Below are positions 1 through 64,000 of a DNA stretch of 64,000 bases, in pieces (within the stretch, counting starts at the first letter, position 1; each line of letters starts with the position of its first letter). Made by a program: the position numbers and the translations under genes. The DNA lies in the NCBI GenBank assembly GCA_024653945.1, contig JANLIT010000001.1, positions 20,641 to 84,640 of the forward strand. Reading direction: 5' to 3'. Below the pieces are notes generated by a model, which made no database searches, had not been told where the DNA came from, and worked only from the letters and a program-made list of their open reading frames with translations. The stretch is from Candidatus Campbellbacteria bacterium (GTDB taxonomy: Bacteria > Patescibacteriota > Minisyncoccia > Phycocordibacterales > EsbW-18).

Positions 1-565
<565 letters not shown>

Positions 566-3500
566 TTATTCGTTTTCTTCTTTTAATTCAACATCAAGCG
601 CGAGACCACGAAGGTAGTGCAAGAGCACGCTGAAGGATGCTGGTGTGTTTGGCTGTGTCAGTCGAGACCCGCGAACAATAGAATCAAACGCGGCTGAACG
701 GCCCATAATGTCATCCGATTTAATCGTAAGCATTTCACGTAGCGTGTATGCTGCACCATAACCCAAGAGCGCCCACACTTCCATTTCTCCAAATCGCTGT
801 CCTCCGTTTTGTGCACGTCCACCAAGTGGCTGTTGTGTAATAAGGGAGTACGGACCAATTGAGCGCATGTGAATCTTGTCTTCAACCATGTGTTCAAGTT
901 TGAGAATGTACATGTATCCAACCGCAATGTCGTTTTCAAACTGCTCACCTGTGCGTCCGTCAGTGAGTTTCATTTTTCCGTTTTCTGAAAAACCGGCTGC
1001 TTTCAATTCAGATTTTATTTCGTCTTCAGATGCTCCCACAAACGGTGGCACAACCGCTTGGTAGCCAAGTGTTTTTGCAGCCATACCGAGGTGCAGTTCA
1101 AGAATCTGACCCAAGTTCATACGGCTCGGCACGCCAAGTGGAGTCAAAATAACATCAACAGGTGTTCCATCTGCCATGTGTGGCATGTCCTCAATAGGAA
1201 CTACGCGTGAAATAACACCCTTATTTCCATGTCGCCCAGCAAGTTTGTCACCAACAGTGATGTTTCGAAGCTGTGCGATTTCAATATAAATTTTCTTGAT
1301 GATTCCAGATTCAAGTTGATCTCCCTTTTCTCGTGAAAAGACTTTGATACCAATAACACGCCCGCGCTTTCCTCCTTCCATGCGAAGTGACGTGTCTTTC
1401 ACATCGCGAGCCTTGTCACCAAAGATGGAACGCAACAGACGTTCTTCTGGAGTTAGTTGTGATTCTCCTTTTGGTGTAATTTTTCCAACAAGAATATCAC
1501 CTGGTTGTACCTCTGAACCAATGCGAATAATTCCTTCTTCATCAAGATTGCGGAGCTTCAGTTCCCCAACGTTTGGAATATCGTTTGTGGTTACTTCTGG
1601 TCCAAGTTTTGTATCGCGTACGTTGGAAGAAAATTCCTCGATGTGAATAGAAGTGAGATAGTTATCACGGACAAGTCGTTCCGACAAAATAATAGCGTCT
1701 TCAAAGTTATTTCCTGACCATGGCATAAACGCAACGAGAAGGTTTTGTCCAAGAGCAATCTGACCATCGGCACTCGTTGATGTGTCGGCAAGCAACTCTC
1801 CACGCTTGACGCTGTCGCCGAGAGATACTGCTGGACGCTGGTGAAACACTGTAAATCCGTTTGTTCGAGAGAAGGTAATGAGTTTGTATTCGTCGTCTTT
1901 TCCTTTTGCATTTTTCACTACAATCTTTTTTGCATCAACGTAGGTTACCTTTCCAGCTTCTCGTGCATAGACCAGTCGTCCCGAATCACGTGCAGCGCGT
2001 TCCTCAATACCTGTTGCAACGAGAGGTACTTCGGGTCGAATACAAGGAACCGCCTGCTTCTGCATGTTTGATGCCATGAGCGCACGGTTTGCTTCGTTGT
2101 GATTCAAAAATGGGACGAGAGCTGTTGCAATTGAGTATGCTTGGTTTGTTGCAACATCAATATACTCAACTTCTTTTGCAGATACTGAAACTGGTCGTCC
2201 CTTCACACGGATGTCAACACGTTCATCAGTTATGACACCTTTATCACTGCGCGCAATAGCAGCATGGGCGATTTTGTAGTTTTGTTCATCTTGCGCATTG
2301 AGATATACCACCTCACCGGAAACAACGCCATTCGTTACTTTCATGTACGGTGTTTCAATAATACCAAAATCGTTGATTCGAGCGTACGTCGCTAGGTGTA
2401 GAATAAGACCTATGTTTGGACCTTCCGGGGTGTGGATAGGACACAAGCGTCCGTAGTGCGATACATGTACATCACGAACTTCAAATCCTGCCCGCTCACG
2501 TGAAAGGCCCCCCGGGCCGAGAGCCGACAGTGTTCGAAGGTGTTCCAATTCAGAAAGGATGTTCTCCTGGGCCATGAATTGAGAAAGTTGGTTTGTGCTG
2601 AAAAACTCCCTAATTTGGCCCTGAAGTGGTCGTGGATTGATGACCTGTGTAGGCATTGTTGTCTCCGTATCAATAATAGACATACGGTCCTGAATGTTTC
2701 GCTTCATACGAGCGAATCCAACACGCATTTTTTGTTGCATCATTTCACCAACATATCGAACGCGACGTGATGCAAGGTCGTCAACGTCGTCCGCCTGTGC
2801 GTCTGGTGTAATATTCAAAGAAACAATGTAATTAATAATGGTGAGTACATCATCCAATGAAAGAGTTCTTTCACCCATTACTTTTTTGTCCATTGACTTG
2901 CCAAAACGTTGATTGAAACGAAAACGTCCAACTTCAGAAAGATCATATCGTTCCGTATTAAATATTGAATTAACAAAATCACGCGCATTTTCTGCAGTTG
3001 CAAGTTCACCGTCACGAAGTTTTTTGTGAATCTCAATAAATGAATCGTCAACCGTTTGAGCGGTGTCATGTGCAAATGTCTTTTCAATAAAAGGGAGTGC
3101 GGGGGTGCCAGCAAACAATTCCAAAATGTCTTCTTTTGTTTGAACACCAAAAACACGCAAGAGGTGTGTTACAGGGAACTTTCTTTTTCTATCAATACGA
3201 ACCTGTAGTGATGCGTTTGGTTCTGTTTCAATTTCAATCCATGCCCCGCGAGATGGAATAATTTTTGCACCAAAATATTCTTTTCCTCGAAATTCCTGTG
3301 ATGTGAACAAAACTCCAAACGAACGGATAAGTTGCGGAACAATGACACGCTCAACACCGTTAATAATGAATGTTCCGTGATCTGTCTGAATAGGAAGGTC
3401 TGAGAGGAAAATTTCTTGCTCTTTCTCAGTACCAAGCGTTTTATTGAGAAGCTTCGCAGTTACTTTCAACTGAACCTCATAACTCAACTTGTTCTCCTTT

Positions 3501-3772
3501 GCGTGGTGTTCGTCATACATGCTCTCAGTACACATTGGATTACTGATGTGTAATTCAAATTTTTTCCCTGAGTAGTCAGAAATAGGTGAAAATTCTTTCA
3601 ACAATTCCTTCACGCCTTTTTCCATCAACCACCTAAAAGATACTATTTGAGCCTCTGAAAGATTCGGAAGTTCAAGGAGTGGCTTTTGATACTTCGCGAA
3701 GACTTTTTGTTGCATATAATTACGTAAAAAGGGACGCACGAAGCCAAACCTTGGATAAAGGTTTGTCAACAC
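566..3772 (-). CDS. rpoB: DNA-directed RNA polymerase subunit beta
   Basis: 1068-aa ORF with conserved RpoB blocks throughout (e.g. GGQRFGEMEVWALLGYGAAYTLREMLTIKSDD near the C-terminus). rpoC follows immediately. Confidence 0.95.
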   Translation of the reverse strand: MLTNLYPRFGFVRPFLRNYMQQKVFAKYQKPLLELPNLSEAQIVSFRWLMEKGVKELLKEFSPISDYSGKKFELHISNPMCTESMYDEHHAKENKLSYEVQLKVTAKLLNKTLGTEKEQEIFLSDLPIQTDHGTFIINGVERVIVPQLIRSFGVLFTSQEFRGKEYFGAKIIPSRGAWIEIETEPNASLQVRIDRKRKFPVTHLLRVFGVQTKEDILELFAGTPALPFIEKTFAHDTAQTVDDSFIEIHKKLRDGELATAENARDFVNSIFNTERYDLSEVGRFRFNQRFGKSMDKKVMGERTLSLDDVLTIINYIVSLNITPDAQADDVDDLASRRVRYVGEMMQQKMRVGFARMKRNIQDRMSIIDTETTMPTQVINPRPLQGQIREFFSTNQLSQFMAQENILSELEHLRTLSALGPGGLSRERAGFEVRDVHVSHYGRLCPIHTPEGPNIGLILHLATYARINDFGIIETPYMKVTNGVVSGEVVYLNAQDEQNYKIAHAAIARSDKGVITDERVDIRVKGRPVSVSAKEVEYIDVATNQAYSIATALVPFLNHNEANRALMASNMQKQAVPCIRPEVPLVATGIEERAARDSGRLVYAREAGKVTYVDAKKIVVKNAKGKDDEYKLITFSRTNGFTVFHQRPAVSLGDSVKRGELLADTSTSADGQIALGQNLLVAFMPWSGNNFEDAIILSERLVRDNYLTSIHIEEFSSNVRDTKLGPEVTTNDIPNVGELKLRNLDEEGIIRIGSEVQPGDILVGKITPKGESQLTPEERLLRSIFGDKARDVKDTSLRMEGGKRGRVIGIKVFSREKGDQLESGIIKKIYIEIAQLRNITVGDKLAGRHGNKGVISRVVPIEDMPHMADGTPVDVILTPLGVPSRMNLGQILELHLGMAAKTLGYQAVVPPFVGASEDEIKSELKAAGFSENGKMKLTDGRTGEQFENDIAVGYMYILKLEHMVEDKIHMRSIGPYSLITQQPLGGRAQNGGQRFGEMEVWALLGYGAAYTLREMLTIKSDDIMGRSAAFDSIVRGSRLTQPNTPASFSVLLHYLRGLALDVELKEENE

Positions 3773-3930
3773 AAGTCACAAAAAGTTATCTGCTAGCTAG
3801 GTCTAGCAAAATATGTGTTTAATCTATAAAAATCCGAGAGTGCCCCATAACTCACTCTACCCCCTGATTAGACGCCATTCTAAATTAAATATCGTTTGCA
3901 GTCAAGCCTTTTTTGTGGTGTGTGGATAAC

Positions 3931-4587
3931 TTACTTTTTGTGCGTATTCTTTCTCCAATTGTCAATGTTTTTGTGATGTCCGGATGAGAGAACTGCGGGT
4001 ACACGGCGCGACTTCCCTTTCCAGACGAATGCGTCGGGTCGTGTGTATACATCTCTTGACGCAATACGTTTCTCTTCAAGGGATTCGTAAGCACCGAGAA
4101 CTCCTTTAATGTGTCGTGCAACCGAATCAATAACAACAAGTGCCGGAATTTCTCCTCCGGTAAGCACATACGGACCGATTGATATGTCTTCTGCTTTCAA
4201 AATTCGTCTGACACGCGCATCAACACCTTCATATCGTCCTGCGATACAAATAATGTGGTCATATCGTTTTGCAAGCGTGCGAGCGAATACATTTGTAAAT
4301 TGTTTTCCAGTTGGAGAAAAGAAAATAATTTTTGTACGTTCTTTTTTATTTTTTCTTTTCTTCTGTACAGATTCTATCGCCTTCAAAATAGGTTCTGCTT
4401 TCATGACCATGCCCGGACCACCACCGTATGGTTTATCATCAGTTTTGTGGTGTTTGTCTGTCGTAAACGTTCGTGGATTTATAAAAGAAACGGAAAGGAG
4501 TTTTTTCTCTTGTGCCCGCTTCAAAATAGAGCTCTGTACGTAGGACTCAATTGATTCTGGAAAAAGAGTAATGACGGTGCATTTCAT
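3931..4587 (-). CDS. trmD: tRNA (guanine37-N1)-methyltransferase
   Basis: ITLFPE...NPRTFTTDKHHKTDDKPYGGGPGMVMKAEP matches TrmD motifs. It sits in the operon position after rpsP-KH. Confidence 0.9.
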   Translation of the reverse strand: MKCTVITLFPESIESYVQSSILKRAQEKKLLSVSFINPRTFTTDKHHKTDDKPYGGGPGMVMKAEPILKAIESVQKKRKNKKERTKIIFFSPTGKQFTNVFARTLAKRYDHIICIAGRYEGVDARVRRILKAEDISIGPYVLTGGEIPALVVIDSVARHIKGVLGAYESLEEKRIASRDVYTRPDAFVWKGKSRRVPAVLSSGHHKNIDNWRKNTHKK

Positions 4588-4666
4588 GCCGACATCCTAA
4601 CACACAACCCGCTTTTGTGGCGGGTTGTGTTTTGATACATGTTTTGTGTTACATGCTGCGTGTCTT

Positions 4667-4978
4667 CTATTCTTTCAATGCTGCCATCGCATCGTCAATA
4701 TTTGCTGCGGCCATTCGTGTTGAACCTTCTGGTTCAAGAATTTTCAAATTAACACGTGCATTGTTTCGCATGCCGACAACTCGGAGCAAAGTGCGAATTG
4801 CTTTTGCTGTGTTGCCTGAACGGCCGACGACAGTACCCATGTCTTTTTGATTAACCTTCAATGTAATAAGCACGCCCATCTCATCGACGGTGCGAACGAC
4901 TTTCACATCAGCCGGAACTTCTACAAGCGCCTTAACAACTGCTTCAAGAAATACTGCGTCTTGATACTCTTGTGTCAT
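4667..4978 (-). CDS. KH-domain RNA-binding protein (YlqC/UPF0109-like)
   Basis: 103 aa with a GRSGNTAKAIRTLL KH-type GXXG loop. Conserved position between rpsP and trmD. Confidence 0.7.
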   Translation of the reverse strand: MTQEYQDAVFLEAVVKALVEVPADVKVVRTVDEMGVLITLKVNQKDMGTVVGRSGNTAKAIRTLLRVVGMRNNARVNLKILEPEGSTRMAAANIDDAMAALKE

Positions 4979-5127
4979 GGTATGTGACTAAGTTCTAGTA
5001 AACCTGTTTAACTTTCAAACAGAGCCCCCTCGGCGATTACCGACGGTTTGAGTATGAGTATACTGTTTGAATAAAAAAATGTCCACGGCTTTTGAGGGCC
5101 GTGAATATTTTTAAAATTGTATGAAAG

Positions 5128-5619
5128 TTAGGCTGTTGGGGTCTCTTCTGGAGCTAGTACTGGTACTTCTTCTGCTAGGGTTGCTGGAGTTTCTTCAACA
5201 GAAACCACTGGAACTTCTTCTGCGACAGGCGTTGGTACCTCCTCAACAGGAGCTACTGGAACTTCTTCTGCAACAGATGCCTCAACTATGGCCTCCGCTT
5301 GAACTGGTGCTGGAGCTACTGTTACTTCGGGCTCATCCTTCTTGATAGGACTTTTCTTAGGAAGAGCGTTTCGCTTTTTGCCCTCAACTGCTCCAGCTGT
5401 TACGAGCATGTTGTATACCGTGTCTGATGGTTGTGCTCCTTTAGACATCCAGTACTTTGCTTTTTCAGAGTCAAGTGTTTTTTGCTTTGTCACTGCATTA
5501 TAAAAACCAATTTGGTCAACGTGTTTGCCCGCCTTTGGACCCTGTGTTGACTCAAGAACAACCACTCGGAATGAGGGGTCATTTTTTCGTCCAACGCGTT
5601 GTAGTCGTATTTTTAGCAT
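5128..5619 (-). CDS. rpsP: 30S ribosomal protein S16 with a low-complexity C-terminal extension (EEVP/APV repeats)
   Basis: N-terminus MLKIRLQRVGRKNDPSFRVVV...GFYN is canonical S16. About 60 C-terminal residues are Pro/Glu/Val-rich repeats. Confidence 0.85.
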   Translation of the reverse strand: MLKIRLQRVGRKNDPSFRVVVLESTQGPKAGKHVDQIGFYNAVTKQKTLDSEKAKYWMSKGAQPSDTVYNMLVTAGAVEGKKRNALPKKSPIKKDEPEVTVAPAPVQAEAIVEASVAEEVPVAPVEEVPTPVAEEVPVVSVEETPATLAEEVPVLAPEETPTA

Positions 5620-5735
5620 GTGAAATGAAAACTGCCATCTGGCAGTTGTGATACTGTACCAAATACTCGCATAAAAGACAATCCCACCCTGAGCTTAGGG
5701 TGGGATTGAAAGAACAAACAGAAAGGAGAACCCAT

Positions 5736-6398
5736 CTAGTTTCCCGACCACGTGAACTTGTGCGTCCAGTTACTTGAGCTGGTGTTGGTGTAGCTGTTGC
5801 AGTTGACGCCCGGTGTACAATAATCACCGCTCGGAAACCGCGACGTGTTTTTGGAACGAGAAGCCGAGCCTGTGGTGGTGTAACCTGCATGCACGTGTGT
5901 TCCATTCCACGCACCACATCCTGTGTCTTGAATCATGCTTCCGAGAGTTCGTGAGTTGAGTTCCCCACTACCAGACGTGGCAATGGAAAAATCTGCAGTT
6001 GAATTCATTGACGCGTGAAGGTATCGCATCGTGCCTCGAATTTGCAGAGCAGCAGTATCCACAATGTATGCTCTCTGCTCTTCGCATCTGTCACCACCGC
6101 CACTAATACGAACGCGTTTTCCTATGAGTCGATTGGTTTCGCGCGGAGAACCGCCTCTCGTAAAAATACCTCGGAAATAAACAGAGGAGGTACTCGTGTT
6201 GTCCCAATCAAGAAAGTCCCCACTTCCAGCTCCACACGAACCACCATGGAAACCGCAGGTGAGAGTTGGTGCTTGTCCGGAAGAACCAGACGCTGGGAGC
6301 ATCTTCACAAGATACGTGACGAGCGGGGCACTCTCGGTGGGCACGGAAAAACCCAACAGCACACCAAGAAAAATCGGGAACATCCATCGGAATCTCAT
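5736..6398 (-). CDS. secreted hypothetical protein (signal peptide; Gly/Ser/Thr/Cys-rich)
   Basis: N-terminal hydrophobic signal MRFRWMFPIFLGVLLGF. I recognise no family. GC about 52%. Confidence 0.45.
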   Translation of the reverse strand: MRFRWMFPIFLGVLLGFSVPTESAPLVTYLVKMLPASGSSGQAPTLTCGFHGGSCGAGSGDFLDWDNTSTSSVYFRGIFTRGGSPRETNRLIGKRVRISGGGDRCEEQRAYIVDTAALQIRGTMRYLHASMNSTADFSIATSGSGELNSRTLGSMIQDTGCGAWNGTHVHAGYTTTGSASRSKNTSRFPSGDYCTPGVNCNSYTNTSSSNWTHKFTWSGN

Positions 6399-6412
6399 CC
6401 CATTCTCCTTTT

Positions 6413-7114
6413 CTACTGCGTACGCGTTGTTGACGCGACGAGTTCAACAAGTTTCATAAACTCATCACGAGACAGGTTTGCTGTGCCGATAAATGTCTTT
6501 CCGAACGATTCGGAAATCCACGCATTTCCGTTTTCCAAAAAACCTTCTTTGGTCAACGGTTCAATAACAACCACATCTCTTCCTGCAATCTTCATGAGCT
6601 TTGGACGTTCCGAAGAAACACTCACTTCGTCGTATTCAAGAATACTTCGCCCGATGATAATGTTTGCGTTGTCATAGGGCGACTTGAAGGAATACACTCT
6701 GCGAGCTGCGTAGACAATGTCGTTATCCGCACATGCAATAACTCCATTGTTTATGTCGTCTTCCTGCAAAACATAACCCTCAGAAAGATCCAGCGTAAGT
6801 TCAAGTGCTCCTGCACGATCCCAAGAGACGTCCACAGACCCAGAATCGGGTGACCCGCAGACATCTTCATACGAGGTGAACTTCTCTGGTACGGGTGTGC
6901 CTTGTGGTGCAAGAAAGATACCACCGATTTCACCCTCGAAACGTGGTTTAGCGCGCTCCTGCGCTTCCAGAGCACTGTTGTCGGGAATACGCTGAAGACG
7001 AACCTCATCATCAGCAACGAGTGTGGTGCGCAGGTAGAGAGCCCCAACAAAACCAGACACGATGAGAAGTGCGAAAAGAAAAATGGCGCGAAACGACAAC
7101 ATACGAATGTTCAT
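6413..7114 (-). CDS. membrane-anchored hypothetical protein (N-terminal TM helix)
   Basis: The internal ATG at 7114 is preceded by AAGGAG. The N-terminus MNIRMLSFRAIFLFALLIVSGFVGALYL is a TM/signal anchor. Confidence 0.45.
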   Translation of the reverse strand: MNIRMLSFRAIFLFALLIVSGFVGALYLRTTLVADDEVRLQRIPDNSALEAQERAKPRFEGEIGGIFLAPQGTPVPEKFTSYEDVCGSPDSGSVDVSWDRAGALELTLDLSEGYVLQEDDINNGVIACADNDIVYAARRVYSFKSPYDNANIIIGRSILEYDEVSVSSERPKLMKIAGRDVVVIEPLTKEGFLENGNAWISESFGKTFIGTANLSRDEFMKLVELVASTTRTQ

Positions 7115-7360
7115 TGTGTGCTCCTTGTGGTTAGTGATAGTTAATAAACAACTGCCCTTTGCTACACGATAGAAAACTTTTTTCCTCCTTTCTGTTGTCA
7201 AAGATCTGTCTGAGCATGAGTATATGTATGAGAGGTGAAGGAAAAATAAAGTGTTACATACAGTATAAAACACTCTCATGAAGGATAAAAATTAAAATAA
7301 CCAAACGCATAGTAGTGCAAAAAGTGCCTAAAATATGGTATTCTTATCCCCACACAAGAC

Positions 7361-9337
7361 ATGAAAGGCAAGAAACACCCCCATCACGACCGCCGTGCCC
7401 ACAAAAAAAAGGACGCACCAAAGCGATCAACACAACGATTTGAAAACACCATCCGCACGATTGCTCGAGGTGTTGGTTTTGTTCCACACCCGAGCATAGA
7501 AAAAGAGGATGTTCGTATTGAAAATGACAACCTCAACACCGCACTCAATAACGACCTCGTTGAGGTAGAACTTCTCGGAAAAAAATTGCGTGACCAACAC
7601 CTGGGCTGTGTAATTCGTGTGGTCCATCGTTCACGAACAAAATTTGTGGGAAACGTTGTTGAGGAAGACGATATGACATTTCTCATTCCCGACGACCGAA
7701 AAAGCTACATTAAAATACTACTTTCAAAAGATGAAAAACTCTCTATTGCTGAAAAAGTATTTGTAGAGCTTTTACCGTGGACTGACCCAAAAGAGCTACC
7801 TCGTGGAAAAGTGATTGAACGACTCGGCACCAAAGGTGTACATGAAGTTGAAATTCGTTCCATTATTTTGGAAAAAGGAATTGATGATACGTTTCCAAAA
7901 GCGGTTGAGGATGAGGCGGAGAAAATACACTCCGCATATAAAACAGAAAACAACCTTGTGGGACGTAAAGATTTTCGCAATGTACCAACATTCACCATTG
8001 ACCCCGTTGATGCAAAAGATTTTGATGATGCAATTTCATTTCAATCTCTTCCCGATGGCACCTACGAAATTGGTGTGCACATTGCTGACGTATCGCACTT
8101 TGTCACACCCGGAAGTGCCCTTGACCAGGAATCCTACAAACGCGCGTTTTCTGCATACCTTGTTGACCGCACCATTCCGATGCTTCCTGAAATTCTTTCA
8201 AATGATTTGTGTAGCTTGAAAGCAGATGTTGACCGACTCACCTTCTCTGCATGGTTCACCCTTGTACAAGACGGCACTGTGCTCACCCGCAATTTTGGAA
8301 AATCAATCATTCACTCGGACAAACGCTTCACCTATGAAGAGGCGCAGGAGGTCTTAAACGCCGGCTCAGGGCTTTATTTTAAAGAACTCAATACACTCAA
8401 CACCATTGCAAAGAAATCACGCGATGAACGCATGGCGTCTGGCGCTATTGATTTTGAACAACACGAGGTGCGTTTTGAACTTGCCGATGATGGTGTTCCC
8501 TTGTCCGCATATTTGAAAGAACGTCTTGATACACACAAATTAATTGAGGAGTTCATGTTACTTGCCAACAGAGAAGTTGCTGAACATGTGCGAAATAAAT
8601 ATGGAAAAGCTCGCCACGCATTCATCTATCGCATCCATGACACACCAAATATGGAGAAAATTAAAGATCTCGCTGAGTTTGCACACGCGCTTGGTCACAC
8701 TCTTGAAATCTCTCCAAAAGGAACAGTGACCGGAAAAGCACTCAACAAACTTTTTAAAGATGTTGAAGGAACTCCCGAAGAAGACCTCATCGCGACAGCG
8801 GGTGTACGTTCTATGTCAAAAGCTATCTACTCAACGGCAAATATTGGACACTTTGGTCTTGCGCTTCCCGCCTATACACACTTTACGTCTCCTATTCGCC
8901 GATACGCTGATCTTATTGTGCACCGTCTTTTGGATTACATGAATACTAATGGCCAACTCCCCAATGAAGATTATGCGACATACGCAGCCATTGCCGACAG
9001 TATTTCAAACCGCGAGCTTTCCATTATTGAAGCCGAGCGCGAATCCATCAAACTTAAACAGGCAGAATACATGAACGCACGTATTGGAGAGGCTTTTGAT
9101 GCGGTTATTTCAGGCGTATCCGAATGGGGTATTTTTGTTGAAGAAATGAATACACACGCCGAAGGGCTGATTCGTCTCTCCGACATGCCAAATGATTTCT
9201 ACAAATACGAACAAAAAAAGTATCGCATCATTGGACAAAAAACACACAAGACGTATGCACTCGGAGACCAAGTACGCATAACCATCAAAGCGGTTGATGT
9301 GGACAAAAAATTGATTGAGTGTGCCCTCGTTGCGTAA
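7361..9337 (+). CDS. rnr: ribonuclease R (RNB-family 3'-5' exoribonuclease with C-terminal S1 domain)
   Basis: The RNB catalytic motif HFGLALPAYTHFTSPIRRYADLIVHR is present. A basic N-terminal tail and an S1-like C-terminus flank it. Confidence 0.9.
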   Translation: MKGKKHPHHDRRAHKKKDAPKRSTQRFENTIRTIARGVGFVPHPSIEKEDVRIENDNLNTALNNDLVEVELLGKKLRDQHLGCVIRVVHRSRTKFVGNVVEEDDMTFLIPDDRKSYIKILLSKDEKLSIAEKVFVELLPWTDPKELPRGKVIERLGTKGVHEVEIRSIILEKGIDDTFPKAVEDEAEKIHSAYKTENNLVGRKDFRNVPTFTIDPVDAKDFDDAISFQSLPDGTYEIGVHIADVSHFVTPGSALDQESYKRAFSAYLVDRTIPMLPEILSNDLCSLKADVDRLTFSAWFTLVQDGTVLTRNFGKSIIHSDKRFTYEEAQEVLNAGSGLYFKELNTLNTIAKKSRDERMASGAIDFEQHEVRFELADDGVPLSAYLKERLDTHKLIEEFMLLANREVAEHVRNKYGKARHAFIYRIHDTPNMEKIKDLAEFAHALGHTLEISPKGTVTGKALNKLFKDVEGTPEEDLIATAGVRSMSKAIYSTANIGHFGLALPAYTHFTSPIRRYADLIVHRLLDYMNTNGQLPNEDYATYAAIADSISNRELSIIEAERESIKLKQAEYMNARIGEAFDAVISGVSEWGIFVEEMNTHAEGLIRLSDMPNDFYKYEQKKYRIIGQKTHKTYALGDQVRITIKAVDVDKKLIECALVA

Positions 9338-9348
9338 AGATATGAGAA

Positions 9349-9380
9349 CGCCCCGCGTATCCGTTTGGATACGCGGGGCG
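9349..9380 (+). terminator. intrinsic terminator after rnr (possibly bidirectional)
   Basis: 12-bp GC-rich stem cgccccgcgtat / atacgcggggcg with an 8-nt loop. A T-rich tract follows on the + strand. Confidence 0.7.
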
Positions 9381-9421
9381 TTTGCTATTTGCTATTAGAT
9401 ATTTGATATTTCCCCCAAGAA

Positions 9422-11257
9422 CTACATCCCCGCCAACTGCTCAAGAAGAATCAAGAGAAGCTGACGCATGAGAGAAACGAGCTCTGTCCGGAGTTCAGCA
9501 ATAAGCTTTGTTTGTTCATCGAAGGTAAGTGGTTGTGGTGTTGGAGAAATAGGTGGTGGTGTCGATGGCGTACTGATGCGTGCTCCTCCTCCACTGCCAC
9601 CTCCAGCACTTGTGGAGTCATCATCGTTGGTGAGCGTACAGGTGTAGGTACCACCTGCAGACATAGTAATGGTACCGTCTGTCGCACAGTCACCTCCCCA
9701 TGTTGAGGTATAGGTGTAACCTGCGGGAGTACTGTGGGTAAGGGTATGTGACGCTGCAACGGTTGTTGTTGCAGTGCCACTCGTGATGGTGAGGCCGTCG
9801 AGATTGAGAGTGAAGTCGCTTATTGTGGCAGTGCCTTGGTCATCATTGGTGACCGTGGTGGTGACGGTGAGAGTGGGTGCGATGTCGTCGTTCGTGATGG
9901 TGCAGGTTGCCGTGTCTCCAAGCGCGAGCGTGATGGTGCCGTCAGCGGCACAATCACCTCCCCAGTCACCTGCAGTGTATGTCGCGTCTTCTGTTTCAGT
10001 GATGGTGTATGTGCCTGCGACAAGGGTTGTAGTTGCCACACCGCTTGTGATGCTCACGCCGTCAACGAACAGTGGAAAATCACCGACCACCGCAGTGCCT
10101 CCGTGGTCGTTCACGACCGTTTTGGTGACGGTGAGCTCTGGAGGAAAAGTTCCGTATGCGAATTTGAGATCGCTGTTGGTAGTGTCAAAATAACTTATAT
10201 ACGCCGAGCCATCTGCATCAAGCACGATTGAGAGGTAAGCCCCAACATCACCAGTAGAATCAATGACGGTAATCGTTTTCGTAGAACATGTTGCATTGGT
10301 ACATTGAGCAAATTTGAGATCGTCGTTGGTGTCGTCATAGTATGCAATGCGTGCAAAACCATCTGTACCAAGGGCTATAGAATTAAAGATCCCTATACCA
10401 GTCTCCGTCGCATCAATGGTTGTATTGGTCTTTGTCGAACATGATGCGTTGGTACATTGAATAAAAAATAAAAGTGTCCCGGCACTCCCGTAGTAACTAA
10501 TCCGTCCAAGATCACCGGCCGTTAAGGCGAGAGAAGATACGACCAGACCAACATCGCCCGTTGGGTCAGGATACGTAATAACGCTTGCCGAACACGCCGC
10601 GTTTGTACACTGTACAAATTTTAAAGCGGCGTTTGAAGCATCATTATAGGTAATACGCGCAAAGCCATCACTACCAAGAACAAGAGATGTGTTTTCTCCA
10701 ACCATATCCGCAGAATCTACAGTAGTGATGACGCTGGTCGAACAAGCAGCATTGGTACATTGAACAAATTTGAGATCTTTATTGGTAGTATCGTAGTATG
10801 AAATTCTCGCAAAACCATCAGAATCAAGAATAGCCAGAGAGGTATACTTTCCAACAATACCCACTGAATCAATCGTTGTGATAACGCTTGTTGAACACGC
10901 GTCATTAGTACATTGAACAAATTTAAGGGCACTGTTAGTAATGTCATAGTATGAAATCCGCGCAAAGCCATCTGAACTAATAGCGATGGAGGTAAATTGT
11001 CCGACGTCACCCGTTGAATCAATAGTCGTAACAACATTTGTCGTACAATCAATGTTCGTACACTGAATAAATTTTAAATTTGCATTTGTAACGTCATAGT
11101 AGGCAACGCGCGCAAAACCATCAAGACCAAGTATTGTGGATGTATATGATCCAACATTTCCTGTTGAATCAATCGCCGTTTTTGTCCATGTTGCCGCAGA
11201 AACAACTGACGGAACGCTGATAATTAAAAACGCAACGATAAATAAAAGTTTTTTCAT
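9422..11257 (-). CDS. secreted surface protein: signal peptide, then 7 tandem ~47-aa beta-propeller-like blades each with a conserved Cys pair, then 2 Ig/prealbumin-like domains and a Gly/Pro linker
   Basis: Signal peptide MKKLLFIVAFLIISVPSVVSA. Seven repeats of the TIDSTGDVG-YTSIA--SDGFARISYYD-TN--LKFVQCTN--CST pattern. Two repeats of the D..GGTA.V.DF.L.VDG..ITSG.ATT.....TYT..E.....YT...WGGDC..DGTIT...G.T.TCT.TNDD pattern. Confidence 0.7.
   Translation of the reverse strand: MKKLLFIVAFLIISVPSVVSAATWTKTAIDSTGNVGSYTSTILGLDGFARVAYYDVTNANLKFIQCTNIDCTTNVVTTIDSTGDVGQFTSIAISSDGFARISYYDITNSALKFVQCTNDACSTSVITTIDSVGIVGKYTSLAILDSDGFARISYYDTTNKDLKFVQCTNAACSTSVITTVDSADMVGENTSLVLGSDGFARITYNDASNAALKFVQCTNAACSASVITYPDPTGDVGLVVSSLALTAGDLGRISYYGSAGTLLFFIQCTNASCSTKTNTTIDATETGIGIFNSIALGTDGFARIAYYDDTNDDLKFAQCTNATCSTKTITVIDSTGDVGAYLSIVLDADGSAYISYFDTTNSDLKFAYGTFPPELTVTKTVVNDHGGTAVVGDFPLFVDGVSITSGVATTTLVAGTYTITETEDATYTAGDWGGDCAADGTITLALGDTATCTITNDDIAPTLTVTTTVTNDDQGTATISDFTLNLDGLTITSGTATTTVAASHTLTHSTPAGYTYTSTWGGDCATDGTITMSAGGTYTCTLTNDDDSTSAGGGSGGGARISTPSTPPPISPTPQPLTFDEQTKLIAELRTELVSLMRQLLLILLEQLAGM
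10205..11190 (-). repeat. 7 degenerate tandem copies of a ~141-bp unit inside the CDS (about 75% DNA identity between copies), encoding the propeller blades
   Basis: Periodicity is visible in the translation. Recurring DNA blocks such as gcattggtacattga(a/g)caaatttgagatc. Confidence 0.6.
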
Positions 11258-11465
11258 CCCGTTAGAAATGCCCGTTGAAGGTAGATACTGTTTCATAAAT
11301 ACTATGTAGCGAGGTGTAACCTCGCTCATGATTAGAGAATATGAGAACAGAATATCATTTTTACCCCCCCCCGCACATTTTTTGTGTATAACTTTTAAAA
11401 CGTAGAGACCGGACCCTTAGGAGGTCCGGTCTCTACAACCTCTTCCGAGGGTTACACCTCCAAAA

Positions 11466-13796
11466 CTATGGGGTCGATTCTGGAGCTGGATTAGGTGTGG
11501 GTTCAACAACTGGTTCGAGTATGGGTTCCGGAGCTTGCCCTTCAATAATTGGTTCACCTGCCTGCGCAGGCAGGTCTATAGCTGGTGGCTCCACAACTGG
11601 AGAAATTTCAGATGTGGAGGTTGGAGCTTCCAACGAAGGTTCAACTTCTGTGGCTGGTGGGGTTTCAACAACCGGTGGAGGCGTTGAAGAAACGTTCACA
11701 CTATCAAGAATCTCTTGAAGTTGTGACTCGTTTACACATGTTGTTCCAACGCACAGTTTATTTGTCGTGAGTTCATCCGTCGTCAACTTTTGGGCAACAA
11801 TATCAAAGAAGTTAGACACACCCGTCGCAGCGTTGGCGAGAGTTAGTTCAACTTTTATCGAGAGATCTTGAACCGTCTTAATCAAAAGTGGAATAATACT
11901 CGTGTAACGAACACTGTTCGGTCGTCCTTGGTCATCATACCCAATAAGACGACTGTCTACTTTTTCCACCTCTTCAGCAATTAATCCGTACCGCAATCCT
12001 GGAATTTGATTGTATTCAAACGACACGGGGCGAAGTGCAGAAAGCACCTGCTGAGATTCTTCCAACGAGAGTTCATTGATGTCGTGTTTGTAACGCAGTG
12101 ATGAGGTGATACATGTTTCGTTGTCGGTGTTGCGTGTCACTTCATTGTTTGCGTCAAGACACAACGATGCTGTGGCCGCACCAGTATTTGTGGTCAACCC
12201 AGCAAATCCAACAGTGCCAGTAACCGAGAGTGTCCGCCATGGAGATGTGGTGCCAACACCAACGTTACCTGCAAAATAGCTCTTTCCACCAGCTGAATAA
12301 ATTGAATAATTATTTGTCGACCCACTCGTTATCGATTCCAGATACAAACCATACGCATCTGTTATTGATCCTCCTAATACTCTTACTTTACCATAGTATC
12401 CATACGCGCTTCCAATCACTCCACTGGCGGCAGTAACCACATCAGAATATGTGCCGAAAGCGGAAGTAATGGATGCCCCCGACCCAACTGACGAAACTTG
12501 ATTGTATGCTCCATACGCCTGAAGTGTCGTACCCGATATCTGTGCAGTTCCCTCAGTTCCTGTTACATTATCTGTTGTTTGACCACTATCTACAATTCCC
12601 GCACCCTGTACACCAAGCACTGCTCCATGAGAAAACGCTCCAGAACTCCTCGTCGCACTACCGCGAATTCCAATCAAACTGTTTTCACTGTTTCCATTAC
12701 CCGCGAGTGAAAAGAAACCGCCGTATATTCCCCCACTTGTCGTATCGAGACCTGTCGCATTTACATACACATATTTTTTACTATCAATTGCAGTCCCTGC
12801 GGCGCTTATTGAACCAGAAACAAGTACACTTCCTCCTACAACGAGTTTTTGAGAAGGACTTGTTGTACTAATGCCAACATTTCCATTTTGCAATACCGTT
12901 AAACCAGATGATCCCGCAACAGAAAGTCCTCCAGAAAAAGTACTTGTCGCCGTTGTAGATGTGGCGTTAATAAAAAGCGTTTGCACATACTTACTTCCAT
13001 CTGGATAAATGTACGTGCCTGTATCAAGCCATTCTGATATTCCACCAATACCGAGTGTTGATGTTGCCACCCAATCCGTACCCGTTTCAGTGGATTGTAG
13101 TACATATCCGCTTGTCCCCACATCACCCGAACTATCAGCAAACGTACCCGCCACAGAAAGAGTATCTGAAAGTGTAAGTGTTGTTCCTGTGAGTCCGCCG
13201 GTGAGAGTGCCTCCAGAGAGCTCGAGAAAATTGTCGGGGAAATTGGTAATAGGCGAACGTGACGCACTCTTAATTTTTGGCAAAAGTTCTGCGCGAAGTG
13301 CGGCAACTGCGTTGGCAACAACATAAAACACTTCAGTTTGTTGTACTTTTTTATCTACAGCGGATGGCGCCTGAATAGTAAAATGAGGAGGAGGTACTTC
13401 TTGGATAACTGCCTCTGAAAGCACTGACCCTTGGGTGGAAATTGGCGTAAAAAAAGATTTTGCAACAGGTACAATCTGCTGTGTAGGTTCATTTTTTTGT
13501 ACAGAAATGACGGGTGGTTTTTCAGAAACACCGGTGGCACCGAACCACGAACGTATTTTTGCCTGTATGCGCTGAAAAAAAGTTGGAGCGGTGGTAAAAG
13601 TTTGAGGTACTTCGGTCGATATGGTTATTTTTTGGGAGATTGAGGTATCAGACGCTATAGCAAATGTTCCGAGGCTGTGGGTATATTTTTGTGCACCAAC
13701 ATTTAAAACAGTGTCATAACTACTATCCCCTGCAAAAACAAAAATGGGTACAACAAGTATGAGGGTAAGAAAAACGTTCTTCATGTAATATTTCAT
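11466..13796 (-). CDS. secreted tail-fibre-like surface protein with a peptidase-S74-like intramolecular chaperone domain and a Pro-rich C-terminus
   Basis: Signal peptide. A long Gly/Ser/Thr-rich beta-helix-like region. Then LRYKHDINELSLEESQQVLSALRPVSFEYNQIPGLRYGLIAEEVEKVDSRLIGYDDQGRPNSVRYTSIIPLLIKTVQDL, which resembles the C-terminal auto-cleaving chaperone domain of endosialidase and phage tail fibres. PPPVVETPPATEVEP... follows. Confidence 0.65.
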   Translation of the reverse strand: MKYYMKNVFLTLILVVPIFVFAGDSSYDTVLNVGAQKYTHSLGTFAIASDTSISQKITISTEVPQTFTTAPTFFQRIQAKIRSWFGATGVSEKPPVISVQKNEPTQQIVPVAKSFFTPISTQGSVLSEAVIQEVPPPHFTIQAPSAVDKKVQQTEVFYVVANAVAALRAELLPKIKSASRSPITNFPDNFLELSGGTLTGGLTGTTLTLSDTLSVAGTFADSSGDVGTSGYVLQSTETGTDWVATSTLGIGGISEWLDTGTYIYPDGSKYVQTLFINATSTTATSTFSGGLSVAGSSGLTVLQNGNVGISTTSPSQKLVVGGSVLVSGSISAAGTAIDSKKYVYVNATGLDTTSGGIYGGFFSLAGNGNSENSLIGIRGSATRSSGAFSHGAVLGVQGAGIVDSGQTTDNVTGTEGTAQISGTTLQAYGAYNQVSSVGSGASITSAFGTYSDVVTAASGVIGSAYGYYGKVRVLGGSITDAYGLYLESITSGSTNNYSIYSAGGKSYFAGNVGVGTTSPWRTLSVTGTVGFAGLTTNTGAATASLCLDANNEVTRNTDNETCITSSLRYKHDINELSLEESQQVLSALRPVSFEYNQIPGLRYGLIAEEVEKVDSRLIGYDDQGRPNSVRYTSIIPLLIKTVQDLSIKVELTLANAATGVSNFFDIVAQKLTTDELTTNKLCVGTTCVNESQLQEILDSVNVSSTPPPVVETPPATEVEPSLEAPTSTSEISPVVEPPAIDLPAQAGEPIIEGQAPEPILEPVVEPTPNPAPESTP

Positions 13797-13973
13797 CGGA
13801 TCAATAATCTATACGACCAAGATACCACGTTACACTTCAATGGTAAAATAGCCTGCACAAAAAAGGAGATTTTGTTGGTATCATTTACAATTGATTGAAT
13901 GTGCTCTTGTCTGAGAAAATGATTCGTCCAACTCACACCCTGACCTGAGGACCCAATCCCCAAGAGCTTCAAA

Positions 13974-14261
13974 TTGCATCGTAAAGATAACGTTGTACAC
14001 TATGTGGGTATGTTGAGTACATCATCTTCAGATTTTTTTAGCAAAACGTCATCCGTTCTTCCCGACACACTCTCCCCCACTGCGTTGTGGATATTTGTTG
14101 CGATTGCAGTTGTTGTTTGGGCACTATGTGCTGGTATTTTGTGGTATCACTGGAACGCATATGACGCAAAAAGTAAGCGCCTAAAACGTATTAAGCGAAT
14201 TTTCTTTACTGGCTCCGTTGTGATTTTACTCCTTGCGGTCACTTTTATTTTCTCCCTATGA
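13974..14261 (+). CDS. small membrane protein (2 TM helices)
   Basis: Hydrophobic segments. The stop overlaps the next ORF (ATGA coupling). Confidence 0.4.
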   Translation: MHRKDNVVHYVGMLSTSSSDFFSKTSSVLPDTLSPTALWIFVAIAVVVWALCAGILWYHWNAYDAKSKRLKRIKRIFFTGSVVILLLAVTFIFSL

Positions 14262-14821
14262 GCATTGAGCACCTTGTACAACTAGAGAATGACGAGCGTG
14301 TGTTGCTTGAGGTGCGACGACACATGTTTATACTCTATACAAAAATGGCGTTCTTGCTCATTTTATTTTTTATTCCACTTGGTCTTTCTCCCCTCCTCGC
14401 AACCCTTATAGATAAAGTGACGGGAGGTATGTATGGGAGTATTCTGATAGGTTTTCTTTTTATGTTGTGGTGTCTTTTTTTGTGGGTTCTCTTTTTCTTT
14501 TACTGGACCAACTATTATCTTGATGTGTGGGTTGTTACCAACAAACGTATTTTTGATATTGAACAAAAGTCAATTTTTCGTCGTGAAATTTCTGTTACTC
14601 GACTAGAGCAAGTGCAAGACGTAACGATTTCCATCAACGGCATTTTTGCAACATTTATGAAATTCGGAGATATCCACATCCACACCGCCGGAAGTGAAAT
14701 TGACTTCACTATAAAAAACGCAGCCGACCCACTTATGGTAAAAGAAACAATCATGAGAGCCCATGGTGAGACCTACCAACCCCTCCAAACGCAAGGTCTC
14801 CAGCAAACCCACACGGAATAG
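14258..14821 (+). CDS. membrane protein with a bacterial PH domain (YdbS/YdbT-like, DUF304)
   Basis: Two N-terminal TM helices, then a ~90-aa domain (RIFDIEQKSIFRREISVTRLEQVQDVTISINGIFATFMKFGDIHIHTAG) typical of the bPH_2 family. Confidence 0.6.
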   Translation: MSIEHLVQLENDERVLLEVRRHMFILYTKMAFLLILFFIPLGLSPLLATLIDKVTGGMYGSILIGFLFMLWCLFLWVLFFFYWTNYYLDVWVVTNKRIFDIEQKSIFRREISVTRLEQVQDVTISINGIFATFMKFGDIHIHTAGSEIDFTIKNAADPLMVKETIMRAHGETYQPLQTQGLQQTHTE

Positions 14822-14847
14822 AAAATAAAACCCCGATTATCGGGTTT

Positions 14848-17148
14848 TTATTTTGCCACGTGTACTGCCTCATCAAATGAAACAGAGAGCAGTTGGGAGA
14901 TAGCGTCTGCTCCCATCGTAATTCCGTAGAGAACTCCAGCTCGGGACATGGTCTCGCGATTGTGTGTAATCAAAATAAGTTGTGTTTTCTTTGAAAGATT
15001 TTCAATCATATCGCCGTAGCGTTTTGAGTTTGCTTCATCCAGTGCAGCGTCTGTTTCGTCTAAAATAATGAATGGTGGAGGATTCACCTGCGACATTGCA
15101 AAGATAAGTGCAATTGACGTCAGCGCACGTTCGCCACCTGAAAGCATTTCAAGACCGTGAATTTTTTTGCGCGGAAGCGCAACATGGATTTCAACACCTT
15201 CAAACACTTTTTCTTCACCCTCTGCCCCATCTTCAGTACCATCATCATCTTCAATATCTTCAATATCTGTGTCTCGTTTTATTTTGCGAACTTCGCGCAC
15301 TATTTCAAGAGATGCATTTCCACCATTAAACATGAGCGAGAAGAATTCGGAGAACTGCACATTTATTTTCTTTACACCTTCGGCAAATTCACGCGCGAGC
15401 GTTTCTTCAAGATCGGTGATGAGCGCGTGCAAGGACTCTGCTGATTGTTCCAAATCGGCAACTTCTTTTTCTAAAAACGCATCACGTTGTGAGACCTCTT
15501 CAAATTCTTTCATAATATCGTCTCCGCCACCGCTTCCCGCATCCTCAAGACGAACTTTCGTTCGCTCAATTTGTCGCTTGCGTTCGTGCTGTTCAGAACG
15601 TTCTTCAACAACACCACTCTCGGCAAGTGCACGAGATAGATCATCAAACCGAACTGCCTCAACGCCTACCAGTGCCCCTGCTTCAAGTAATTCCCGTTTG
15701 TATTCTTCTTCTTCAAGTTTGAGTGTGCTTTTTTCGCTCGTCAGTACCTGGATATGCATGCGAACTTCTTGTTGTTCGTTTGAGAGTGTGAAAATGCGTC
15801 GTTCCATTTCGCGTCCTGAGTGTATGTCAGATTCAATGGTGTGTTGGATTTTTTTGTATTCCTCCGCGTACTTTTTCTCTTCAGCATCTAGCGTGGCAAT
15901 TTCTCCTTCTCGTTTCTTTTTGTCATGTTCAAGTGAGGAAATATTTTCTCGCACCTCGGCGATATCATTGTCACGAGCCGTTTCACCACGCACCGTGTTC
16001 ATAAACTCAGACACGAGCGTCTTGATAGCACTGAGTGCGGCCTTAAACTCTGCTGGATCACCTTGAGACAATGCGCTGTCTATCAAACGTCCGAGAGAGG
16101 TCGTCATTGATGAGACGGACGTAAACGGGACGGTCTTGTGCGCTTCTTCGGTTTGTTTGCGTTCTTCTTTTGCAAGGAGTGTTCGCAGAGCGGAAATTTC
16201 TCCTTCAATGCGTCCAACCTCTCGAACGGCCAAATCTTTCTTCTCACGAATGCTTCTCATTTTTTCTTCCGAGGAAAGGAGTGCGTCTGATGTTACGTCT
16301 TTTTGAGAGAGTTTCTGTAATTCTTCTCGGGCGTGTGTGATATCTTTTTGCAGTTCAAGCATTCGTTTCTCCAACGGGTCCAGCTCGTACGTAATACGTT
16401 TGAGTGTCGCATCAAGGTACGCTTTTTCACGGGCGAAATAATCTCGGTACGCCTGTTTCAAATCAAGTGCCAGTTCGCGCGCCTTTTCAACTTTCGCGAC
16501 TTGTTTATGTAAAAATGCGAGGTGTGGTTTGAGTTCACGGCGAATACTTTCCACTTTGTCTAAATTCTCTTGTGTTTTTTCCAACTTACGCTCACTCTCA
16601 TCTTTTTTGTAGTGATAGATTTTCAATCCCAACGCGTCTTCAATCATTGCTTTGCGCTCACGCGTGTTCACCGACAAAATTCTGTCCGCTTCTCCTTGAG
16701 AAATAATGTGGTGACCAGATGCGCCGATGTGTGCGCCAGAGAGCAGTTCAATCGTGTCTTTCAATCGCACCACTGAATCATTGAGACGATACTCGCTCGT
16801 TGCGTCACGATGAATGACTCGCTCAAGGACTACTTCATCAAAATCAATGGCAAACAAACGTCCCGATTCGGAGACATTGCCACGAGCCGTATTATCAAAA
16901 GTAAGCTTGACATGAGCGCGGTTGCTTCGCGGGGAGGTTTTTGAACCATTCCAAATGAGGTCCTCAGTGCGCTTACCGCGCATTGATTTGATTGACTGCT
17001 CACCAAGAACAAACCGAAACGACTCGGCAATATTTGATTTACCAGAGCCGTTCGGGCCGACAATGGCCGTAATGGGTGTTTTAAATTCAAGCGACGCTTT
17101 TTTGGCGAACGATTTGAATCCGGAAAGTTCTAGAGATTTGAGGTACAT
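14848..17148 (-). CDS. smc: SMC-family chromosome-segregation ATPase, short form with no recognisable hinge
   Basis: N-terminus MYLKSLELSGFKSFAKK...ITAIVGPNGSGKSNIAESFRFVLGEQSIKSMRGKRTEDLIWNGS (Walker A). C-terminus LSGGERALTSIALIFAMSQVNPPPFIILDETDAALD (signature and Walker B). Only 766 aa. Confidence 0.85.
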   Translation of the reverse strand: MYLKSLELSGFKSFAKKASLEFKTPITAIVGPNGSGKSNIAESFRFVLGEQSIKSMRGKRTEDLIWNGSKTSPRSNRAHVKLTFDNTARGNVSESGRLFAIDFDEVVLERVIHRDATSEYRLNDSVVRLKDTIELLSGAHIGASGHHIISQGEADRILSVNTRERKAMIEDALGLKIYHYKKDESERKLEKTQENLDKVESIRRELKPHLAFLHKQVAKVEKARELALDLKQAYRDYFAREKAYLDATLKRITYELDPLEKRMLELQKDITHAREELQKLSQKDVTSDALLSSEEKMRSIREKKDLAVREVGRIEGEISALRTLLAKEERKQTEEAHKTVPFTSVSSMTTSLGRLIDSALSQGDPAEFKAALSAIKTLVSEFMNTVRGETARDNDIAEVRENISSLEHDKKKREGEIATLDAEEKKYAEEYKKIQHTIESDIHSGREMERRIFTLSNEQQEVRMHIQVLTSEKSTLKLEEEEYKRELLEAGALVGVEAVRFDDLSRALAESGVVEERSEQHERKRQIERTKVRLEDAGSGGGDDIMKEFEEVSQRDAFLEKEVADLEQSAESLHALITDLEETLAREFAEGVKKINVQFSEFFSLMFNGGNASLEIVREVRKIKRDTDIEDIEDDDGTEDGAEGEEKVFEGVEIHVALPRKKIHGLEMLSGGERALTSIALIFAMSQVNPPPFIILDETDAALDEANSKRYGDMIENLSKKTQLILITHNRETMSRAGVLYGITMGADAISQLLSVSFDEAVHVAK

Positions 17149-17194
17149 GATGTCATCTTCATAAAAATTCTTACTGCTCTAGTATGACAAAAAA

Positions 17195-17237
17195 ACGGAC
17201 AAATAGAAACTGCCGGAGCGCGCAAACGCTCCGGCAG
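17195..17237 (-). terminator. intrinsic terminator of the GC-rich cassette gene
   Basis: Perfect 11-bp stem ctgccggagcg / cgctccggcag, followed on the minus strand by a T-rich tract. Confidence 0.7.
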
Positions 17238-17243
17238 GAAAAC

Positions 17244-17750
17244 TTACGGCCGTGACCTGTTGCCCAACAGAGAGAGATCCCAAGGATGAATCTTGTCTCC
17301 ATGTTTTGTGCACCCCCAGCACGGTGACCCCACACGTGACAATCCCCTGAGCTCCGCTAGGACAACACCTTGCCGCACAAGATTAAGAACTTTGATGCTC
17401 CAACCCGAGGGAACAAACACATCAAGAAGAGATGCTGATTGGTGGTAGATGGTGTCAATGTCCAGAATCCTTCGCTTGTAGTCAATGCCTTCACGGATTT
17501 CCATTCGACCCCAACATCCACTCGGGTCTTCGGAAGCAGGGAGAAATCGCCTCAGGAGATCCTTTTGGGAGATGGGAGAGAGCTGCTGATCTTTCCTGGT
17601 CTCGTTGACCCCCTGAAGAAGGTCCTTGAGCTTGTTCCAACCCCATGTGGAGTCTGCAAAATTGAAAATTGCAGGGGCTACCAACTTCGGCTCCTCTATC
17701 ACGGTCTTTCTCCTTTGTCGCCTTTTGGCGGCGGTTGTTGTGGAGAACAA
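17244..17750 (-). CDS. hypothetical protein encoded in a GC-rich (~52%) insert
   Basis: 168-aa ORF whose only full-length start is TTG with no obvious SD (first internal ATG about 80 codons in). Composition differs from its neighbours. It has its own terminator. Confidence 0.3.
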   Translation of the reverse strand: MFSTTTAAKRRQRRKTVIEEPKLVAPAIFNFADSTWGWNKLKDLLQGVNETRKDQQLSPISQKDLLRRFLPASEDPSGCWGRMEIREGIDYKRRILDIDTIYHQSASLLDVFVPSGWSIKVLNLVRQGVVLAELRGLSRVGSPCWGCTKHGDKIHPWDLSLLGNRSRP

Positions 17751-17822
17751 ACTGGTCGCAATAACCAGTTTTCCGTGTATATAATAAAACAGTGAAATAG
17801 AAATGTCAACTTACTACTATCC

Positions 17823-18518
17823 CTACCGTGCCCATCCTTTTGCGGTGAGAGCATTCACTGCAGCTTCCTGTTCAGCTTCTTGTTTTGATTTACCATCACC
17901 TTCTGCAATTTTGACACCTTTAAGAAACACACCGACAGTAAATTGTTTATCGTGGTCAGGACCTTCTTCTTGCATCGTTTCATACGATGGCGTCACACCT
18001 GTTTTATCTTGTGCCAACTCCTGAAAACGACTCTTCGCATCTCGCCACAAATGTTTACCCACAATATCGTCCGTCAAAGGAAGGAGGGAGCGTTCCACAA
18101 ATTGTTGAGCGGCGGCATACCCACCATCAAGAAAAAGAGCACCCACAAGCGCTTCAAACGCATTTGCAAGAATATACTGTCGCGCACGTCCAATATCTTT
18201 TGATTCACCTTTGGAAAGAAGTAAAAACTCATTCACACCCAATTCCATTGCAACCGTTGCAAGCGTTGAGGTGTTTACCAATCCTGCACGATATGATGTT
18301 AAATCCCCTTCTGTTTTTTTTGGATATTTTGCAAACAAAAATTCAGTACTTATAAGTTCCAGTACCGCATCGCCTAAAAACTCTAAGCGTTCATTGTGTT
18401 GTCCTGTATGTGCATGCGATTCGTTGATGTATGAACGGTGTGTCAGCGCAGTTAACAATATTTTGTCATCGGTAAATGTGTGACCAAGTTTTTCTTCTAG
18501 AGGTTTCAGGTTTTTCAT
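17823..18518 (-). CDS. rnc: ribonuclease III
   Basis: From the internal Met: MKNLKPLEEKLGHTFTDDKILLTALTHRSYINE...ERLEFLGDAVLE (RNase III signature), with a C-terminal dsRBD. The ORF-track start at 18578 lies in the repeat region. Confidence 0.85.
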   Translation of the reverse strand: MKNLKPLEEKLGHTFTDDKILLTALTHRSYINESHAHTGQHNERLEFLGDAVLELISTEFLFAKYPKKTEGDLTSYRAGLVNTSTLATVAMELGVNEFLLLSKGESKDIGRARQYILANAFEALVGALFLDGGYAAAQQFVERSLLPLTDDIVGKHLWRDAKSRFQELAQDKTGVTPSYETMQEEGPDHDKQFTVGVFLKGVKIAEGDGKSKQEAEQEAAVNALTAKGWAR

Positions 18519-18581
18519 AAAAAGTGGAAGTTGGAAGTTAGAGGTGGGAAGTTGGTGATTAGTTTTGGTGATTCGCATTTT

Positions 18582-18677
18582 GTTACATGCTTCATGCTAT
18601 ATGTTTTCTGTTACATGCTTCATGCTATATGTTTTCTGTTACATGCTACACGTTACATGCTACATGCTACATACTAC
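18582..18677. repeat. tandem CATG-rich repeat: 2 perfect copies of a 28-bp unit (gttacatgcttcatgctatatgttttct) plus about 1.4 degenerate copies (gttacatgctaca / gctacat)
   Basis: Read directly from the sequence. Intergenic between the nusB-NUDIX stop and the rnc start. Related copies occur at 42790-42885 and 4640-4655. Confidence 0.8.
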
Positions 18678-19564
18678 TTTTGTGATATGAGTGTAATTGC
18701 TTTCGTGATAAGTGGCAAAATATCATCGTAAATATTGAGATTGAGAATTTCTGAAATACGAAACCATCGTCCATCATCAAGTCCACCAGATGTGCCGAGT
18801 GTTATTTCATGGAATGGTGCTTCGGCTAAAAAGTACATCACTCGCTTGCGTACTTTTCCTCGTTCAGGATGTGATGCAACATATTCATTTGAACCAAGTT
18901 CATCTTGAATCGTGACCGGAAGACCGAGCTCCTCTTGAATTTCACGCGCGGTTCCCGCTTTCACATCCTCATTTTTTTCAATCTTTCCTTTTGAAAGTGT
19001 CCAGTGCCCGAACACGTCATGCACAAAGGCGACGTAAATATCCTTTTCGTGCTTTGCGTAGACCACGGCACCACCGAGCATCTCCAATGGTAATTCATCG
19101 TACGGAACGTCTTTCTTTTTCTTTGACTGTTCGTCTTTGCCTGGCTCGCCCATTTCTTTATATACAGAACCAAGCACGCCGTTCACAAAACGACTCGACG
19201 TGTCTCCACCAAATGTTTTGGCAAGTTCAATAGCTTCGTTGATGGCAACTTTTGCAGGAACATGCGCACGGTCACCAAACAATAATTCGTACAGCCCGAG
19301 GCGCAGAACACTTCGGTCAACAAGAGAAATTTTATCTATGGGCCACTCGGGAGCTGCTTTTTGGATAATAGTATCAAGGTCGGTTTGTCGTTCAATAACA
19401 CCATGCATCAGTGCGCGCATAAAATCACGCTCGCCAATACCAGGCGCATATTCCTCAATAGTATTTTGGAGAATCGAATCAACCTCTTTCAGATTAACAG
19501 TAGAAAAATCTATCTGAAAAAGAGTTTGAAGAACAACTGATCGTGCGAGATGTCGATTACTCAT
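18674..19564 (-). CDS. nusB: NusB transcription antitermination factor fused to a C-terminal NUDIX hydrolase domain
   Basis: N-terminal half (RHLARSVVLQTLFQIDF...INEAIELAKTFGGDTSSRFVNGVLGSVYKE) is NusB. C-terminal half carries a Nudix box (GKIEKNEDVKAGTAREIQEELGLP). Confidence 0.8.
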   Translation of the reverse strand: MSNRHLARSVVLQTLFQIDFSTVNLKEVDSILQNTIEEYAPGIGERDFMRALMHGVIERQTDLDTIIQKAAPEWPIDKISLVDRSVLRLGLYELLFGDRAHVPAKVAINEAIELAKTFGGDTSSRFVNGVLGSVYKEMGEPGKDEQSKKKKDVPYDELPLEMLGGAVVYAKHEKDIYVAFVHDVFGHWTLSKGKIEKNEDVKAGTAREIQEELGLPVTIQDELGSNEYVASHPERGKVRKRVMYFLAEAPFHEITLGTSGGLDDGRWFRISEILNLNIYDDILPLITKAITLISQK

Positions 19565-19610
19565 GTGGTGTGCAACGCTTTTTCAAACGCTGACGATTTT
19601 TTCGATGAAA

Positions 19611-19895
19611 CTATTTTACTGTTTTCTTAGTCTCCTCTTTGTCTGCTTTTGGTGTTTTGGCTACAGCTTCTCCACGTGCTCGAATTTTTACTTGTTTGCG
19701 ACGAAGGGAGCGTTCTTGCTTGCCCTTTGCGTCAAGGACTGTCCGCCCTCGGTAGATACCACACACAGAACACGCTTGGTGTCGGATATGTTTTGAGCCA
19801 CAAGATGAACACGTTGAAAGACGTGGCTCTGTGAGCGCGTGGTGGGAACGTCGGCTTCCCGTCTGTCCTACTGTATGTCGCATTCGAACGGTCAT
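19611..19895 (-). CDS. rpmF: 50S ribosomal protein L32 with a Lys-rich C-terminal extension
   Basis: RRSHHALT...CSSCGSKHIRHQACSVCGIYRGR matches the L32 zinc-ribbon core. Confidence 0.7.
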   Translation of the reverse strand: MTVRMRHTVGQTGSRRSHHALTEPRLSTCSSCGSKHIRHQACSVCGIYRGRTVLDAKGKQERSLRRKQVKIRARGEAVAKTPKADKEETKKTVK

Positions 19896-19930
19896 ATGAA
19901 AAATACTATAGCACGTCAGATAATTTCATG

Positions 19931-19970
19931 CAAAAAGAAAAAGCCCGGTGCGGTTTGAACGCACGCGGGC
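19931..19970 (-). terminator. intrinsic terminator of the GC-rich NUDIX cassette
   Basis: Stem gcccggtgcg / cgcacgcgggc, followed on the minus strand by tttttcttttt. Confidence 0.7.
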
Positions 19971-19991
19971 TTCGGCGAAGGACTGTTCGGG

Positions 19992-20468
19992 TCAGATGAG
20001 ACCCTCGTTCTGGGCGAGGTAGTAGAAAGCCGGAAGCTTGTTCACCCCCCATGCGATGACCTTCTTGAGTGCCTCCCGATGAGAGTAGACCACCATCTCC
20101 CTACTGAGAAGAGAGTGGTCGATCTTGGTCCAGACAGGAGGTGGGAGTGTGTCTCCGTTGTCCTGCTTGACCTCGGTTCGAATATCTCCCTTCCACTTCG
20201 TGGCACCCCAGAAATCTCTGAGGGACAAGGGATTGTTGGGGTCTTCACAGCTGACCACTCGCTCTGCATTGAGCGGGGTAATGCCCAGCTCTTCGAGGGA
20301 TTCACGGCTCACAGCGGAACTCGGAGTTCCGTCGGTATCTTCCTCCATGCCACCCGGGATTTTGGCCTGCGTCCGCCGACCAAATGGAGGAAGAAGAAGA
20401 ACAAACGGTTCCCCGTTTTCCTCCTTGATGTACGCGATTCCGCAGAACCGAACTGTTTTTCCGCTCAT
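19992..20468 (-). CDS. NUDIX hydrolase (GC-rich, ~55%)
   Basis: Nudix box GGMEEDTDGTPSSAVSRESLEELGI. Strong SD AAGGAGG before the ATG. Confidence 0.7.
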   Translation of the reverse strand: MSGKTVRFCGIAYIKEENGEPFVLLLPPFGRRTQAKIPGGMEEDTDGTPSSAVSRESLEELGITPLNAERVVSCEDPNNPLSLRDFWGATKWKGDIRTEVKQDNGDTLPPPVWTKIDHSLLSREMVVYSHREALKKVIAWGVNKLPAFYYLAQNEGLI

Positions 20469-20571
20469 GGCGGCCTCCTTAGAAAAAAGAAGACGCCTGA
20501 TTAATTCAGGATTCGTCCGAATATATTATATGCTATTTAATATATTTGTCAATACATCGTAAGGTTCGACC

Positions 20572-21189
20572 TTACGGGCGAGTGTTTTCCGTAAGGTCGA
20601 ACCTTGAGGACACGAACCTCCTGCAAAACGTCTTTCGGTGTATGGGCGAAAGTCCCCTTTTAAGCAGTACCTGTATGTGTTTTTTGGTGCCATAGCCTTT
20701 GTGAACTTCAAATCCGTACTCCGGATACTTTTGGGCAAGTTCCACCATGTATTTATCACGTGTTACCTTCGCCACAATTGAAGCAAGTGCAATTGCAAGT
20801 TCTTTCTCATCCCCTTTGATGATAGTTTTTTGATGTATGAACTCTTGTGGTGCTTTTAATCCCCCATCAAGAAGAATCTGTGTGTCCTTGGGCATGTTCA
20901 CCGATTTCAGAGCGTCAAAAATTCCCTGAGCAATGGCGTGGGTAATTCCCTTTAAGTCTATTGTCCGCTCGCTTACCAATTGTGATGTATACGAGAGTGC
21001 GCCTTCTTTTTGTAAGCGCACAATTTCAGAAAACCATACTTCTCGTTTTTTAGGAGAGAGTTTTTTGGAATCGCGCACAATCGGAAATGCTTCTTGAACA
21101 TCAAGAGAGTGAATTGCGACACACGCCACAGACACTGGCCCCGCCAACGGCCCCCTTCCCGCCTCATCAATTCCAATAACAGTTTGCAT
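20572..21189 (-). CDS. rnhB: ribonuclease HII
   Basis: MQTVIGIDEAGRGPLAGPV...DSKKLS...HKGYGT matches RNase HII. Confidence 0.85.
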   Translation of the reverse strand: MQTVIGIDEAGRGPLAGPVSVACVAIHSLDVQEAFPIVRDSKKLSPKKREVWFSEIVRLQKEGALSYTSQLVSERTIDLKGITHAIAQGIFDALKSVNMPKDTQILLDGGLKAPQEFIHQKTIIKGDEKELAIALASIVAKVTRDKYMVELAQKYPEYGFEVHKGYGTKKHIQVLLKRGLSPIHRKTFCRRFVSSRFDLTENTRP

Positions 21190-21292
21190 CTCGAAATTGT
21201 ACCACTCTCTAAGTCTCAAGACGTTGCCTTGAGGAGATTTTGACATTTGTCATTTGGATTTTGAAATCTCTCTCCACAGGAAACTTTTCTGA

Positions 21293-24200
21293 ATGGGCGT
21301 GTACAATAGGAATATGTCTGCACCCTTCGTCCATTTGCACACACACTCCCACTATTCTCTTCTTTCTGCGCTTCCAAAAATAAAAGCGCTTATTGCGAAA
21401 GCGGTTGAATTGAAAATGCCCGCACTCGCACTCACCGATAATGGCAACATGTATGGTGCGATTGAATTTTACAAAGCATGCATTAAAGCAGAAATTAATC
21501 CAATTCTTGGTGTTGATTTTTATGTTGCATCTCGCACACGTTTTGACAAAGAAGCGGGCATAGACGCCAAGCGCGATCGGCTCGTTCTTTTGGCAATAAA
21601 TGATGTGGGATACAAAAATCTCATCAAACTTGTTACCTATTCGCACACCGAGGGATTTTACTATCGCCCGCGCGTTGACCGAGAACTATTGCAGAAATAT
21701 CATGAGGGACTTATTGCCATTCTCCCCATTTTCAATGGCCCACTTTCAAACGCACTTCGCAACAATGACACAGAGCGCCTGAACAGTGCATTTTCTTTTT
21801 ACCTTGAGACATTTGGAAAAGAAAATCTCTATCTGGAAATTACACACCATCCCGACGTTGATGGACATGAAGCACTTGTGCAAAAAGTAATTGCACTTGC
21901 ACGTGAAAAAAACACACCACTCATCGCCAGCAACGATGTCCACTACCTTTCTCCTGAAGATATGCCGGCACGAAAAACACTCCTCTCCATACAATCTGGT
22001 TCTGACTTCCGTGGTGGCGGTTTTACGTCTTCAGAGGCCGATTTTTCTTTTCTCACATCCGAGGAAATGTACAAACTCTTCAAGGACACGCCAGACGCAC
22101 TTGAAAACACGGTCAAAATTACACAGCGGTGCAAAGTAGAGATTCCGCTTGGCAATTGGCTTTTCCCAACCTTTAACATTCCCAAAGGCACCACGTATGG
22201 AAGTGAGTTGCGACTGCGCGTGGAGGAAGGAGTGGCACGACGCGAACTCACCAAGTCGGCAGAGGTAACAGAACGACTTGAATATGAACTTACTACCATT
22301 ATTTCAAAAGGATATGCGCCATATTTTCTCGTTGTGGCAGATCTTTTAGATTACGCGCGGGAACATACAATTTTGACCAACACTCGTGGTTCCGTTGCTG
22401 GCTCTCTGGTCTCGTACCTCCTCGGTATTACGACAGTGAACCCTCTTGAATATCAGTTACCGTTTGAACGCTTTCTCAACCCCCTACGTCCATCACCTCC
22501 TGATATTGATTTGGATATTGCAGATAACCGTAGGGACGAAATGATTGCCTATGCACGAGAGAAGTATGGGGAGGATAAAGTCGCACAAATTGGAACATTT
22601 GGAACCATGATGGCGCGTGGCGCGGTACGTGATACTGCGCGCGCTCTTGGTTTTGATTACGCGATTGGAGACCAAATTGCAAAACTTATTCCAATGGGCT
22701 CACAAGGTTTTCCTATGGGCCTGGATCGCGCGATGAAAGATGAGAAAGATTTGAAAGCGCTCTATGACCGTGACGAAGATGCCCATCGCATTATTGATAT
22801 GGCAAAAAAGATTGAAGGGTGTGCACGACATATCTCCGTGCACGCCGCGGGAGTAGTGATTTCCCCTATCCCGCTTATTGATATTGTGCCAACACAATTT
22901 GACCCAAAGGGCGAGGGTAAACTACTCACACAATATGACATGCATGCTGTGGAAGATATTGGCTTGCTGAAGCTTGACTTCCTCGGACTCAAAAACCTTG
23001 CCATACTTGCTGAAGCAATTCGCCGTGTGCGAAAGATTTATGATGTTGCTATTGATGTAGAAACACTGCCAATTGATGACACAAAAACATTTGAAATGCT
23101 TGCACGTGGAGATACCATGGCGGTCTTCCAGCTTTCAGGTCAGGCAATGACGCAATTTCTTAAAGAGCTCCGCCCCACAAGTATCCACGACATCAACGCT
23201 ATGGTTGCGCTCTACCGACCGGGTCCGATGAAAAACATTCCTGAATATATTGCACGCAAACACGGAAGGAGTCCTGTGCGGTATATGCATCCCAAGATGA
23301 AAGAGTTCCTTGAACGTTCATACGGTATTCTCGTATACCAAGACGACCTCATGACAACCGCTCTTGAAATTGCCGGCTACACGTGGGAAACGGTGGACAC
23401 GTTTCGTAAAGCAATCGGAAAGAAAATCCCCGTTGAAATGGCAAAACAACACATCATCTTCGTTGAGGGATGTGTTAAAAATTCTGGCATGACCACGGCG
23501 CAAGCAGAGGATATGTGGAAACTCTTTGAACCATTTCAAGGATACGGATTCAACAAAGCACACGCCGCAAGTTACGGACGTTTGGCATACCAAACCGCAT
23601 ACATGAAGGCGCACTACCCCACTGCGTACATGGCGGCCGTACTTTCGGCTGACGCGGGAGATGTTGAAAAAATCTCCGAGCTTATTGCTGGATGTGTCTC
23701 TATGGGAATTGAAGTACTTCCTCCAGATATTAATGAAAGTTATGGTGTTTTCTCCGTCGTTACAAAAGATCTTGCTGAAGATGGCACAGAGAAAATTCGT
23801 TTTGGCCTGCACTCAATTAAAAATCTTGGAGAAGGTATTTCTGACGTTATTATTGAAGAACGCAAGGAACACGGAGTATACGAGTCACTTGAAAATTTTC
23901 TTGAGCGTATTCATGACCGTAACCTCAATAAAAAATCTCTTGAGGCGCTTATTCAATCGGGTTCACTTGATCGTTTTGGCGAACGGGGTCACATGCTCGC
24001 AAACGTTGTAACGCTCTTGGCTTTTAATAAAGAATCATCTGAACGGGGCAAGGCACAGGAATCACTCTTCGGCGCAGGAACAGCTGGTCCGTTTGTATCA
24101 CACATACACCTTGCGGATGCAGAGAGCGCGACCCAGACACAAAAACTTGTCTGGGAAAAAGAACTTCTTGGTTTGTATGTCTCTGGCCATCCGCTGGATG

Positions 24201-24538
24201 TGCACAAAGTATTTCTAGAAAAAGTGCCAACAACTATTGAGAAAATAAAAGCACTTCCTAGTGGTATGACGACGGTTATCTATGGCCTCATTGAAGACGT
24301 GCGCCCTATTATGACAAAGAAAAATGAAAAGATGGCGTTTGTGCACATCAGTGATTTTACAGGAACACTTGAATTAGTACTTTTTCCAAAATCGTATGAT
24401 GAATTCAAAAATATTCTGATTCCTGGAGCGTGTATCGGTGCAAAGGGGAAAATTTCTGTACGCAACGGAGAAATGAGTATGCTCGCTGACAAAGTAAAAT
24501 TGCTTGGTAATGCGCCCGAAGTAGCGCCCGTTAAATAA
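21293..24538 (+). CDS. dnaE: DNA polymerase III alpha subunit (PHP, polymerase core and OB domains)
   Basis: PHP motif HLHTHSHYSLL, with DnaE-type conserved blocks throughout 1081 aa. Confidence 0.95.
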   Translation: MGVYNRNMSAPFVHLHTHSHYSLLSALPKIKALIAKAVELKMPALALTDNGNMYGAIEFYKACIKAEINPILGVDFYVASRTRFDKEAGIDAKRDRLVLLAINDVGYKNLIKLVTYSHTEGFYYRPRVDRELLQKYHEGLIAILPIFNGPLSNALRNNDTERLNSAFSFYLETFGKENLYLEITHHPDVDGHEALVQKVIALAREKNTPLIASNDVHYLSPEDMPARKTLLSIQSGSDFRGGGFTSSEADFSFLTSEEMYKLFKDTPDALENTVKITQRCKVEIPLGNWLFPTFNIPKGTTYGSELRLRVEEGVARRELTKSAEVTERLEYELTTIISKGYAPYFLVVADLLDYAREHTILTNTRGSVAGSLVSYLLGITTVNPLEYQLPFERFLNPLRPSPPDIDLDIADNRRDEMIAYAREKYGEDKVAQIGTFGTMMARGAVRDTARALGFDYAIGDQIAKLIPMGSQGFPMGLDRAMKDEKDLKALYDRDEDAHRIIDMAKKIEGCARHISVHAAGVVISPIPLIDIVPTQFDPKGEGKLLTQYDMHAVEDIGLLKLDFLGLKNLAILAEAIRRVRKIYDVAIDVETLPIDDTKTFEMLARGDTMAVFQLSGQAMTQFLKELRPTSIHDINAMVALYRPGPMKNIPEYIARKHGRSPVRYMHPKMKEFLERSYGILVYQDDLMTTALEIAGYTWETVDTFRKAIGKKIPVEMAKQHIIFVEGCVKNSGMTTAQAEDMWKLFEPFQGYGFNKAHAASYGRLAYQTAYMKAHYPTAYMAAVLSADAGDVEKISELIAGCVSMGIEVLPPDINESYGVFSVVTKDLAEDGTEKIRFGLHSIKNLGEGISDVIIEERKEHGVYESLENFLERIHDRNLNKKSLEALIQSGSLDRFGERGHMLANVVTLLAFNKESSERGKAQESLFGAGTAGPFVSHIHLADAESATQTQKLVWEKELLGLYVSGHPLDVHKVFLEKVPTTIEKIKALPSGMTTVIYGLIEDVRPIMTKKNEKMAFVHISDFTGTLELVLFPKSYDEFKNILIPGACIGAKGKISVRNGEMSMLADKVKLLGNAPEVAPVK

Positions 24539-24542
24539 AAAA

Positions 24543-24565
24543 CGCCTCAGCCGGTGGCCGAGGCG
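24543..24565 (-). terminator. GC-rich hairpin overlapping the stop of the 24547-25023 gene, with a T-tract on the minus strand
   Basis: cgcctcagcc ggt ggccgaggcg, preceded on the + strand by aaataaaaaa (a T-run after the hairpin on the minus strand). Confidence 0.55.
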
Positions 24566-25023
24566 CTCTGCAGGAAGGATGGTGGCACCAGTAGTGGCCA
24601 CGCATCCAGATAGAGAGACCAGTCAACAGCTGGTCGCTTTTTTCTTGTGTGGTAAACCCACGAGCATTGCACCGGCAGATAGAAGCGCTTGAAGGCAACG
24701 CCCTCAGGAAATCTTTGAAGGAACACGCTATTCGGAATAATGAGAAGCAACTCCTCCTCGCCATCATGCATACAAAACGACACGAAGGTGAAGTCAGAAT
24801 CCTCGAGCGCTGACCGCGAGACACCCAGCATCGCGTAGTACCTGTCTCCGACCTCACGCATGTTTGTGAGGTGGTGCAGGCGACAATGAAGACCGTTGAC
24901 GAGAAACCGAGTTCTACTCACGGTCTTCATGCGATTTCCGTATAGCAAGTTCACGCGCTCCACAAAGAACCCGCACGCTCTTGCCTCTGCAAAAACGCGA
25001 TCCATCAGTTCGCTGTTGACCAT
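24547..25023 (-). CDS. hypothetical protein (158 aa) in a GC-rich (~50%) cassette
   Basis: The ATG at 25023 is preceded by GGAGGAG. The protein is His/Cys-containing and I recognise no family. It is convergent with dnaE and overlaps the thrS 5' region on the opposite strand. Confidence 0.45.
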   Translation of the reverse strand: MVNSELMDRVFAEARACGFFVERVNLLYGNRMKTVSRTRFLVNGLHCRLHHLTNMREVGDRYYAMLGVSRSALEDSDFTFVSFCMHDGEEELLLIIPNSVFLQRFPEGVAFKRFYLPVQCSWVYHTRKKRPAVDWSLYLDAWPLLVPPSFLQSASATG

Positions 25024-25099
25024 GTTCTCCTCCCATAGTAAGAGCAGTTGAAGAGTCTGCCAGAAACTATATACTACAGAGGTAGTACAAGTAATTATT

Positions 25100-26842
25100 T
25101 TGATTATGAATAAACATACCCCAGAAGAACTTGCCCCGATGCGCCACACGCTCTCGCACCTCATGGCCGCGGCAGTTTTAGAAATATATCCAGATGCAAA
25201 GCCGACCCTGGGGCCTGCCGTGGACAATGGTTTTTACTACGACTTTGACTTTCCTACCCCAATTGTCGACACTGACCTCAAGGAAATTCAGAAGCGGATG
25301 AAAAAAATGCTGTCATCGTGGAAAGAGTTTACACATGAGGAGGTTTCAAAAGAAGATGCACTTAAACGATTTGCAGGGAACGAATACAAAGAAGAACTCA
25401 TCAATGAGATTGCTTCCCGTGGGGAAAAAATAACACTCTACACATGTGGAGGATTTACCGATTTATGTCGTGGGGGACATGTTGACCATCCATCACAAGA
25501 TATTGATGCCGACAGTTTCAAAATCTCACATCTTGCCGGTGCGTACTGGCGCGGAGATGAAAAAAATAAAATGCTCACACGCATCTATGGTTTTGCATTT
25601 GCAACAAAAGAAGACCTTGAAGCATACGAGACACAAATTGAAGAGGCAAAAAAACGTGACCATAAGAAACTTGGACGCGAACTAGGTTTGTTTATGTTTC
25701 ACGAGACGGCACCAGGTATGCCATATTGGCTCCCTAAAGGACTTATTGTCTATAACGAGCTAGTTAACTTTTGGCGAGAAGAACACACACGTTTAGGCTA
25801 CCAAGAAATTGCCAGTCCGCTTGTAAACAAAGCTGAACTCTGGCACACATCTGGGCACTGGGAACACTACAAGGAAGATATGTTTATTGCGGACATGGGA
25901 GAAAATGAAGTATATGGAATTAAACCAATGAACTGTCCAAACGCCATGATAGTGTTTCAGTCTATGCAAGTAAGTTACCGAGACCTTCCTCTTCGACTTT
26001 CAGACACTGACCGTTTACACCGATACGAGCGTTCAGGAACACTCAACGGTCTCTTGCGCGTTCGCTCCTTCCAACAGGACGATTCTCACAACTTTATCTC
26101 AGAGGACATGATTGCATCAGAGTACGAACATATTTTTGAAATATGTAAAAAATTCTATGGTATTTTTGGTCTCGACTACTCATTCCGTATGGGGACACGT
26201 CCAGAAAAGTTCCTTGGTGATAAAGAGACCTGGGATAAGGCAGAAGAGGCACTACGAGGTATTCTTGAAAAATCAGATAAAGAGTATGTTGTTGCCGAAG
26301 GTGATGGCGCATTTTACGGTCCAAAAATCGATATTATTATGAAAGATACACTTGGCCGTGATTGGCAGATGGGCACCATACAGCTGGACTTCCAACTTCC
26401 TCGTCGGTTTGATCTCTCCTATGCCGCTGCAGATGGTACCAAGAAAACACCCGTTGTTGTTCACCGAGTCATTTACGGTTCTCTAGAACGCTTCATTGGT
26501 ATTATCATTGAGCATTTTGCTGGCGCACTTCCAACATGGCTCTCACCGATACAAATCTCCATCTTGCCCATTTCTGAAAAACATCTCACAAAAGCACGAG
26601 AACTAACCACGGCTCTGCAATCAGAAAACATCCGTGTACATTGTGATGATTCAAACGAGACACTTGGCAAAAAGATTCGTACGTGGAAGATAGGAAAAAA
26701 CCCATACGCACTTGTTCTCGGTGATAAAGAGGTAGAGAGTGGTGAACTCACGCTTGAAAAACGCTCTGGTGAAAAGGAAACCATTTCTCTTGAGGCACTT
26801 ATTGCAAAACTAAAAACAGAAATCTCAACCCGAGCTCTCTAA
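25100..26842 (+). CDS. thrS: threonyl-tRNA synthetase (no N-terminal TGS domain)
   Basis: HLMAAAVLEIYPDAKPTLGPAVDNGFYYDFDF marks the start of the editing/second domain. Class II motifs and an anticodon-binding C-terminus are present. Confidence 0.9.
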   Translation: MIMNKHTPEELAPMRHTLSHLMAAAVLEIYPDAKPTLGPAVDNGFYYDFDFPTPIVDTDLKEIQKRMKKMLSSWKEFTHEEVSKEDALKRFAGNEYKEELINEIASRGEKITLYTCGGFTDLCRGGHVDHPSQDIDADSFKISHLAGAYWRGDEKNKMLTRIYGFAFATKEDLEAYETQIEEAKKRDHKKLGRELGLFMFHETAPGMPYWLPKGLIVYNELVNFWREEHTRLGYQEIASPLVNKAELWHTSGHWEHYKEDMFIADMGENEVYGIKPMNCPNAMIVFQSMQVSYRDLPLRLSDTDRLHRYERSGTLNGLLRVRSFQQDDSHNFISEDMIASEYEHIFEICKKFYGIFGLDYSFRMGTRPEKFLGDKETWDKAEEALRGILEKSDKEYVVAEGDGAFYGPKIDIIMKDTLGRDWQMGTIQLDFQLPRRFDLSYAAADGTKKTPVVVHRVIYGSLERFIGIIIEHFAGALPTWLSPIQISILPISEKHLTKARELTTALQSENIRVHCDDSNETLGKKIRTWKIGKNPYALVLGDKEVESGELTLEKRSGEKETISLEALIAKLKTEISTRAL

Positions 26843-26850
26843 ACATACAA

Positions 26851-26890
26851 AAAACCACCAGTTTTTTCGAACGGTGGTTTTTTGTATTTT
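26851..26890. terminator. bidirectional intrinsic terminator between thrS (+) and the DoxX gene (-)
   Basis: aaaaccacc / ggtggtttt stem with A/T tracts on both sides. Confidence 0.6.
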
Positions 26891-26899
26891 CGAAAATCT

Positions 26900-27268
26900 T
26901 TAGAAAAGTACCAGGGATCCACCTCCACCAAGAAGAAGTACGAGTGCTCCGGCAAGTAACACAATATCAAATTCCCATCCCATTTTATCCATAGCAGAGA
27001 AGGGTACGTGCCACTTTACTAACTTAAAGTAGAGAGCGCCAAGCATAACAATCGCAAGGCCGAGGGCGGATAGTTTAAAAAGAAGACCGGTGATAACACC
27101 GAGTCCACCAAGTATTTCAACTAACCCAACAAACAACACCATGCCGGCAGACATGCCCACCATCGGAGCAAGTTTTTTTGCGCTTCTCACTTTTGGAAGC
27201 CCGTGGTAGATAAAGACAACTCCCATTGCTAGGCGAAGTGCTAAAAGTCCTAAATTACTGTAGTCCAT
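26900..27268 (-). CDS. DoxX-family membrane protein
   Basis: 122 aa with 4 TM helices. The LALRLAMGVVFIYHGLPK motif is typical of DoxX. Confidence 0.65.
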   Translation of the reverse strand: MDYSNLGLLALRLAMGVVFIYHGLPKVRSAKKLAPMVGMSAGMVLFVGLVEILGGLGVITGLLFKLSALGLAIVMLGALYFKLVKWHVPFSAMDKMGWEFDIVLLAGALVLLLGGGGSLVLF

Positions 27269-27391
27269 AGTAAGAGATTAATATATAAAAGATACATCTA
27301 GTAGTATACCGCATAAAAGAAAACGCCCCGCATCTCTCTGAACAAATCCAGAAAGGTGTAGGGCGTGAGGTGCAACGGAGAAGAAGAAAAC

Positions 27392-28249
27392 CTACTGGGA
27401 GGGCCAGGTGGGCATGAAGCCCTTCGGTTCTGGGATTACTCGACCCGGCGCGAAGGGTGACTCCATCACCGCACCAGTCCACCGAGACATGTCTCCCGTT
27501 TCAAAGCCATCCCGAAAGATGTCAGGTGTCCAAAGAACAACGGTTGTCGTCCCGCTGTTCTGGTACCCGTTCACCGAGTACCCGCCAGAGATGATGATGT
27601 TCTCCGTACGAATGTACTCGGCGGTCTCGTCGAGAATCGCCTGATCCGGGGTCGTTCCCCCAGGCCAGTATCCGTTCCCGACACCAACGTAGTAGAGCGC
27701 ATCCAAAACCGTCGAGTCGGATTCGCCGGAATTGTAGACGATGTCGTCACCGCCACCGAGTACCCGGTCGGGACCGTAGTTCACCCCTACACGCGTCGTT
27801 CCGTTGAGGGTTGTACCGACGAGGCTACCGATGTAGTTGAGCTGGCCGTCCGAGCTCAGAATGGCGAACTGAACGTTCGCCAAGGTGAACCACTCCAAAC
27901 CGTCGCCCAAGGCGACGAGCCCGAAGTGCATCCTGTTGCCATACTCGCCGTTGAATGGTGCTGGAGGTTCCGAGATGCCGCGCCACGAGCTGAAGCTCGT
28001 GACCATGACGTCGCCCGGGAAGTACCGGACGAGCGCCGAGTACGCTGTTGGGTCCGTCTCGCGGTCTCCAACGACCGAAAGACCGTTTTGAAGCGCGTTC
28101 ATGGCGTTCGCCAGGTAACCGCTCCAGCTCGGCGAGCCGAAGCCATTCGGCGCCGGCGAAGCATAGACATTGACCAAGATGTCGGCCGATACTGCCGTCG
28201 GCAAAGCGACGACGAACAGAACTGCGAGGACTACGACGAATCTCTTCAT
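27392..28249 (-). CDS. secreted hypothetical protein, GC-rich (~58%)
   Basis: ATG at 28249 with an AAGGAG SD. Signal peptide MKRFVVVLAVLFVVALPTAVSA. Gly/Asn/Thr-rich, beta-rich-looking. Confidence 0.5.
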   Translation of the reverse strand: MKRFVVVLAVLFVVALPTAVSADILVNVYASPAPNGFGSPSWSGYLANAMNALQNGLSVVGDRETDPTAYSALVRYFPGDVMVTSFSSWRGISEPPAPFNGEYGNRMHFGLVALGDGLEWFTLANVQFAILSSDGQLNYIGSLVGTTLNGTTRVGVNYGPDRVLGGGDDIVYNSGESDSTVLDALYYVGVGNGYWPGGTTPDQAILDETAEYIRTENIIISGGYSVNGYQNSGTTTVVLWTPDIFRDGFETGDMSRWTGAVMESPFAPGRVIPEPKGFMPTWPSQ

Positions 28250-28353
28250 CTTTCTTCTCCTTGTTGTTAGAGAACAAAAAAGAGGCACGATGCCTCCTCA
28301 TAACCACAAGAATTCTACATTATTCTCATGTTCTTGTCTAGACCACCCTTCTC

Positions 28354-28755
28354 TCACCCACGCTCATTTTTAAACTTCTCTCGTTCACGCTTCCGTACTC
28401 CTTTTTCGTCAAGACCAAAGTGGTGACCGATTTCGTGCCACAGTGTTTCGTATATAACGTCGGGAAGTGTTTTGCCTAACTCCTGTGCATGCCTTTCCAA
28501 GGGTGTTTTGTACAATGTGATAACGTCGGGATACGCAAAACCAGCGTCGTTACTTCGTTTTGTTCTTGGAACGCCGGTGTACAGTCCGAGAAGATCTGAC
28601 TGAGGAGAAAGCTTCAGTTTTTTCCTCGTTTTTTCATCAACACTTTCTTCAACAAGTATGGCAACATTTTTCACAAGCATGCGAAATTTCTCCGGAAGAC
28701 GCACAAACGCTTCCTGTACCATGGCTTCAAATTCTTCACGTGAGATTGCTGTCAT
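28354..28755 (-). CDS. zincin-like metallopeptidase (HExxH; DUF1025/Zincin_1-like)
   Basis: WHEIGHHFGL motif in a ~130-aa protein. Likely start is the Met at 28755. Confidence 0.55.
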   Translation of the reverse strand: MTAISREEFEAMVQEAFVRLPEKFRMLVKNVAILVEESVDEKTRKKLKLSPQSDLLGLYTGVPRTKRSNDAGFAYPDVITLYKTPLERHAQELGKTLPDVIYETLWHEIGHHFGLDEKGVRKREREKFKNERG

Positions 28756-28756
28756 A

Positions 28757-28900
28757 TGATTTTCCAAAATCACGTCGCGCAAGTGTTGATTCTGCAGAAT
28801 CATGTCACGTACTGTCCATTAAAACGTGACCAAAAGCGCGACGTAATGAGCGAAATTGTGTCACGTACCTGATTCTGCGGAATCATGTCGCGAGACCGAT
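28757..28900 (-). promoter_or_regulatory. upstream region of the zincin gene carrying palindromes (gattctgcagaatc twice) and a hairpin gtcacgt-N13-acgtgac
   Basis: Read directly. The hairpin has the same architecture and a near-identical loop (ctgtccatt) as the element upstream of the adjacent ATL gene. Confidence 0.5.
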
Positions 28901-28903
28901 TCA

Positions 28904-29233
28904 TTAAAATTCATACAACACATCCCAGAAATATTTGATGCGGTCATTTTTTTCTATTTCTATTCCCTCTTGTTTGTAGAGTTTCATGCGTTGTGCCCTG
29001 TACTGCTCGTTTATCCAGATTCTCCCATCAGCATATACAATTCTATGAAAAGGGATTGATGCGCCTTCACCCTCTGCTTTTCCAAGTATTGAGGTAATGC
29101 TTTGTGCTGACATTGCACCACCACCTGCACTACGTGCAATACGCCCGTACGTCGTCACACGTCCGCTTGGGATTTTTTGTGCAAGGCGTACAACACGTTC
29201 GCTAAATGTTGGCCCAAGTACTTTTTTCTTCAT
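28904..29233 (-). CDS. alkyltransferase-like protein (MGMT DNA-binding domain with Phe in place of the catalytic Cys)
   Basis: YGRIARSAGGGAMSAQSITSILGKAEGEGASIPFHRIVYADGRI. The MGMT fold motif PCHRV reads PFHRI here. Confidence 0.6.
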   Translation of the reverse strand: MKKKVLGPTFSERVVRLAQKIPSGRVTTYGRIARSAGGGAMSAQSITSILGKAEGEGASIPFHRIVYADGRIWINEQYRAQRMKLYKQEGIEIEKNDRIKYFWDVLYEF

Positions 29234-29234
29234 A

Positions 29235-29283
29235 CGATTTCACAAAATCGCGTCGCGTAACTGTCCATTGAAACGCGACACCC
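29235..29283 (-). promoter_or_regulatory. operator/5'-UTR hairpin gtcgcgt-N14-acgcgac upstream of the ATL gene
   Basis: cgatttcacaaaatcgcgtcgcgt aactgtccattgaa acgcgac. The stem shows compensatory A/G-T/C changes relative to the 28804-28830 copy, while the loop is conserved. Confidence 0.5.
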
Positions 29284-29300
29284 TTATTCTACCATTCGCG

Positions 29301-29351
29301 CGCCTGCCTGCCCTGCCTGCCCTGCCTGCCGGCAGGCAGGCGGCAGGCAGG
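29301..29351. repeat. G/C-rich tandem-plus-inverted repeat (gcctgccct x3, then ggcaggcaggcggcaggcagg), a strong hairpin/cruciform
   Basis: Read directly. It marks the boundary between the ATL gene region and a GC-rich non-coding stretch. Confidence 0.7.
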
Positions 29352-30249
29352 AATTAGGGAATATAAAACGTAAAATATGGAAAATAATAATATGGAATAG
29401 AGAAAAGGCCCGAGCGCAAGCGTCGGACCTCTTCAGTAACTACCGGCGACCGGCAATGATACTGGAAAAAAGAACGGAATCTACGTCGACCTCTGGAGCG
29501 AACTCCTGAGGATAGATTAAGACGTTGGGAACAGAGCGGCCTATCGCTCTTGGATGATTTTGCGTGTCGCGACCGAAGTCGAGAGCACGTGTCCTGGGTT
29601 GGACATCATCCGTTCCCACGAGCCCTGTGTTTCACTGATGTGTCACACAGAACCATTACCGAGTTATTGCAGAAAGGGTGAGCTCCCTGCGATTTCTCGT
29701 TTGCCTCTGAGGCGATCGTGACCAATTCCTTTTAAGGGCGCTGGTCTCGTTCGTTGTGATGATGTCTGAAGGGTTTTGAGTCCTCCGAACACCCCACTGT
29801 AGAAGTTGTCGATTCTGCCGCAAGCGACAGAGTGCTAGGTCCGACATCTCCTCCTGGTGCAATGGAAACCGAGTTGCTCGCAAGATTGCTCCCGCGTGCT
29901 TCTCTCCCATAGTTTCCCTCGGCTCATTCCACGTTGTCTCACATCGACATTCCCTTTGAGGAGAAGCAAACCGAAGTTCGCAGTCATCCCAACTGGACTA
30001 TCGCGTCTGATGCTAGGCACCGGACTGAAGTGGTTTCAGAGAGAACATTGCACTGTTCTCCTTACCGTGTAACCAATCACTCTCGGTTTGTTGTGGTCCT
30101 CTTGCGAGAGCCGTAACGTACCGCATGCTTGGTATGTGAGAAGTATACGGATAGTGAAGTTGTTGTCAATCACATATCTCGTTTCTCAATAAAAAATACC
30201 TTTCGTCAAATTTTTTGTTTAAATGCATCCCTGTACCGAAAACAGCACG

Positions 30250-30278
30250 TTGACATACAGGAGATACCTGTATACTAT
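30250..30278 (+). promoter_or_regulatory. sigma70-type promoter TTGACA-N17-TACTAT whose spacer is a perfect palindrome (tacagg agat acctgta), a candidate operator
   Basis: -35 at 30250-30255, -10 at 30273-30278, exact 17-bp spacer. The inverted repeat spans 30256-30272. Confidence 0.6.
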
Positions 30279-30558
30279 CCATTTTGGTTCAGGCAAACAC
30301 TCGGTGGCTTGCTGGTCTTTCTGGGGGCGGGGATGAGCCCAAACCTAGAGAGTTTAAAGGGCGATGAGCCCGAACAGCCAATAGTAGACAGGAAACTGCT
30401 ACTGTTTCGAGGGTTCAATTCCCTTGGGGTGGCGGAGAGATGATCTTGAGTAGCGTAGACTAGGCGGGAGACGGAGAAGCTTTGGCTCTGGCCAAGGTGG
30501 AGTCGCCACTGAAAAACCGCCCTCTCAGGAAATATGCTCGAAGTCGCTTGAACCACAG

Positions 30559-30592
30559 TGTCACTCTTTCGGGGGTGACATTTTATTTTTTT
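30559..30592 (+). terminator. intrinsic terminator on the + strand (tgtcac...gtgaca followed by ttttattttttt)
   Basis: Hairpin followed by a 12-nt T-rich run. It closes a ~300-nt transcription unit that starts at the 30250 promoter. Confidence 0.5.
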
Positions 30593-30595
30593 ACA

Positions 30596-31162
30596 TTACT
30601 TTTCTCGCCGAAAACAATCAACGGAGTGGTCATTCACCATTCCCGTTGCCTGCATGTGTGCATACACCGTTGTTGAGCCAAGAAACTTAAATCCACGTTT
30701 TTTTAAGTCCAATGCAAGCGCATCCGATTCTTTTATTGTTGGTTTGTAGTCCTTGAGTGTTTTTATTTTGTGTTGGATTGGTTTTCCGCCAACAAAACTC
30801 CATATATATTTTGAAAACGTGCCAAATTCTTTCTGTACTTCAAGAAAACGCCGTGCATTGTTAATTGCCGCTTCAATTTTTGCACGGTTGCGAATGATGC
30901 CCTCATTTGTAAGAAGCTGACGTACTTCCCTTTTTCCAAAAAGTGCTACTCTCGAGGGATTAAACTGCGAAAATGCTTTTCTATAGTTTTCTCTTTTGCG
31001 CAACACCGTGAGCCACGAAAGACCGGCTTGTGCACTTTCAAGCACGAGAAATTCAAAAATCTTTTTGTCGTCATATACAGGAACACCCCACTCTTCGTCG
31101 TGGTACTTCTCATAGAGTTCGTCACCAATTTTGATCCACGGACAACGTTTTTTCATACACAC
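30596..31162 (-). CDS. tag: DNA-3-methyladenine glycosylase I
   Basis: YHDEEWGVPVYDDKKIFEFLVLESAQAGLSWLTVLRKRENYRKAF...IIRNRAKIEAAINNA matches the Tag family. Confidence 0.85.
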   Translation of the reverse strand: MCMKKRCPWIKIGDELYEKYHDEEWGVPVYDDKKIFEFLVLESAQAGLSWLTVLRKRENYRKAFSQFNPSRVALFGKREVRQLLTNEGIIRNRAKIEAAINNARRFLEVQKEFGTFSKYIWSFVGGKPIQHKIKTLKDYKPTIKESDALALDLKKRGFKFLGSTTVYAHMQATGMVNDHSVDCFRREK

Positions 31163-31308
31163 ATTCTACCACTGTAAAAAGAGCCCTAATATAATATAAA
31201 AAAGAAAAGATGCCCGACACCATTTTTCATTTTTACTGGCGTTTTAATATATTAGATTGACTCTTCTCGTGCCTCGATAATTTATCTTAATTAATTTTAG
31301 AGTTGTAA

Positions 31309-32535
31309 TTATTTAATATTTTTAATTATAGATTTGAATTCAGGCTTATTCTTATAAAAAGTGAAAATTTCCCATTCGTCTATTTCTTTTTTTCCTACGG
31401 TTTTTGCCTTGATTAATTTACTTAAATATTTATAAAAATCTTTGTGTTTTTCCAATAAAGCAAATTTACACATCTCAAAATCATCTCTAGTTAAGCTCCA
31501 ATCTTCTAACAGTAAAACTTTTTCTATATCTTCCAATTTTTTCCCTTGTTTTTTTAATCCAATACAGTAGTTAATAGCTATGTATTTTTTCTCAGAAGCA
31601 TCTATTTTGAGATTTGAAATAAAATTATATATGGATTTTGTATAATTATATTGTTCATGTTTGACTAAATAATGTAATGGATTGGTTAATAAAAAATTTT
31701 TATTTTTTATTTCTTCAGAAAAGTTAAGTTGAGCTTCTTGAATGATATAAGTTCCTATAAAATACAATAAGTAAAGTGAATCGGTAAGATATTTGTCTGT
31801 TATAGTTATAGTTTTGTTTGAATTATTTTTTTCGTCTCCATATCTTTTAATATACTCTCGATCCTTTTTTCCTTCATTGTGAACAATAAGATTTCTTATT
31901 TTAATTAATTTTTTTAAATCTTCCAAATTTTTACTAATTGGATCTAAATTAAGAGCCATGTCCTTTTTTAAAACTTTTAGTTTTCGATCTAATCCTTTTT
32001 CAATCAAAAGAGCTTCAATTTCTCTGTCAATTAGAAATTTTTGGGCCTCTGCTATGTTTTCTATATTTTCTAGCTCTTTATAGTTGATTGACTGATTTTC
32101 TAATGATAATTTCTTGTAATTCTTTTTATAATAAAAACTAAATAATTTCGAAAGTAAAATATCTAAAGTTGAAACCATAGACACTATAGTATTTTGTGCA
32201 AATAAATGTCCTTGTAATGGTTGTGTCTTTAAAACATCAACAAGTATCTCAGAAACATTACTTAATTCTTTTTTTGAAAATTTAAGTTTTAACTTACCTT
32301 TGGCATGATTTTTATTTTCCTTGGCTTTTTTCTTTAATACTTCCAAAAAGGGTTTAAGCTTTTTATTGTCATATTCTTGCGCATGTTTCCCAATTTCTCT
32401 AATTGATATTTCTTGAAGAAAAATATTGTTTTCAAAAACATTCTGCATATGTCTAAAAGAATCAATGTTCGTATTTGCCTCCCCTTTGATTAACTTTGTT
32501 TGTTGTTTTATTTTTGGTATCTTTTTAGTCTTCAT
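31309..32535 (-). CDS. Lys-rich hypothetical protein with a HEPN-like Rx4H motif (putative abortive-infection/defence RNase); extremely AT-rich (~27% GC)
   Basis: The motif KIRNLIVHNEG (R-x4-H) sits mid-protein in a 408-aa protein. Composition is roughly 15-30 points below its neighbours. It is a single gene with no operon partners. Confidence 0.5.
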   Translation of the reverse strand: MKTKKIPKIKQQTKLIKGEANTNIDSFRHMQNVFENNIFLQEISIREIGKHAQEYDNKKLKPFLEVLKKKAKENKNHAKGKLKLKFSKKELSNVSEILVDVLKTQPLQGHLFAQNTIVSMVSTLDILLSKLFSFYYKKNYKKLSLENQSINYKELENIENIAEAQKFLIDREIEALLIEKGLDRKLKVLKKDMALNLDPISKNLEDLKKLIKIRNLIVHNEGKKDREYIKRYGDEKNNSNKTITITDKYLTDSLYLLYFIGTYIIQEAQLNFSEEIKNKNFLLTNPLHYLVKHEQYNYTKSIYNFISNLKIDASEKKYIAINYCIGLKKQGKKLEDIEKVLLLEDWSLTRDDFEMCKFALLEKHKDFYKYLSKLIKAKTVGKKEIDEWEIFTFYKNKPEFKSIIKNIK

Positions 32536-32737
32536 ATTTATATGATATATCTTAAGAAATAGGGTCAGGCACCTTTTAATATCCCCACCATACACCCGAA
32601 AAACGAAAAGACAATGTGCACGAACAGTGGCAAGATTAAACCTCGCTCACGTAAAACCAAAAAGCCAAGTAAAAGAAAAGCCGCGTCCCGGGAGTTGTAT
32701 CCGGAAACGCGGTCTCAAAAAAGTGGTCAAACAGAGT

Positions 32738-33232
32738 CTAGAACGGCAACTCATCCTCCAACTCATCGAGAAGGATTGGCACCAGTGAATTACTGCTTAC
32801 TTCGGCAATCGCTTGAACACCACCTTCCTCGAGTAGACCACTCCCGATGGCGATGGTTAGCACGATTACCTCATCACCGTGTTCAGGGAACCCAGAGAAT
32901 GCAATGACAAGATTGCCGGCTCTGATACCACCGCCGTAGTGCTTCGGCTCAGTGTTGAGGTCGCGGCTCTGCCAAGCACTCACGTGGCCACGATTCTCCA
33001 GGAGTCGCTTGCCCTTGTCGAGAGCATTGGCGAGACACCGGCCCCGCCGAGCAACGTCATTCATGTTGCCCACCAGAGCAGAAAGTACTGGTGATGCGTC
33101 CGGACCGGCGTCGTTATCAAAAACGCACAGATAACCGCCAAGATTCCCGTCCTCAACCATCTGGGAAAGAGTCCTGGAACCAAGCGCCCTTTCAGCGAGC
33201 CGGAGAATTTTACCCAAATTTGGATATATCAC
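32738..33232 (-). CDS. GlcG/HbpS-like (DUF336) protein, GC-rich (~55%)
   Basis: LCVFDNDAG ... YGGGIRAGNLVIAFSGFPEHGDEVIV resembles the GlcG-family blocks. Weak. Confidence 0.35.
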   Translation of the reverse strand: MIYPNLGKILRLAERALGSRTLSQMVEDGNLGGYLCVFDNDAGPDASPVLSALVGNMNDVARRGRCLANALDKGKRLLENRGHVSAWQSRDLNTEPKHYGGGIRAGNLVIAFSGFPEHGDEVIVLTIAIGSGLLEEGGVQAIAEVSSNSLVPILLDELEDELPF

Positions 33233-33332
33233 GTAGACCTCTCCTTCTTCGGTTTAATCCTAGGAACCGCCTAGTACGGGTTCACACCTGCCGTGAGTAT
33301 ACTCACAAGGACAAATTTGTAAAGAAAAGAAT

Positions 33333-33424
33333 CATGTGACCCTATCGGGATTCGCCTCTCGCCGTACTCGGCTCGAAACCTTCGGCGTCTCTTCGACGCC
33401 TGCGGCCCGCGGTTCGAATCCCTG
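33333..33424. other. tRNA-like remnant: a partial duplicate of the 3' end of tRNA-Glu (tgtgaccctatcgggattcgcc against tgtgacctcatcgggattcgaa), plus a GGTTCGAATCC T-loop-like motif with no foldable cloverleaf
   Basis: A 20-of-22-nt match to the 3' end of the adjacent tRNA. I could not fold a canonical tRNA. Confidence 0.35.
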
Positions 33425-33475
33425 GACTCACAAAAGAAAATACCCCAGATGAACTGAGATATTTTCTTTCGCGTG

Positions 33476-33550
33476 TGACCTCATCGGGATTCGAACCCGA
33501 GTTTACACCTTGAGAAGGTGACGTCCTGGACCAGGCTAGACGATGAGGCC
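33476..33550 (-). tRNA. tRNA-Glu (anticodon CUC)
   Basis: The reverse complement folds as a cloverleaf: acceptor GGCCTCA/TGAGGTC, D-arm with GG, anticodon loop TTCTCAA, T-arm TCGGG-TTCGAAT-CCCGA, discriminator A. CCA is not encoded. Confidence 0.8.
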
Positions 33551-33675
33551 GTGTTGCACAGGATAACGAAAATAAGAACATCAGGCAAGGAATATTCTTT
33601 TTGATTGACTAAAAAAAGTCTATGTATAGTATACCTATAGACACGTTCACAAAGTGCAACCAAGGGGGAGTCCAA

Positions 33676-33942
33676 ATGAACAGTCTCACCGCTCTGATGT
33701 TTGTGGTGTACTTCGGCTTCATCCTTGCCGTAGTGAACATCAAACCACTCTCAGATGCACTCATCGGCACCAACCAGGATACGGGAGAAAGTCATCCTGT
33801 GGCACTCCGGATCATCGGAGGCGCCGTCTACTTCCCGATCTGTAGCGTCGTGCTGTTCTGTCTGGGATGGTTGATGCTGAAGTTGGGGGGATTCATGCTT
33901 CTCCCCTTCCAGTACCTGTACAACCTACTCCCTACGACGTAG
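33676..33942 (+). CDS. small membrane protein (2-3 TM helices)
   Basis: The ATG is preceded by AAGGGGGAG. Hydrophobic helices. Confidence 0.45.
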   Translation: MNSLTALMFVVYFGFILAVVNIKPLSDALIGTNQDTGESHPVALRIIGGAVYFPICSVVLFCLGWLMLKLGGFMLLPFQYLYNLLPTT

Positions 33943-34090
33943 ACATCGCGAAGTTCTTGGGAGGCGGCAACCGAGCATGGTTGCCGCTTTTCTATTACAT
34001 TGATTTTGTTAGAGTTTTAAACTCTAACAGGATTGACAACTTCTGTTTCAGGTAGAGAATGGGTCTAGAAACAAAAGGAGGAGGTACCCA

Positions 34091-34303
34091 ATGCTTCCAA
34101 TGAAATTTCCTGTAGGAACGGTAGTTGAAGCAGTTCTCCATCACAGTATGGGTGATGTTGGCGTTGTAGTGAGTGCTGTAGAAAAAACATCACCTGGCTA
34201 CAAGAATGGTGAGCTCTTTCTCCAGTACACATTCAAACTCTTGGGCGACAACGGCACACGCGAAATGCCTGAGTTCTGGCTCAAGCAGTGCGAGAGAAAG
34301 TAA
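34091..34303 (+). CDS. small hypothetical protein (70 aa)
   Basis: Very strong SD (AAAGGAGGAGG) seven nt before the ATG. A hairpin at 34306-34340 follows the stop. Confidence 0.45.
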   Translation: MLPMKFPVGTVVEAVLHHSMGDVGVVVSAVEKTSPGYKNGELFLQYTFKLLGDNGTREMPEFWLKQCERK

Positions 34304-34393
34304 GGCCCGACACGATGGTTTGTGCCGGGTTTCTGTTTTTATCTTTCTGTCCACCTACAACCTGTTCGCGTAAGCGCTCACAACGGTTGTTGC

Positions 34394-34573
34394 TCGCCAA
34401 ATGGCGAGCACCAGATTAAAAGATAAGCAGTTATCTTTTAATCCACCTCCTTTCGGTCGGATATAAATCTCCACAGGAGATCTATATCCACCTACGGTCT
34501 ACTTCGCCTTGCTCAGTAACGACCGTTGCACTTCGTGCACCGGAGCAAACGCTAAGCAGTTAGCGTTTGCTCC
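34394..34573. repeat. three consecutive palindromes with 4-nt centres: ctcgccaaatggcgag; ttaaaagataa-gcag-ttatcttttaa; ggatataaatctcc-acag-ggagatctatatcc; ggagcaaacgctaa-gcag-ttagcgtttgctcc
   Basis: Read directly. Two of them share the core TAAGCAGTTA. The last overlaps the murF stop codon. Confidence 0.7.
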
Positions 34574-35843
34574 ATTCTGTCCCCTGTCGTACTAAAAGTG
34601 AATCTGCTTGCTCTGGGTGTGCAAGAAGTTCTTTGGTAACGTGTTCAACGCGCACCGATTGAGAACCTTTGAGTAATACAACATCACCCTCTTTTAAAAT
34701 ACTTTTTACAAAAAGCCCCGCCTCTTGAGAAGCATCAAAACTTTCAACTCGCATCACACCAGTATCTTTTGCACTTTGTACCGCACCTCGCATGCGACTA
34801 CCGACCGTCACCAACACATCAATACCCGAACACCACGTCCCAACATCCGCATGCGCACTTTCTGAAAATTTTCCAAGTTCCATCATGTCTCCCAAGACAG
34901 CGATTTTTCGTTTTCCTTTAATATCCTGCAGTGTTTTGAGAGCACTCTCTACGGCAACAGGAGATGCGTTGTACGTATCATCTATCAAGGTTGCATTGTG
35001 AAGCCCTTTGAGAAGACGCATGCGCCCCGGGGGAAGCACCACAGTACGTAAGGCATCCGTTACACCTACCAAGTTGAGTCCTTGAGAAAGTCCAAAAGCA
35101 CATGCAGCAAGACATGGATACATGAGATGTTGCCCCACAACACCACGTAGTTCAAAGGGAACGATGTTGCCCCCATGAATTATTTTAAATGCGCATCCTG
35201 TTGGTGCTCCTGTATCGTCATACACAACAGAATAGAAATCGCCCCGAACATCTGCGTTGTCATTGCGCCCGTAGGTGAGTGTTTTGTGTGTTGAAGCATC
35301 TTTCAAACCTAGCACCTGTTCGTCATCATAGGAGAGGACGAGTGTTCCTTTTTGGCACAGACCATCAATAATCTTCTTTTTTTCCTCAAACACTTCCTGC
35401 GGAGAAGAAAAAAATTCAACGTGTACGGGAGTAACGCCCACATGCGTGATAATCGCACTATCAAGGCGTACCCACGATACTGAACGCTTCATATCCCCTG
35501 GGTGATCTACCCCCATTTCAAGAACAAGCCACTTTGGATATGGTTTTGAAAAAATAATAAGACCTATACCATGAAAAAAAACCTGTAGCCACCCCGAAGC
35601 ACTCCCCCACGCAGTTTCGCATCCAAGTACCGTCAGAGGAATACCGAGTTCCGAGTTATAACTTTTTTCACTTGCGCGCACTGAACCAAAAAGTGTAGCA
35701 ACACTGGCAACAGCATCTTTGGTTGAGGTTTTACCAACACTTCCTGTGATACCAACGATGTACGGCGCATACTTCGCCAAAATAATTCGCGCCTCAAGTG
35801 TGAGGAGGATAACAACTATTTTTTTAAAAAAAGATTTAATCAT
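34560..35843 (-). CDS. murF: UDP-N-acetylmuramoyl-tripeptide--D-alanyl-D-alanine ligase
   Basis: IVGITGSVGKTSTKD P-loop, with Mur ligase middle and C-terminal domains. Confidence 0.85.
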   Translation of the reverse strand: MIKSFFKKIVVILLTLEARIILAKYAPYIVGITGSVGKTSTKDAVASVATLFGSVRASEKSYNSELGIPLTVLGCETAWGSASGWLQVFFHGIGLIIFSKPYPKWLVLEMGVDHPGDMKRSVSWVRLDSAIITHVGVTPVHVEFFSSPQEVFEEKKKIIDGLCQKGTLVLSYDDEQVLGLKDASTHKTLTYGRNDNADVRGDFYSVVYDDTGAPTGCAFKIIHGGNIVPFELRGVVGQHLMYPCLAACAFGLSQGLNLVGVTDALRTVVLPPGRMRLLKGLHNATLIDDTYNASPVAVESALKTLQDIKGKRKIAVLGDMMELGKFSESAHADVGTWCSGIDVLVTVGSRMRGAVQSAKDTGVMRVESFDASQEAGLFVKSILKEGDVVLLKGSQSVRVEHVTKELLAHPEQADSLLVRQGTEWSKR

Positions 35844-35847
35844 GTTT

Positions 35848-37584
35848 CTAGAGCTGTTGTCGGTCGGGTGGAATTTGATAGTAGTTTATGAGGAAATCAA
35901 CAGTATCCATGAATGGCAGAGTAAATGTTTGCGAAGCAAATGTAGTACCGTGCGGTTCTTCGGCAAAGAAGAACACGAGAAACCTCGGCTGGTATGCGGG
36001 AAAGTATCCGAAGAACGAGTGAAGGAATCTATCGTCATAGTAGCCACTACCACCCTTTTTTGCAATTTGAGCCGTTCCTGTCTTTGCAGCTATTGCATAG
36101 GTGTCTTTTTTGACTGTTCCGCCGAGTAAGTATGTATCAACAACCTCTACAAGCATTCGTGTGATTGTTTCACTTGTTTTTGGTTGTATAACTTGTTTCT
36201 CTTCTGGGTGTGTGGTCATTTTTGAAAAACCGAGATCATAGACAATCTCCTGAACCACGTGCGGAGAAATAAGTTTTCCTCCATTTGCGAGTGCAGAGAG
36301 CGCTCGTACCATAGCAATTGGTGTCACCGCAATTCCTTGTCCAAATCCTGCGGTAATGTGTTCTATATCACGAGATGTATCAAGCGGTTTTAAATTACCC
36401 GGAACTTCTCCAGGAAGATCAATTCCTGTTTCTATTCCTAAACCAAAATTGTTCATGTACTGCGTAAAGCGTTTGTTCCCCAATCGTGAAACGACATACG
36501 CCATACCAGTGTTGAGTGAATTACCAAGCACTTTTTGCATACTTGTGTTTGGCCCCCGACCTTTGAGGTCATAGTTCCAAATTGTGTATCCGTTTGCCTC
36601 CACAAATCCCTTATCGGTGTACGTTGTGTCTGGCGTTACCACACCAGCATCCAAACCTGCTGCCATGGTGATTGGTTTCATAATAGAACCCATTTCAAAT
36701 GTCCCTTCTACAATAGGATTTCCAAATACCATTGGATCTGTAACACCTGAAAAATCATTCGGATTAAACGTCGGCAAAATCGCAAGTGCATAGATAGCTC
36801 CTGTTACTGGATCAATGATGATTCCACCGAGCGTCTTTGGGGTAAGCTCTTTGTCTACTTTTACAAGAACATCTTCAAGAAACCCCTGCACATTAGGTTC
36901 AATCGTCGTAACCACATCACCTTCCCCTTCTTCGTTTTGCGTACGGGCAACATCTTGTACGGTGGAAAAAATTTCAACAAAAATATTTTTGTACAACTTT
37001 TTGTCGTTTCTCTGTAACAAACGTTCGTAATATTTTTCCAAACCATATCGTCCTGCAAATTCATCCCCATTAAATCCAACAAACCCGATGGTGTTTGCGG
37101 CACGTTCTTCACCTGGGTACAAACGCCATCGTTCTTTTTCAAGAGTTACTCCATCAATATCAAGTGCAAGTAGCACGTCGGCGGTTTTTTGGTCAAGACG
37201 ATGTGCGACAACCGCGTAGGTATCATCTGTTTTATCTGCGTATGACAAAAAGGTACCTTCATCTATATCAACAAGAGTGCTTATTTTTGTGTATGCATCT
37301 TCTGCATCTGTTATTTGTGATGGATTGAGCGTCAAAGCAAAACCAGAGCCAAGTGTTGCGGCAGAAACACGTTGACCATTTTTATCCTGAAAAAAGATTG
37401 ACCCTCTATTAAAAAGCCCGCCGCTCGGGCGTGTATATTGATGATTTGCCTCTTCCAAAAACTCATCTCCGTGTACCACCTGCACAAGATACAACTTAGT
37501 GGTAAGACCAAGCGCAAGAAAAAAAAATATAACAAAGAGAACCCGCCCTCGTTTGCGTAAAATATCACTAGTATGCGCGGTCAT
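35848..37584 (-). CDS. ftsI: penicillin-binding protein (FtsI-type transpeptidase)
   Basis: SIMKP (SxxK), SLN and KTGTA motifs, with an N-terminal TM helix. In the dcw cluster. Confidence 0.85.
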   Translation of the reverse strand: MTAHTSDILRKRGRVLFVIFFFLALGLTTKLYLVQVVHGDEFLEEANHQYTRPSGGLFNRGSIFFQDKNGQRVSAATLGSGFALTLNPSQITDAEDAYTKISTLVDIDEGTFLSYADKTDDTYAVVAHRLDQKTADVLLALDIDGVTLEKERWRLYPGEERAANTIGFVGFNGDEFAGRYGLEKYYERLLQRNDKKLYKNIFVEIFSTVQDVARTQNEEGEGDVVTTIEPNVQGFLEDVLVKVDKELTPKTLGGIIIDPVTGAIYALAILPTFNPNDFSGVTDPMVFGNPIVEGTFEMGSIMKPITMAAGLDAGVVTPDTTYTDKGFVEANGYTIWNYDLKGRGPNTSMQKVLGNSLNTGMAYVVSRLGNKRFTQYMNNFGLGIETGIDLPGEVPGNLKPLDTSRDIEHITAGFGQGIAVTPIAMVRALSALANGGKLISPHVVQEIVYDLGFSKMTTHPEEKQVIQPKTSETITRMLVEVVDTYLLGGTVKKDTYAIAAKTGTAQIAKKGGSGYYDDRFLHSFFGYFPAYQPRFLVFFFAEEPHGTTFASQTFTLPFMDTVDFLINYYQIPPDRQQL

Positions 37585-37885
37585 GCAAGGTTAGGGTTTG
37601 GGCTTGTCGGGAAACAAAGAAAGAAACATCTGTATCTATAAAGCCACGCAGGTGCGCTTCATCTAACGTCAACAGACCCATTCGACGCATATAATCACTT
37701 TCAAGCGTACTCACAGAAGCTGATACATCCACCATATTCTGTTCAAGAGTTTCTTGAGCAACAATTCGCGCATAGGTTTGAAATTCTAATACGCCATACA
37801 TTGCAATCATACCAACGAGTATCAGACATAACCCAGCGATGGTTTTTTTGTAGAACGTATTGAGTTGGAAGAGATCGCGGACCAT
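37568..37885 (-). CDS. ftsL: FtsL-like cell-division protein
   Basis: 105 aa, single TM helix plus coiled coil. Sits between rsmH and ftsI. Confidence 0.5.
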   Translation of the reverse strand: MVRDLFQLNTFYKKTIAGLCLILVGMIAMYGVLEFQTYARIVAQETLEQNMVDVSASVSTLESDYMRRMGLLTLDEAHLRGFIDTDVSFFVSRQAQTLTLHDRAY

Positions 37886-38017
37886 ATATGTGGGTAGAAA
37901 GTAGTAGGTAGTAAGTAGTAGGTAGAATGTTGGGAGTTGGGGGTTGGTAGATAGTAGTTGGTATGTGGGGAGTGGGTGTATGAGTTTGTTTCGTATTTCG
38001 AGATTCGAATTTCGTGC

Positions 38018-38899
38018 TTATTTCTCTAGTATTCTTAACTTTGCGCTGCGTGATCGTGGATTTCGTCGTACTTCGTCAAAATCTGGAGGAATGGGCTTCT
38101 TGGTTATTCGGGTACTTCCCTCTTTTTCTTTTTCTTTAAAAAACTCCTTTACCTTTCTGTCCTCTAAACTATGAAAACTGACAACTGCCATTCGCCCTCC
38201 TTTCTTTAAAACTGTGTACCCTTTCGCAAGACCCCCATCGAGTGCTCCGAGCTCATCGTTTACCGCAATTCGTAGTGCTTGAAATGTCTTTGTTGCTGGA
38301 TGAATAGGTCCTCCTTTGTATCCCAAGGCTTCCGTGATGATCTCAACCAATTGTGTTGTTGTCTCAATCGAACTCTTTCGTCGTGCCTCAACAATTGCTT
38401 TTGCAATTTTCTTAGCATTTCGTTCTTCGGCGTACCCAATGAGCACATTTGCAATCTCGTCTTCTTTCCAAGAGTTCACAATATCTTTCGCGGTGAAGTG
38501 TGATGAGTCCTGTTTTTCTTGAAACGTCATAAGAAGCGGTTCGTCGCGCATAAAACTGAATCCTCGTCCTGACTCTTCAAGCTGAAGCGAACTGAGTCCG
38601 ATATCAAATGCGATACCATCAACTTCAGAAATACCCAGTGTGGCAAGTGCTTCATCCACATCACGAAAGTTTGCGTGAACTAAGTGAAGTGTGCAGGCAA
38701 CATCGGCGAGTGTTTCTTTTGCCGCCCTCAGCGCTCCCTCATCTTGGTCCAATCCGATAACGACACCTTTTGGACCAACTACATCACACAGTGCTTTTGT
38801 GTATCCAGCGCCACCAACGGTTGCATCGACAACGGTCGCACCTTTACTCAAGGCCAATCCTTCAATCACGTGTTGTAAAAGAACAGGAACGTGGGTCAT
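38018..38899 (-). CDS. rsmH: 16S rRNA (cytosine1402-N4)-methyltransferase
   Basis: MTHVPVLLQHVIEGL...VVDATVGGAGYTKAL matches the MraW/RsmH family. Confidence 0.9.
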   Translation of the reverse strand: MTHVPVLLQHVIEGLALSKGATVVDATVGGAGYTKALCDVVGPKGVVIGLDQDEGALRAAKETLADVACTLHLVHANFRDVDEALATLGISEVDGIAFDIGLSSLQLEESGRGFSFMRDEPLLMTFQEKQDSSHFTAKDIVNSWKEDEIANVLIGYAEERNAKKIAKAIVEARRKSSIETTTQLVEIITEALGYKGGPIHPATKTFQALRIAVNDELGALDGGLAKGYTVLKKGGRMAVVSFHSLEDRKVKEFFKEKEKEGSTRITKKPIPPDFDEVRRNPRSRSAKLRILEK

Positions 38900-38902
38900 A
38901 GT

Positions 38903-38978
38903 TTCTCTAGCTTCGTTAGCCGTGCTAGCTTCATTAGCTTTGGAATCTCAAGCTAGCGAAGCTAATATAGCTAGTGAA
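38903..38978. repeat. four copies (2 direct, 2 inverted) of the ~13-nt motif TAGCTTCRTTAGC, able to form a long imperfect hairpin with G-U wobbles
   Basis: ctagcttcgttagc, ctagcttcattagc, gctagcgaagctaat, agctagtgaagct. Intergenic between mraZ and rsmH. Confidence 0.7.
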
Positions 38979-38983
38979 GCTCA

Positions 38984-39418
38984 TCATAGAGCTCCTATAC
39001 CACCGAGATGTTCAGCAAGCATATCTGCTTCCTTCTCGATGCGGTGCTTGTATGCATCCCACGCTTTCTCATTCCAAATCTCCGCTCGTGTCTGCACACC
39101 CGTTACCACGACCTTATTTTTCAAATCAGCGAAGTCCTTTAAAAAGTCGGGGATGAGCATGCGACCAGCACCATCAACATCAACCTCCACCGCACCAGAG
39201 AGCATGAATCGTGTGAACCCTCGCATACTTGCTTGACCCATACCAAGTTCACCAAGCCGTCCAGAAATGTTTTGCCACTCTTTGTGTGAATAAATAAATA
39301 AACATCCTTCCAACCCTCTCGTAATCACTAATTTTTTTCCAAGCTCCTGACGAAATTTCACCGGAAGCGAAAGTCGCTTCTTGTCGTCCAGTGTGTGAAT
39401 GTATTCGCCGATTAACAT
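38984..39418 (-). CDS. mraZ: transcriptional regulator MraZ
   Basis: Duplicated SpoVT/AbrB-like halves with the MraZ DxxxR motifs (LDDKKRLSLP... and DGAGRMLIP...). Confidence 0.9.
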   Translation of the reverse strand: MLIGEYIHTLDDKKRLSLPVKFRQELGKKLVITRGLEGCLFIYSHKEWQNISGRLGELGMGQASMRGFTRFMLSGAVEVDVDGAGRMLIPDFLKDFADLKNKVVVTGVQTRAEIWNEKAWDAYKHRIEKEADMLAEHLGGIGAL

Positions 39419-39518
39419 GGATTAGCTTATTAACTTGTAGCTTGTAAGAGGTTGGGGGGAAAAATAATTTGGAATTGGGAAAGACGAGACATTGGGGAAA
39501 CTCGATTATTTCGAGCTT

Positions 39519-39564
39519 CCCACTTTGTCCCACATGATTAGTATTGTATGCCATCCTTTCCCAC
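39519..39564 (-). promoter_or_regulatory. candidate MraZ operator: three GTGGG repeats on the mraZ sense strand (GTGGGaaag...GTGGGacaaaGTGGGaag)
   Basis: The second and third repeats are 10 bp apart. Located 100-145 bp upstream of mraZ. MraZ proteins characteristically bind GTGGG-type direct repeats. Confidence 0.45.
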
Positions 39565-39594
39565 ATGCAAACATAGTTATCCACTTTTGTAGAC

Positions 39595-39637
39595 GCGAAA
39601 AAGGGGCGTCCGGAGCTGATTGCTCTCTGGACGCCCC
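39595..39637 (-). terminator. intrinsic terminator of the GC-rich TM-protein gene
   Basis: 9-bp stem ggggcgtcc / ggacgcccc followed on the minus strand by ttttt. Confidence 0.7.
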
Positions 39638-39649
39638 CTGCGTTGAAAC

Positions 39650-40360
39650 CTACTTGTCGGAGTCGACTTGCAACACCCCGACCGAAAGAACCTCCCTCGC
39701 ACGGGCAATCTCCTCGTCGCGAGCGCGGACACGTTTGGCGTAATCCTGTGACCACTCCCTGAAGTTATCCGCCCTCCAGAACTCCTCTGTGAAGATGACG
39801 CCCGATGGACAGGACTTCTCGTCGGTGGCATCACCTTCATACTTGAGGTAGAAGGTATTCCAGATACGCTCTTCGAGGCCGAACGTCCTGGTCTGACTCT
39901 GGATGGCAACGATTGTTGCCGTTCCACCGACCTCGATGTAGCAGGAATCGCCGAAGGTGTAGGTGCGACCCCCATAGATGATGGGGTCGGGATTGGTGAC
40001 CTTGACGTCGTGCCGAACGGGCACCAACTGGTGTTCGCCAACCTTGAGCCCCTCGACCGCCGCCGCTTTCTCCTTGGCGATCTTCGCGAGTTGGTCCGCG
40101 TAGTCACTCGCTGTGCACCCCTTCCAGATGAGCAAAGCGAACAGGGCGAGACAAGTCACCGAAAGCTTCCAGAGCCGGGGCTTGTACTTCTTCTTCCACT
40201 CTTCGAGGCTCGAGATTGCGGTGGTGGCATTCCACCTATCCCCCTCAACCCGCCTCAGCTCTCCCTTGAGCCTGTTGTTCTCCCCCTCGAGGAGCTTGAT
40301 CTCCATCTCGGAAACGGAAAGCTTGGACTTCTCTTCCGGCGTCTTGTGAACTTCGTCCAT
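39650..40360 (-). CDS. hypothetical single-pass membrane protein with an N-terminal coiled coil, GC-rich (~57%)
   Basis: The ATG at 40360 has an AAGGGAG SD. TM segment LWKLSVTCLALFALLIW. The overlapping +ORF 40010-40414 reads as its antisense artefact. Confidence 0.45.
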   Translation of the reverse strand: MDEVHKTPEEKSKLSVSEMEIKLLEGENNRLKGELRRVEGDRWNATTAISSLEEWKKKYKPRLWKLSVTCLALFALLIWKGCTASDYADQLAKIAKEKAAAVEGLKVGEHQLVPVRHDVKVTNPDPIIYGGRTYTFGDSCYIEVGGTATIVAIQSQTRTFGLEERIWNTFYLKYEGDATDEKSCPSGVIFTEEFWRADNFREWSQDYAKRVRARDEEIARAREVLSVGVLQVDSDK

Positions 40361-40497
40361 TTGAATCTCCCTTCGGTTGTAGGTTTTGCGAGGAAACACT
40401 CCTCGAACTTCTGAGGTTTATTATAGCAAAAACAAAGTATTTGTCAAGTATATAGAAAAAGGGCCACCTTGCGGCAGCCCCTCAAATCCACCACTAC

Positions 40498-41154
40498 TCA
40501 GAGAACCGTCCACAGAATGGTAACCGCGAGCCAGCTCACCTCGTTCCCCATTTCACTGAGGACGAGACCGCGCAGTTCACGACTCCAGCCACGGCGCGCT
40601 GCCACGAAAAGCTGCGCCATTCTGGTTAGAATCGTCATGTGTCCGACGACAATCATGATGATTCCGATACCAGGAGCGCCACCGACGATGGCAATCTTGA
40701 TTGCTTGCCCAATCTGTGGGGTCACTTTGAACAGCAAGGACAGACACCCTCGCATAATACCATCGCTCGACGAGAGCTTCTTGATGTGGGCAAAAACCCA
40801 CAGCCCGAAGATTCCGAGACAAAGTGCGACGGCAATGGCCGAATCCACTCGTGACCACTCGTTCAAGCCACCCTTCGCGAAGAAAAGCGTGAGATTTGAA
40901 CTCCAGAGGATAACCCAGAGCGTGTAAACAAACACCACCTGCTTCTCGGCGCGTGACTTGTTACCTCGATGTGCACGAAGTGCAAGGATGAGATTGATCA
41001 CAAGAAACATCTCAACCCCGAGAAACATCGTGACGAGAACCCCATGCACCGAGTTCTTTGCCATGTGGAGAAACTGACCGATGTTGAAGAACATCGTGAG
41101 AACGACCTGCGCTACAAAGAACAGGTCCCCTACGAAATTCCTTTGGTTGTTCAC
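40498..41154 (-). CDS. hypothetical polytopic membrane protein, GC-rich
   Basis: GTG start preceded by AAGGAGG. Five or six hydrophobic helices. Confidence 0.45.
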   Translation of the reverse strand: MNNQRNFVGDLFFVAQVVLTMFFNIGQFLHMAKNSVHGVLVTMFLGVEMFLVINLILALRAHRGNKSRAEKQVVFVYTLWVILWSSNLTLFFAKGGLNEWSRVDSAIAVALCLGIFGLWVFAHIKKLSSSDGIMRGCLSLLFKVTPQIGQAIKIAIVGGAPGIGIIMIVVGHMTILTRMAQLFVAARRGWSRELRGLVLSEMGNEVSWLAVTILWTVL

Positions 41155-41300
41155 CCCTCTCCTCCTTACGCAGTTAATCCCGCAAAATGTTTTTTATCGT
41201 GACGAGCAAAATGCTCGATTGTTTTTTCTCTGAAATAAGTTGTCAATTGTACACACCCAAGGGCAAGTATAGCAGATATTAGGTATTTGTCAATACCCTT

Positions 41301-42779
41301 CTACTGCTCACTTCGTGGACGCATGAGTGGAAAAATTTGTCCTTCACGAACATTCAAATTCATAAGAAAACTAAAGAGTCGTTCAGAAACGCCAAAACCA
41401 AATGTTGGTGGCATACCGTATTCCATTGCTTCAACATATTCCATATCTGCCATTTGTGCTTCTTCATCACCTTTATCACGCAACGCCTGTTGTTGAACAA
41501 AACGTTCACGTTGATCAATTGGGTCATTGAGTTCACTAAATCCCTTCCCCATTTCAGAACCTGCAAGAATAACTTGGAATCGTTCAACTGTCGCATCATC
41601 ATCTCGTGAACGCTTTGCAAGAGGTTCAAGATATACAGGAACTCCGATAAGAAATGCTGGGCCACCAATTGTTTTTCGAATATTTTTCCACAACCCATCT
41701 ACCGCACGCTCTTTTGATTCAGGGGTTGGCATATGTGGGTTTGTTTTTTTGTAGAGTGCAATCGCATCTTCTTCGACGACTTTCCGTGGGTCAATTCCAT
41801 ACTCTTTTTGAATACGTTCGCAGAAATGTATGCGTGGCCACTCATTATTCAAATCAATCTCAAATTCTCCAATCGTAAACTTTGTCGTACTAAATGTTTT
41901 TTCTGCGACCGTTCGATACAAATCCTGCACTAACAGCATCCCTGTTTCAAAATCAGCATATGACTCATAACTTTCAAGTTGTGTGTAGTCCTGTAAATGT
42001 TCTGCGGACATTCCTTCGTTGCGGAAAATGCGTCCGATCTCAAATGTTTTTGGAATACCTGCAACCATCAACTTTTTCTGCCACAATTCTCCTGCTGAAA
42101 TACGCAAAAACACATCAATATCAAGAGCATTGTGGTGTGTGATAAACGGACGTGCTTCAGCACCTCCGGTAATTGTTTCAAGAACCGGTGTTTCTACTTC
42201 TGTATATCCACGTTCAAGATAAAACGTTCGCATGGCATTCCAAAAAATTGAACGCTTTTCAACAACTTGTCGCGCAGTATCGTTCGTTAGAATATCCAAA
42301 TAGCGACGGCGGAGTCGTTCTTCTGAGTCAGTAATACCAACCCATTTCTCAGGAAGTGAGCGGAGTGATTTTGAAAGCATTGCCCACGAAGACACGAGCA
42401 CACTTGGTTCGCCTCGTTTTGTTTTTGTTGGAACACCTGAGAGGTCAACAAAGTCACCGACATCAACGATATCAACAAAAAGTGCAAACGCATCGCCAAG
42501 CATATCCGCTTTGAAATATCCTTGAATTTTTCCTGTGCCGTCAAAAATATCCGCAAACAACATTTCCCCATGTTCGCGGATTGCCATCACTCGTCCTGCA
42601 ACCGTTGTTGGCGCTCCATCAACTTTTGAATCAAAATCAATCAGTAAATCACCGATGGTTGTTGTGCGCGAGGAAACGGCCGGATACGCTGGAATACCCT
42701 TTTCTTTCAAAAGGGCGAGTTTTTTGAGTCGGTCATTTCGAATATCTTCAAGGGACATAAGTCGCATAACATGTAACAC
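41301..42779 (-). CDS. lysS: lysyl-tRNA synthetase (class II)
   Basis: N-terminal OB anticodon-binding domain and class II motifs (FRNEG). Confidence 0.9.
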   Translation of the reverse strand: MLHVMRLMSLEDIRNDRLKKLALLKEKGIPAYPAVSSRTTTIGDLLIDFDSKVDGAPTTVAGRVMAIREHGEMLFADIFDGTGKIQGYFKADMLGDAFALFVDIVDVGDFVDLSGVPTKTKRGEPSVLVSSWAMLSKSLRSLPEKWVGITDSEERLRRRYLDILTNDTARQVVEKRSIFWNAMRTFYLERGYTEVETPVLETITGGAEARPFITHHNALDIDVFLRISAGELWQKKLMVAGIPKTFEIGRIFRNEGMSAEHLQDYTQLESYESYADFETGMLLVQDLYRTVAEKTFSTTKFTIGEFEIDLNNEWPRIHFCERIQKEYGIDPRKVVEEDAIALYKKTNPHMPTPESKERAVDGLWKNIRKTIGGPAFLIGVPVYLEPLAKRSRDDDATVERFQVILAGSEMGKGFSELNDPIDQRERFVQQQALRDKGDEEAQMADMEYVEAMEYGMPPTFGFGVSERLFSFLMNLNVREGQIFPLMRPRSEQ

Positions 42780-42789
42780 GCAACATGTA

Positions 42790-42885
42790 ACACACTATTA
42801 CATACTTCACGGTTCATGTTTTTTGCTACATGCTTCATGATTCATGATACATGCTGCATGCTACATGTTACATGATTCATAAACC
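42790..42885. repeat. CATG-rich intergenic repeats related to the 18582-18677 family (gctacatgcttcatg, catgctacatg, acatgtaacac)
   Basis: Shares the 13-mer tacatgcttcatg and catgctacatg with the rnc-upstream tandem repeat. Lies between the greA stop and the lysS start. Confidence 0.7.
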
Positions 42886-43356
42886 CTAGTCGATAGAGAC
42901 AATGGTGTACTCTATCTTCTTTCCTGTTGGTGTAGAGAACATGAAGATTTCACCTTTTTCTTTTCCCATAAGAGATGAGCCCAGTGGGGACAAAAAAGAA
43001 ATACGTCCCAATGATGTATCAGCTTCTTCTGAACCAACAACAAGAAGTTCTTTTTTCTCTTTTTCTCCCTTTTTCTGAATAGTAACCGTTGAACCAATCT
43101 CCACAACACTGCTGTGGTGTTTTTTTACAATTTCAGCCGAATCCAATAGTCCTACGAGATATTTGATACGTGATTCAATCTGCCCTTGTGTTTGGCGAGC
43201 TTGTTGATATTCTGCGTTTTCGGAAAGATCGCCTAAAGAACGCGCATACTCAAGCTGTCGGGCGATTTCGTTTCGCTGAGTTGTAATTAAAAAATCAAGC
43301 TCATTTTTGAGCTCGTCGTGTTTCTCTTTTGTTAAATATTGTTTTCCGTCATCCAT
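42886..43356 (-). CDS. greA: transcription elongation factor GreA
   Basis: LTKEKHDELKNELDFL...RSLGDLSENAEY matches the GreA family. Confidence 0.9.
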   Translation of the reverse strand: MDDGKQYLTKEKHDELKNELDFLITTQRNEIARQLEYARSLGDLSENAEYQQARQTQGQIESRIKYLVGLLDSAEIVKKHHSSVVEIGSTVTIQKKGEKEKKELLVVGSEEADTSLGRISFLSPLGSSLMGKEKGEIFMFSTPTGKKIEYTIVSID

Positions 43357-43419
43357 ACCCTTGTGCCTACTATATGGGGGAGTATTTTACCTGTTGTGGA
43401 AACAAAAGACAAGGACCCC

Positions 43420-45201
43420 CTAAAGACCCCTTTGTTCTGCATCAAAATATTCAGGGGTATTGGTGTGCATCCAATCAAACAAGCGTCGCATCACCGAGGC
43501 CGAGCCGACAAGATTCGTTACTGGACCGTGTTCCATAACCATCACAAATGCGTACCGTGGTGATTCATAGGGCCAGAATCCCTCAATCCATGAGTTCACG
43601 CGCTCCTTGGAAACACCGAGTTCCGCGGTCCCTGTTTTTCCAGCAAACTCTGTGTATGCCACATTAAGTGCTTTTGCCGTTCCTTCCGTGGCACCTCGAC
43701 GCATTCCTTCTCGTACCACGGCAAGAACATCACTATCAATTGGAATGGTATCAACTGGCGATATCCCTGCATCGCTACGCAAATGAGGAACGACAAGGAG
43801 ACCGTCGTTTGCAATCGCTGCAATACCGCGAACCATTTGCAGTGGTGTTACCTGAAATCCATACTGGCCAATACTCGTGTTATAGGTGTCGCCCACTCGC
43901 CACGGGTCGTCAGGAAAATGTTCTTGCTTCCACGCAATACTTGGAATAAGACCATCAACTTCTCCTGAAATATCAATACCCGTTTTTGTGCCAATACCAA
44001 ACAAACGTGTATACGTTCCTATGTTTTCAATTCCCAATCCTTTCTGATCTCCAAATCCTCCTCCGATGGTCATGAAGTACACATTTGATGATACGGCAAT
44101 CGCTTGACGCATATCCACCCACCCGTGCGCTTTCCAATCCTTAAAGACGGTTGGTTTGTCGGGATTATATGGATTCGGGACACGCAATGAGCCGTCACTG
44201 AAAATTTGTTTTTCAGGAGTAATCACCTTTTCTGCAAGCGCCCCAATGGCAATGAATGGTTTTATAATTGACCCTGGCGTGTATCGCCCACCTATTGCTC
44301 GATTGAGAAACGGGTTTTGCGTATCAGCACTATACGCCGCGATTGCTTGTACGTCAGACCCACTTGAGAGAATATTTGGATCAAACCCAGGAATACTGAC
44401 GAGTGCAATAATTTCACCGGTTGTTACATCCATAATAATGCCGGCGCCTCCAGTGAACCCCTTTTCATCCATCAAATCCTGCGCATACTCATATAACTCT
44501 TTTTGTATACGACTATCTATGGTGAGCCGAAGTGGTTCGCCGTCTTTAGGTTTGGTAATCGTCGAACCGGCTATTCTTTTTCCAAGCGCATCTTGCTCCA
44601 CAATTTTTCGTCCCTGCTCACCCGCAAGAAGAGAATCATACATTTCTTCAACTCCTTCAACGCCAGTAATAGCATTTTGAATATAATATCCATTGGGATC
44701 CATCTTTGGATATCGCACATACCCTACAATATGCGATAGCGCCAGGTGCGGGTCATACTTTCGTAACGAGAACGTTTCGCTGTCCGTATCGCTTGTTGTT
44801 GCTGTTGATGATGTGGCTTCCTGTGACTCGTTCCATGCGAGTACAAGACCGTTTCTATCATATATTGGACCCCGCTGAGAAAAGATAAGTGTGTGATTCA
44901 ATCGGTTAGATTCAGCGAGTGACGCATACTGTTCTCCTGACATAATTTGTAGAAAAAAAACACGTCCCACAATAAGCACACCCACACAGGTAAGAAAGAG
45001 CCCGAATAGAAAAAGTTCTCGTCGTGCTATTGGCTTTTCAATTTTTCCTTCAAATTGGTTCGTATCAAATTGAGGAATGTTGCGCGCGTCTAAAAATATC
45101 TCATCTGGACTTATATCGTGGACAGGAATACTTTTTTTACGACGAAAAAGCATCATAGCGAACGGAGCGACGAATAAAAAATATTCCAAAACACACCACA
45201 A
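43420..45201 (-). CDS. mrdA: penicillin-binding protein 2 (elongasome transpeptidase)
   Basis: SIIKP (SxxK), SSN and KTGTA motifs. Adjacent to mreBCD. Confidence 0.85.
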   Translation of the reverse strand: MWCVLEYFLFVAPFAMMLFRRKKSIPVHDISPDEIFLDARNIPQFDTNQFEGKIEKPIARRELFLFGLFLTCVGVLIVGRVFFLQIMSGEQYASLAESNRLNHTLIFSQRGPIYDRNGLVLAWNESQEATSSTATTSDTDSETFSLRKYDPHLALSHIVGYVRYPKMDPNGYYIQNAITGVEGVEEMYDSLLAGEQGRKIVEQDALGKRIAGSTITKPKDGEPLRLTIDSRIQKELYEYAQDLMDEKGFTGGAGIIMDVTTGEIIALVSIPGFDPNILSSGSDVQAIAAYSADTQNPFLNRAIGGRYTPGSIIKPFIAIGALAEKVITPEKQIFSDGSLRVPNPYNPDKPTVFKDWKAHGWVDMRQAIAVSSNVYFMTIGGGFGDQKGLGIENIGTYTRLFGIGTKTGIDISGEVDGLIPSIAWKQEHFPDDPWRVGDTYNTSIGQYGFQVTPLQMVRGIAAIANDGLLVVPHLRSDAGISPVDTIPIDSDVLAVVREGMRRGATEGTAKALNVAYTEFAGKTGTAELGVSKERVNSWIEGFWPYESPRYAFVMVMEHGPVTNLVGSASVMRRLFDWMHTNTPEYFDAEQRGL

Positions 45202-45400
45202 GTGCTACTGCTGTTACAAAAAAACGAATACCAAAAAGTTCGTGTGTCGCATAGAGCATGTCGTACAACGCAGCAATAATGACCCCCTCAAGAAAAAGCG
45301 GGAATCGAAATGATACACCGGCGATTGCAACCATAAAAACCCACCATGGAAATAGTACCGAGAGAAGAAAAATGCCAAGAACTAGTGCGGGGCGTTCCAT
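45137..45400 (-). CDS. mreD: rod shape-determining protein MreD
   Basis: 87-aa polytopic membrane protein in the canonical position. Confidence 0.5.
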   Translation of the reverse strand: MERPALVLGIFLLSVLFPWWVFMVAIAGVSFRFPLFLEGVIIAALYDMLYATHELFGIRFFVTAVALVVCFGIFFIRRSVRYDAFSS

Positions 45401-45405
45401 AGACG

Positions 45406-46191
45406 TTATTCAAGATTTTTTTGAGGATGTACAACAACCGTACGTACTTCAAATATGTTTTGTGGCATCACTACCTGGGCGATGACAAAGGCCTCAGCAT
45501 CACTTTCTTTCAATTGTTTAACAATACCCAAAAGCTCTCCGCTCCCAAGAAACACATTATCATTTCTGGCAACAACACTCTCTTTAGGAATGGAAATTTC
45601 AAAAACACCCCCTCCTTGACCACGGGCGAGCAGCAAAAAATCATTCGTCCCTACGCGCACCTCTTGCTCGTATCCAGGAGATGAAAAGAGTCGTACGCGC
45701 GAAGCATTTTTTGAAACACTATCAATAACTCCGAGAGCAACCGTTGAGTCAAAAGAAACCCTATCTCCAACAGAAACACCTTGTGCTGTGCCTATAGTAA
45801 TAATGAGTGTGTCGTAGGGAGAAAAAGGAGGTGTAGCAAGAATAAATCCTGGAATAGTATTTATGCTTGACGTAGCAGTATCGGAAATTCCTGAATATTT
45901 TTTTCGTAATGAGTCATATAAATCGGCTTTTATTTTTGCACGAGCAAGTTCTTCTTTGAGTGTTTTATTTTCGTCCACAAGAGATTGACGTGATTCAAAT
46001 CCACCTAAAAATGATTCTGCATTTGCAGCAACGTTTTCACGAGCACTGTGAAAGGGAGATGTTATAAAAAGTAACGTCCTTGTTATGAACGACGGCTGTA
46101 TGCTCACAATACCAACGAGTACCACACATACACAAATAGAAACAAGAAGTGCGATATTTTTTCTTTGTTTATATGGTCGGGGGAAGTGCAT
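45406..46191 (-). CDS. mreC: rod shape-determining protein MreC
   Basis: Internal Met start. TM helix plus coiled coil plus beta-rich domain. Canonical position. Confidence 0.75.
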   Translation of the reverse strand: MHFPRPYKQRKNIALLVSICVCVVLVGIVSIQPSFITRTLLFITSPFHSARENVAANAESFLGGFESRQSLVDENKTLKEELARAKIKADLYDSLRKKYSGISDTATSSINTIPGFILATPPFSPYDTLIITIGTAQGVSVGDRVSFDSTVALGVIDSVSKNASRVRLFSSPGYEQEVRVGTNDFLLLARGQGGGVFEISIPKESVVARNDNVFLGSGELLGIVKQLKESDAEAFVIAQVVMPQNIFEVRTVVVHPQKNLE

Positions 46192-47233
46192 GTTCTTCGT
46201 CAATAATAATTTCTTTAAATCGAATAAGGTCTTCAAGCACCACTCCTGTACCACGTGCAACTGACGTCAGTGGGTCATCTGCAACATACACAGGAATTTT
46301 GAGCCACTCAGCTAAGAAAACATCAAAACCCCGGATAAGCGCACCCCCACCTACAAGGTACATACCACGGCGCATCACATCAGACAAAATTTCTGGCGGT
46401 GTTGTTTCAAGTACTTCTTTGATTGCCTCAACAAGCATATCAATTGATGGAGCAATTGCCTCGCGCACATCAGAATCAGTCACAATTACCTCTCGGGGCA
46501 AGCCAGTCACCAAATCACGCCCACGAACAGTTACCTCAATTGGGGTTGGGCCGGGAATGATTGAGCCGGCCTGAATCTTCAAGTCCTCTGCCGTACGTTC
46601 ACCAATAAGAATCTTAAATTCATCACGAATATAGGAAGAAATGTCACTATTGAGCCTATCACCCCCTATTTTGGTGTTTTTACCGTTAACCACGCCGTTA
46701 AGCGAAATAATGGTGATATCTGTGGTTCCTCCTCCAATATCCACAATCATGCTTCCACTTGCATCCTCAACGGGAAGTCGGATGCCAATTGCTGCCGCCA
46801 TGGGTTGCTCAACAATATGTACTTCGCGCGCGCCTGCATTGAGTGAAGCATCTCGTACCGCACGACGTTCAACGTTCGTTGTACCATACGGAACACCAAC
46901 CACAATACGTGGTCCAAATAATTTTCTTTTTCCTTGTTGTGCACGACGAATCAAGTGCGCAAGAAATTCTTCGGTTACTTCAAAATCAGAAATAACACCG
47001 TCAACAAGTGGGCGTACTGCGTTGATGTGTCCAGGTGTTCGTCCAAGCATACGCTTGGCTTCAGTTCCAACAGCAACCACTTGTCCTGTTTTTTGGTTGA
47101 CCGCAACAACGGTCGGCTCATTAATGACAATTCCCCTACCGCGAACATACACGAGCGTGTTCGCTGTTCCAAGATCAATACCGATATCATCGGACATAAA
47201 ACTGCCGAATCGTTTCTTTAGTTTTTCCCACAT
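46169..47233 (-). CDS. mreB: rod shape-determining protein MreB
   Basis: Actin-like ATPase motifs DIGIDLGTANT and VDIGGGTTD. Confidence 0.9.
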   Translation of the reverse strand: MWEKLKKRFGSFMSDDIGIDLGTANTLVYVRGRGIVINEPTVVAVNQKTGQVVAVGTEAKRMLGRTPGHINAVRPLVDGVISDFEVTEEFLAHLIRRAQQGKRKLFGPRIVVGVPYGTTNVERRAVRDASLNAGAREVHIVEQPMAAAIGIRLPVEDASGSMIVDIGGGTTDITIISLNGVVNGKNTKIGGDRLNSDISSYIRDEFKILIGERTAEDLKIQAGSIIPGPTPIEVTVRGRDLVTGLPREVIVTDSDVREAIAPSIDMLVEAIKEVLETTPPEILSDVMRRGMYLVGGGALIRGFDVFLAEWLKIPVYVADDPLTSVARGTGVVLEDLIRFKEIIIDEEHALPPTI

Positions 47234-47308
47234 ACAAATATATACACGTAGTATATACGCGTTGTCTCAGTGCTCAAAATGGACACTCTTAGTATTTCAA
47301 ATACGCGT

Positions 47309-48565
47309 CTATGATGACAAGAGGCCAACCACTTCTGAAGAGGTCACCACACGCGCGTCTGCCTCTGTACGACCCTTCATCTCAACGGTGTTGTTACGCA
47401 TATGTTTATCAGAAATGACAAGACGCATAGGAATACCAATAAGGTCGGCATCCGCAAATTTTGCTCCAGCGGTCATACCACGGTCGTCGTAGAGCACCTC
47501 ATATCCAGCTTTCTCAATATCGGTGGTTATTTTTTCCGTATACGCGTGTACATCGGCTCCCTCTTTGCTTTCAAGCACAAGCACATGCACATCAAACGGC
47601 GCAACACTCTTTGGCCACACCAACCCTTTGTCGTCTCCATATACCTCAGCAATAACTCCCATAGTGCGGGTCGGGCCAATACCGTAACTTCCCATAACAA
47701 CACTTTGTTGCGTACCTGTTGCATCAAGAAAGTTAAGACCAAACGCATCAGAAAAACGCGTACCGAGAGAGAAAATATTTCCCACTTCAACGGCCATTTT
47801 TTCAACGAGATCGTCGCGCGACACACCAAGATCTTTCAATACTTCATCATTCAATACTTCTTTATTGATAGCAATATGTTTTTTCTCGTCAACATAGATG
47901 GTGTCTTCTCCCGTATCACACAATGTTTGAAACTCATGAGAGTATTTTGAGAACGTACCACCTGATGCAAAGGTCATGAATGTTCTGTCGCCAAGACCTA
48001 CGCGTTTAAACACGTTGGTATATGCTTGCTTTGCTTGTTCATAAAACGCATCTTGTTCTTCTGGCGTTTTACAAAATGAGTACAAATCTTTCATCAAAAA
48101 CTCTCGTCCTCGAAGGACCCCACTTTTTGCACGCACTTCATTTCTAAACTTTGTTTGAATTTGGTACACATATTTCGGCAAATCCTTATACGAAGAAATG
48201 TGGTTCTTCATAAGATTTGTGAGCGGTTCTTCGTGCGTAAAACCGAGACCAAGTTCCCCACCATTTCCTAAATGTGTCTTAAACCAAATATCTTTTGCGT
48301 CCCCTTCCCAGCGGTCTGTTTTCTTCCATGTTTCAGGATCTTGCAATGCAGACATAAACACCTCCTGTCCTCCAATTGCGTTCATTTCTTCTCGAATAAT
48401 CGTATTGATTTTATCTACCACGCGGAGTCCTAGTGGCAATAATGAGTACACACCCGCCATTTCTTTATGGACAAAACCTCCACGAATAAGGAGTTGCGCA
48501 TTTTTTGATACCTCATCACTTGGTACCTCTTTGCGAGTTTTTGTAAAAAGCTGTGACTGTTTCAT
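47309..48565 (-). CDS. proS: prolyl-tRNA synthetase (short form with no insertion editing domain)
   Basis: Class II motifs and an anticodon-binding C-terminus. 418 aa. Confidence 0.85.
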   Translation of the reverse strand: MKQSQLFTKTRKEVPSDEVSKNAQLLIRGGFVHKEMAGVYSLLPLGLRVVDKINTIIREEMNAIGGQEVFMSALQDPETWKKTDRWEGDAKDIWFKTHLGNGGELGLGFTHEEPLTNLMKNHISSYKDLPKYVYQIQTKFRNEVRAKSGVLRGREFLMKDLYSFCKTPEEQDAFYEQAKQAYTNVFKRVGLGDRTFMTFASGGTFSKYSHEFQTLCDTGEDTIYVDEKKHIAINKEVLNDEVLKDLGVSRDDLVEKMAVEVGNIFSLGTRFSDAFGLNFLDATGTQQSVVMGSYGIGPTRTMGVIAEVYGDDKGLVWPKSVAPFDVHVLVLESKEGADVHAYTEKITTDIEKAGYEVLYDDRGMTAGAKFADADLIGIPMRLVISDKHMRNNTVEMKGRTEADARVVTSSEVVGLLSS

Positions 48566-48657
48566 CCCGATAGTAAATTATTCTGGCAAATGAGCCCCGT
48601 AGTTTTGAAAATATCACTATCGGGATTCATACGAAGTATTGTACGGTGCACGCGGTC

Positions 48658-49764
48658 TTAAAACAACTTCACGACGTCATGTATCGTCACAACAACCATT
48701 AGTAGAATCAGCAGACCAAAACCAACAATGTTGAATGTGTTTGCAACTACTGGTTTAATTGGTGAACGTTTAATTGCCTCAATAATCACAAACAAAATAC
48801 GTCCGCCATCCAGTGCTGGAAACGGAACCATATTAATAACTGCCAAATTAAGTGACAGCATTGCTGCAAACGAAAGAAGTGTCACCAAACCCATGCGCGC
48901 AGCATCTCCCGCAAGCCCAACGATACCAACTGGCCCAACCACTTGTGAAAAATCAGCCGCTCCGGTTACTGCTTGATATAAAAACTGCCACAACCCCACA
49001 GCAATATTTTGTGTTGCATAGTATGTCGTTTTTGCTCCTTCAATAACCGCAAGCCAAAGTGGTAATCTCACCACGGCAATGTAATCAAGCGCAACACCAA
49101 TCACTCCGCGTGTTTCTTGTCCAATGACACGAACCTCTGGAACAACGGTCGTACTTTTGAGTTCTTTTTCTCTTGTGTAAGCAATCGTCAATGTCTCTTC
49201 GCCGTGTCGTGCAATAAAATCCTGAACCGAAACAATAGAAAGTTGTCCTTCGAGCGTTTCTGTTGTACCAGCAATAGACACCAATTCATCACCTGGTAAA
49301 AATCCCGCATCACGCGCTGGGCTCGTTTCGTCAATGTGTATCAAAACTACAGATGGTACCCCCACAATCCCCTGCGTCTCCGGTGTCACCGACATAGGAA
49401 AACCGAGTGTTATACCTATTGAAATAAGACCCCATGCAAGAAGCACATTGAAAAGTACACCAGCAATGAGCACCCACACTTTTGCATACCACGGCTTTGC
49501 ATCAAGGGTTTTTTCTTTTTCTTCTTGTGTGAGCCCTGTTATGTCCTCATCTTCTTTAAAAATTTTTACAAAACCACCAAATGGAATCCAATTGATTGAA
49601 TAGAGTGTTTCACTTCCTGTTGGTCGCCAACTATACAAACGAGGCGGAAATCCAATGCCAAATTCATCAACGCGCACACCAACAGATTTTGCTGCAAGAA
49701 AATGCCCCACTTCGTGGGCAAGAATAAGTATTGCTAAAACAACAATAAAAAGGATAACAGTCAT
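48658..49764 (-). CDS. rseP: site-2 protease RseP-like (M50 zinc metalloprotease with a PDZ domain)
   Basis: HEVGHFLAAK near the N-terminus. Polytopic, with a PDZ domain in the middle. Confidence 0.85.
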   Translation of the reverse strand: MTVILFIVVLAILILAHEVGHFLAAKSVGVRVDEFGIGFPPRLYSWRPTGSETLYSINWIPFGGFVKIFKEDEDITGLTQEEKEKTLDAKPWYAKVWVLIAGVLFNVLLAWGLISIGITLGFPMSVTPETQGIVGVPSVVLIHIDETSPARDAGFLPGDELVSIAGTTETLEGQLSIVSVQDFIARHGEETLTIAYTREKELKSTTVVPEVRVIGQETRGVIGVALDYIAVVRLPLWLAVIEGAKTTYYATQNIAVGLWQFLYQAVTGAADFSQVVGPVGIVGLAGDAARMGLVTLLSFAAMLSLNLAVINMVPFPALDGGRILFVIIEAIKRSPIKPVVANTFNIVGFGLLILLMVVVTIHDVVKLF

Positions 49765-49769
49765 GAGTA

Positions 49770-50321
49770 TTATGTTCGTATGCTTTCTTCTTTTTGTCGA
49801 GCTGTTTCTTCAAGTTTCTTGTTTGCCTCCGTGATTATTTTTTCCATTTCCTCCTTCGCACGGAATTTATCGTCCTCGCCTAGTGCCCCACTTTTTTCTT
49901 TCACTTGAATATCATTCCACACTTCGTCGCGCACACTGCGAATAGAAATACGAGCTTCCTCCATTTTCTTTCCAACAAGTTTTACATATTTCTCACGAGT
50001 TTCGGTCGTCAGGTCTGGAAAAGAGACGCGGAGTCCTTTCTCATCGGTCGCAACTGACACGCCGAGATTTGCTTCACGAAGTGCTTTGTCTATTGCACCC
50101 AATACTGATGAATCCCACGGAGTAATACGTATTGTTCGTGCATCTTCAATAGACATGTTTGCCACCTGTGCAATAGGCATAAAACTGCCGTACACATTCG
50201 CACGAACTGTATCAAGAAGCGAGACTGACGCACGCCCCGTGTGAACCGCAGAGAGTTCTTTGGTGAGCCATTCTTGAATTTCAGCGGTTTTCTTTTTTAA
50301 TTCAGCAAAAGCGTATGACAT
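49770..50321 (-). CDS. frr: ribosome recycling factor
   Basis: 183 aa with typical RRF sequence (VRANVYG...RISIRSVRDE). Confidence 0.9.
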   Translation of the reverse strand: MSYAFAELKKKTAEIQEWLTKELSAVHTGRASVSLLDTVRANVYGSFMPIAQVANMSIEDARTIRITPWDSSVLGAIDKALREANLGVSVATDEKGLRVSFPDLTTETREKYVKLVGKKMEEARISIRSVRDEVWNDIQVKEKSGALGEDDKFRAKEEMEKIITEANKKLEETARQKEESIRT

Positions 50322-50348
50322 ATGTACAGCAACAGTATACCTGTTGCA

Positions 50349-50390
50349 AGTTCAAAATCCAAAGTTCAAATTTCAAAGTTCAAATTTCAA
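50349..50390. repeat. three tandem 14-bp units (agttcaaa(t/a)t(c/t)caa) 30-70 bp upstream of frr
   Basis: Read directly. Confidence 0.7.
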
Positions 50391-50448
50391 AAAATAGATA
50401 CAAAAAGCTGATAGTTTGTAGCTAACAGGAAAATGGAGAAAGAAGAAA

Positions 50449-50471
50449 CCCGCCCTTGTTGAAGGGGCGGG
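50449..50471 (-). terminator. GC-rich hairpin terminator of the GC-rich cassette gene
   Basis: cccgccctt gttg aaggggcggg, followed on the minus strand by a T-rich tract. Confidence 0.5.
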
Positions 50472-50512
50472 GTCTCGGTTCACACTACCGAGCAGTGTTT
50501 GTAGAACGAAAG

Positions 50513-51139
50513 CTAACTTGCGGACGAGGCAGCGGGATCGCTGCCGTGCCAGTTGCTGCCGAGCCAACGGCGGACCGAGACGACCGTGCCTTCGTCCCAA
50601 GACGCGTAGCGGACGCACAGGTCGACGCTCGCCGGGTAGCGGAAAATGTCGTCCCAGAAGAACACGTAGACCGTGTTGCCCTGAGCGTCCTTCTTCCACG
50701 ACTCCGGCCAGAGCTCGGGATGCGCGACCAAGTGGTCGAGCACCTTCGCGCTGACGTTGTTGCCCCGCTTCTCGAGCTCCTTGCGGAGGTCGTAGCCGCC
50801 GATCACTCCCCCGTTCTTCTGCTTACGCGAGAGGAACAAGTTGAGCGGCTTGCCGTCGAGGTAGAGGTCGTCACCGCGACGCTCGAGCTTCACGACGCCT
50901 TCGCCACGGTGAACCTCCAGCACAGCTCCGTCGAACGGGAGCTTGGCTGGGGAACCGAGGTCGATGACGTGGTCGATGGGCTTCACCTCGTGCGTACCGC
51001 GAAGCACGCCGAGGATGCCCGCCATCTTGTCCTCGCTGTGTGCGAGGGTCGCGAAGTCCTTCGGCTCGAAGCCGACCTTCGTCGCAGTGATGGCGAGCTC
51101 ATGAGAAACGCCGACGCTGATTTCGGACGCGGTTGCCAT
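50513..51139 (-). CDS. hypothetical protein, strongly GC-rich (~62%)
   Basis: 208 aa with protein-like composition. The overlapping +ORF 50456-51175 is Arg/Ala/Leu-rich, typical of an antisense artefact of a GC-rich gene. Confidence 0.45.
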   Translation of the reverse strand: MATASEISVGVSHELAITATKVGFEPKDFATLAHSEDKMAGILGVLRGTHEVKPIDHVIDLGSPAKLPFDGAVLEVHRGEGVVKLERRGDDLYLDGKPLNLFLSRKQKNGGVIGGYDLRKELEKRGNNVSAKVLDHLVAHPELWPESWKKDAQGNTVYVFFWDDIFRYPASVDLCVRYASWDEGTVVSVRRWLGSNWHGSDPAASSAS

Positions 51140-51367
51140 GTGGCACATCCTTTCGTTGGTGACACATCCCGTTAGAGACGCATCAGGTTTGTGCTATCTG
51201 ACCACCACGCGCTGGTAGTCATAGCTATAAAAATCCGATCGTTCGGGTGCTTATAGCTATGACTACTCGCAAGTTAACTGTGAAAGAACTTACATATGCA
51301 GTATAACATCATTATTACTGTTTTGTCAACTCCCCTCAAAGCATTGCCTCGATACTTTCTCTATAAG

Positions 51368-51673
51368 CTAGTTCAACGCTCCTTCCCTCTTTAATAGTGC
51401 ACGCTTTTTTGAAATACCACCAAATGCATATCCACCCACCGAACCATCACTTCGAATAACCCGATGGCATGGTACGCGCGGGTTTTTGTTTTTATTAAGA
51501 ATGTTACCAACGGCACGATATGCACGAGGACTTCCTGCTAAATGTGCCACTTCTTTGTATGTGTGTGTTTGTCCTTTTGGAATACGCGCAACAACACCAT
51601 ACACTTTTTGTGCAAATGAAGACACAAGAGTACTACTGTGTTTAGAAAAGTGTTTCTTTTTCTTTTGGAGCAT
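51368..51673 (-). CDS. ogt: methylated-DNA--protein-cysteine methyltransferase (catalytic domain only)
   Basis: VPCHRVIRSDGSVGGYAFG active-site motif and a helix-turn-helix. Confidence 0.75.
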   Translation of the reverse strand: MLQKKKKHFSKHSSTLVSSFAQKVYGVVARIPKGQTHTYKEVAHLAGSPRAYRAVGNILNKNKNPRVPCHRVIRSDGSVGGYAFGGISKKRALLKREGALN

Positions 51674-52448
51674 CTTCTTTTTTTCGTTGTGCCACAACAA
51701 CATTTCGAATTGCCGTCCCTGCCCCATCACGATATGGACAGTATTCGCAACGCTCTCCTATTTCAGGCACCGTGTCACTCATAAGTGTTTTTCGTGCTTT
51801 CACAAGAATGCTGTCAATCCACGACGCATCTCCGTCGTATGGAATAACATCAACATCAAATTCAAGTTTTGCATCGAACGCTTCAACATCTTTTTTACCG
51901 TTCACGTACACAAAATATCCGCGCGGGGATACTTTGAATCCGTTGTTTCGCAAAAGCCACTGGTACACTTCCATTTGTCGTTTATATCCCTGTTGCCAAA
52001 TACCATCAAGGTTTGGTTTCTCTGCTTTACTCGTGGCTTTATAATCAACAACGTGAAGTTCGCCGGAAGGCGTCACCCACACGTCATCAACTGCGCCGGT
52101 AACTAAAAAGTTACTTTCTGGGTGCACGTACTGCACGCCTTTAAAGTTTTCTCGCCATATATCTAAATCCTTATGTTCAAATGGCACTGCATCAATACCA
52201 TACGCCGTCATAAGCGGATGTGGCTCACCTTTTGCACGGTGTATATCAAATTCTTTTTTGAGCAAGTGGTCAACGGCAACATTGAGTGTAAACCCCGGCA
52301 TTGAGGGGCGCCCCACACCAAGACGTCGGTCCAAATAAAAACAACGTGGACACTCATGAAAGAGATCTATTTTTGAACGAGAGAGCTTAAACGGTTCGCT
52401 CGATGTTGGGTCAAATAGTTTTGCTTTGTAGCTTTTTGTAAATGCCAT
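51642..52448 (-). CDS. PD-(D/E)xK nuclease, Cas4/RecB-like, with N- and C-terminal CxxC pairs
   Basis: VVDYKATSK (D-x-K), QMEVYQWLL, CPRCF and CEYCPYRD. Its 3' end overlaps the ogt start. Confidence 0.55.
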   Translation of the reverse strand: MAFTKSYKAKLFDPTSSEPFKLSRSKIDLFHECPRCFYLDRRLGVGRPSMPGFTLNVAVDHLLKKEFDIHRAKGEPHPLMTAYGIDAVPFEHKDLDIWRENFKGVQYVHPESNFLVTGAVDDVWVTPSGELHVVDYKATSKAEKPNLDGIWQQGYKRQMEVYQWLLRNNGFKVSPRGYFVYVNGKKDVEAFDAKLEFDVDVIPYDGDASWIDSILVKARKTLMSDTVPEIGERCEYCPYRDGAGTAIRNVVVAQRKKEDAPKEKETLF

Positions 52449-52537
52449 GATGAAATTGTACCACAGACGAAAAGAAGACCTGTCCCAGTCACGGGTCAGG
52501 TCTTCGGTATACCGCGCGAACGCGGTTGGTTGTACCG

Positions 52538-52783
52538 TCACCAACGTGGCGTATGACCGAATCGGTTCCTCAACTCTGCAAGTTGGCCAGCGGCTTGCAT
52601 ACGCCGATACCCCTCGCTCTTCACCTTCTTTTTCTGAGCCGGCGGTGGCGGGGTTGTCGACACCTCTTCAGAGAGCCGACAGCACTCAAAGCACGTCCGC
52701 CCCTCCCTCTCTTCGCGGTCCTTATCCCACCCACAGGAGGGACAGAAACCCTTCTCAACAAATTCTTCTTTTCGGGTATACAT
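52538..52783 (-). CDS. small zinc-ribbon protein
   Basis: CPSCG ... CFECC. GGAGG SD eight nt upstream of the ATG. Confidence 0.4.
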   Translation of the reverse strand: MYTRKEEFVEKGFCPSCGWDKDREEREGRTCFECCRLSEEVSTTPPPPAQKKKVKSEGYRRMQAAGQLAELRNRFGHTPRW

Positions 52784-52890
52784 TGGAGAACCTCCGGTTC
52801 CGAAAAAGTTAGATGAAATGAACCACTATTCCGAGATAGATAATACCACAGTTTTTATAGAAAAGTCAAGTAGTTATCCCCATCTTCCCA

Positions 52891-53352
52891 TTACACGTTA
52901 TTTTGTGGCCCCATATGAGAAACCCCTCGTTCAATAAACCAAAAGACGGTAAACGTAAGGAGTGTGAGAAATGTTGTATAGAAAGCAATTTCGTAGAGCT
53001 TAAAACCAATAGCAACGCCAATACCAGATGCAACCCATAAACCTGCGGCAGTCGTTAGACCGACAAGCGTTTGGTCACGAAGAATAATAACGCCCGCTCC
53101 CAAGAAACCAATACCCGTGATAATGCCAGCAACAACACGCATAACATCAGCACCTGATACACCGAGAGAATCTTTAAGTCCGAGTGAAACAACTATAAAT
53201 AGACATGAGCCCATCGCAACCAGTCCGTATGTTCGCAGACCTGCCGTTTTTCCTGCAAGTGTTCGTTCTGCACCAATGAGCATGCCAAGTACGAGTGCGG
53301 TTAGTAACTGAACAAAAAAAGTTCCTCCGAGTGTTGTGATATCCATATACAT
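52891..53352 (-). CDS. mgtC: MgtC/SapB-family membrane protein
   Basis: GAERTLAGKTAGLRTY motif. Four TM helices. Confidence 0.75.
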   Translation of the reverse strand: MYMDITTLGGTFFVQLLTALVLGMLIGAERTLAGKTAGLRTYGLVAMGSCLFIVVSLGLKDSLGVSGADVMRVVAGIITGIGFLGAGVIILRDQTLVGLTTAAGLWVASGIGVAIGFKLYEIAFYTTFLTLLTFTVFWFIERGVSHMGPQNNV

Positions 53353-53367
53353 TTCAAATTATAATTT

Positions 53368-54198
53368 TTAAGGTGTGCACAATTGGTGCGCTTCATATAA
53401 AACCTCATCAACTTTTTTCCCAGTAATACCGGCTGTTTCCAAAATATTTGGATTATCAATAATGTTTTTACACAACACAATGTTTTGTTGATAGAGCATA
53501 TCCCGTTCTTTCTTTGAAAGCGTGGTAAGACATGAGAGCGGATGTAGTTTCGTTTCCTCAATAAGGTCTTGTACATTTCCTTTGCGTGGATATCCCCATC
53601 CAATCATCGTAATACCAACACACTTTCCATGCATAATGGCATTCTCAGTAAACTTTGTATTCGTCACCAGCCACTGCGTGCACGTACCACCTGGAGGGCA
53701 TAACCCGTCGTAGTTCCCCGCCTGCAGGTCAAGTGTTCGGGCATGAATATAGAGCGACACCTTCACATCGGTTTTAAATCCCTGTGCGTTGTGAAATTTT
53801 GCTTCAACCAGAATAAGCTCTTTTTCTTTTTGTGCAATAACATCAATCTCGTGTGATACACACTTTCCTTGCATCATGGCACCAACACGTACGGTGTACC
53901 CTTTTTTCTTAAATACCTCACCAAGAAGTTGCTCGAATGGAAAACCTGACGGACCAAGCTCAAGTACAGCACGTCGGAGAGAGTATCGGGCCGCAATAGG
54001 GTGGTGTTCCTTTTTCTGGAGCAATCTGAGCGCGTGATTATAGATGTGCGACGTAGTAATACCTTCGTGCAACTCTTTTTCAATATGGGTAAGGATTGTT
54101 GTGGCAACATCATCTGATGCCCCTGCATTTTTAAGCGAACGGATAAGTTTTCCTGGAGAAAACTCTTCCCGAGTTCCATCTAGTTTTGAAATAAGCAT
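53368..54198 (-). CDS. ATP-cone domain fused to a Mrr-like (PD-(D/E)xK) restriction-endonuclease domain
   Basis: N-terminus MLISKLDGTREEFSPGKLIRSL is ATP-cone-like. HEIDVIA...LILVEAK is an Mrr-type catalytic core. Confidence 0.55.
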   Translation of the reverse strand: MLISKLDGTREEFSPGKLIRSLKNAGASDDVATTILTHIEKELHEGITTSHIYNHALRLLQKKEHHPIAARYSLRRAVLELGPSGFPFEQLLGEVFKKKGYTVRVGAMMQGKCVSHEIDVIAQKEKELILVEAKFHNAQGFKTDVKVSLYIHARTLDLQAGNYDGLCPPGGTCTQWLVTNTKFTENAIMHGKCVGITMIGWGYPRKGNVQDLIEETKLHPLSCLTTLSKKERDMLYQQNIVLCKNIIDNPNILETAGITGKKVDEVLYEAHQLCTP

Positions 54199-54225
54199 AT
54201 CTAAAGTATATCGTGAGAAAGGATG

Positions 54226-55314
54226 CTATGCCACAGAGAACACCACACCCCCACCCACGCACACCTCGCCGTCATACACAACGAGTGACTGTCCTAACGC
54301 CACAGAACGCTGTCCTTTAGAAAAATGAACATGAGCTCCCTGTTCAAAAACTTCTATCACGCACTCTTGCAATGCTTGACGGTATCGAAACCGTGCTGAA
54401 TATTTTTTTCCTTGTTTTGGAGTATCTGAAATCCAATTGGTGTGTTCAAGCACAATATCTGTATGATTAAAACCGTCCGCTGTTTGAAGGTGTTGTGAGA
54501 CGGTGAGTGTGTTTGCCAAGACATCTTTTGAAACAACATACAACGGTCCGTCTGTTGGTGTTTTTTTTGTAACGGTAAATCCGTGTCGTTGACCAAGTGT
54601 ATAAAGCCAAGCCCCCTCATGTGTGCCAATAACACTACCCTGTTCGTCAAGAATGTCTCCACTAGAAACATCAATAAACCTTTTTAAAAACTCCTTCATA
54701 TCAACCTGACCAAGAAAACACACACCTTGACTATCTTTTTTATCTGCAACAGAAAGTCCAAACCGATGCGCTTCTGTGCGCACTTCAGGTTTTTCTAGTT
54801 CTCCCACAGGAAAGAGTACTTTTTCAAAAACGTCGCGAGGAACTCGCCACAAGAAATATGACTGATCTTTCTGCACATCCACCCCCGCCAGTAATTCTAT
54901 TTTTTGAACTTTGTGCTTTGTGCTTTGTGCTTTTACTCTTGCATAATGTCCCGTCGCAATGTACTGTGCCCCCTCTTGTTGTGCTTTTGTAAAAAAAGCA
55001 CCGAACTTTATTTTTTCATTACACATGACATCTGGGTTTGGTGTTCGTCCTGATGCATATTCGGAAATCATGTAGTCAACAACTTCTTTTTTGTATTCCT
55101 CTTCCAAATCAAATGTCTTGAATGGAATACCGAGGTGCGCGCACACATCCATAGCGTCAGATCTCTCTTCTTTCCACGTACACTCCAAAAAAGGCGGGTG
55201 CCATGTCTTGATAAAGACACCCGTGACATCATAACCCTGCTCGCGGAGAAGTGCGGCAGAAACCGAGCTATCCACACCCCCACTCATTGCAACGTATACT
55301 TTCTCCATAGACAC
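54226..55314 (-). CDS. mnmA: tRNA-specific 2-thiouridylase
   Basis: VYVAMSGGVDSSV PP-loop and a C...C pair. Confidence 0.9.
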   Translation of the reverse strand: MSMEKVYVAMSGGVDSSVSAALLREQGYDVTGVFIKTWHPPFLECTWKEERSDAMDVCAHLGIPFKTFDLEEEYKKEVVDYMISEYASGRTPNPDVMCNEKIKFGAFFTKAQQEGAQYIATGHYARVKAQSTKHKVQKIELLAGVDVQKDQSYFLWRVPRDVFEKVLFPVGELEKPEVRTEAHRFGLSVADKKDSQGVCFLGQVDMKEFLKRFIDVSSGDILDEQGSVIGTHEGAWLYTLGQRHGFTVTKKTPTDGPLYVVSKDVLANTLTVSQHLQTADGFNHTDIVLEHTNWISDTPKQGKKYSARFRYRQALQECVIEVFEQGAHVHFSKGQRSVALGQSLVVYDGEVCVGGGVVFSVA

Positions 55315-55477
55315 AGCGTACTATACTACAAATAATTGACTTTTCATAAAAAACGTGTATTATCAGCGTGGGAATGTGTGGGTGGCGCGTGTTCACCTCG
55401 CATATCTCAGCCTCAGCAGAGTTGCCCTTCATCTGCCGGGGCTTTTTTTATACACAAAGAAATCGTACACTATATGC

Positions 55478-56005
55478 ATGACAGTGAAAATTGTTCAAAA
55501 CAAAAACCCCGTGCTTCGAGGAAAAGCCCACGCTGTTTCAAAATCGGATGTTGGTGGTAAAAAACTTGCATCTATTGTTGCTGATATGAAAAAGGCGCTC
55601 GCCACACAAAAAGATGGTGTTGCTCTTGCTGCGCCCCAAATAGATATTCCGTTGCAAATATTTATTGTTGCAGGAGCCATCTTTAAAAAAGAAACGGATG
55701 AAAAAACACCCGACGATATGGTGTTTATAAATCCTGCAATTGTCAAAAAATCACGAACAAAAAAATGGCTGGAGGAAGGATGTCTTTCTGTTCGTTGGAA
55801 ATATGGAGAAGTACACCGACATACAAAAGCAACGGTGCGCGCTCTTGGTTTGGATGGAAAACCTTTTGAGGTCGGTGCCAGTGGACTCTTGGCACAAATT
55901 TTTCAGCACGAAACAGACCACCTCAACGGTGTCCTGTTTATTGATACCGCCCGCAATGTCCACGATATGCCACCAGAGAAACCTGAGAAACCTGAAAAAA
56001 AATAA
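55478..56005 (+). CDS. def: peptide deformylase
   Basis: EGCLS and HETDHLNG motifs. Start taken at the internal Met. Confidence 0.85.
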   Translation: MTVKIVQNKNPVLRGKAHAVSKSDVGGKKLASIVADMKKALATQKDGVALAAPQIDIPLQIFIVAGAIFKKETDEKTPDDMVFINPAIVKKSRTKKWLEEGCLSVRWKYGEVHRHTKATVRALGLDGKPFEVGASGLLAQIFQHETDHLNGVLFIDTARNVHDMPPEKPEKPEKK

Positions 56006-56007
56006 GT

Positions 56008-56862
56008 ATGAAACCTTCGTTCGTCTTTTTTGGCTCACCCGACATTGCGGTCACAGCTCTTGAAACACTGCTCCATGCGGGGTTTATTCCGCATACCATT
56101 GTCACCGCGCCTGACGCGCCTCAAGGACGCGGGTTAATTCTCACTCCTCCACCAGTAAAGGTGTGGGCTCAAAAACATGCCATACCAATCCTTCAACCGG
56201 AAAAGCTTTCGGAGGAACGTGTCGTGTCAACACTACAAAGTTGTACTCCTGAGTTTTTTGTTGTTGTTGCCTATGGAAAAATTATCCCACAGGTTATTCT
56301 CAACATCCCACACAGAGGAACACTGAATCTACACCCATCTCTTCTTCCCCGACATCGTGGACCCTCACCAATTGAATCTCAGATTTTACATGAACAAAGT
56401 TCAACAGGTGTTGGTGTTTCCATTATGCTTTTGGATGAAAAAATGGATCATGGACCAATTCTGGCACAACGCTCCCTTGAACCAGGGGCACCGTGGCCTG
56501 TTGCAACAAGCATTTTGCGACCCCACCTTGCGCGGATTGGAGCACAACTCTTGTGTGACGTACTGCCAAAGTATCTTGACGGGACACTCTTACCTATTGA
56601 ACAGAATCATGAACAAGCAACGTATTGCAAACTGATTAAAAAAGAAGATGCATTGCTGGATATGAATAGTGCTCCATATATTGAGTACTTAAAAATACTG
56701 GCATATGATATGTGGCCTCGAGCATTTTTCTTTATAGAAAAGAGTGGAAAAAATATTCGAGTCATTGTCACTCGTGCGCGATTTGAAGATACCATGCTCA
56801 CTATTGAAAAAGTTATTCCCGAGGGACGGAAGGAAATGACCTATGCGGAGTTTCTTTCTTAG
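56008..56862 (+). CDS. fmt: methionyl-tRNA formyltransferase
   Basis: VVFFGSPDIAV ... HPSLLPRHRG. Immediately downstream of def. Confidence 0.9.
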   Translation: MKPSFVFFGSPDIAVTALETLLHAGFIPHTIVTAPDAPQGRGLILTPPPVKVWAQKHAIPILQPEKLSEERVVSTLQSCTPEFFVVVAYGKIIPQVILNIPHRGTLNLHPSLLPRHRGPSPIESQILHEQSSTGVGVSIMLLDEKMDHGPILAQRSLEPGAPWPVATSILRPHLARIGAQLLCDVLPKYLDGTLLPIEQNHEQATYCKLIKKEDALLDMNSAPYIEYLKILAYDMWPRAFFFIEKSGKNIRVIVTRARFEDTMLTIEKVIPEGRKEMTYAEFLS

Positions 56863-57242
56863 TTTTCATCCCCACCTCCAAGTCCCATCTTCTGCAAAAG
56901 TGATTTAAACATTCGAGCGCCTCGGCGAGAATCTCGTGTTTTTTTATTTTTTCGTTTTCGTACTTCATCAAGAAGTTCATCTTTTGCAACATCAATTGCC
57001 GCATACAAATCTTCTTTGTCTGAAACCACGCGTATAAGCTCACCCTCAACACGTAGGTTTATCTCGCAACGAAAAATACTACCTCCACTGTGGTGGCGTG
57101 TTGTCATACCCATTTCAACCTCAGCGTACGCTTCTTTTGAAGGGTCAATGAATTTTCCTACTGAAACAACCTTTTCCTGCGCATACGAACGAATCGCTGA
57201 TGTTAATTCCATACCTGTCGCCTTGAGGGAGATATTGAGCAT
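56859..57242 (-). CDS. hpf: ribosome hibernation promoting factor / RaiA (S30AE)
   Basis: MLNISLKATGMELTSAIRSYAQEKV matches the YfiA/HPF fold. Confidence 0.8.
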   Translation of the reverse strand: MLNISLKATGMELTSAIRSYAQEKVVSVGKFIDPSKEAYAEVEMGMTTRHHSGGSIFRCEINLRVEGELIRVVSDKEDLYAAIDVAKDELLDEVRKRKNKKTRDSRRGARMFKSLLQKMGLGGGDEN

Positions 57243-57270
57243 ACGAAATGACGATGAACGAGTAATACTC

Positions 57271-57501
57271 CTATTCTAACACTTCAACTACTTTATTTCT
57301 TGCATGATGTCCGGTACGGATACGGAGTTTTGAAACAGGAATGCCCAAACGCCTAGCCACGAGAGCCAGTGTACGTAGTGTTGCTTTGTTGTCCTGTGCC
57401 TTTTCTCGAACAGATATAACAAATCGCCCATCACCTTTATCTTCAATGGTTTCTTTTGGAGCGTTTGGAGTTACTTTTATTTTGAGATACGTGGTGTTCA
57501 T
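57271..57501 (-). CDS. DUF167 (YggU) family protein
   Basis: LKIKVTPNAPKETIEDKGDGRFVISVREKAQDNKATLRTLALVARRLGIPVSKLRIRTGHHARNKVVEV matches the UPF0235 pattern. Confidence 0.6.
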   Translation of the reverse strand: MNTTYLKIKVTPNAPKETIEDKGDGRFVISVREKAQDNKATLRTLALVARRLGIPVSKLRIRTGHHARNKVVEVLE

Positions 57502-57518
57502 ATATACATCATAACGTA

Positions 57519-57650
57519 CAAACGCCCCCACTTGCGTGGAGACGTCTGTTTGATACATGGTACAGAATTTTTTAAGAGGCGCAAGTGGTTATCCACCTTG
57601 CCAACATTCCCCCTAAAATGTAAACGCCCCCACTTGCGTGGAGACGTCTA
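57519..57650. repeat. 27-bp direct repeat (aacgcccccacttgcgtggagacgtct) present twice, about 100 bp apart
   Basis: Read directly. Each copy contains the palindromes ccac..gtgg and agacgtct. Confidence 0.75.
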
Positions 57651-57764
57651 CATCAGCAATCTTATACTACCCCTTTGTGGAGTGCAAATGAGTTATCCAC
57701 AGTGCTAAAATGCTCTCTGAAAGACCTTTTGTTTATTTGGGTTATACCCAGCTTACCTAAAAGT

Positions 57765-57929
57765 CTATGAGCTTATTTTAAGACCAAGATAGATACCGAG
57801 AAATCCACCGATGGCCGTGCAAATAACTGAAGAAAAACCAAACGGGCTTGCTCCCCACAACGTTGGCACATACCCACCGACAAATGAGCCGACAAAAAGC
57901 CCGAGCCAAATAAATTTCTTTGAATCCAC
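57765..57929 (-). CDS. candidate small membrane protein (GlsB/YeaQ/YmgE-like), GTG start; not in the ORF track
   Basis: Alternative frame: VDSKKFIWLGLFVGSFVGGYVPTLWGASPFGFSSVICTAIGGFLGIYLGLKISS. The Gly-zipper pattern is typical of this family. The track ORF 57773-57976 in another frame looks random. Confidence 0.3.
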   Translation of the reverse strand: MDSKKFIWLGLFVGSFVGGYVPTLWGASPFGFSSVICTAIGGFLGIYLGLKISS

Positions 57930-58020
57930 GGTGTGTAGTTTACCCCGTTAGATACAAACCCGCTATACCAACTCATGTCTATATATAAACAAGATATCTA
58001 ACGGGGTGTATCACCCAAAC

Positions 58021-58051
58021 AAAAAGCCACCGATGGTTTGGTGGCTTTTTG
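58021..58051. terminator. bidirectional intrinsic terminator (aagccacc / ggtggctt flanked by A- and T-runs)
   Basis: Read directly. Downstream of the DUF4870 gene. Confidence 0.65.
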
Positions 58052-58067
58052 TACTACGCCGTCTACG

Positions 58068-58436
58068 CTAGAACGTAAAGTATTTTGAGAAACCTCCAAC
58101 GAGTGGAAGCGCCTTTTCTCTCTTTTCTACAACGTTCACAATTCCGATAATGGAAAGAATGAGTGTTGCGATATTGACAATGTTCAATAGCATCCAGAGT
58201 TGCCACATAAACATGCCCAAAATCCATACAATAACTTCAATGCTCAATACTACAAGTCCTTGTTTAATGTGGAACTTCACAAATGGTTGTTCTTTGTTTG
58301 TAAAAAACGGAATTAAAACCAATGGGCCGATGTATGAAAGAATACCCATGAGTGTATTCTTACTTGCAGCATCGTCTGCGTGTGTTCCTTGTGGTGCGCT
58401 GTTTTGTTGTGACGCGTTATTGTTTACTTGATCCAT
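58068..58436 (-). CDS. DUF4870-family membrane protein
   Basis: GILSYIGPLVLIPFFTNKEQPFVKFHIKQGLVVLSI matches the DUF4870 signature. Confidence 0.55.
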   Translation of the reverse strand: MDQVNNNASQQNSAPQGTHADDAASKNTLMGILSYIGPLVLIPFFTNKEQPFVKFHIKQGLVVLSIEVIVWILGMFMWQLWMLLNIVNIATLILSIIGIVNVVEKREKALPLVGGFSKYFTF

Positions 58437-58540
58437 ACTTTTTATATATACTACTAGTAATAATAGTTGTCTTCTTAGTGTATCACTCTCCCCATATCTC
58501 AAAAACAAGACGGTGGATTACGTGTGATTACTGTTGTTTT

Positions 58541-59431
58541 TTAATCAAAAATACTGATGAGATATTTGTCGATTTCCCTCTGATCCATATCATAAAAGTT
58601 AATTTTCTTTCGGTGCAATATACGGGCCAAGTCTGTGCCCACAAATCGCCAATGCCACGGTTCAAATTGATAAAACGTATTTCCCTGTGGATACGAGAGA
58701 ACAAAACCATATTTATACGCATTATCATCAAGCCATGTATATGCAGATGTTGCCCCAAAACCATCTAACCCACCGTTCAAACCAGTCGTCGTAAAATCAA
58801 TCGTCGTTCCGAGTTGGTGTTCTGAGTATCCTTGGTCTGCAGAAAAAGCATTCGCGCCCGACCCATAGCTCACTGTGTATCCAGTTTTAAGAGCAGTTTG
58901 GGTACCAAATGAACGATATGCAGAAACAATAAAAAGCTCTACATCATCATCCTCTGCGTCTTGTATGAGGTTTTCAAGGAAACTTCTTACTTGTCGGTGA
59001 ATTTGTTGTGCAACTTTTTCGTCATAGAGAAGATCCTTATCAATAGTAACGAGCCTTGGTGGCGTATAATTTTCATTCAAAAAGTATACTTTGGAATATT
59101 TTTGCAATAATTCAGGATCTAGTTTACTCAACTTTTCAAATTCTCCCACTGTGCCACTAAGCTCTTCTATTTGATCTTCAAGATTATTCACACGTGACTC
59201 TTGTAAATTAAGTTCATCACGCAAATTTGTCTTTTCTTCTTCTGCTTGTAACAACTCACCTTGAAGTGACACGACCGAGCTTGATGCTGACAAATAAAGA
59301 CCGTTGATTGTATAAAAACGATATCCTCCGTATCCGAGAATAATAAGAAGGACAACAACAATAATGCTCAAGAGTGTGTCTGCTATTTTGTGTGAAGGTT
59401 CCATATGTGTAATGTGGCTTGATTGTAGCAC
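58541..59431 (-). CDS. D-alanyl-D-alanine carboxypeptidase (VanY/M15B) with an N-terminal TM helix and coiled coil
   Basis: SAYRSFGTQ ... SEHQLGTTIDF ... EPWHWRFVG matches VanY zinc-binding motifs. Confidence 0.75.
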   Translation of the reverse strand: MLQSSHITHMEPSHKIADTLLSIIVVVLLIILGYGGYRFYTINGLYLSASSSVVSLQGELLQAEEEKTNLRDELNLQESRVNNLEDQIEELSGTVGEFEKLSKLDPELLQKYSKVYFLNENYTPPRLVTIDKDLLYDEKVAQQIHRQVRSFLENLIQDAEDDDVELFIVSAYRSFGTQTALKTGYTVSYGSGANAFSADQGYSEHQLGTTIDFTTTGLNGGLDGFGATSAYTWLDDNAYKYGFVLSYPQGNTFYQFEPWHWRFVGTDLARILHRKKINFYDMDQREIDKYLISIFD

Positions 59432-59501
59432 CTTTTACTCTAGAGAAATAGAAAAGCACCCTGTATCTCTACAAGGTGCTTCGGGTTGCCCCAAGGAAGT
59501 C

Positions 59502-59723
59502 CTAGAAGGACTGGCTCGGGAGGAGAAAGATGACAGGCTGGCGCGGGTTCATGTGAATCACCCCGCAGAAAACCAGCATTCGGTTCGGCTTCGCTCCGGT
59601 GGGGGCGCTGATGCGCACCTTGCGCATCGTCCCCAACTTCCTCGGGGTGCTGGGATCGAGGTCGTTCTCGACAGAGTGGAACGTCTTCTGCACACGCTCC
59701 CAGCGGTTCTTACGGTCAGCCAT
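59502..59723 (-). CDS. small hypothetical protein in a GC-rich (~60%) cassette
   Basis: ATG preceded by GGGAGAG. A hairpin plus T-tract follows on the minus strand. Alternative overlapping ORFs exist on both strands. Confidence 0.3.
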   Translation of the reverse strand: MADRKNRWERVQKTFHSVENDLDPSTPRKLGTMRKVRISAPTGAKPNRMLVFCGVIHMNPRQPVIFLLPSQSF

Positions 59724-59915
59724 GTACTCTCTCCCGCTAAGTCACGCGAAATTGCGTGACATATTTTCCGATACAACTGTATCATACTATATTATACATG
59801 TCAAGTACTATGAACGGTGCTCTATTTTTGTGCACATCACACTCGCCCACCACTAAAGCATCTAGAATCTAACCTATACACAGTTTAGTATAAAAATTTT
59901 TCAAAATTCCAGAGC

Positions 59916-60245
59916 ATGTATGGTAAACTATTGTGTATGGAAACACTTATCCACGCAGATATTTTTTTCTTTATCACAAGCATCTTTGTTGTTCTTCTTA
60001 TCATTACGTTTGGTGTATCAATGTATTACATCATTCCAATTTTTAGAGACCTGCGACACCTCTCAGAAGTCGCGCGAAAAGAAGGTGATAAACTTGTTGG
60101 TGATATTGATGAACTGCGCGGTGCGGTGAAAGAAGAAGGCACGAAGATAAAAACGATTTTTGATTATTTTATTGGATTATTCATTAAACGGCAGAAAATA
60201 AACAAAAAAAAGAAAGCGGGTATTAAAAAAGACAGTAACCAGTAG
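59916..60245 (+). CDS. small membrane protein (one TM helix, then a Lys-rich tail)
   Basis: Hydrophobic helix IFFFITSIFVVLLIITFGV. Confidence 0.35.
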   Translation: MYGKLLCMETLIHADIFFFITSIFVVLLIITFGVSMYYIIPIFRDLRHLSEVARKEGDKLVGDIDELRGAVKEEGTKIKTIFDYFIGLFIKRQKINKKKKAGIKKDSNQ

Positions 60246-60340
60246 AATTACATCGCGCTCTGTGTTACGTTTCTATTAACGGTACGTGACATGATCTCGT
60301 GAGATCAACAATTACGCGATGCGATTTTGTGAAATCGCAC

Positions 60341-60736
60341 ATGAAAAAAACAACAAAAAAGGTGGCGACGGGAGCAGGAATCGCAGTACTCGCAGCAGCG
60401 GCCGCAGGAACATATTTCTTTTACGGGTCAAAACATGCGAAGAAAAATCGTGCTACAGCCAAGGCGTGGTCACACAAAGCAAAAAACGAAGTTATACAAA
60501 AACTAAAGAAAGCGTCAACGATAACCGAAAAAGGATACCACGCAACAGTTAAAGAGGTTGCTGGACGTTACAAAAAACTACAGAAACTTGACCCTAAAGA
60601 AGTCGCCGTGTTTGTGTCAGAACTCAAAAGTCATTGGAAAAATATTTCAAAGGAATTAAAAGCTGGAACAAAAACTGTTCATCACACAAAGAAACCAACC
60701 GCAAAAAAGAAATCGGCCAAGAAAACAAGAAAATAG
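60341..60736 (+). CDS. Lys-rich basic protein with an N-terminal TM/signal anchor
   Basis: MKKTTKKVATGAGIAVLAAAAAGTYFFYG, then a Lys/Ala-rich helical region. Confidence 0.4.
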   Translation: MKKTTKKVATGAGIAVLAAAAAGTYFFYGSKHAKKNRATAKAWSHKAKNEVIQKLKKASTITEKGYHATVKEVAGRYKKLQKLDPKEVAVFVSELKSHWKNISKELKAGTKTVHHTKKPTAKKKSAKKTRK

Positions 60737-60790
60737 GCCCCTAAAGTAAAAAACACCCATTCGGGTGTTTTTTACTGCTATACTGGTTGT

Positions 60791-61996
60791 ATGAAAAAAA
60801 TCCACTCTCTTTCTTGGTTGGTGGTTCTGTTCTGTCTTCTATTGATTAGTATGACTGTGGCTCCCTCTTCCGTCCACGCAAACACTGATTTAAAAATATC
60901 AGGATGGATTCCCTACTGGGCAGTATCCAGTGGCACAAAAGATGCACGAAAAAATATTGATGCATTCTCGGCTATTTTTCCTTTTAACTATTCCGTAAAA
61001 AGTGACGGTTCCCTGCTTGATTTAGGAAAAATCAAACAAAGTGCATGGAAGAAGTTGTTCACTGTAGCAAAAAAGAAAGATGTGCTTGTCATTCCAACAG
61101 TTATGTGGAGCAACACGGGTGCCATATACACAGTATTGAACAACCCAAACCTTAGAGCAAAACATATTGGAGAGATTGTAACGATGGTGAAAAAGCAAAA
61201 GTTTGATGGTGTGGACATTGATTATGAAGGAAAGAGTGCCGAAACATATACTTCTTTTGCACTTTTTCTCAAAGAGCTCAAAAAGAAACTTGGAAAAAGA
61301 AAAGTTCTCTCGTGCACCATTGAAGCACGAACTCCACCAGATTCTCTCTACAAAACAATTCCCACCGACTTGCGCTATGCGAATGATTACAATGCAATTG
61401 CAAAATACTGTGATCGTGTGAACATCATGACCTATGACCAGCAACGCGCAGATCTCAAACTCAACGACGCACACGTTGGGGAAGCATATATCCCCATGTC
61501 AGACCCCGCGTGGGTCCGCAAGGTCATTGAGTTGACACTACAGACCATTCCTAAAGAAAAAATCTCACTTGGCGTTCCCACATATGGACATGAGTATGAG
61601 GTTATCGTACGCTCTGGAGCATATCAGGAGTATGGGAAGACTGGTGCGTTCAATCCTTCGTATGGAATCAAGACCGCGAAACAATACGGTATCACACCCG
61701 AGCGTAGTGACGCTGGCGAGTTGAGTTTTACGTTCTCTCTCCTCCCAACGGCGCCACAATTCCTATATAACGCACCCATCCCAACAAACACATCCAGCGC
61801 AAATCGAGTTGCAGCACAATCATTTGCATACACAAAGGCGACCGGGCTCGCGTCAGTGTTCTATTATGCAACGTGGAGTGATGCGGAAGCTATCAGACAA
61901 AAGATTGAGCTTGCGCGGGAATATGGACTTGCGGGTATTGCACTTTTTAAAATTGACGGTAACGAAGATTCCGCCATGTGGAAACTCTTTGATTAA
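60791..61996 (+). CDS. secreted glycoside hydrolase family 18 (chitinase-like)
   Basis: Signal peptide. GH18 catalytic motif FDGVDIDYEG. Confidence 0.8.
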   Translation: MKKIHSLSWLVVLFCLLLISMTVAPSSVHANTDLKISGWIPYWAVSSGTKDARKNIDAFSAIFPFNYSVKSDGSLLDLGKIKQSAWKKLFTVAKKKDVLVIPTVMWSNTGAIYTVLNNPNLRAKHIGEIVTMVKKQKFDGVDIDYEGKSAETYTSFALFLKELKKKLGKRKVLSCTIEARTPPDSLYKTIPTDLRYANDYNAIAKYCDRVNIMTYDQQRADLKLNDAHVGEAYIPMSDPAWVRKVIELTLQTIPKEKISLGVPTYGHEYEVIVRSGAYQEYGKTGAFNPSYGIKTAKQYGITPERSDAGELSFTFSLLPTAPQFLYNAPIPTNTSSANRVAAQSFAYTKATGLASVFYYATWSDAEAIRQKIELAREYGLAGIALFKIDGNEDSAMWKLFD

Positions 61997-62010
61997 AAAA
62001 TACCGCTAAA

Positions 62011-62727
62011 CTATTTATTATTTCGGAGATATGTAAGTGTTATTGCACGAAACCCAAAGAAAAGAAGTGGTACTGCAATAATCTGTAAAACTGATATCCA
62101 CGGCGACGAAATAACCGACAAATACCAAAAAGATTGTTGAGGTAAACCAACTTGAACAAAGATATAAAGCAGAGATGTTACCAAAAGTGTTAGTACCCCC
62201 GACATGACAAAAAAGATGCCTGATTTTGAAACGACAGAAAACGAAGACAGTTGTTGTTGTTTAATATCTCGGAGTTTAAAAAGTAAAAATATCTGCATTG
62301 GAATAAAGAAGAGTACGTGCGAAAGCCACACGGGAGCATAGTTTGTATCAAATGTAGGAATTAAAAAGCTTAGGGAAAAATACACACCCGAGAGAATGAG
62401 TACTATGGCCGACACAACAGTAAAAGCTTTATGGTGAGAAAACGGTTTCAGCATAGCAAGCACTTCTATAAATAAAAAGTATGCGAGAAGATGCAGAATA
62501 AGTGTTATGAAAAAAAATGGATATAAATCACGCTGAACAACGGTAATGTTTGCGTTTATAATAATGTTTGGCATTTTAAACAAAAGAAGAAATACAAATC
62601 CAAAAGTTAAATACAAATGAAATGCATGTTTTCTTCCGCTTAAAAACCACAGCACAAGAAAATAGAGGCCACTTACAATAGAGACCAAAAAAGCAATCCC
62701 TGCGAGGAGAAAATTTGTGGTAATCAT
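62011..62727 (-). CDS. polytopic membrane protein, hypothetical
   Basis: Seven or eight hydrophobic helices. No SD before the annotated ATG, so the start is uncertain. Confidence 0.45.
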   Translation of the reverse strand: MITTNFLLAGIAFLVSIVSGLYFLVLWFLSGRKHAFHLYLTFGFVFLLLFKMPNIIINANITVVQRDLYPFFFITLILHLLAYFLFIEVLAMLKPFSHHKAFTVVSAIVLILSGVYFSLSFLIPTFDTNYAPVWLSHVLFFIPMQIFLLFKLRDIKQQQLSSFSVVSKSGIFFVMSGVLTLLVTSLLYIFVQVGLPQQSFWYLSVISSPWISVLQIIAVPLLFFGFRAITLTYLRNNK

Positions 62728-62729
62728 GT

Positions 62730-62770
62730 ATAGTAAGAATAGTAACGCTTATAGTAAGAATAGTAACGCT
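62730..62770. repeat. two tandem copies of a 20-bp unit (atagtaagaatagtaacgct) with 21-bp period, directly upstream of the membrane-protein start
   Basis: Read directly. Confidence 0.75.
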
Positions 62771-62830
62771 ACACAAAAAAATTGCAAACAAGCACTGTCT
62801 TGATATACCATTATATACGTGAATATAACA

Positions 62831-62856
62831 AAAACCCGCCACCTGGCGGGTTTTTT
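62831..62856. terminator. bidirectional intrinsic terminator (cccgcc acct ggcggg flanked by A- and T-runs)
   Basis: Read directly. Downstream of the cupredoxin gene. Confidence 0.65.
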
Positions 62857-62863
62857 AAAATCG

Positions 62864-63277
62864 TTATTCTGTTACCACCACCGTTCCCTGCATTGAAGGA
62901 TGCAGTGAGCAGGTGTATTGGAATACTCCAACAGTATCAAAGGTAAAAGAGAATGTAGCGCCCGTGGCCAATGAGACGCTTGATGGGCCAGCACCTCCAA
63001 CCACACTTACCGTGTGTGGTGCACTATCCTTGTTCGTCCATGTAACCGATGTTCCTTTCTTCACCGTAACCGTCTTCGGAGAAAAGGCAAAATTTTCTAT
63101 TGCTACAGACGCCGTAGGCACTAAAAATTCTGCTGTTGGTGGCAGTGTTGTTGGTGTCACTGTTGTTGTGGTTGTTCCTGGGTCCGTGGGAGGAACGAGA
63201 ACGGCTGGTTTTCGTACCCACATAACACCGAGAACAACAAGAATAATAATAACAATCCAAATAATGAGTGATTTCAT
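62864..63277 (-). CDS. cupredoxin (plastocyanin/pseudoazurin-like blue-copper protein) with an N-terminal anchor and a Thr/Pro linker
   Basis: Copper ligands in type-1 spacing: H (APHTV) ... C-SLH-PSM (YTCSLHPSMQG). Confidence 0.7.
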   Translation of the reverse strand: MKSLIIWIVIIILVVLGVMWVRKPAVLVPPTDPGTTTTTVTPTTLPPTAEFLVPTASVAIENFAFSPKTVTVKKGTSVTWTNKDSAPHTVSVVGGAGPSSVSLATGATFSFTFDTVGVFQYTCSLHPSMQGTVVVTE

Positions 63278-63466
63278 ATGTATAAAATTTATTTGTAATA
63301 CTATGTTTTGCACGGAGAGTGTCTCATGGTCCGTGTTTAAATTTTATCGTACAATGTCTTTATACGATTTCATTGTATCAAAGTATGTATAAAACTTACA
63401 CAAAGAAAAGGCCGACCCTAGAAAAGGCCGGCTGTTACTACCCCCAACACCACGAGTGGCGCCAAT

Positions 63467-63862
63467 CTAGTGCTGTTGGCAGGCTTCAATAAAGCGATTT
63501 GTAACATGGAACACACCCCTATCATCCTGAACCAGCAGAACTTGGTCAGGAGACATCCACTGCGGTGAAGCCATGTCCAGCCACGAACACCAGAAGCCGA
63601 AGAACACCAGATTTGGGTCCCAGAGGTTCTCTTCATAGAACTTCATCAGTTCTTGAAGATGAAACCCTGCCCAGAGGTCGCCCTTTTTTCTCTGGAAAAA
63701 GAGAACCAACCTTCCCGCCGACACCTCAACCTCAAGCTTGCCGAACCTGCCGGTAGCTCCCGTTGGTCGGACGGAAATGTCACTTGGCCTGGTGGACTGT
63801 CTACCGTGCAGGTTCTCAGTAGATTCCCCAAGAACTCTGAACTCTGCTACTGAAAAGGACAT
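63467..63862 (-). CDS. hypothetical protein in a GC-rich (~55%) cassette
   Basis: ATG at 63862 preceded by GAGGAG. I recognise no family. Confidence 0.35.
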   Translation of the reverse strand: MSFSVAEFRVLGESTENLHGRQSTRPSDISVRPTGATGRFGKLEVEVSAGRLVLFFQRKKGDLWAGFHLQELMKFYEENLWDPNLVFFGFWCSWLDMASPQWMSPDQVLLVQDDRGVFHVTNRFIEACQQH

Positions 63863-64000
63863 TGGCACTCCTCTCTAGGTGTTTTTGATATCGTTCTGGG
63901 GAAACCTTAGCACACAAAAGAACGCAGGGAAATGCTTTACTTCAAATGCTACTTTCCGATACAATGAAAGAATATGAGATTCGGCATATTTGAATCAGGA

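Follow-up and report, generated by a model that had tools for sequence, protein, structure and literature searches.

Two adjacent genes in a Candidatus Campbellbacteria MAG, one encoding a zincin-like peptidase and the other an alkyltransferase-like protein, are preceded by hairpins with nearly the same loop, and the question raised by this locus is what such paired hairpins are for. The initial annotation had taken them for a functional RNA hairpin or a dimeric-regulator site that co-regulates a DNA-alkylation-damage module. We examined them within a 64-kb stretch of this MAG (the window; coordinates are given on the plus strand), in which both genes lie on the minus strand. The assigned gene identities were borne out by domain searches. 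The gene at 28354-28755 encodes a Zincin_1 metallopeptidase of 133 aa (PF06262, E 2.3e-24), 100% identical to a protein annotated in a Candidatus Campbellbacteria MAG, and the gene at 28904-29233 encodes a 109-aa protein with the MGMT DNA-binding domain (PF01035, E 9.8e-14). This second protein scores under the cut-off of TIGR00589 ogt. Its catalytic PCHR motif is replaced by PFHRI, for which it was classed as alkyltransferase-like (ATL).

The two hairpins proved to be real, with a loop in common and compensatory stem changes. On the zincin side the sequence reads GTCACGT-actgtccattaaa-ACGTGAC (28804-28830) and on the ATL side GTCGCGT-aactgtccattgaa-ACGCGAC (29252-29279), so that the fourth pair is A/T in one stem and G/C in the other, a complementary change. 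A shared flank held as well: 28752-28791 and 29230-29269, which form repeat family D2, align at 80% identity. A palindrome said to occur twice was perfect at 28788-28801 (GATTCTGCAGAATC), whereas the copy at 28871-28884 reads GATTCTGCGGAATC and contains one mismatch. The 9-mer CTGTCCATT was unremarkable by itself, with 12 matches at ≤ 1 mismatch against 16.5 expected. In contrast, a 22-nt composite unit, GATTYYNNRRAATCRYGTCRCG, gave 8 matches against 0.38 expected, a number reached in none of 100 shuffles.

Each hairpin is half of a two-hairpin unit, a feature that had escaped the first reading along with a third full copy in the window and the nested, composite make-up of the zincin leader. 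The unit is ~45 nt long and reads GTCGCG-y-TTCAATnGACAnT-r-CGCGAC (H1), ry, GATTT-TGCA-AAATC (H2), ry-ATG. H1 is a G+C-rich 7-bp hairpin whose conserved loop, of 15-16 nt in the core unit and 13-16 nt overall, contains UUCAAUnGACA, and H2 is a weak A+U hairpin, GAUUU[UGCA]AAAUC. The window holds three full and three partial units; of the full copies, one precedes ATL, one zincin and one, at 60.3 kb, a small gene unrelated to these. A covariance model trained on 73 sequences from other genomes, although the ATL copy is itself among the 73, scored the ATL site at 68.4 bits (E 1.8e-15) and the zincin site at 61.3 bits (E 1.2e-13).

The ATL copy (29234-29279, minus strand; model match 29229-29285) is simple and constitutes the entire leader of its gene. 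Its H1 (29252-29279) has a 7-bp stem, GUCGCGU/ACGCGAC, and a 14-nt loop, UUCAAUGGACAGUU; H2 follows at 29235-29250 as C-GAUUU[UGUG]AAAUC-G, and the ATG (29233-29231) begins 2 nt past AAAUC. Both hairpins are present in the minimum free energy (MFE) fold. A -10-like box, TAGAAT, is found at 29286-29291 on the minus strand, exactly 6 nt 5' of the first H1 base. Since the same gap separates the -10 box from the ATG in the leaderless genes of this genome, the spacing predicts a transcript start at the H1 base.

The zincin leader is composite. An inner full copy (28787-28830, minus strand; model match 28781-28836), made up of H1 at 28804-28830 (GUCACGU/ACGUGAC) and an H2 variant at 28788-28801 (GAUUC[UGCA]GAAUC), is enclosed by an outer, interrupted copy at 28756-28847, an inverted repeat with 92% complementarity. 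The outer stem pairs 28836-28847 with 28769-28780 over 12 bp (AUUACGUCGCGC/GCGCGACGUGAU), and a terminal H2 unit (28756-28779, CGCGAC-GU-GAUUUUGGAAAAUC-AU) abuts the zincin ATG at 28755-28753. The whole leader folds into a three-way junction with an MFE of -32.9 kcal/mol (z -4.6). Another copy, decayed, lies on the minus strand in the spacer between the two genes (28864-28902; 21.4 bits, E 0.0013); its H1 is reduced to GGUC-ucgc-GAC, its H2 reads GAUUCCGCAGAAUC, and it belongs to repeat family D1 (28870-28892).

The third full copy is 31 kb away from the zincin/ATL pair, on the plus strand at 60251-60340, and was recognized from a model match at 60258-60313 (37.2 bits, E 1.4e-7), pattern matches and the fold. 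It has the nested architecture too: an outer stem pairs 60251-60257 with 60315-60321 (CAUCGCG/CGCGAUG) around an inner H1 (60264-60290, GUUACGU/ACGUGAC with one U.G pair) and an inner H2 (60293-60306, GAUCU[CGUG]AGAUC), and a terminal H2 occupies 60323-60336. A TAGAAT lies upstream at 60243-60248 and the ATG is at 60341. The ORF listing gives the downstream gene (60341-60736, plus strand) as a small lysine-rich protein of 131 aa with an N-terminal membrane anchor. Its orthologue in another genome (MATKKKGMS...GAGAYYF) is also preceded by the element, with the ATG at +2.

We searched for the element in two samples: 100 genome stretches retrieved with a 37-bit pattern, and 87 metagenome stretches retrieved with an H1-only pattern that left H2 unconstrained and yielded 61 distinct copies. 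About 85 of the 100 genome stretches came from Paceibacteria-type MAGs and had a complete upstream hairpin. Some 10 further copies were situated < 8 kb from other copies in other genomes, and several contigs of one MAG contained matches. The genes downstream fall into 73 Pfam families and include rpsG, rplB, rplW, rpoC, hisS, uvrB, ftsA, atpG, glyA, grx, ybeY and parB. Many species-level genomes share a near-identical sequence, loop included. At orthologous sites (grx, ybeY, pilin, msrA and transferase) the copies are 80-95% identical while their flanks are 52-78% identical, a comparison biased by the fact that half of the element is fixed by the search pattern. With Rfam 15 at gathering thresholds, the whole window contained one tRNA and nothing else, and at E ≤ 10 the stretch 28700-29350 gave only chance miRNA-like matches on a GC-rich repeat at 29300; a known RNA family was thus rejected. 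Literature searches on the motif string, on SD sequences or structured RNA in CPR bacteria and on CPR leaderless mRNAs returned nothing relevant. The element is an undescribed one and appears specific to Paceibacteria, a class of ultra-small CPR bacteria.

The base pairing of the element is conserved by compensatory change. Double changes occurred in 7 of the 13 base pairs and none of 500 shuffles matched the observed score, in an alignment that was fitted to the model and in which the covariation is partly between subfamilies. The H1 closing pair is CG in 51 copies and UA in 35, the H1 outer pair GC in 81 and AU in 9, and the H2 outer pair UA in 70 and CG in 26, with none unpaired. In the H2-unconstrained sample the fifth pair is CG in 31 and TA in 25, the H2 stems include GATTT, GATTC, GATCT, GATCC, GGTTC and GAATC, and the loops are TGCA (26), TGCT (11) and others. 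GACA and AAAT are the best-conserved unpaired bases. These large samples support H1 as a genuine, selected base-paired element, as the covariation between the two window copies had suggested. A sense-strand excess of G.U among stem mismatches was considered as proof of an RNA role and rejected, there being 10 G.U against 14 A.C; such an absence of wobble bias is expected if inserted copies decay at random. No copy was flagged by a terminator scan, and the H1 loop of 13-16 nt is larger than the 3-8 nt of intrinsic terminators, in which a U run directly follows the G+C hairpin.

These observations bear directly on the original proposal, that an operator or a locus-specific RNA switch co-regulates zincin and ATL in response to alkylation damage. 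Two adjacent genes share the element, ATL is repair-related, a Tag glycosylase gene lies nearby and the units are palindromic. Yet the third window copy precedes an unrelated membrane-protein gene, and other genomes carry the element before diverse genes of 73 Pfam families and inside coding sequences; a locus-specific regulon was rejected on the grounds of the third copy and this diversity. The Tag gene has no copy and instead shows a plain leaderless-type promoter (TAGAAT-6 nt-ATG). Zincin orthologues of 64-73% identity lack the element, and another genome has only a degenerate orthologous copy 5' of its ATL gene. With stems that covary and an H2 loop that can be non-palindromic, a dimeric-regulator palindrome is unlikely; half-site bases change together instead of being conserved as in LexA- or Ada-type operators, which also accompany related genes only, and a palindromic operator was accordingly rejected. 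The alkylation-module reading is already contradicted, and we give it next to no credence. Class-wide copies before unrelated genes and in-frame copies inside genes mean that the element does not report alkylation damage and is no DNA-repair-module switch.

The position of the element relative to start codons has to be seen against the host, whose genome is SD-poor and largely leaderless. SD-like 4-mers precede 6 of 46 first ATGs, compared with 9% at internal ATGs, and TANNNT stands exactly 6 nt before 10 of 46 first ATGs but only 1 of 241 internal ones. Of 93 copies, 40 have their ATG exactly 2 nt past H2 and 57 have it at a distance of 1-9 nt, and about 35-40% have no start codon nearby. In the unconstrained sample, the ATG was at +2 in 13 of 22 copies. 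This H1-anchored sample gave an adjacent ATG for 15 of 22 copies with an A+U stem versus 4 of 29 with other stems. Copies are always in sense orientation, those in coding regions included. A+U-stem copies typically stop 2 nt short of the next ATG, where they fill the whole intercistronic spacer or form the whole 5' leader, without an SD sequence; 16 of the 55 start-adjacent copies begin ≤ 15 nt from the upstream stop codon, and copies lie between stop and start inside ribosomal-protein operons (rplX, rpsG, rplW, rplB). We discarded the idea that H1 generally has a -10 box 6 nt ahead of it: the arrangement is seen in the ATL and the 60.3-kb copy and is not enriched in other genomes, where TATAAT boxes occur 27-35 nt upstream of several copies. 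These -10-like boxes, TAGAAT here and TATAAT elsewhere, suggest that the element is transcribed in the 5' UTR.

The element could instead be a portable promoter driving the downstream gene, like the Correia repeats of Neisseria, with nGACA of the loop as -35 (TGGACA, TCGACA or TTGACA) and the 3' half of H2, 18 nt away, as -10 (CAAAAT, CAGAAT or TAAAAT). A scan flagged TGGACA-18-CAGAAT in the inner zincin copy (9 of 12 matches), the conserved unpaired GACA and AAAT coincide with the proposed hexamers, and the start-adjacent copies without an A+U stem, few as they are, show either CAGAAT or GAGAAT but in no case CTGAAT. An inner promoter of nested copies would yield a short leader with the last H2 alone, and Correia elements do carry sigma-70 promoters just 5' of genes (PMC10969869). 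Spacing is a difficulty: with the ATG at +2, the -10-like hexamer ends 3 nt before it, as against 6 nt in the leaderless promoters of this genome, so that a normal start site would fall past the start codon. A leaderless promoter within the element was rejected for this reason. Moreover, the second position of the supposed -35 is the most variable of the loop, the stem covariation and the conserved 5' half of H2 are left unexplained, and the TATAAT boxes upstream of several copies are independent of the element. We consider a promoter function improbable.

Copies were also found in frame inside the genes for MsrA, DnaE, TrmD and a sugar transferase. The MsrA copy adds 13 aa that coincide exactly with an alignment gap against the solved structure 1NWA, and the ~15-aa insertion in DnaE (Pol III alpha) coincides exactly with a gap against 2HPI. 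The copies in DnaE, MsrA and TrmD are intact, multiples of 3 nt and free of stop codons, with no adjacent ATG. Sugar-transferase copies occur in three genomes, one of them as a double copy, and there an in-frame ATG at +4 opens the catalytic domain. Coding copies tend to follow a G, yielding a Gly codon, and the peptide G-R-x-S-x-D-x-x-R-H-D-F-A-K-S recurs in at least seven genes. The nested architecture of the window recurs at five other loci, three more have another insert of ~33 nt within the H1 loop, extra hairpins flank the unit in one subfamily, and some forms consist of three hairpins. Inspection of the flanks of coding and intergenic copies disclosed no consistent target-site duplication or microhomology, and terminal inverted repeats are absent, the two ends being different hairpins and not mutual inverted copies; the two hallmarks of MITEs are thus both missing. 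At the two loci inspected for a transposase between oppositely oriented copies, none was present and the genes were LexA, HU, Grx and Hsp20. Viral contigs contained no copy, and phage carriage was rejected.

The intact coding copies also weigh on two further readings. In one, the ribosome or a conserved RNA-binding factor would recognize H1 and H2, which would place the AUG 2 nt downstream and allow or globally gate initiation on leadered mRNAs and internal cistrons. The element would then be the bacterial equivalent of an IRES or a shunt, spreading in the manner of mobile DNA, and the copies within genes would represent by-products or internal starts. This would account for the strict +2 spacing (40/93 and 13/22), the constant sense orientation, a unit without SD in a genome almost without SD, the copies between stop and start in ribosomal-protein operons, the class-wide loop conservation with covariation and retention at orthologous sites, the predominance next to ATG of the weak A+U form of H2, and the ATG at +4 in the sugar transferases. 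However, a hairpin that comes within 2 nt of the AUG is expected to hinder ribosome binding and not to help it, DnaE, MsrA and TrmD are translated through intact copies without an adjacent ATG, more than a third of copies have no start codon nearby, G.U is not favoured over A.C, and zincin orthologues manage without the element. We regard a start-site function as possible but unlikely. In the other, endonuclease cleavage immediately 5' of the AUG would free leaderless mRNAs from polycistronic transcripts. tRNAs serve as such RNA-processing punctuation in mitochondria, the host does use leaderless mRNAs, and the element occupies intercistronic spacers and stops 2 nt short of the AUG. Efficient cleavage at the motif would nevertheless destroy the mRNAs of the essential genes in which intact, evidently translated copies reside (DnaE, MsrA, TrmD), which makes this reading very unlikely.

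The explanation we favour, with a probability of roughly 60%, is that the element is an interspersed palindromic repeat of Paceibacteria, akin to REP and RPE sequences, that is co-transcribed as a structured leader lacking an SD. The two hairpins at this locus would be the H1 halves of two copies of one short dispersed repeat. The family appears to behave as a selfish or mobile element of the REP/BIME or RPE type, as suggested by its dispersed near-identical copies, compensatory subfamilies, nesting, mosaics, decay at orthologous sites and in-frame insertions. Transcribed with the gene, it would fold into two hairpins and give a structured leader to a start that would otherwise be leaderless or tightly coupled; in this way it may influence translation initiation or mRNA stability of whichever gene lies downstream. 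Several observations run against this explanation. Target-site duplications and terminal inverted repeats were not found, nor was a transposase at the two loci inspected or a copy in viral contigs. Near-identity and retention at orthologous sites are unusual for REP-type selfish DNA and better fit a conserved trans-acting partner and hence a role for the host; neutral insertion does not account for an ATG at exactly +2; and the sense-only coding copies hint at an RNA-level or strand-linked constraint.

Translation start in CPR/Patescibacteria, with their reduced ribosomes and genomes, is poorly known. The window comes from a genome that makes almost no use of SD sequences and has its promoters 6 nt ahead of the ATG, and in it we find an undescribed class-wide repeat that is fixed 2 nt before the starts of essential genes and tolerated in frame in others. 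If it is no more than selfish, it is a relative of REP and RPE that stands out for its small size and its conservation, useful as a marker and hazardous for annotation because it creates false N-terminal extensions and protein inserts. If active in initiation, it would represent a new mechanism of start-site selection.

Among known systems, riboswitches and ribosomal-protein leaders share with the element a conserved, covarying two-hairpin structure directly 5' of a start codon. To our knowledge, such leaders accompany genes of coherent function and do not occur within coding sequences, whereas this element has 73 unrelated families downstream of it and no match among the Rfam models. The REP/BIME sequences of enterobacteria are likewise short (about 35-45 nt) hairpin repeats with many dispersed copies per genome, co-transcribed with their neighbours, forming mosaics with other short motifs and keeping stem complementarity in subfamilies. 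REPs are strictly extragenic, mostly 3' of genes, species-specific in sequence and tied to RAYT transposases. The present element differs in being also in frame within genes and mostly 2 nt 5' of start codons, near-identical across a class and without a nearby transposase at the two loci inspected. Correia/NEMIS and the pneumococcal BOX/RUP/SPRITE are small repeats with sigma-70-like hexamers that sit preferentially just 5' of genes, become part of mRNA leaders on transcription and insert into each other (PMC10969869). The nested copies and the promoter-like match seen here recall them, although our element has neither terminal inverted repeats nor a target-site duplication and the spacing between its promoter-like hexamers and the adjacent ATG is wrong. 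Correia repeats measure 100-155 bp, with terminal inverted repeats, TA duplication and RNase III processing. RPEs are set apart by length and host, being about 100-150 bp and restricted to one genus, Rickettsia, against ~45 nt and a class-wide range here, where most copies abut an ATG; we know of no reported link of RPEs to start codons. It is nonetheless with RPEs, palindromic repeats of a reduced-genome lineage that lie in frame in unrelated conserved genes and encode a recurrent peptide (PMC10969869), that the in-frame insertions of this element agree, for they too encode a recurrent peptide in conserved protein genes and match gaps against solved structures.

The hairpins that the initial annotation had described upstream of the ATL gene (alkyltransferase-like; 28904-29233, − strand) and the neighboring Zincin_1 gene (metallopeptidase-type; 28354-28755, − strand) were confirmed, with their near-identical loops and compensatory stem change. 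Read in the sense of both genes (− strand), the G+C-rich first hairpin (H1) is GUCGCGU-uucaauggacaguu-ACGCGAC before ATL and GUCACGU-uuuaauggacagu-ACGUGAC before Zincin_1, one compensatory pair separating the two stems. The flank said to be shared by them is real (repeat family D2, 80% over 40 nt). A palindrome reported as occurring twice in perfect form is perfect in its first copy but has one mismatch in its second (28871-28884), and the 9-mer loop core is not above chance in the window when taken by itself; a 22-nt composite unit is, with 8 matches against 0.38 expected. After every H1 comes a further hairpin, rich in A+U (H2), which in the ATL copy is GCGAUUU[UGUG]AAAUCGU and ends 2 nt before the ATG; a Shine-Dalgarno (SD) sequence is absent. 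A third copy (60251-60340) was found 31 kb away on the opposite strand, before an unrelated small membrane-protein gene. The leaders of the zincin gene and of this 60.3-kb copy are nested: a complete inner unit, consisting of H1 and an H2 variant (GAUUC[UGCA]GAAUC or GAUCU[CGUG]AGAUC), lies within the loop of an outer H1 whose arms covary between the two (GUCGCG/CGCGAC versus AUCGCG/CGCGAU), and the last CGCGAY+H2 unit adjoins the ATG. The remainder of the ATL-zincin spacer is occupied by a decayed copy. The three window copies scored 68.4, 61.3 and 37.2 bits with a covariance model, the 68.4 bits of the ATL copy not being independent because it is among the model's 73 training sequences. The two hairpins belong to an interspersed two-hairpin repeat with a class-wide distribution, and its copies here number not two but three.

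When 185,579 species genomes were scanned for exact matches to the pattern CGYGAYRYGATTTTGNRAAATC (about 37 bits; ~9 chance matches expected by our own estimate), 100 stretches were returned. About 85 of them came from Paceibacteria-type MAGs (labeled Paceibacterota, Nomura-, Yonath-, Kaiserbacteria or Minisyncoccia), and in these the upstream sequence outside the search pattern again folds into H1, loop included; the consensus is gcGUCGCG-y-UUcAAUnGACAnU-r-CGCGAC-ry-GAUUUUGCAAAAUC-ry-AUG. The covariance model built from genome copies picked up ~10 more copies, each no more than 8 kb from one already known. A second scan, anchored on H1 alone with H2 left unconstrained, yielded 87 metagenome stretches that together contain 61 distinct copies. 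The element matched no Rfam family, its motif occurred in no viral contig searched, and a literature search found no published description of it. Some copies have particular settings. In one metagenomic subfamily (stretches L121, L124, L131, L139, L184 and L194), H1 and H2 (GATTCTGCTGAATC) lie between two further hairpins (gaggtcggacctcgg ... agaggaccgacctct) and do not adjoin start codons. The copy at L111:2249-2330 is isolated in an intergenic region of 700 nt that is rich in A+T, with a terminator-like hairpin on one side and its own hairpin and U run on the other. It could represent the element as a small RNA transcribed on its own. Two copies (L041:1255-1310 and L064:4854-4909) immediately adjoin a consensus DnaA box (TTATCCACA) in A+T-rich DNA that may belong to oriC regions.

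Base pairs were counted in two sets of distinct copies, 73 and 96 in number. The H1 closing pair is CG in 51 and UA in 35, the H1 outer pair GC in 81 and AU in 9, and the H2 outer pair, unpaired in none, UA in 70 and CG in 26. Both sides changed in 7 of 13 pairs; 98% of cells are paired, compared with 19-52% when partners are slid, and none of 500 shuffles reached the observed pairing score. The H2-unconstrained sample contained six different H2 stems, with a fifth pair that is CG in 31 and TA in 25. Pairing in the element is selected. As no more than 26 of the 51 copies in that sample have TGCA as the H2 loop, its center need not be palindromic; together with the covarying stems, this argues against the dimeric-regulator site that had been proposed, and the conserved signal reflects base pairing rather than a half-site bound by a protein. 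Covariation is no proof that the element acts as RNA, since stem mismatches (10 G.U versus 14 A.C) show no sense-strand wobble bias, as would be expected of random decay of inserted copies or of selection on a DNA hairpin.

The selected hairpin of the initial annotation therefore stands, but its assignment to co-regulation of a DNA-alkylation-damage module does not: one copy in the window precedes an unrelated gene, and ORFs starting just past the element elsewhere fall in 73 Pfam families. These include S7, L2, L23, RNA polymerase beta', HisRS, UvrB, FtsA, ATP synthase gamma, SHMT, glutamine synthetase, glutaredoxin, YbeY, ParB and T4SS pilin, with an L24-like ORF judged by sequence. The element is unrelated to alkylation repair, and an operator or regulon is essentially excluded. 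The Zincin_1 protein is 100% identical to one in a Candidatus Campbellbacteria MAG, and its orthologues of 64-73% identity are syntenic, convergent with thrS. The element is absent at these syntenic loci, which, under the refuting condition set in the initial annotation itself, speaks against a conserved locus-specific regulator; among the loci compared, a single ATL gene (in stretch L004) keeps a copy, and that copy is degenerate.

Among 93 CPR copies, an ATG lies 1-9 nt past the H2 end in 57 and at exactly +2 in 40. In the H1-anchored sample, an adjacent ATG accompanied 15 of 22 copies with an all-A+U stem (13 at +2) versus 4 of 29 with other stems. All gene-associated copies, coding ones included, are in sense orientation. 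In 16 of 55 start-adjacent copies, the stop codon of the upstream gene lies no more than 15 nt before the element, which there makes up the whole intercistronic spacer. The promoter-like TGGACA-18-CAGAAT within the element suggests a Correia-like promoter role, but this reading fails on the spacing to the ATG. Because pure selfishness explains neither the exact +2 spacing, nor the class-wide loop conservation, nor the retention of orthologous-site copies (80-95% identity versus 52-78% for flanks, a comparison biased by how copies were found), we keep open, as a rather unlikely reading, that the element has a real translation-initiation function.

The start-codon association is unusual, in an SD-poor, leaderless CPR lineage. 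Of 46 first ATGs in the window, 6 have an SD-like 4-mer ahead of them (background at internal ATGs, 9%), and 10 of 46 ORFs have a TANNNT box at exactly 6 nt upstream of the first ATG, compared with 1 of 241 internal ATGs. Leaderless mRNAs thus seem the norm and, judged from these sequence signals, appear widespread in this Campbellbacteria MAG (e.g., at 31163-31180, 52545-52560, 53353-53368, 54199-54214 and 60776-60790). TAGAAT stands exactly 6 nt ahead of H1's first base in the ATL copy and 6 nt ahead of a G within the outer stem in the 60.3-kb copy, so both predicted transcripts begin at or within the element, which would form their entire leader. This spacing is no general rule in other genomes, where several copies have TATAAT boxes 27-35 nt upstream.

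Other features surround these copies. Directly upstream of the ATL promoter-like box is a G+C-rich perfect inverted repeat of tandem CCTGCCTGC 9-mers (29297-29351; 12-nt arms, 100% complementary) with only chance miRNA-like matches in Rfam. Between the ATL gene and the Tag glycosylase gene, an ORF-free stretch of ~750 nt with higher G+C (29400-30150, − strand) folds at −283.7 kcal/mol (z −4.9 versus 20 shuffles; + strand, z −2.0), contains a terminator-like hairpin and U run (29421..29408) and has no Rfam match even at E ≤ 1, which makes it a candidate for a large, structured non-coding RNA. A near-consensus TTGACA-17-TATACT promoter-like site (~30251-30279, + strand) is followed by ~280 nt with no convincing ORF, and this region (30251-30560), without an Rfam match, may represent a further small RNA or else a leader. 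A low-G+C island (31309-32595; 27% versus about 44% elsewhere), encoding a 428-aa lysine- and asparagine-rich ORF without a Pfam match, was probably horizontally acquired. At 58000-64000, cumulative GC skew reaches a minimum near 60 kb after a steady fall across the window and then turns, and AT skew jumps to +0.15 to +0.26; the replication strand may change, at an origin or a terminus, close to the third copy.

The element can insert in frame and nest, and in this it resembles a mobile palindromic repeat. In-frame copies within conserved genes (MsrA, DnaE, TrmD and a sugar transferase; L013:5433-5489, L076:2759-2814, L050:355-410, L044:2429-2484 and L021/L033/L045) read as G-R-x-S-x-D-x-x-R-H-D-F-A-K-S and add 13-15 residues (...R-H-D-F-A-K-S). 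The MsrA insertion, at the same site in two genomes, matches exactly a gap of 13 residues in the alignment with M. tuberculosis MsrA (1NWA), and the one in DnaE matches a ~15-residue gap relative to Taq Pol III alpha (2HPI); the TrmD copy sits in a variable linker, and the sugar transferase copy follows the GxG motif in three genomes, one with a double copy. Such copies can mislead the annotation of CPR proteins and the prediction of their structures. Intact coding copies also speak against the element being a cleavage signal, a reading we disfavor. Some copies lie within another copy's H1 loop, mosaic subfamilies carry extra flanking hairpins or three hairpins, and orthologous sites show both decayed and absent copies. 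Elsewhere the same loop holds a different short repeat (ccatttgaata.aaat.tttc...aagca, ~33 nt) after AATGGAC (L028:1431-1519, L067:2310-2397 and L111:2580-2640). This second repeat also occurs alone, and the finding suggests that the H1 loop is an insertion hotspot.

We consider it probable (roughly 0.6) that the element is a REP/RPE-like selfish or formerly mobile repeat, co-transcribed with the adjoining gene. Placed before an ATG, it would replace a leaderless or coupled start by a structured, SD-less leader and might thereby modulate translation initiation or mRNA stability. We place the element among the short interspersed palindromic repeats, a kind already known: in-frame insertion is a hallmark that it has in common with the RPEs of Rickettsia, and its nesting and placement upstream of genes are likewise known from pneumococcal repeats and Correia elements (PMC10969869).

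Follow-up and report, generated by a model that had tools for sequence, protein, structure and literature searches.

The window analysed here, 64,000 nucleotides of a Candidatus Campbellbacteria contig (JANLIT010000001.1 of assembly GCA_024653945.1), contains a 1.36-kb gene-free gap between an ogt-like gene and tag, the gene for 3-methyladenine glycosylase, and the RNA described below sits in this gap (Table 1). A putative second RNA of 737 nt is placed nearby on the minus strand, at 29400-30136. Comparison of the gap with phage and plasmid collections by BLAST gave no match, and an exact-sequence look-up of three window proteins returned no record; a neighbouring 298-aa protein was found to be 100% identical to NUW02_00190. 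Five related Campbellbacteria contigs were found via this protein, and in them the flanking genes are syntenic with about 70% nucleotide identity while the gap differs, being reduced to 43 bp in L115 and filled with three unrelated protein genes each in L112 and L229. The idea that the gap is a decayed version of the genes inserted in the relatives was rejected on comparison with those genes. No homolog of the RNA was found in these five contigs, and its absence from their syntenic site makes it an accessory RNA or one encoded at another place in those genomes; likewise, none was found in 80 genome loci collected via the tag gene.

The first-pass annotation had drawn attention to the promoter as one of the best sigma70 matches in the window. 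TTGACA and TACTAT separated by a 17-bp spacer are indeed present and score 10/12, which places the promoter among the best and not at the top, as six of the 23 sites reaching at least 10/12 in the whole-window scan score higher. The perfect inverted repeat that had been described in the spacer is also real, with arms that were given as too short and actually extend over 7 bp. The accompanying proposal of a repressor-controlled promoter found no support, since this palindrome (ATACAGG-N5-CCTGTAT) occurs only once in the 64-kb window and none of the 12 other full-length relatives has it in its promoter; it may be a local operator, not a feature of the family. At the other end of the unit, the predicted hairpin and T-run were recovered as an intrinsic terminator with 11 pairs, and the stop codon of tag, which converges on the unit, lies immediately beyond it. 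With a start predicted near 30285, the transcript would be about 300 nt long including the terminator, as had been estimated, with an RNA core (30285-30555) of 271 nt. Most full-length relatives are likewise provided with a sigma70-like promoter of 8-10/12, its -10 box ending 3-20 nt before the closing helix P1, and with a terminator-like hairpin and T-run just after this helix. The + strand folds better than its shuffled versions (z = -2.66), whereas the antisense strand does not (z = -0.77). These features mark the locus as a predicted independent promoter-to-terminator gene for a structured non-coding RNA. Of the regulated sRNA suggested initially, the discrete non-coding unit was thus retained, being found in the relatives as well, and the generic base-pairing sRNA was abandoned because the RNA belongs to a structured family.

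Table 1 Features of the RNA locus and of its flanks (positions are those of the window)
Feature	Position	Strand	Remarks
ogt-like gene	28904-29233	-	One flank of the gap
Sigma70-type promoter	30250-30278	+	-35 TTGACA 30250-30255, 17-bp spacer, -10 TACTAT 30273-30278
Inverted repeat ATACAGG-AGATA-CCTGTAT	30255-30273		7-bp arms, 5-nt loop, within the promoter spacer
P1 closing helix, 5′ strand, UGGUUCAGGC	30285-30294	+	Pairs with 30546-30555
AAA junction	30295-30297	+	Includes the AA that never varies in the family
Acceptor-like stem, 5′ strand, CACUC	30298-30302	+	Follows the AAA junction
Variable 5′ domain	30303-30408	+	In the position of the tRNA D and anticodon arms
T-arm GAGGG-UUCAAUU-CCCUU (GAGGGTTCAATTCCCTT)	30409-30425	+	T-loop 30414-30420
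Acceptor-like stem, 3′ strand, GGGUG	30427-30431	+	Next base, G30432, is discriminator-like
L1-stalk-like domain	30444-30530	+	Copy of 23S rRNA helices 76-78
P1 closing helix, 3′ strand, GCUUGAACCA	30546-30555	+	Pairs with 30285-30294
Intrinsic terminator	30557-30592	+	11-pair hairpin 30557-30582, then TTTTATTTTTTT to 30592
tag, 3-methyladenine glycosylase gene	30596-31162	-	Other flank of the gap

The coding potential of the region is low. Among ORFs that begin with ATG on the transcribed strand, none is longer than the 36-aa one starting at 30333, in agreement with the initial judgement that the interval has no convincing ORF and encodes 36 aa at most; mechanically called ORFs overlapping the region amount to 104 aa (+ strand, TTG start) and 93 aa (- strand). 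None of these three ORFs is conserved in the relatives. The 13 full-length family members have longest ORFs of 0 to 87 aa that are unrelated to one another, and the sole peptide fragment common to the relatives is a translation of the conserved RNA motif. A small protein gene was therefore rejected for lack of any ORF conserved among the 13 members, and with it the micro-protein locus offered in the first-pass annotation, the ORFs being wholly different among relatives. The RNA would act by other means than a peptide, and there is no indication of antisense pairing.

The GAAA-tetraloop hairpin (30383-30403) and the T-arm (30409-30425) recognised initially are both present, but two points had been missed, namely that the T-arm belongs to a tRNA-derived domain and that the 3′ half of the RNA copies the L1 stalk of 23S rRNA. 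Besides the GAAA-loop hairpin, the variable 5′ domain contains hairpins at 30317-30352 and 30359-30371, and the motif GAUGAGCCCRAAC is repeated in it, at 30332 and 30363. The internal fold of this domain is predicted from the window sequence by itself, and its length among relatives varies from 32 to 112 nt. In the L1-stalk-like domain, H76 is formed by pairing of 30444-30450 with 30524-30530, the conserved cores occupy 30455-30472 and 30499-30522, and an H78-like hairpin lies at 30479-30498. G30455 and A30512 are the equivalents of E. coli G2112 and A2169, residues that in the ribosome form the platform stacking on the G19:C56 elbow pair of the tRNA (PMC3664808).

When a 326-nt slice was searched against Rfam, positions 30444-30530 matched positions 2128-2213 of the bacterial LSU rRNA model with 43.8 bits (E = 3.5e-12), and the region is accordingly assigned, from its sequence, to the L1-stalk fold module (H76-78 with the conserved double-T-loop head sequences). 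This match surfaced only on the 326-nt slice, for which the filters are laxer, and was gone in an 11-kb search of the relatives; Rfam searches of the whole window at the gathering threshold and of a 3-kb slice in E-value mode gave no match at the locus. Nearly every 23S consensus nucleotide is kept in the L1 domain of the window, and its stems differ by compensatory changes. In the relative L231, the L1 domain scores above the LSU gathering score (61.6 vs 50 bits), the relatives show BLAST similarity to E. coli 23S rRNA at positions 2101-2191, and E. coli 23S rRNA reaches 79.7 bits when scored with the covariance model of the family. The similarity is limited to model positions 2128-2213, with no 23S sequence flanking the L1 domain, and homology past E. 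coli position 2191 was unsupported by BLAST despite an H79-like UGACCC motif. The Rfam check proposed in the first-pass annotation thus returned the LSU model match at the L1 domain, and Rfam 15 holds no family matching a tRNA-like plus L1-stalk RNA; no description of an L1-stalk-like non-coding RNA was found in the open-access literature. We rate the RNA as a new class built from recognisable modules.

Relatives of the RNA were sought by scanning metagenomes with a pattern consisting of a T-loop, 20-50 nt and the L1 5′ motif, which gave 41 loci, about 30 of which proved to be true relatives by nhmmer. With a covariance model, 31 hits in the metagenome contigs scored more than 65 bits and roughly 25 of these are distinct, so that the suggested search for the transcript sequence in other genomes was rewarded; the window RNA, with 120.6 bits, ranks third among the 31 hits, and no hits of the family were obtained in about 0.9 Mb of unrelated genome loci. 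Recovery by an exact pattern biases the observed diversity and spacing, and the E-values of the covariance model are rough. The full-length members (n = 13) measure 251-359 nt, with L237 at the lower limit of 251 nt, and follow a common order: the 5′ strand of P1, the invariant AA, the 5′ strand of the acceptor-like stem (beginning with C-R-G), the variable domain and the T-arm; directly after the T-stem, the 3′ strand of the acceptor-like stem, which ends with C-Y-G and is followed by G, a short linker and the L1-stalk domain; and finally a variable 3′ domain in many members, the 3′ strand of P1 and the terminator. P1, the AA junction and the acceptor stem of the window RNA are in register with 11 other members. 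The distance from the T-loop to the L1 motif is 58-62 nt in 18 of the 25 distinct members, a value biased by the recovery pattern, which allowed 46-76 nt.

Judging by the cluster names of neighbouring proteins, the hosts are Giovannonibacteria (L245, L238), Buchananbacteria (L254, L272-274) and bacteria named as Paceibacterota, Parcubacteria or “Patescibacteria group” (L232, L250, L268/L270). As far as its sequence indicates, the window RNA represents Candidatus Campbellbacteria in an RNA family that is conserved among ultra-small Parcubacteria of the CPR. The family is found in ordinary chromosomal settings with varying gene contexts, among them rplU, rpsL-rpsG, rpsO, rpsI, comF, uvrC and smpB with tmRNA, as expected of a trans-acting RNA. 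In Buchananbacteria, the RNA lies directly 3′ of rplJ-rplL, and rplKA is not adjacent to that locus. A tRNA gene on the same strand lies within about 600 nt in 8 of 24 family loci.

The structure is supported by covariation. In the core alignment of 22 sequences, 88.3% of the cells are paired and 22 of 29 pairs are changed on both sides; the covariation score of 0.589 compares with 0.215 for shuffled alignments (0 of 500 reached 0.589) and with 0.16 at most for slid partners. Three of the five T-stem pairs covary and the T-loop is invariant, helices 2-6 of the core structure are 73-100% paired with covariation, that of H78 included, and the equivalents of 2112 and 2169 are conserved in the family. 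For P1, located by searches anchored on the AAC motif, all seven pairs show changes on both sides among 12 members; together with the acceptor-like stem, 98.5% of the cells are paired and 10 of 11 pairs are doubly changed, in an alignment that was hand-anchored on the AAC motif and complementarity and so leans towards structure. Enlargement of the alignment with the phage copies described below and E. coli 23S rRNA left the covariation picture unchanged. Lack of conservation, named initially as a ground for refutation, is thus contradicted by about 25 copies with the same architecture and compensatory changes.

The origin of the tRNA-like domain is visible in some members. In L255 and L259, the domain has the form of a canonical tRNA-Asp(GUC), with GCCA and then the L1 domain after it (59.5 bits with Rfam in L259; also called by ARAGORN), and L231 also retains GCCA after the 3′ strand of the acceptor stem; elsewhere the triplet has decayed, reading CGG in the window. 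These members point to a tRNA-derived domain throughout the family. The RNA of the window is not a tRNA itself, having only the T-arm and an internal 5-bp acceptor-like stem and obtaining no tRNA call from ARAGORN or Rfam, and GG in the D-loop position, present in 9 of 12 members, was not significant, 0.53 being expected from the background. When viral contigs were searched for CAGGAAACTG (the GAAA hairpin) followed by a T-loop, only class II tRNAs were returned, so the GAAA hairpin and T-arm resemble the variable arm and T-arm of a tRNA; an analogous search for the GATGAGCCC double motif yielded only what appear to be chance or coding repeats. tRNA-Sec was rejected with 15 bits against a gathering score of 47, and class II tRNA, SRP RNA, 6S RNA and the cobalamin riboswitch (considered on account of a GCCACUG motif) on the results of ARAGORN and Rfam and on missing core motifs. 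No tmRNA, permuted forms included, was detected in the window by ARAGORN or Rfam, and L249 has a separate canonical tmRNA. For RNase P RNA there was no model hit at E ≤ 10 in the 326-nt slice, and the GGAAAGUCC and ACAGAA..GGCUUA motifs are absent; for a T-box leader there was no hit at E ≤ 10 and no downstream gene on the same strand. A uL1 operator in a ribosomal protein leader was dismissed because the unit is terminated and runs towards the 3′ end of tag on the opposite strand, and because neither the window nor the gathered loci yielded a gene for L1 or L11, and a fragment of a 23S gene or pseudogene because only one domain is represented and all of its helices carry compensatory changes across about 25 copies.

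Additionally, IMG/VR was scanned with the two L1 core motifs, which gave 40 loci, roughly the number estimated to arise by chance; the L1 module was confirmed by the covariance model in 14 of them. Three (L312, L285 and L283) have 23S-like flanks and look like rRNA carry-over, and L276 is ambiguous. The remaining ten, representing about six distinct modules, are free-standing L1 copies with the same covarying fold on viral contigs of 57-153 kb, several of them in or beside tRNA arrays: the copy lies inside arrays of 9-11 tRNA genes in L281/L305 and just upstream of an array of eight tRNA genes in L284/L293, while in L278/L286/L294 and in L304 it is found about 25 nt upstream of a start codon. 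Several of the phage copies have no fused tRNA-like domain. A stricter pattern including the T-loop found nothing in IMG/VR, so the fused form seems to be cellular, apart from a few tRNA-array contigs of unplaced origin.

The reading that we tentatively prefer, and that is quite possibly though by no means assuredly correct, is that the locus encodes a tRNA-like plus L1-stalk RNA working by molecular mimicry of the ribosomal exit site. P1 would close a multi-way junction carrying the tRNA-derived domain and the L1-stalk copy, with G30455 and A30512 as the stacking platform of the L1 head. In most members the T-arm is fused 58-62 nt upstream, which makes docking of the head on its own elbow the simplest model; the platform would thus dock on a tRNA elbow that is supplied in cis by the fused domain. 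The product would be a rigid “L1 stalk plus tRNA” particle, a mimic of the E-site contact, that could be read by whatever normally reads this surface, possibly including uL1. Several phage copies do without a tRNA-like domain, and cis docking therefore cannot explain everything. At the level of sequence, the near-identity to 23S rRNA in the uL1 contact region would suit the binding of protein no less than the docking of tRNA. Its strict retention makes uL1 binding an alternative, or a supplement, to be taken seriously, and the L1-stalk copy could be a decoy or regulator that titrates or stores free uL1, with the tRNA-like domain as a scaffold or remnant. Although we regard this as rather unlikely, the whole of H77-H78 is retained, and almost every consensus nucleotide of the 23S site with it, H78 covaries, the copies in L278 and L304 occupy an operator-like position about 25 nt upstream of a start codon, and several family loci adjoin ribosomal protein genes. 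Binding of uL1 to rRNA-mimicking sites on its own mRNAs is established in bacteria and archaea. What speaks against the decoy is that the invariant T-arm and the fixed spacing are left unexplained, that the RNA is not in the rplKA leader, and that a large group of Parcubacteria, OD1-L1, is devoid of rpL1 (PMC5220378; bioRxiv 10.1101/2022.01.07.475337). A tblastn search of 2.5 Mb of gathered sequence with approximate E. coli L1 and L11 queries gave no match.

Conservation of the elbow-docking platform, the same-strand tRNA genes near a third of the family loci and the phage copies in or adjoining tRNA arrays would also suit an RNA that uses its L1 head to grip tRNAs of the cell or of phages in trans, by their elbows, to sense, chaperone, protect or sequester them. 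Such a function appears improbable, because the fused tRNA-like domain would compete in cis, a second tRNA-contacting element (a specifier or an NCCA-binding bulge) was not found, and the link with tRNA genes could reflect co-transcription or a shared origin. The tRNA-like domain may alternatively direct cleavage by RNase P or RNase Z, as in the mascRNA of MALAT1, in which case P1 would be a processing stem absent from the mature RNA, and what is released would be an L1-stalk RNA of its own or, for L255/L259, a working tRNA-Asp. The canonical tRNA-Asp and GCCA that immediately precede the L1 domain in these two members and the conserved, discriminator-like G after the 3′ strand of the acceptor stem are consistent with processing; most members, however, have an acceptor stem of 4-6 bp, a decayed CCA and replaced D and anticodon arms, and P1 and the AA junction are conserved and covarying, as expected of the mature fold, which renders a processing cassette distinctly improbable. 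The original interpretation as a repressor-controlled base-pairing sRNA or a 36-aa micro-protein gene starts from a promoter, palindrome and terminator that are real and from an ORF that exists, but neither the ORF nor the palindrome is conserved, and conservation resides in structured modules with compensatory changes and not in a single-stranded seed, so that we give it very little credence. Equally hard to credit is that the locus is debris, a pseudogene made of 23S and tRNA fragments, or the separately encoded L1 stalk of a fragmented 23S rRNA. The LSU model match, the location in a variable insertion spot and the existence of CPR 23S rRNAs without H78 (bioRxiv 10.1101/2022.01.07.475337) could be cited in its favour; it is opposed by about 25 divergent copies with the same architecture, compensatory changes and their own promoters and terminators, by the absence of 23S sequence flanking the L1 domain, and, for the ribosome piece, by the closure of H76 within the RNA, which leaves no strand to pair with a 23S remnant.

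Compared with the L1 stalk of 23S rRNA, the family copy has an identical secondary structure, almost all nucleotides of the consensus (GUAGNAUAGGYGGGAG ... GGAGYC ... UGAAAUACCRCCC) and the 2112/2169 platform, but is located outside rRNA genes under its own promoter and terminator, has a short and closed H76, and lies inside P1 together with the tRNA-like domain to which it is joined. Double-T-loop binders of the tRNA elbow are also known from T-box Stem I, in its distal part, and from the specificity domain of RNase P; they share only the motif with the family, without L1-stalk sequence identity, and the family RNA lacks both a downstream regulated gene and a catalytic core. The tRNA-like domains of tmRNA and YrlA likewise place an acceptor-like stem on a canonical T-arm, with the D/anticodon region replaced, inside a larger RNA. 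In the family, by contrast, the acceptor stem lies within the RNA and a free CCA end is lacking, and ARAGORN found no tag reading frame; moreover, L249 carries a canonical tmRNA 1.2 kb from the family RNA, and Rfam gave no YrlA match. The autoregulatory sites of uL1, in the leader of the L11 operon of bacteria and in the L1 mRNA of archaea, are also extra-ribosomal mimics of the uL1-binding region of 23S rRNA, yet they are short operator fragments within rplK/rplA mRNAs, whereas the family RNA is a complete H76-78 copy, terminated, stand-alone and not beside rplKA. GOLLD and ROOL are structured non-coding RNAs without assigned function that often occur beside tRNA genes and in phages (PMC5737381); the family RNA has no sequence or model similarity to them, is much smaller and has recognisable modules.

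CPR/Patescibacteria combine minimal genomes with unusual ribosomes, uL1 or bL9 having been lost in large subgroups, and their non-coding RNAs are little known; to our knowledge, uL30 has been lost in all of them. A broader proposal, unlikely as it stands and put forward as speculation, is that free-standing L1-stalk copies constitute an unrecognised class of trans-acting RNA, present in Parcubacteria as the tRNA-like fusion and in large phages within tRNA arrays, and tied to the loss of uL1 known from much of this lineage. If this were true, a protein-free L1-stalk/tRNA particle could capture tRNAs or E-site-reading factors, a fourth natural class of double-T-loop elbow binders would be added, and an rRNA functional domain would for the first time be seen redeployed as an independent gene. 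The RNA is small and modular and thus suited to cryo-EM. The family can be converted into a covariance model for genome annotation, a useful step given that the L1-like domain may be taken for partial 23S rRNA, as L231, passing the LSU gathering score, demonstrates. The L1-stalk copies in large phage genomes suggest that the module is used in phage-host conflict over translation, and in the Parcubacteria the presence of an L1 stalk beside a tRNA mimic points to unknown translation-related biology, be it uL1 homeostasis, tRNA handling or a decoy for E-site factors.

The tag gene and the ogt-like gene flank a variable insertion site in Campbellbacteria. This interval spans only 43 bp in the related contig L115, is occupied by three unrelated protein genes each in two other related contigs, L112 and L229, and contains two RNA genes in the window. 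An imperfect direct repeat brackets both RNA genes together with tag; this repeat could be the remnant of an insertion event, or it could have arisen by chance. The GC-rich palindrome located in the same interval resulted in spurious Rfam microRNA matches.

The second RNA gene of the interval lies divergent from that of the tRNA-like/L1-stalk RNA and is much larger. The predicted fold of this candidate RNA has a minimum free energy of -279 kcal/mol (z=-5.3), and the gene has a near-consensus promoter and a terminator of its own. Searching Rfam, small slices of the sequence included, gave no match for it, and nothing similar was found in E. coli 23S rRNA, phages, plasmids or among the fetched loci. 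As judged by these comparisons, the candidate RNA is an orphan.

Another stretch of the window, on the other side of tag, looks like a horizontally acquired islet. It consists of two low-GC ORFs adjoining a tRNA-Glu gene, and neither of the encoded proteins (428 and 164 aa) matched any entry in Pfam, NCBIfam or PADLOC.

Coordinates of the features in the window and in the fetched loci
Feature	Sequence	Position	Strand	Remarks
tag to ogt-like gene interval	window	29234-30595		compared with L115 1505-1548, L112 6964-9575, L229 1371-2863
Imperfect direct repeat	window	29387-29413 and 31191-31217		27 nt, 78% identity
GC-rich perfect palindrome of CCTGCCTGC repeats	window	29297-29351		between ogt-like start codon and terminator of 737-nt RNA
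Candidate large RNA	window	29400-30136	minus	~737 nt; many GNRA- and UUCG-capped hairpins
Promoter of 737-nt RNA	window	30169-30142	minus	TTGACA-16-TATACT, score 11/12
Terminator of 737-nt RNA	window	29421-29408	minus	
GAUGAGCCCRAAC motif, two copies	window	30332-30344 and 30363-30375	plus	variable 5' domain; each copy lies within a small hairpin
Two ORFs, 428 and 164 aa	window	31309-33232	minus	GC 27-37% vs ~44% elsewhere
tRNA-Glu(CTC)	window	33475-33550		adjoins the two ORFs
Family member, canonical tRNA-Asp(GUC) domain + GCCA	L255	707-906		marine contig
Family member, canonical tRNA-Asp(GUC) domain + GCCA	L259	367-566		marine contig
Free-standing L1-stalk copy	L281	4701-4838		
Free-standing L1-stalk copy	L305	363-505		
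Free-standing L1-stalk copy	L284	2484-2566		
Free-standing L1-stalk copy	L278	2328-2465		
Free-standing L1-stalk copy	L304	1228-1313		
Free-standing L1-stalk copy	L307	9-81		
Free-standing L1-stalk copy	L297	6911-6983		

The variable 5' domain of the tRNA-like/L1-stalk RNA carries a repeated GAUGAGCCCRAAC motif, which was not seen by eye in the sequences of the other family members. In L255 and L259, the L1-stalk domain directly follows the tRNA-Asp(GUC)-GCCA sequence within a tRNA array. This arrangement may be ancestral to the family; alternatively, the tRNA may be functional and carry the L1-stalk domain as a trailer.

The 23S L1 stalk was also observed as a free-standing module, lacking the tRNA-like domain, on viral contigs from IMG/VR that reach 153 kb in length. 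Some of these copies are located within or beside tRNA arrays, and others precede a start codon by approximately 25 nt.

The L1-stalk domain of a further family member, L231 (2190-2278), scored 61.6 bits with the Rfam LSU rRNA model and thus passed its gathering score of 50 bits. Because of this, RNAs like the L231 member can be mis-annotated as partial 23S rRNA.

Follow-up and report, generated by a model that had tools for sequence, protein, structure and literature searches.

An AT-rich gene downstream of tRNA-Glu in a Campbellbacteria genome encodes a member of a large unnamed HEPN family with a putative defence role

The window, meaning the whole 64,000-nucleotide stretch of a Candidatus Campbellbacteria contig that was analysed, contains a gene for a 408-aa protein assigned here to the HEPN superfamily. 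The protein is 100% identical to the database entry NUW02_00210, an NCBI MAG protein from Candidatus Campbellbacteria. Its neighbours are Tag, orf164, MurF, and PBP, all on the same strand. Features of the gene and of the region upstream of it, in window coordinates, are as follows.

31163..31308, minus strand: AT-rich 3' flank of the HEPN gene, reaching to the start of Tag and forming the downstream edge of the low-GC block (composition profile)
31309..32535, minus strand: HEPN-family gene, 408 aa, ATG start (ORF listing and sequence)
31312..31695, minus strand: C-terminal domain of TPR-like helical repeats, residues 281-408, which may have a sensor or regulatory role
31696..32283, minus strand: central HEPN domain, residues 85-280
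31876..31896, minus strand: predicted catalytic motif R214-N-L-I-V-H219-N220 (Rx4H with a polar residue after R), from conservation in homologues
32284..32535, minus strand: N-terminal region, residues 1-84, with a disordered Lys-rich tail (1-23) and then one long helix (26-75), from AF2 secondary structure and pLDDT
32671..32712, minus strand: terminator-like hairpin and U-run after orf164 (RNA fold dG -21.6 kcal/mol, z -3.09, then UUUUCUUUU)
32738..33232, minus strand: orf164, 164 aa, 54% GC, in the variable slot between tRNA-Glu and Tag
33335..33354, minus strand: direct repeat of the tRNA-Glu 3' end (90% over 20 nt; 19/21 when read by eye along the sequence), an att-like scar ~120 nt downstream of the tRNA
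33411-33422: inverted T-arm-like fragment (inverted repeat, 12/12)
33475..33550, minus strand: tRNA-Glu(CTC), which anchors the variable slot on its upstream side and is conserved (ARAGORN and Rfam)

A sequence-only reading of this DNA had described a Lys-rich 408-aa ORF at 31309-32535 in very AT-rich DNA of about 27% GC, and both descriptions were confirmed. The protein contains 17.4% Lys and has a pI of 9.5. An alternative, longer start is available as a GTG at 32595; homologue alignments begin at the ATG. GC content is 24.4% in the ORF itself and 27.0% in the block 31163-32737, compared to 44.8% in the remaining window, and the ORF lies well below all other 1227-bp segments (z = -6.2; mean 44.8%, sd 3.3, minimum 37.8). 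Third-position GC (GC3) is 0.20 compared to 0.34-0.56 in the adjacent Tag, orf164, MurF, and PBP, so the AT bias is synonymous as well as present in the amino acids and does not come from amino-acid composition alone. A weak hairpin with a T-run in the 3' flank was not significant (z -1.75).

Upstream, only 202 bp separate the HEPN gene from orf164, and most of this is the terminator-like hairpin, which was not called by a simple terminator scan and is predicted from its sequence and fold to insulate the HEPN gene from upstream transcription. Matches to sigma-70-type promoters were at shuffle level (10 found, 7.7 expected), so no promoter is claimed. Further upstream, the tRNA-Glu gene lies 940 bp from the HEPN gene, and the att-like repeat sits between the two, so that the gene is not bracketed. 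With up to 3 mismatches allowed over 24 nt, the window holds no other copy of the tRNA-Glu 3' end, so a distal att site cannot be claimed, and a search for an integrase was also negative. An 18-nt imperfect direct repeat that does bracket the gene (31200 and 32606, 78%, with a third copy at 33432) was rejected as chance in AT-rich DNA. The open reading frame orf164 was considered and rejected as a functional partner because it has no Pfam match, differs greatly in GC, and is absent from the syntenic contig L022 and from the homologous loci L001-L021. In L022 the order is PBP, MurF, tRNA-Glu(ctc), a different 180-aa ORF, Tag, and a zincin, with the tRNA again following MurF and with neither the HEPN gene nor orf164. 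The HEPN gene is best explained as cargo occupying the variable slot that follows tRNA-Glu(CTC), a probable hotspot of integration.

The sequence-only reading had rested on KIRNLIVHNEG, an Rx4-6H motif, which is present at residues 212-222. Shuffled versions of the protein contain Rx4-6H in 38% of cases and the stricter R[NHD]xxxH in 2%, and a second, non-conserved Rx4-6H match occurs at R46-H51; the motif alone is thus not significant, and its conservation carries the weight. Across 147 diverse homologues with a mean identity of ~20%, R214 is retained in 146, N or H at position 215 and H219 in all 147, and N220 in 138. The motif residues are invariant in an alignment of 25 CPR sequences. Conservation of R and H, on which the HEPN assignment depended, is thus close to complete. 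A conserved Rx4-6H, typically with a polar N, H, or D after R, is the signature of catalytic HEPN clades (PMC3710099). This near-absolute conservation at exact Rx4H spacing argues against the least probable of the alternatives weighed here, which is that the protein is a catalytically inert scaffold or ligand-binding protein with a HEPN fold, of the nucleotide-binding or MNT-partner type. Many HEPN domains are indeed non-catalytic, as in sacsin and the C-terminal domains of kanamycin nucleotidyltransferase (PMC3710099), and the sacsin HEPN is among the best fold matches described below.

An AF2 model of the full-length protein is all-helical (pLDDT 86.2, pTM 0.82). A Foldseek search of this model against the PDB gave no match below E = 0.7. 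Fold comparison of the domain on its own is consistent with HEPN, showing a four-helix up-and-down bundle, and the best structural matches to the core, besides sacsin, are the HepT/MNT and DUF86/YutE group (1ylm, 5yep, 7ae2, and 8xdj). The N-terminal region varies in length and sequence among homologues. The C-terminal TPR-like domain is conserved across the family and has near-invariant residues of its own, which corrects the earlier view that no second domain could be recognised.

Family membership was assessed with an exhaustive profile search, which recovered 5,528 cluster representatives (50% identity), usually 400-470 aa in length and sharing the central HEPN domain and the conserved TPR-like C-terminal domain. 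They occur in CPR bacteria, cyanobacteria, Bacteroidota-like genomes, plasmids, and phages. Close homologues numbered only 28 among billions of proteins, indicating a patchy distribution. A scan of GTDB genomes with one alignment (A1) yielded only seven loci, since the patterns of this alignment are particular to the CPR subfamily; the divergent alignment (A2) was unable to seed a genome scan. The only recurrent Pfam family was HEPN_RiboL-PSP (PF18735), found in 6 of 25 close and 18 of 106 distant members (best E 1.6e-5 and 3e-6), followed by HEPN_Cthe2314 (3 of 25 and 2 of 106). A HepT-like model matched a single close member (1 of 25, E 0.012). One of 10 further relatives (P0031) scored 29.3 bits compared to the HEPN_RiboL-PSP gathering score of 28.4; most relatives are below threshold. 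The query itself reached no HEPN model in Pfam, with HEPN_RiboL-PSP absent at E ≤ 10, and its searches against Pfam, NCBIfam, PADLOC, and PHROGs gave at most sub-threshold noise (DUF4144, TPR_END_plus, and phrog_13666). There were zero matches at E ≤ 10 to PADLOC-DB v2, which includes ApeA, PD-T7-3/DARNA, PD-T4-2, RloC, PrrC, CARF-HEPN, and others, and 10 distant members gave a single marginal CARF_HEPN match (E 0.0088). Searches of PDB sequences with the single sequence and two profiles returned chance-level matches only (Ly49 and nsp3).

Motif conservation, the HEPN_RiboL-PSP matches among relatives, and the fold of the isolated domain together support placement in the HEPN superfamily, and no search pointed confidently to a family outside it. 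The more specific likenesses that had been proposed, to Abi_2, RloC, Swt1, and DUF4145, found no direct match. The suggestion of a new stand-alone HEPN-family protein holds in that the protein is HEPN and carries no curated name; it is not a one-off, being one member of a very large family. On the best reading, these 5,528 representatives form a large, unnamed, and horizontally mobile HEPN family that, for the query, is covered by no entry in Pfam, NCBIfam, PADLOC, or the PDB.

Mobility is apparent from the homologous loci. Genomic position differs even between the query and homologues that are 79% identical, neighbours differ in every locus examined, and none of ~20 loci has a neighbour in common with the window. 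GC content of the family gene was below that of its flanks in 16 of 16 other loci, in hosts ranging from 36 to 61% GC. The block had earlier been taken for an AT-rich single-gene insertion; absence from L022 supports this, but low GC persists across the family and by itself does not prove recent insertion. The companion claim, that the gene has no operon partners, stands for the window, given the terminator after orf164 and the lack of a shared neighbour, but not for the whole family, some members of which are in multigene operons resembling restriction-modification (RM) systems.

These findings bear on whether the protein could be a housekeeping RNA-processing or turnover enzyme of CPR bacteria, with its odd composition a result of a Lys/Asn/Ile-rich sequence. 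Some HEPN proteins do process RNA, such as Las1 and the Ire1/RNase L KEN domains (PMC3710099), the window neighbours are housekeeping genes, and the family gene adjoins tRNA genes in several CPR genomes. Absence from the syntenic contig, changing position, patchy distribution, the depressed GC3, and the occurrence of homologues in plasmid-borne RM clusters and in a phage all count against this reading, which we consider very improbable.

In CPR genomes, family members closely follow tRNA-Glu or tRNA-Gln genes that bear att-like scars, with both genes on one strand; scars analogous to that in the window were found in L001/L012, L007, and L009. Four such positions, apparently independent of each other, were seen (Glu-CTC, Glu-TTC, Gln-TTG, and Gln-CTG), some with spacers of only 29-79 nt. 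A speculative and improbable reading is that this placement serves a function and is more than a preferred integration site. The family would then be an anticodon nuclease with specificity for tRNAs of the Glu/Gln group, and its expression or neutralisation would be tied to the neighbouring tRNA gene, perhaps through read-through co-transcription across the 29-79 nt spacers. If true, this would constitute a HEPN immunity module of a new, tRNA-linked kind in minimal-genome organisms.

Association with defence genes and mobile elements was sampled in the ~20 loci. Two cyanobacterial plasmids carry family members in RM-like clusters. On a Nostoc plasmid (pANSO36A; family member WP_251960624) the operon consists of an Eco57I/MmeI-type methylase, a 183-aa ORF, the family member, and a PLD-SNF2 helicase. 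On a Crinalium plasmid the family member (WP_015205586) adjoins type I hsdR/hsdS and a PIN-domain gene, and in L106 it adjoins AbiEi/AbiEii. Others are near an OLD-TOPRIM ATPase and a serine recombinase (L005), near a serine recombinase and a rolling-circle Rep (L021), or in the accessory slot of a bona fide temperate phage (L103). Against a defence reading, many distant members have unremarkable contexts, and Tag, MurF, and PBP in the window are housekeeping genes and not a defence island.

Carriage by phages and plasmids could also mean that the protein is a weapon or counter-defence factor of these elements, directed at competitors or host RNA, with chromosomal copies as relics. The temperate phage member, those adjoining serine recombinases and a rolling-circle Rep, and the window copy, which sits in a probable tRNA-linked hotspot where att-like scars remain but no integrase survives, are in line with this. 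A search of 50,697 deposited phage genomes found no match, the ORFs in many chromosomal loci are conserved and intact, unlike mere relics, and the prophage-encoded HEPN proteins characterised so far (HepS and AbiF-Cd) defend, benefiting the lysogen. We regard such a weapon as quite unlikely; because HepS and AbiF-Cd act as defences, it also overlaps heavily with the defence reading.

Somewhat less unlikely is a selfish toxin or addiction module, in which a HEPN toxin with an unrecognised antitoxin (a small ORF or RNA) stabilises its mobile element or islet and is not directed against phages. HEPN toxins are classic toxin-antitoxin (TA) components, HepT/MNT structures are among the fold matches, and AbiF is neutralised by RNA (PMC12373285). 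The family gene is carried on plasmids, phages, and integrated elements, and in several loci the 450-900 bp that precede it are unannotated. We found no antitoxin or other regulator of the HEPN gene. The loci examined share no conserved neighbouring ORF, none of the adjacent genes encodes an MNT-type nucleotidyltransferase, and there is no conserved upstream sequence or repeat; the window has only the short, mostly terminator interval noted above. Searches with Rfam, including the abiF motif, gave nothing at E ≤ 1 in 31100-33300, and at the gathering score a tRNA was the only match in the whole window, with tRNAs alone in 11 other loci. A type III TA repeat array was sought with TRF in the 700 bp upstream of the gene in 15 loci, yielding trivial 2-copy repeats, none common to loci and none in the window.

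The reading we favour, with moderate confidence, is that the gene encodes a stand-alone HEPN-superfamily endoribonuclease that acts as a single-protein defence effector of the abortive-infection type and is mobile cargo of the tRNA slot. Motif conservation, HEPN profiles, mobility, defence and mobile-element contexts, and the precedent of single-protein HEPN defences lead to this reading, and from them we infer RNase activity, dimerisation, a trigger, an RNA target, and a defence phenotype. Members of the family are probably phage-triggered suicide or defence nucleases, a role we infer from context. By analogy to characterised single-protein HEPN defences, the protein would be expressed weakly, from a promoter of its own, and kept inactive, and its HEPN domains would presumably dimerise to form a composite active site. 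The helical C-terminal domain would sense a cue associated with infection and so release the RNase, which might then cut RNA of the cell, with tRNA anticodon loops or mRNA as the most plausible targets. The resulting translation arrest would abort phage replication.

If the protein does act in defence, this gene gives access to a very large HEPN family without a name in any curated resource. The single-protein HEPN defences ApeA, DARNA, and HepS have been informative on infection sensing, and a family whose candidate sensor is of another, conserved TPR-like type would bring a new trigger and perhaps a new RNA target. A defence role would also mean that an ultra-small Campbellbacteria genome, of a kind in which few defence systems are known, has a gene dedicated to defence. 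The AT-richness of the family across hosts and its linkage to tRNA-Glu/Gln are small, testable evolutionary puzzles.

By sequence, the closest known group is HEPN_RiboL-PSP, which 24 of 131 scanned members match and which shares the Rx4-6H motif and a HEPN domain of the bacterial defence type. Proteins of that clade are fused to an endoRNase L-PSP or found in a ParB operon, whereas neither arrangement occurs in the query or its relatives or in any locus examined. The Pfam model also lacks the TPR-like C-terminal domain and long N-terminal helix of the family, and it does not match the query. The RiboL-PSP-HEPN clade is distantly related to AbiD/AbiF (Anantharaman et al. 2013, PMC3710099). AbiD/AbiF (Abi_2) proteins are likewise stand-alone HEPN proteins of the Abi type on plasmids and prophages, including a C. 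difficile AbiF with an RNA antitoxin (PMC12373285), but Abi_2 is matched by neither the query nor 141 relatives, and no abiF RNA motif is upstream of the query gene. HepT/MNT (type VII TA) and DUF86/YutE proteins are Rx4H RNases and structurally closest to the HEPN core. HepT is minimal at ~130 aa and paired with an MNT nucleotidyltransferase antitoxin, whereas the query has 408 aa and extra domains, and neither its neighbours in the window (Tag and orf164) nor those recorded in other loci include an MNT gene. LA2681-type HEPN (PF18733) resembles the family in architecture only, being fused to or in an operon with TPR repeats (PMC3710099), and PF18733 was unmatched in scans of the query and 131 relatives. 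The best functional analogue is DARNA (PD-T7-3), a single-protein HEPN tRNA anticodon nuclease that is activated by SSB-bound ssDNA and causes abortive infection. No sequence relationship was found (PADLOC, which covers PD-T7 systems, gave no match), and DARNA has an N-terminal HEPN domain (residues 1-159) and a Pds5-like C-terminal domain, whereas the query has a central HEPN domain (85-280) and a shorter TPR-like tail. Both are nevertheless single-gene, ~50-kDa, all-helical proteins that combine an Rx4H HEPN domain with a non-catalytic helical domain, which in DARNA is the sensor.

The protein is encoded by a single minus-strand frame and is 100% identical to NUW02_00210 (NCBI), from a Candidatus Campbellbacteria metagenome-assembled genome. 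Three independent lines of evidence, namely motif conservation, profile similarity and fold, place it in the HEPN superfamily.

31309-32535, minus strand, HEPN-family gene (408 aa, ATG start, from the ORF listing)

An alternative GTG start 60 nt upstream of the ATG is possible; the alignment of homologues begins at the ATG. The sequence-only reading had identified KIRNLIVHNEG as a HEPN motif. The motif is present, but a bare Rx4-6H match is uninformative, as it occurs in 38% of shuffles of this protein. The conservation of the arginine and histidine on which that reading had staked its claim was borne out. R214, N215, L216, H219, and N220 are invariant in an alignment of 25 CPR homologues. Among 147 diverse cluster representatives aligned at a mean column identity of about 20%, R214 occurs in 146, and H219 and an N or H at position 215 occur in all 147. 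Across the family the consensus reads E-x-x-Q-R-R-N-L-x-V-H-N-x-G-x-V-N-x-x-Y. The motif thus has the signature that is canonical for catalytic HEPN RNases, in which the arginine is followed by a polar residue (criterion from PMC3710099); RNase activity is predicted. A second Rx4H match in the N-terminal helix (REIGKH, R46-H51; window 32380-32400) is not conserved in homologues and is attributed to chance.

Pfam HEPN profiles, one of the proposed checks, recognized relatives rather than the protein itself. Used alone in sequence searches, the query had no matches in Pfam, NCBIfam, PADLOC, PHROGs, or the PDB. When members were scanned singly, the sole recurrent Pfam family was HEPN_RiboL-PSP (6 of 25 close and 18 of 106 distant members), with one relative, P0031, above its gathering score; HEPN_Cthe2314 was next. 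The protein is not demonstrably within any named HEPN family; for HEPN_RiboL-PSP, Abi_2, HepT/MNT, LA2681, and all PADLOC systems, it failed on either threshold or defining context. The predicted structure has four parts:

Residues 1-23, disordered and Lys-rich
Residues 26-75, long helix
Residues ~85-280, HEPN core, in which helix 198-220 ends in the motif
Residues 281-408, helical-repeat domain

The C-terminal helical repeat is a conserved second domain that had been missed when no domain beyond the motif was recognized; the accompanying suggestion of novelty holds in that the family is unnamed.

A word-indexed search returned only 28 relatives, all CPR/Paceibacteria. With a cutoff of E ≤ 1e-3, an exhaustive profile search returned 5,528 representatives, and 1,315 of these also passed E ≤ 1e-30; most are 400-470 aa long and match from one end to the other. 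None of the members checked is named; sources describe them as hypothetical, and RefSeq lists both plasmid copies as hypothetical proteins. Hosts of the retrieved loci include Campbellbacteria, Nomurabacteria, and further Paceibacteria; copies also occur on plasmids of Nostoc and Crinalium, in a temperate phage, in a Pyrinomonadaceae MAG, on a contig of 61% GC, and on one where the neighbours are SusC/SusD. We rate this as a new uncharacterized family of a known kind, the stand-alone HEPN defence or toxin effectors.

The low GC content noted from the sequence was confirmed: 24.4% for the ORF (z = -6.2) and 27.0% for the block at 31163-32737, compared to 44.8% for the remainder of the window, where the lowest value for other 1227-bp stretches is 37.8%. 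The protein is rich in Lys, Ile, and Asn (17.4% Lys, pI 9.5), but this is not the sole source of the AT bias because GC3 is also low (0.20, compared to 0.34-0.56 for the adjacent Tag, orf164, MurF, and PBP genes). The gene is below its flanks in GC at all 16 other loci examined (L001, L004-L011, L014-L017, and L019-L021; difference -0.04 to -0.25), in hosts ranging from 36% to 61% GC and including cyanobacterial plasmids. The family thus has low GC as a lasting trait, which would fit either ongoing horizontal transfer or selection for low expression and does not simply show that the copy in the window arrived recently. Two ORFs without Pfam matches are high-GC outliers, orf298 (27392-28288; 59% GC, GC3 of 0.72) and orf164 (32738-33232; 54% GC), so the region is mosaic in composition in both directions and not at the HEPN gene alone.

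The HEPN gene is most likely transcribed on its own, since the upstream orf164 ends in a stable terminator-like hairpin and U-run (dG -21.6 kcal/mol, z -3.1 by RNA folding). No neighbour is common to the loci examined, in keeping with the initial impression that the gene lacks operon partners.

A syntenic relative, L022, in which Tag is 77% identical, lacks the HEPN gene, which is an acquisition relative to this locus. Gene order is PBP-MurF-tRNA-Glu(CTC)-[180-aa ORF]-Tag-zincin in L022 and tRNA-Glu(CTC), orf164, HEPN gene, Tag in the window; content between tRNA-Glu and Tag differs, and this is therefore a variable slot. The 180-aa ORF filling it in L022 (5409-5951) begins MIYFIRHGESEANL and is a putative histidine phosphatase, judged by eye from an RHGES-type motif. 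It too has a lower GC content (35-39%) than the sequence on either side, as would be expected at a hotspot for foreign DNA. Beyond Tag, between it and an MGMT-like gene, the window has a ~1.36-kb stretch (29234-30595; ~50% GC, longest ORF ≤104 aa); this stretch is missing in L022, where the zincin gene directly follows Tag. Its only Rfam matches are sub-threshold and fall on a palindromic hairpin near 29298-29360; no plasmid DNA match was found.

At the tRNA-Glu border of the slot lies tRNA-derived sequence:

33475-33550, tRNA-Glu
33411-33422, inverted T-arm-like fragment GGTTCGAATCCC, between tRNA-Glu and the direct copy
33335-33354, direct copy of the tRNA-Glu 3' end (19/21), ~120 nt downstream of the tRNA

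The copy and inverted fragment look like the trace of an earlier integration or excision event; the repeat of the tRNA-Glu 3' end is not present in L022. This layout of tRNA, terminator, short remnant closing with a tRNA 3'-end copy, and then HEPN gene recurs elsewhere, with tRNA-Glu-TTC in L001/L012 and tRNA-Gln-TTG in L007; it recurs too in L009, which has a 2.6-kb islet delimited by an exact repeat (22 nt or longer), and in L004 and L016, in which the HEPN gene is only 29 nt past tRNA-Glu-TTC and 79 nt past tRNA-Gln-CTG, respectively. We infer that tRNA genes were repeatedly used as integration sites, that the copies are the scars, and that the HEPN gene is older cargo displaced to the distal side. 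The reading is tentative, since the gene is not enclosed by the repeats and the window retains no integrase.

Same-strand upstream tRNAs in CPR genomes are all Glu or Gln (Glu-CTC, Glu-TTC, Gln-TTG, and Gln-CTG; window, L001, L004, L007, L009, L012, and L016), at distances of 29 nt to 4.1 kb and in about four independent positions. No other tRNA type was seen in this position among the loci examined; in L005 a tRNA-Ser lies downstream, on the other strand. Four of 13 loci lie ≤1 kb downstream of any tRNA (P of about 4e-4, a rough estimate assuming 45 tRNAs per 0.8 Mb). Of the six tRNA-linked arrangements, four (window, L001/L012, L007, and L009) have a strong terminator behind the tRNA, which argues against obligatory co-transcription of tRNA and HEPN gene.

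Recurrent neighbourhood themes across loci are defence and mobility. On Nostoc cf. commune plasmid pANSO36A (L010 1931-10364), the family member is in an apparent four-gene operon of overlapping genes with an Eco57I/MmeI-type methyltransferase with TaqI_C (1111 aa), a 183-aa ORF, and a PLD-SNF2 helicase (1100 aa); the operon may encode a system of the RM or DISARM type in which the HEPN protein is one component. The Crinalium plasmid copy adjoins type I hsdR/hsdS and a PIN-domain gene. CPR-type copies abut AbiEi/AbiEii (L106 2107-4789) or have nearby an OLD-TOPRIM/AAA ATPase, SNF2 helicase, and large serine recombinase (L005 1-5111) or a serine recombinase and rolling-circle Rep (L021 2733-5410). 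L103 is a genuine genome of a temperate phage (RecT, RusA, replication initiator, HNH, TerS, TerL, and portal) with a member in an accessory slot that has the replication/HNH genes on one side and the genes for the late regulator and terminase on the other; L102 is expected to be arranged almost identically.

L103 7557-8882 (IMG/VR UViG_3300045988_147814), 441-aa family member with ARRNLIVHNEG

We propose that the window protein is a single-protein abortive-infection-type RNase. It would stay inactive until infection provides a cue, probably sensed via the C-terminal repeat domain, after which the HEPN site would cut cellular RNA and translation would stop; its RNase activity, oligomerization, trigger, target, and phenotype are all putative. 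The rival arrangement is a two-component toxin-antitoxin pair. A search near family genes at the loci examined for an MNT gene, a conserved neighbour, an abiF-type RNA, or upstream repeats found none, and this lack of antitoxin candidates favours autoinhibition. The biology is as expected for HEPN proteins, but the protein is a reasonable target for experiments on three counts: the family is large and unnamed, it has a second domain that is conserved, and in CPR genomes it is linked to tRNA-Glu/Gln. PADLOC and PDB searches found no sequence relationship to DARNA/PD-T7-3, ApeA, or HepS, which serve as precedents for the proposed mechanism. DARNA itself joins HEPN to a helical sensor domain and assembles as a dodecamer; ssDNA bound by SSB activates it, and it cuts tRNAs in the anticodon loop.
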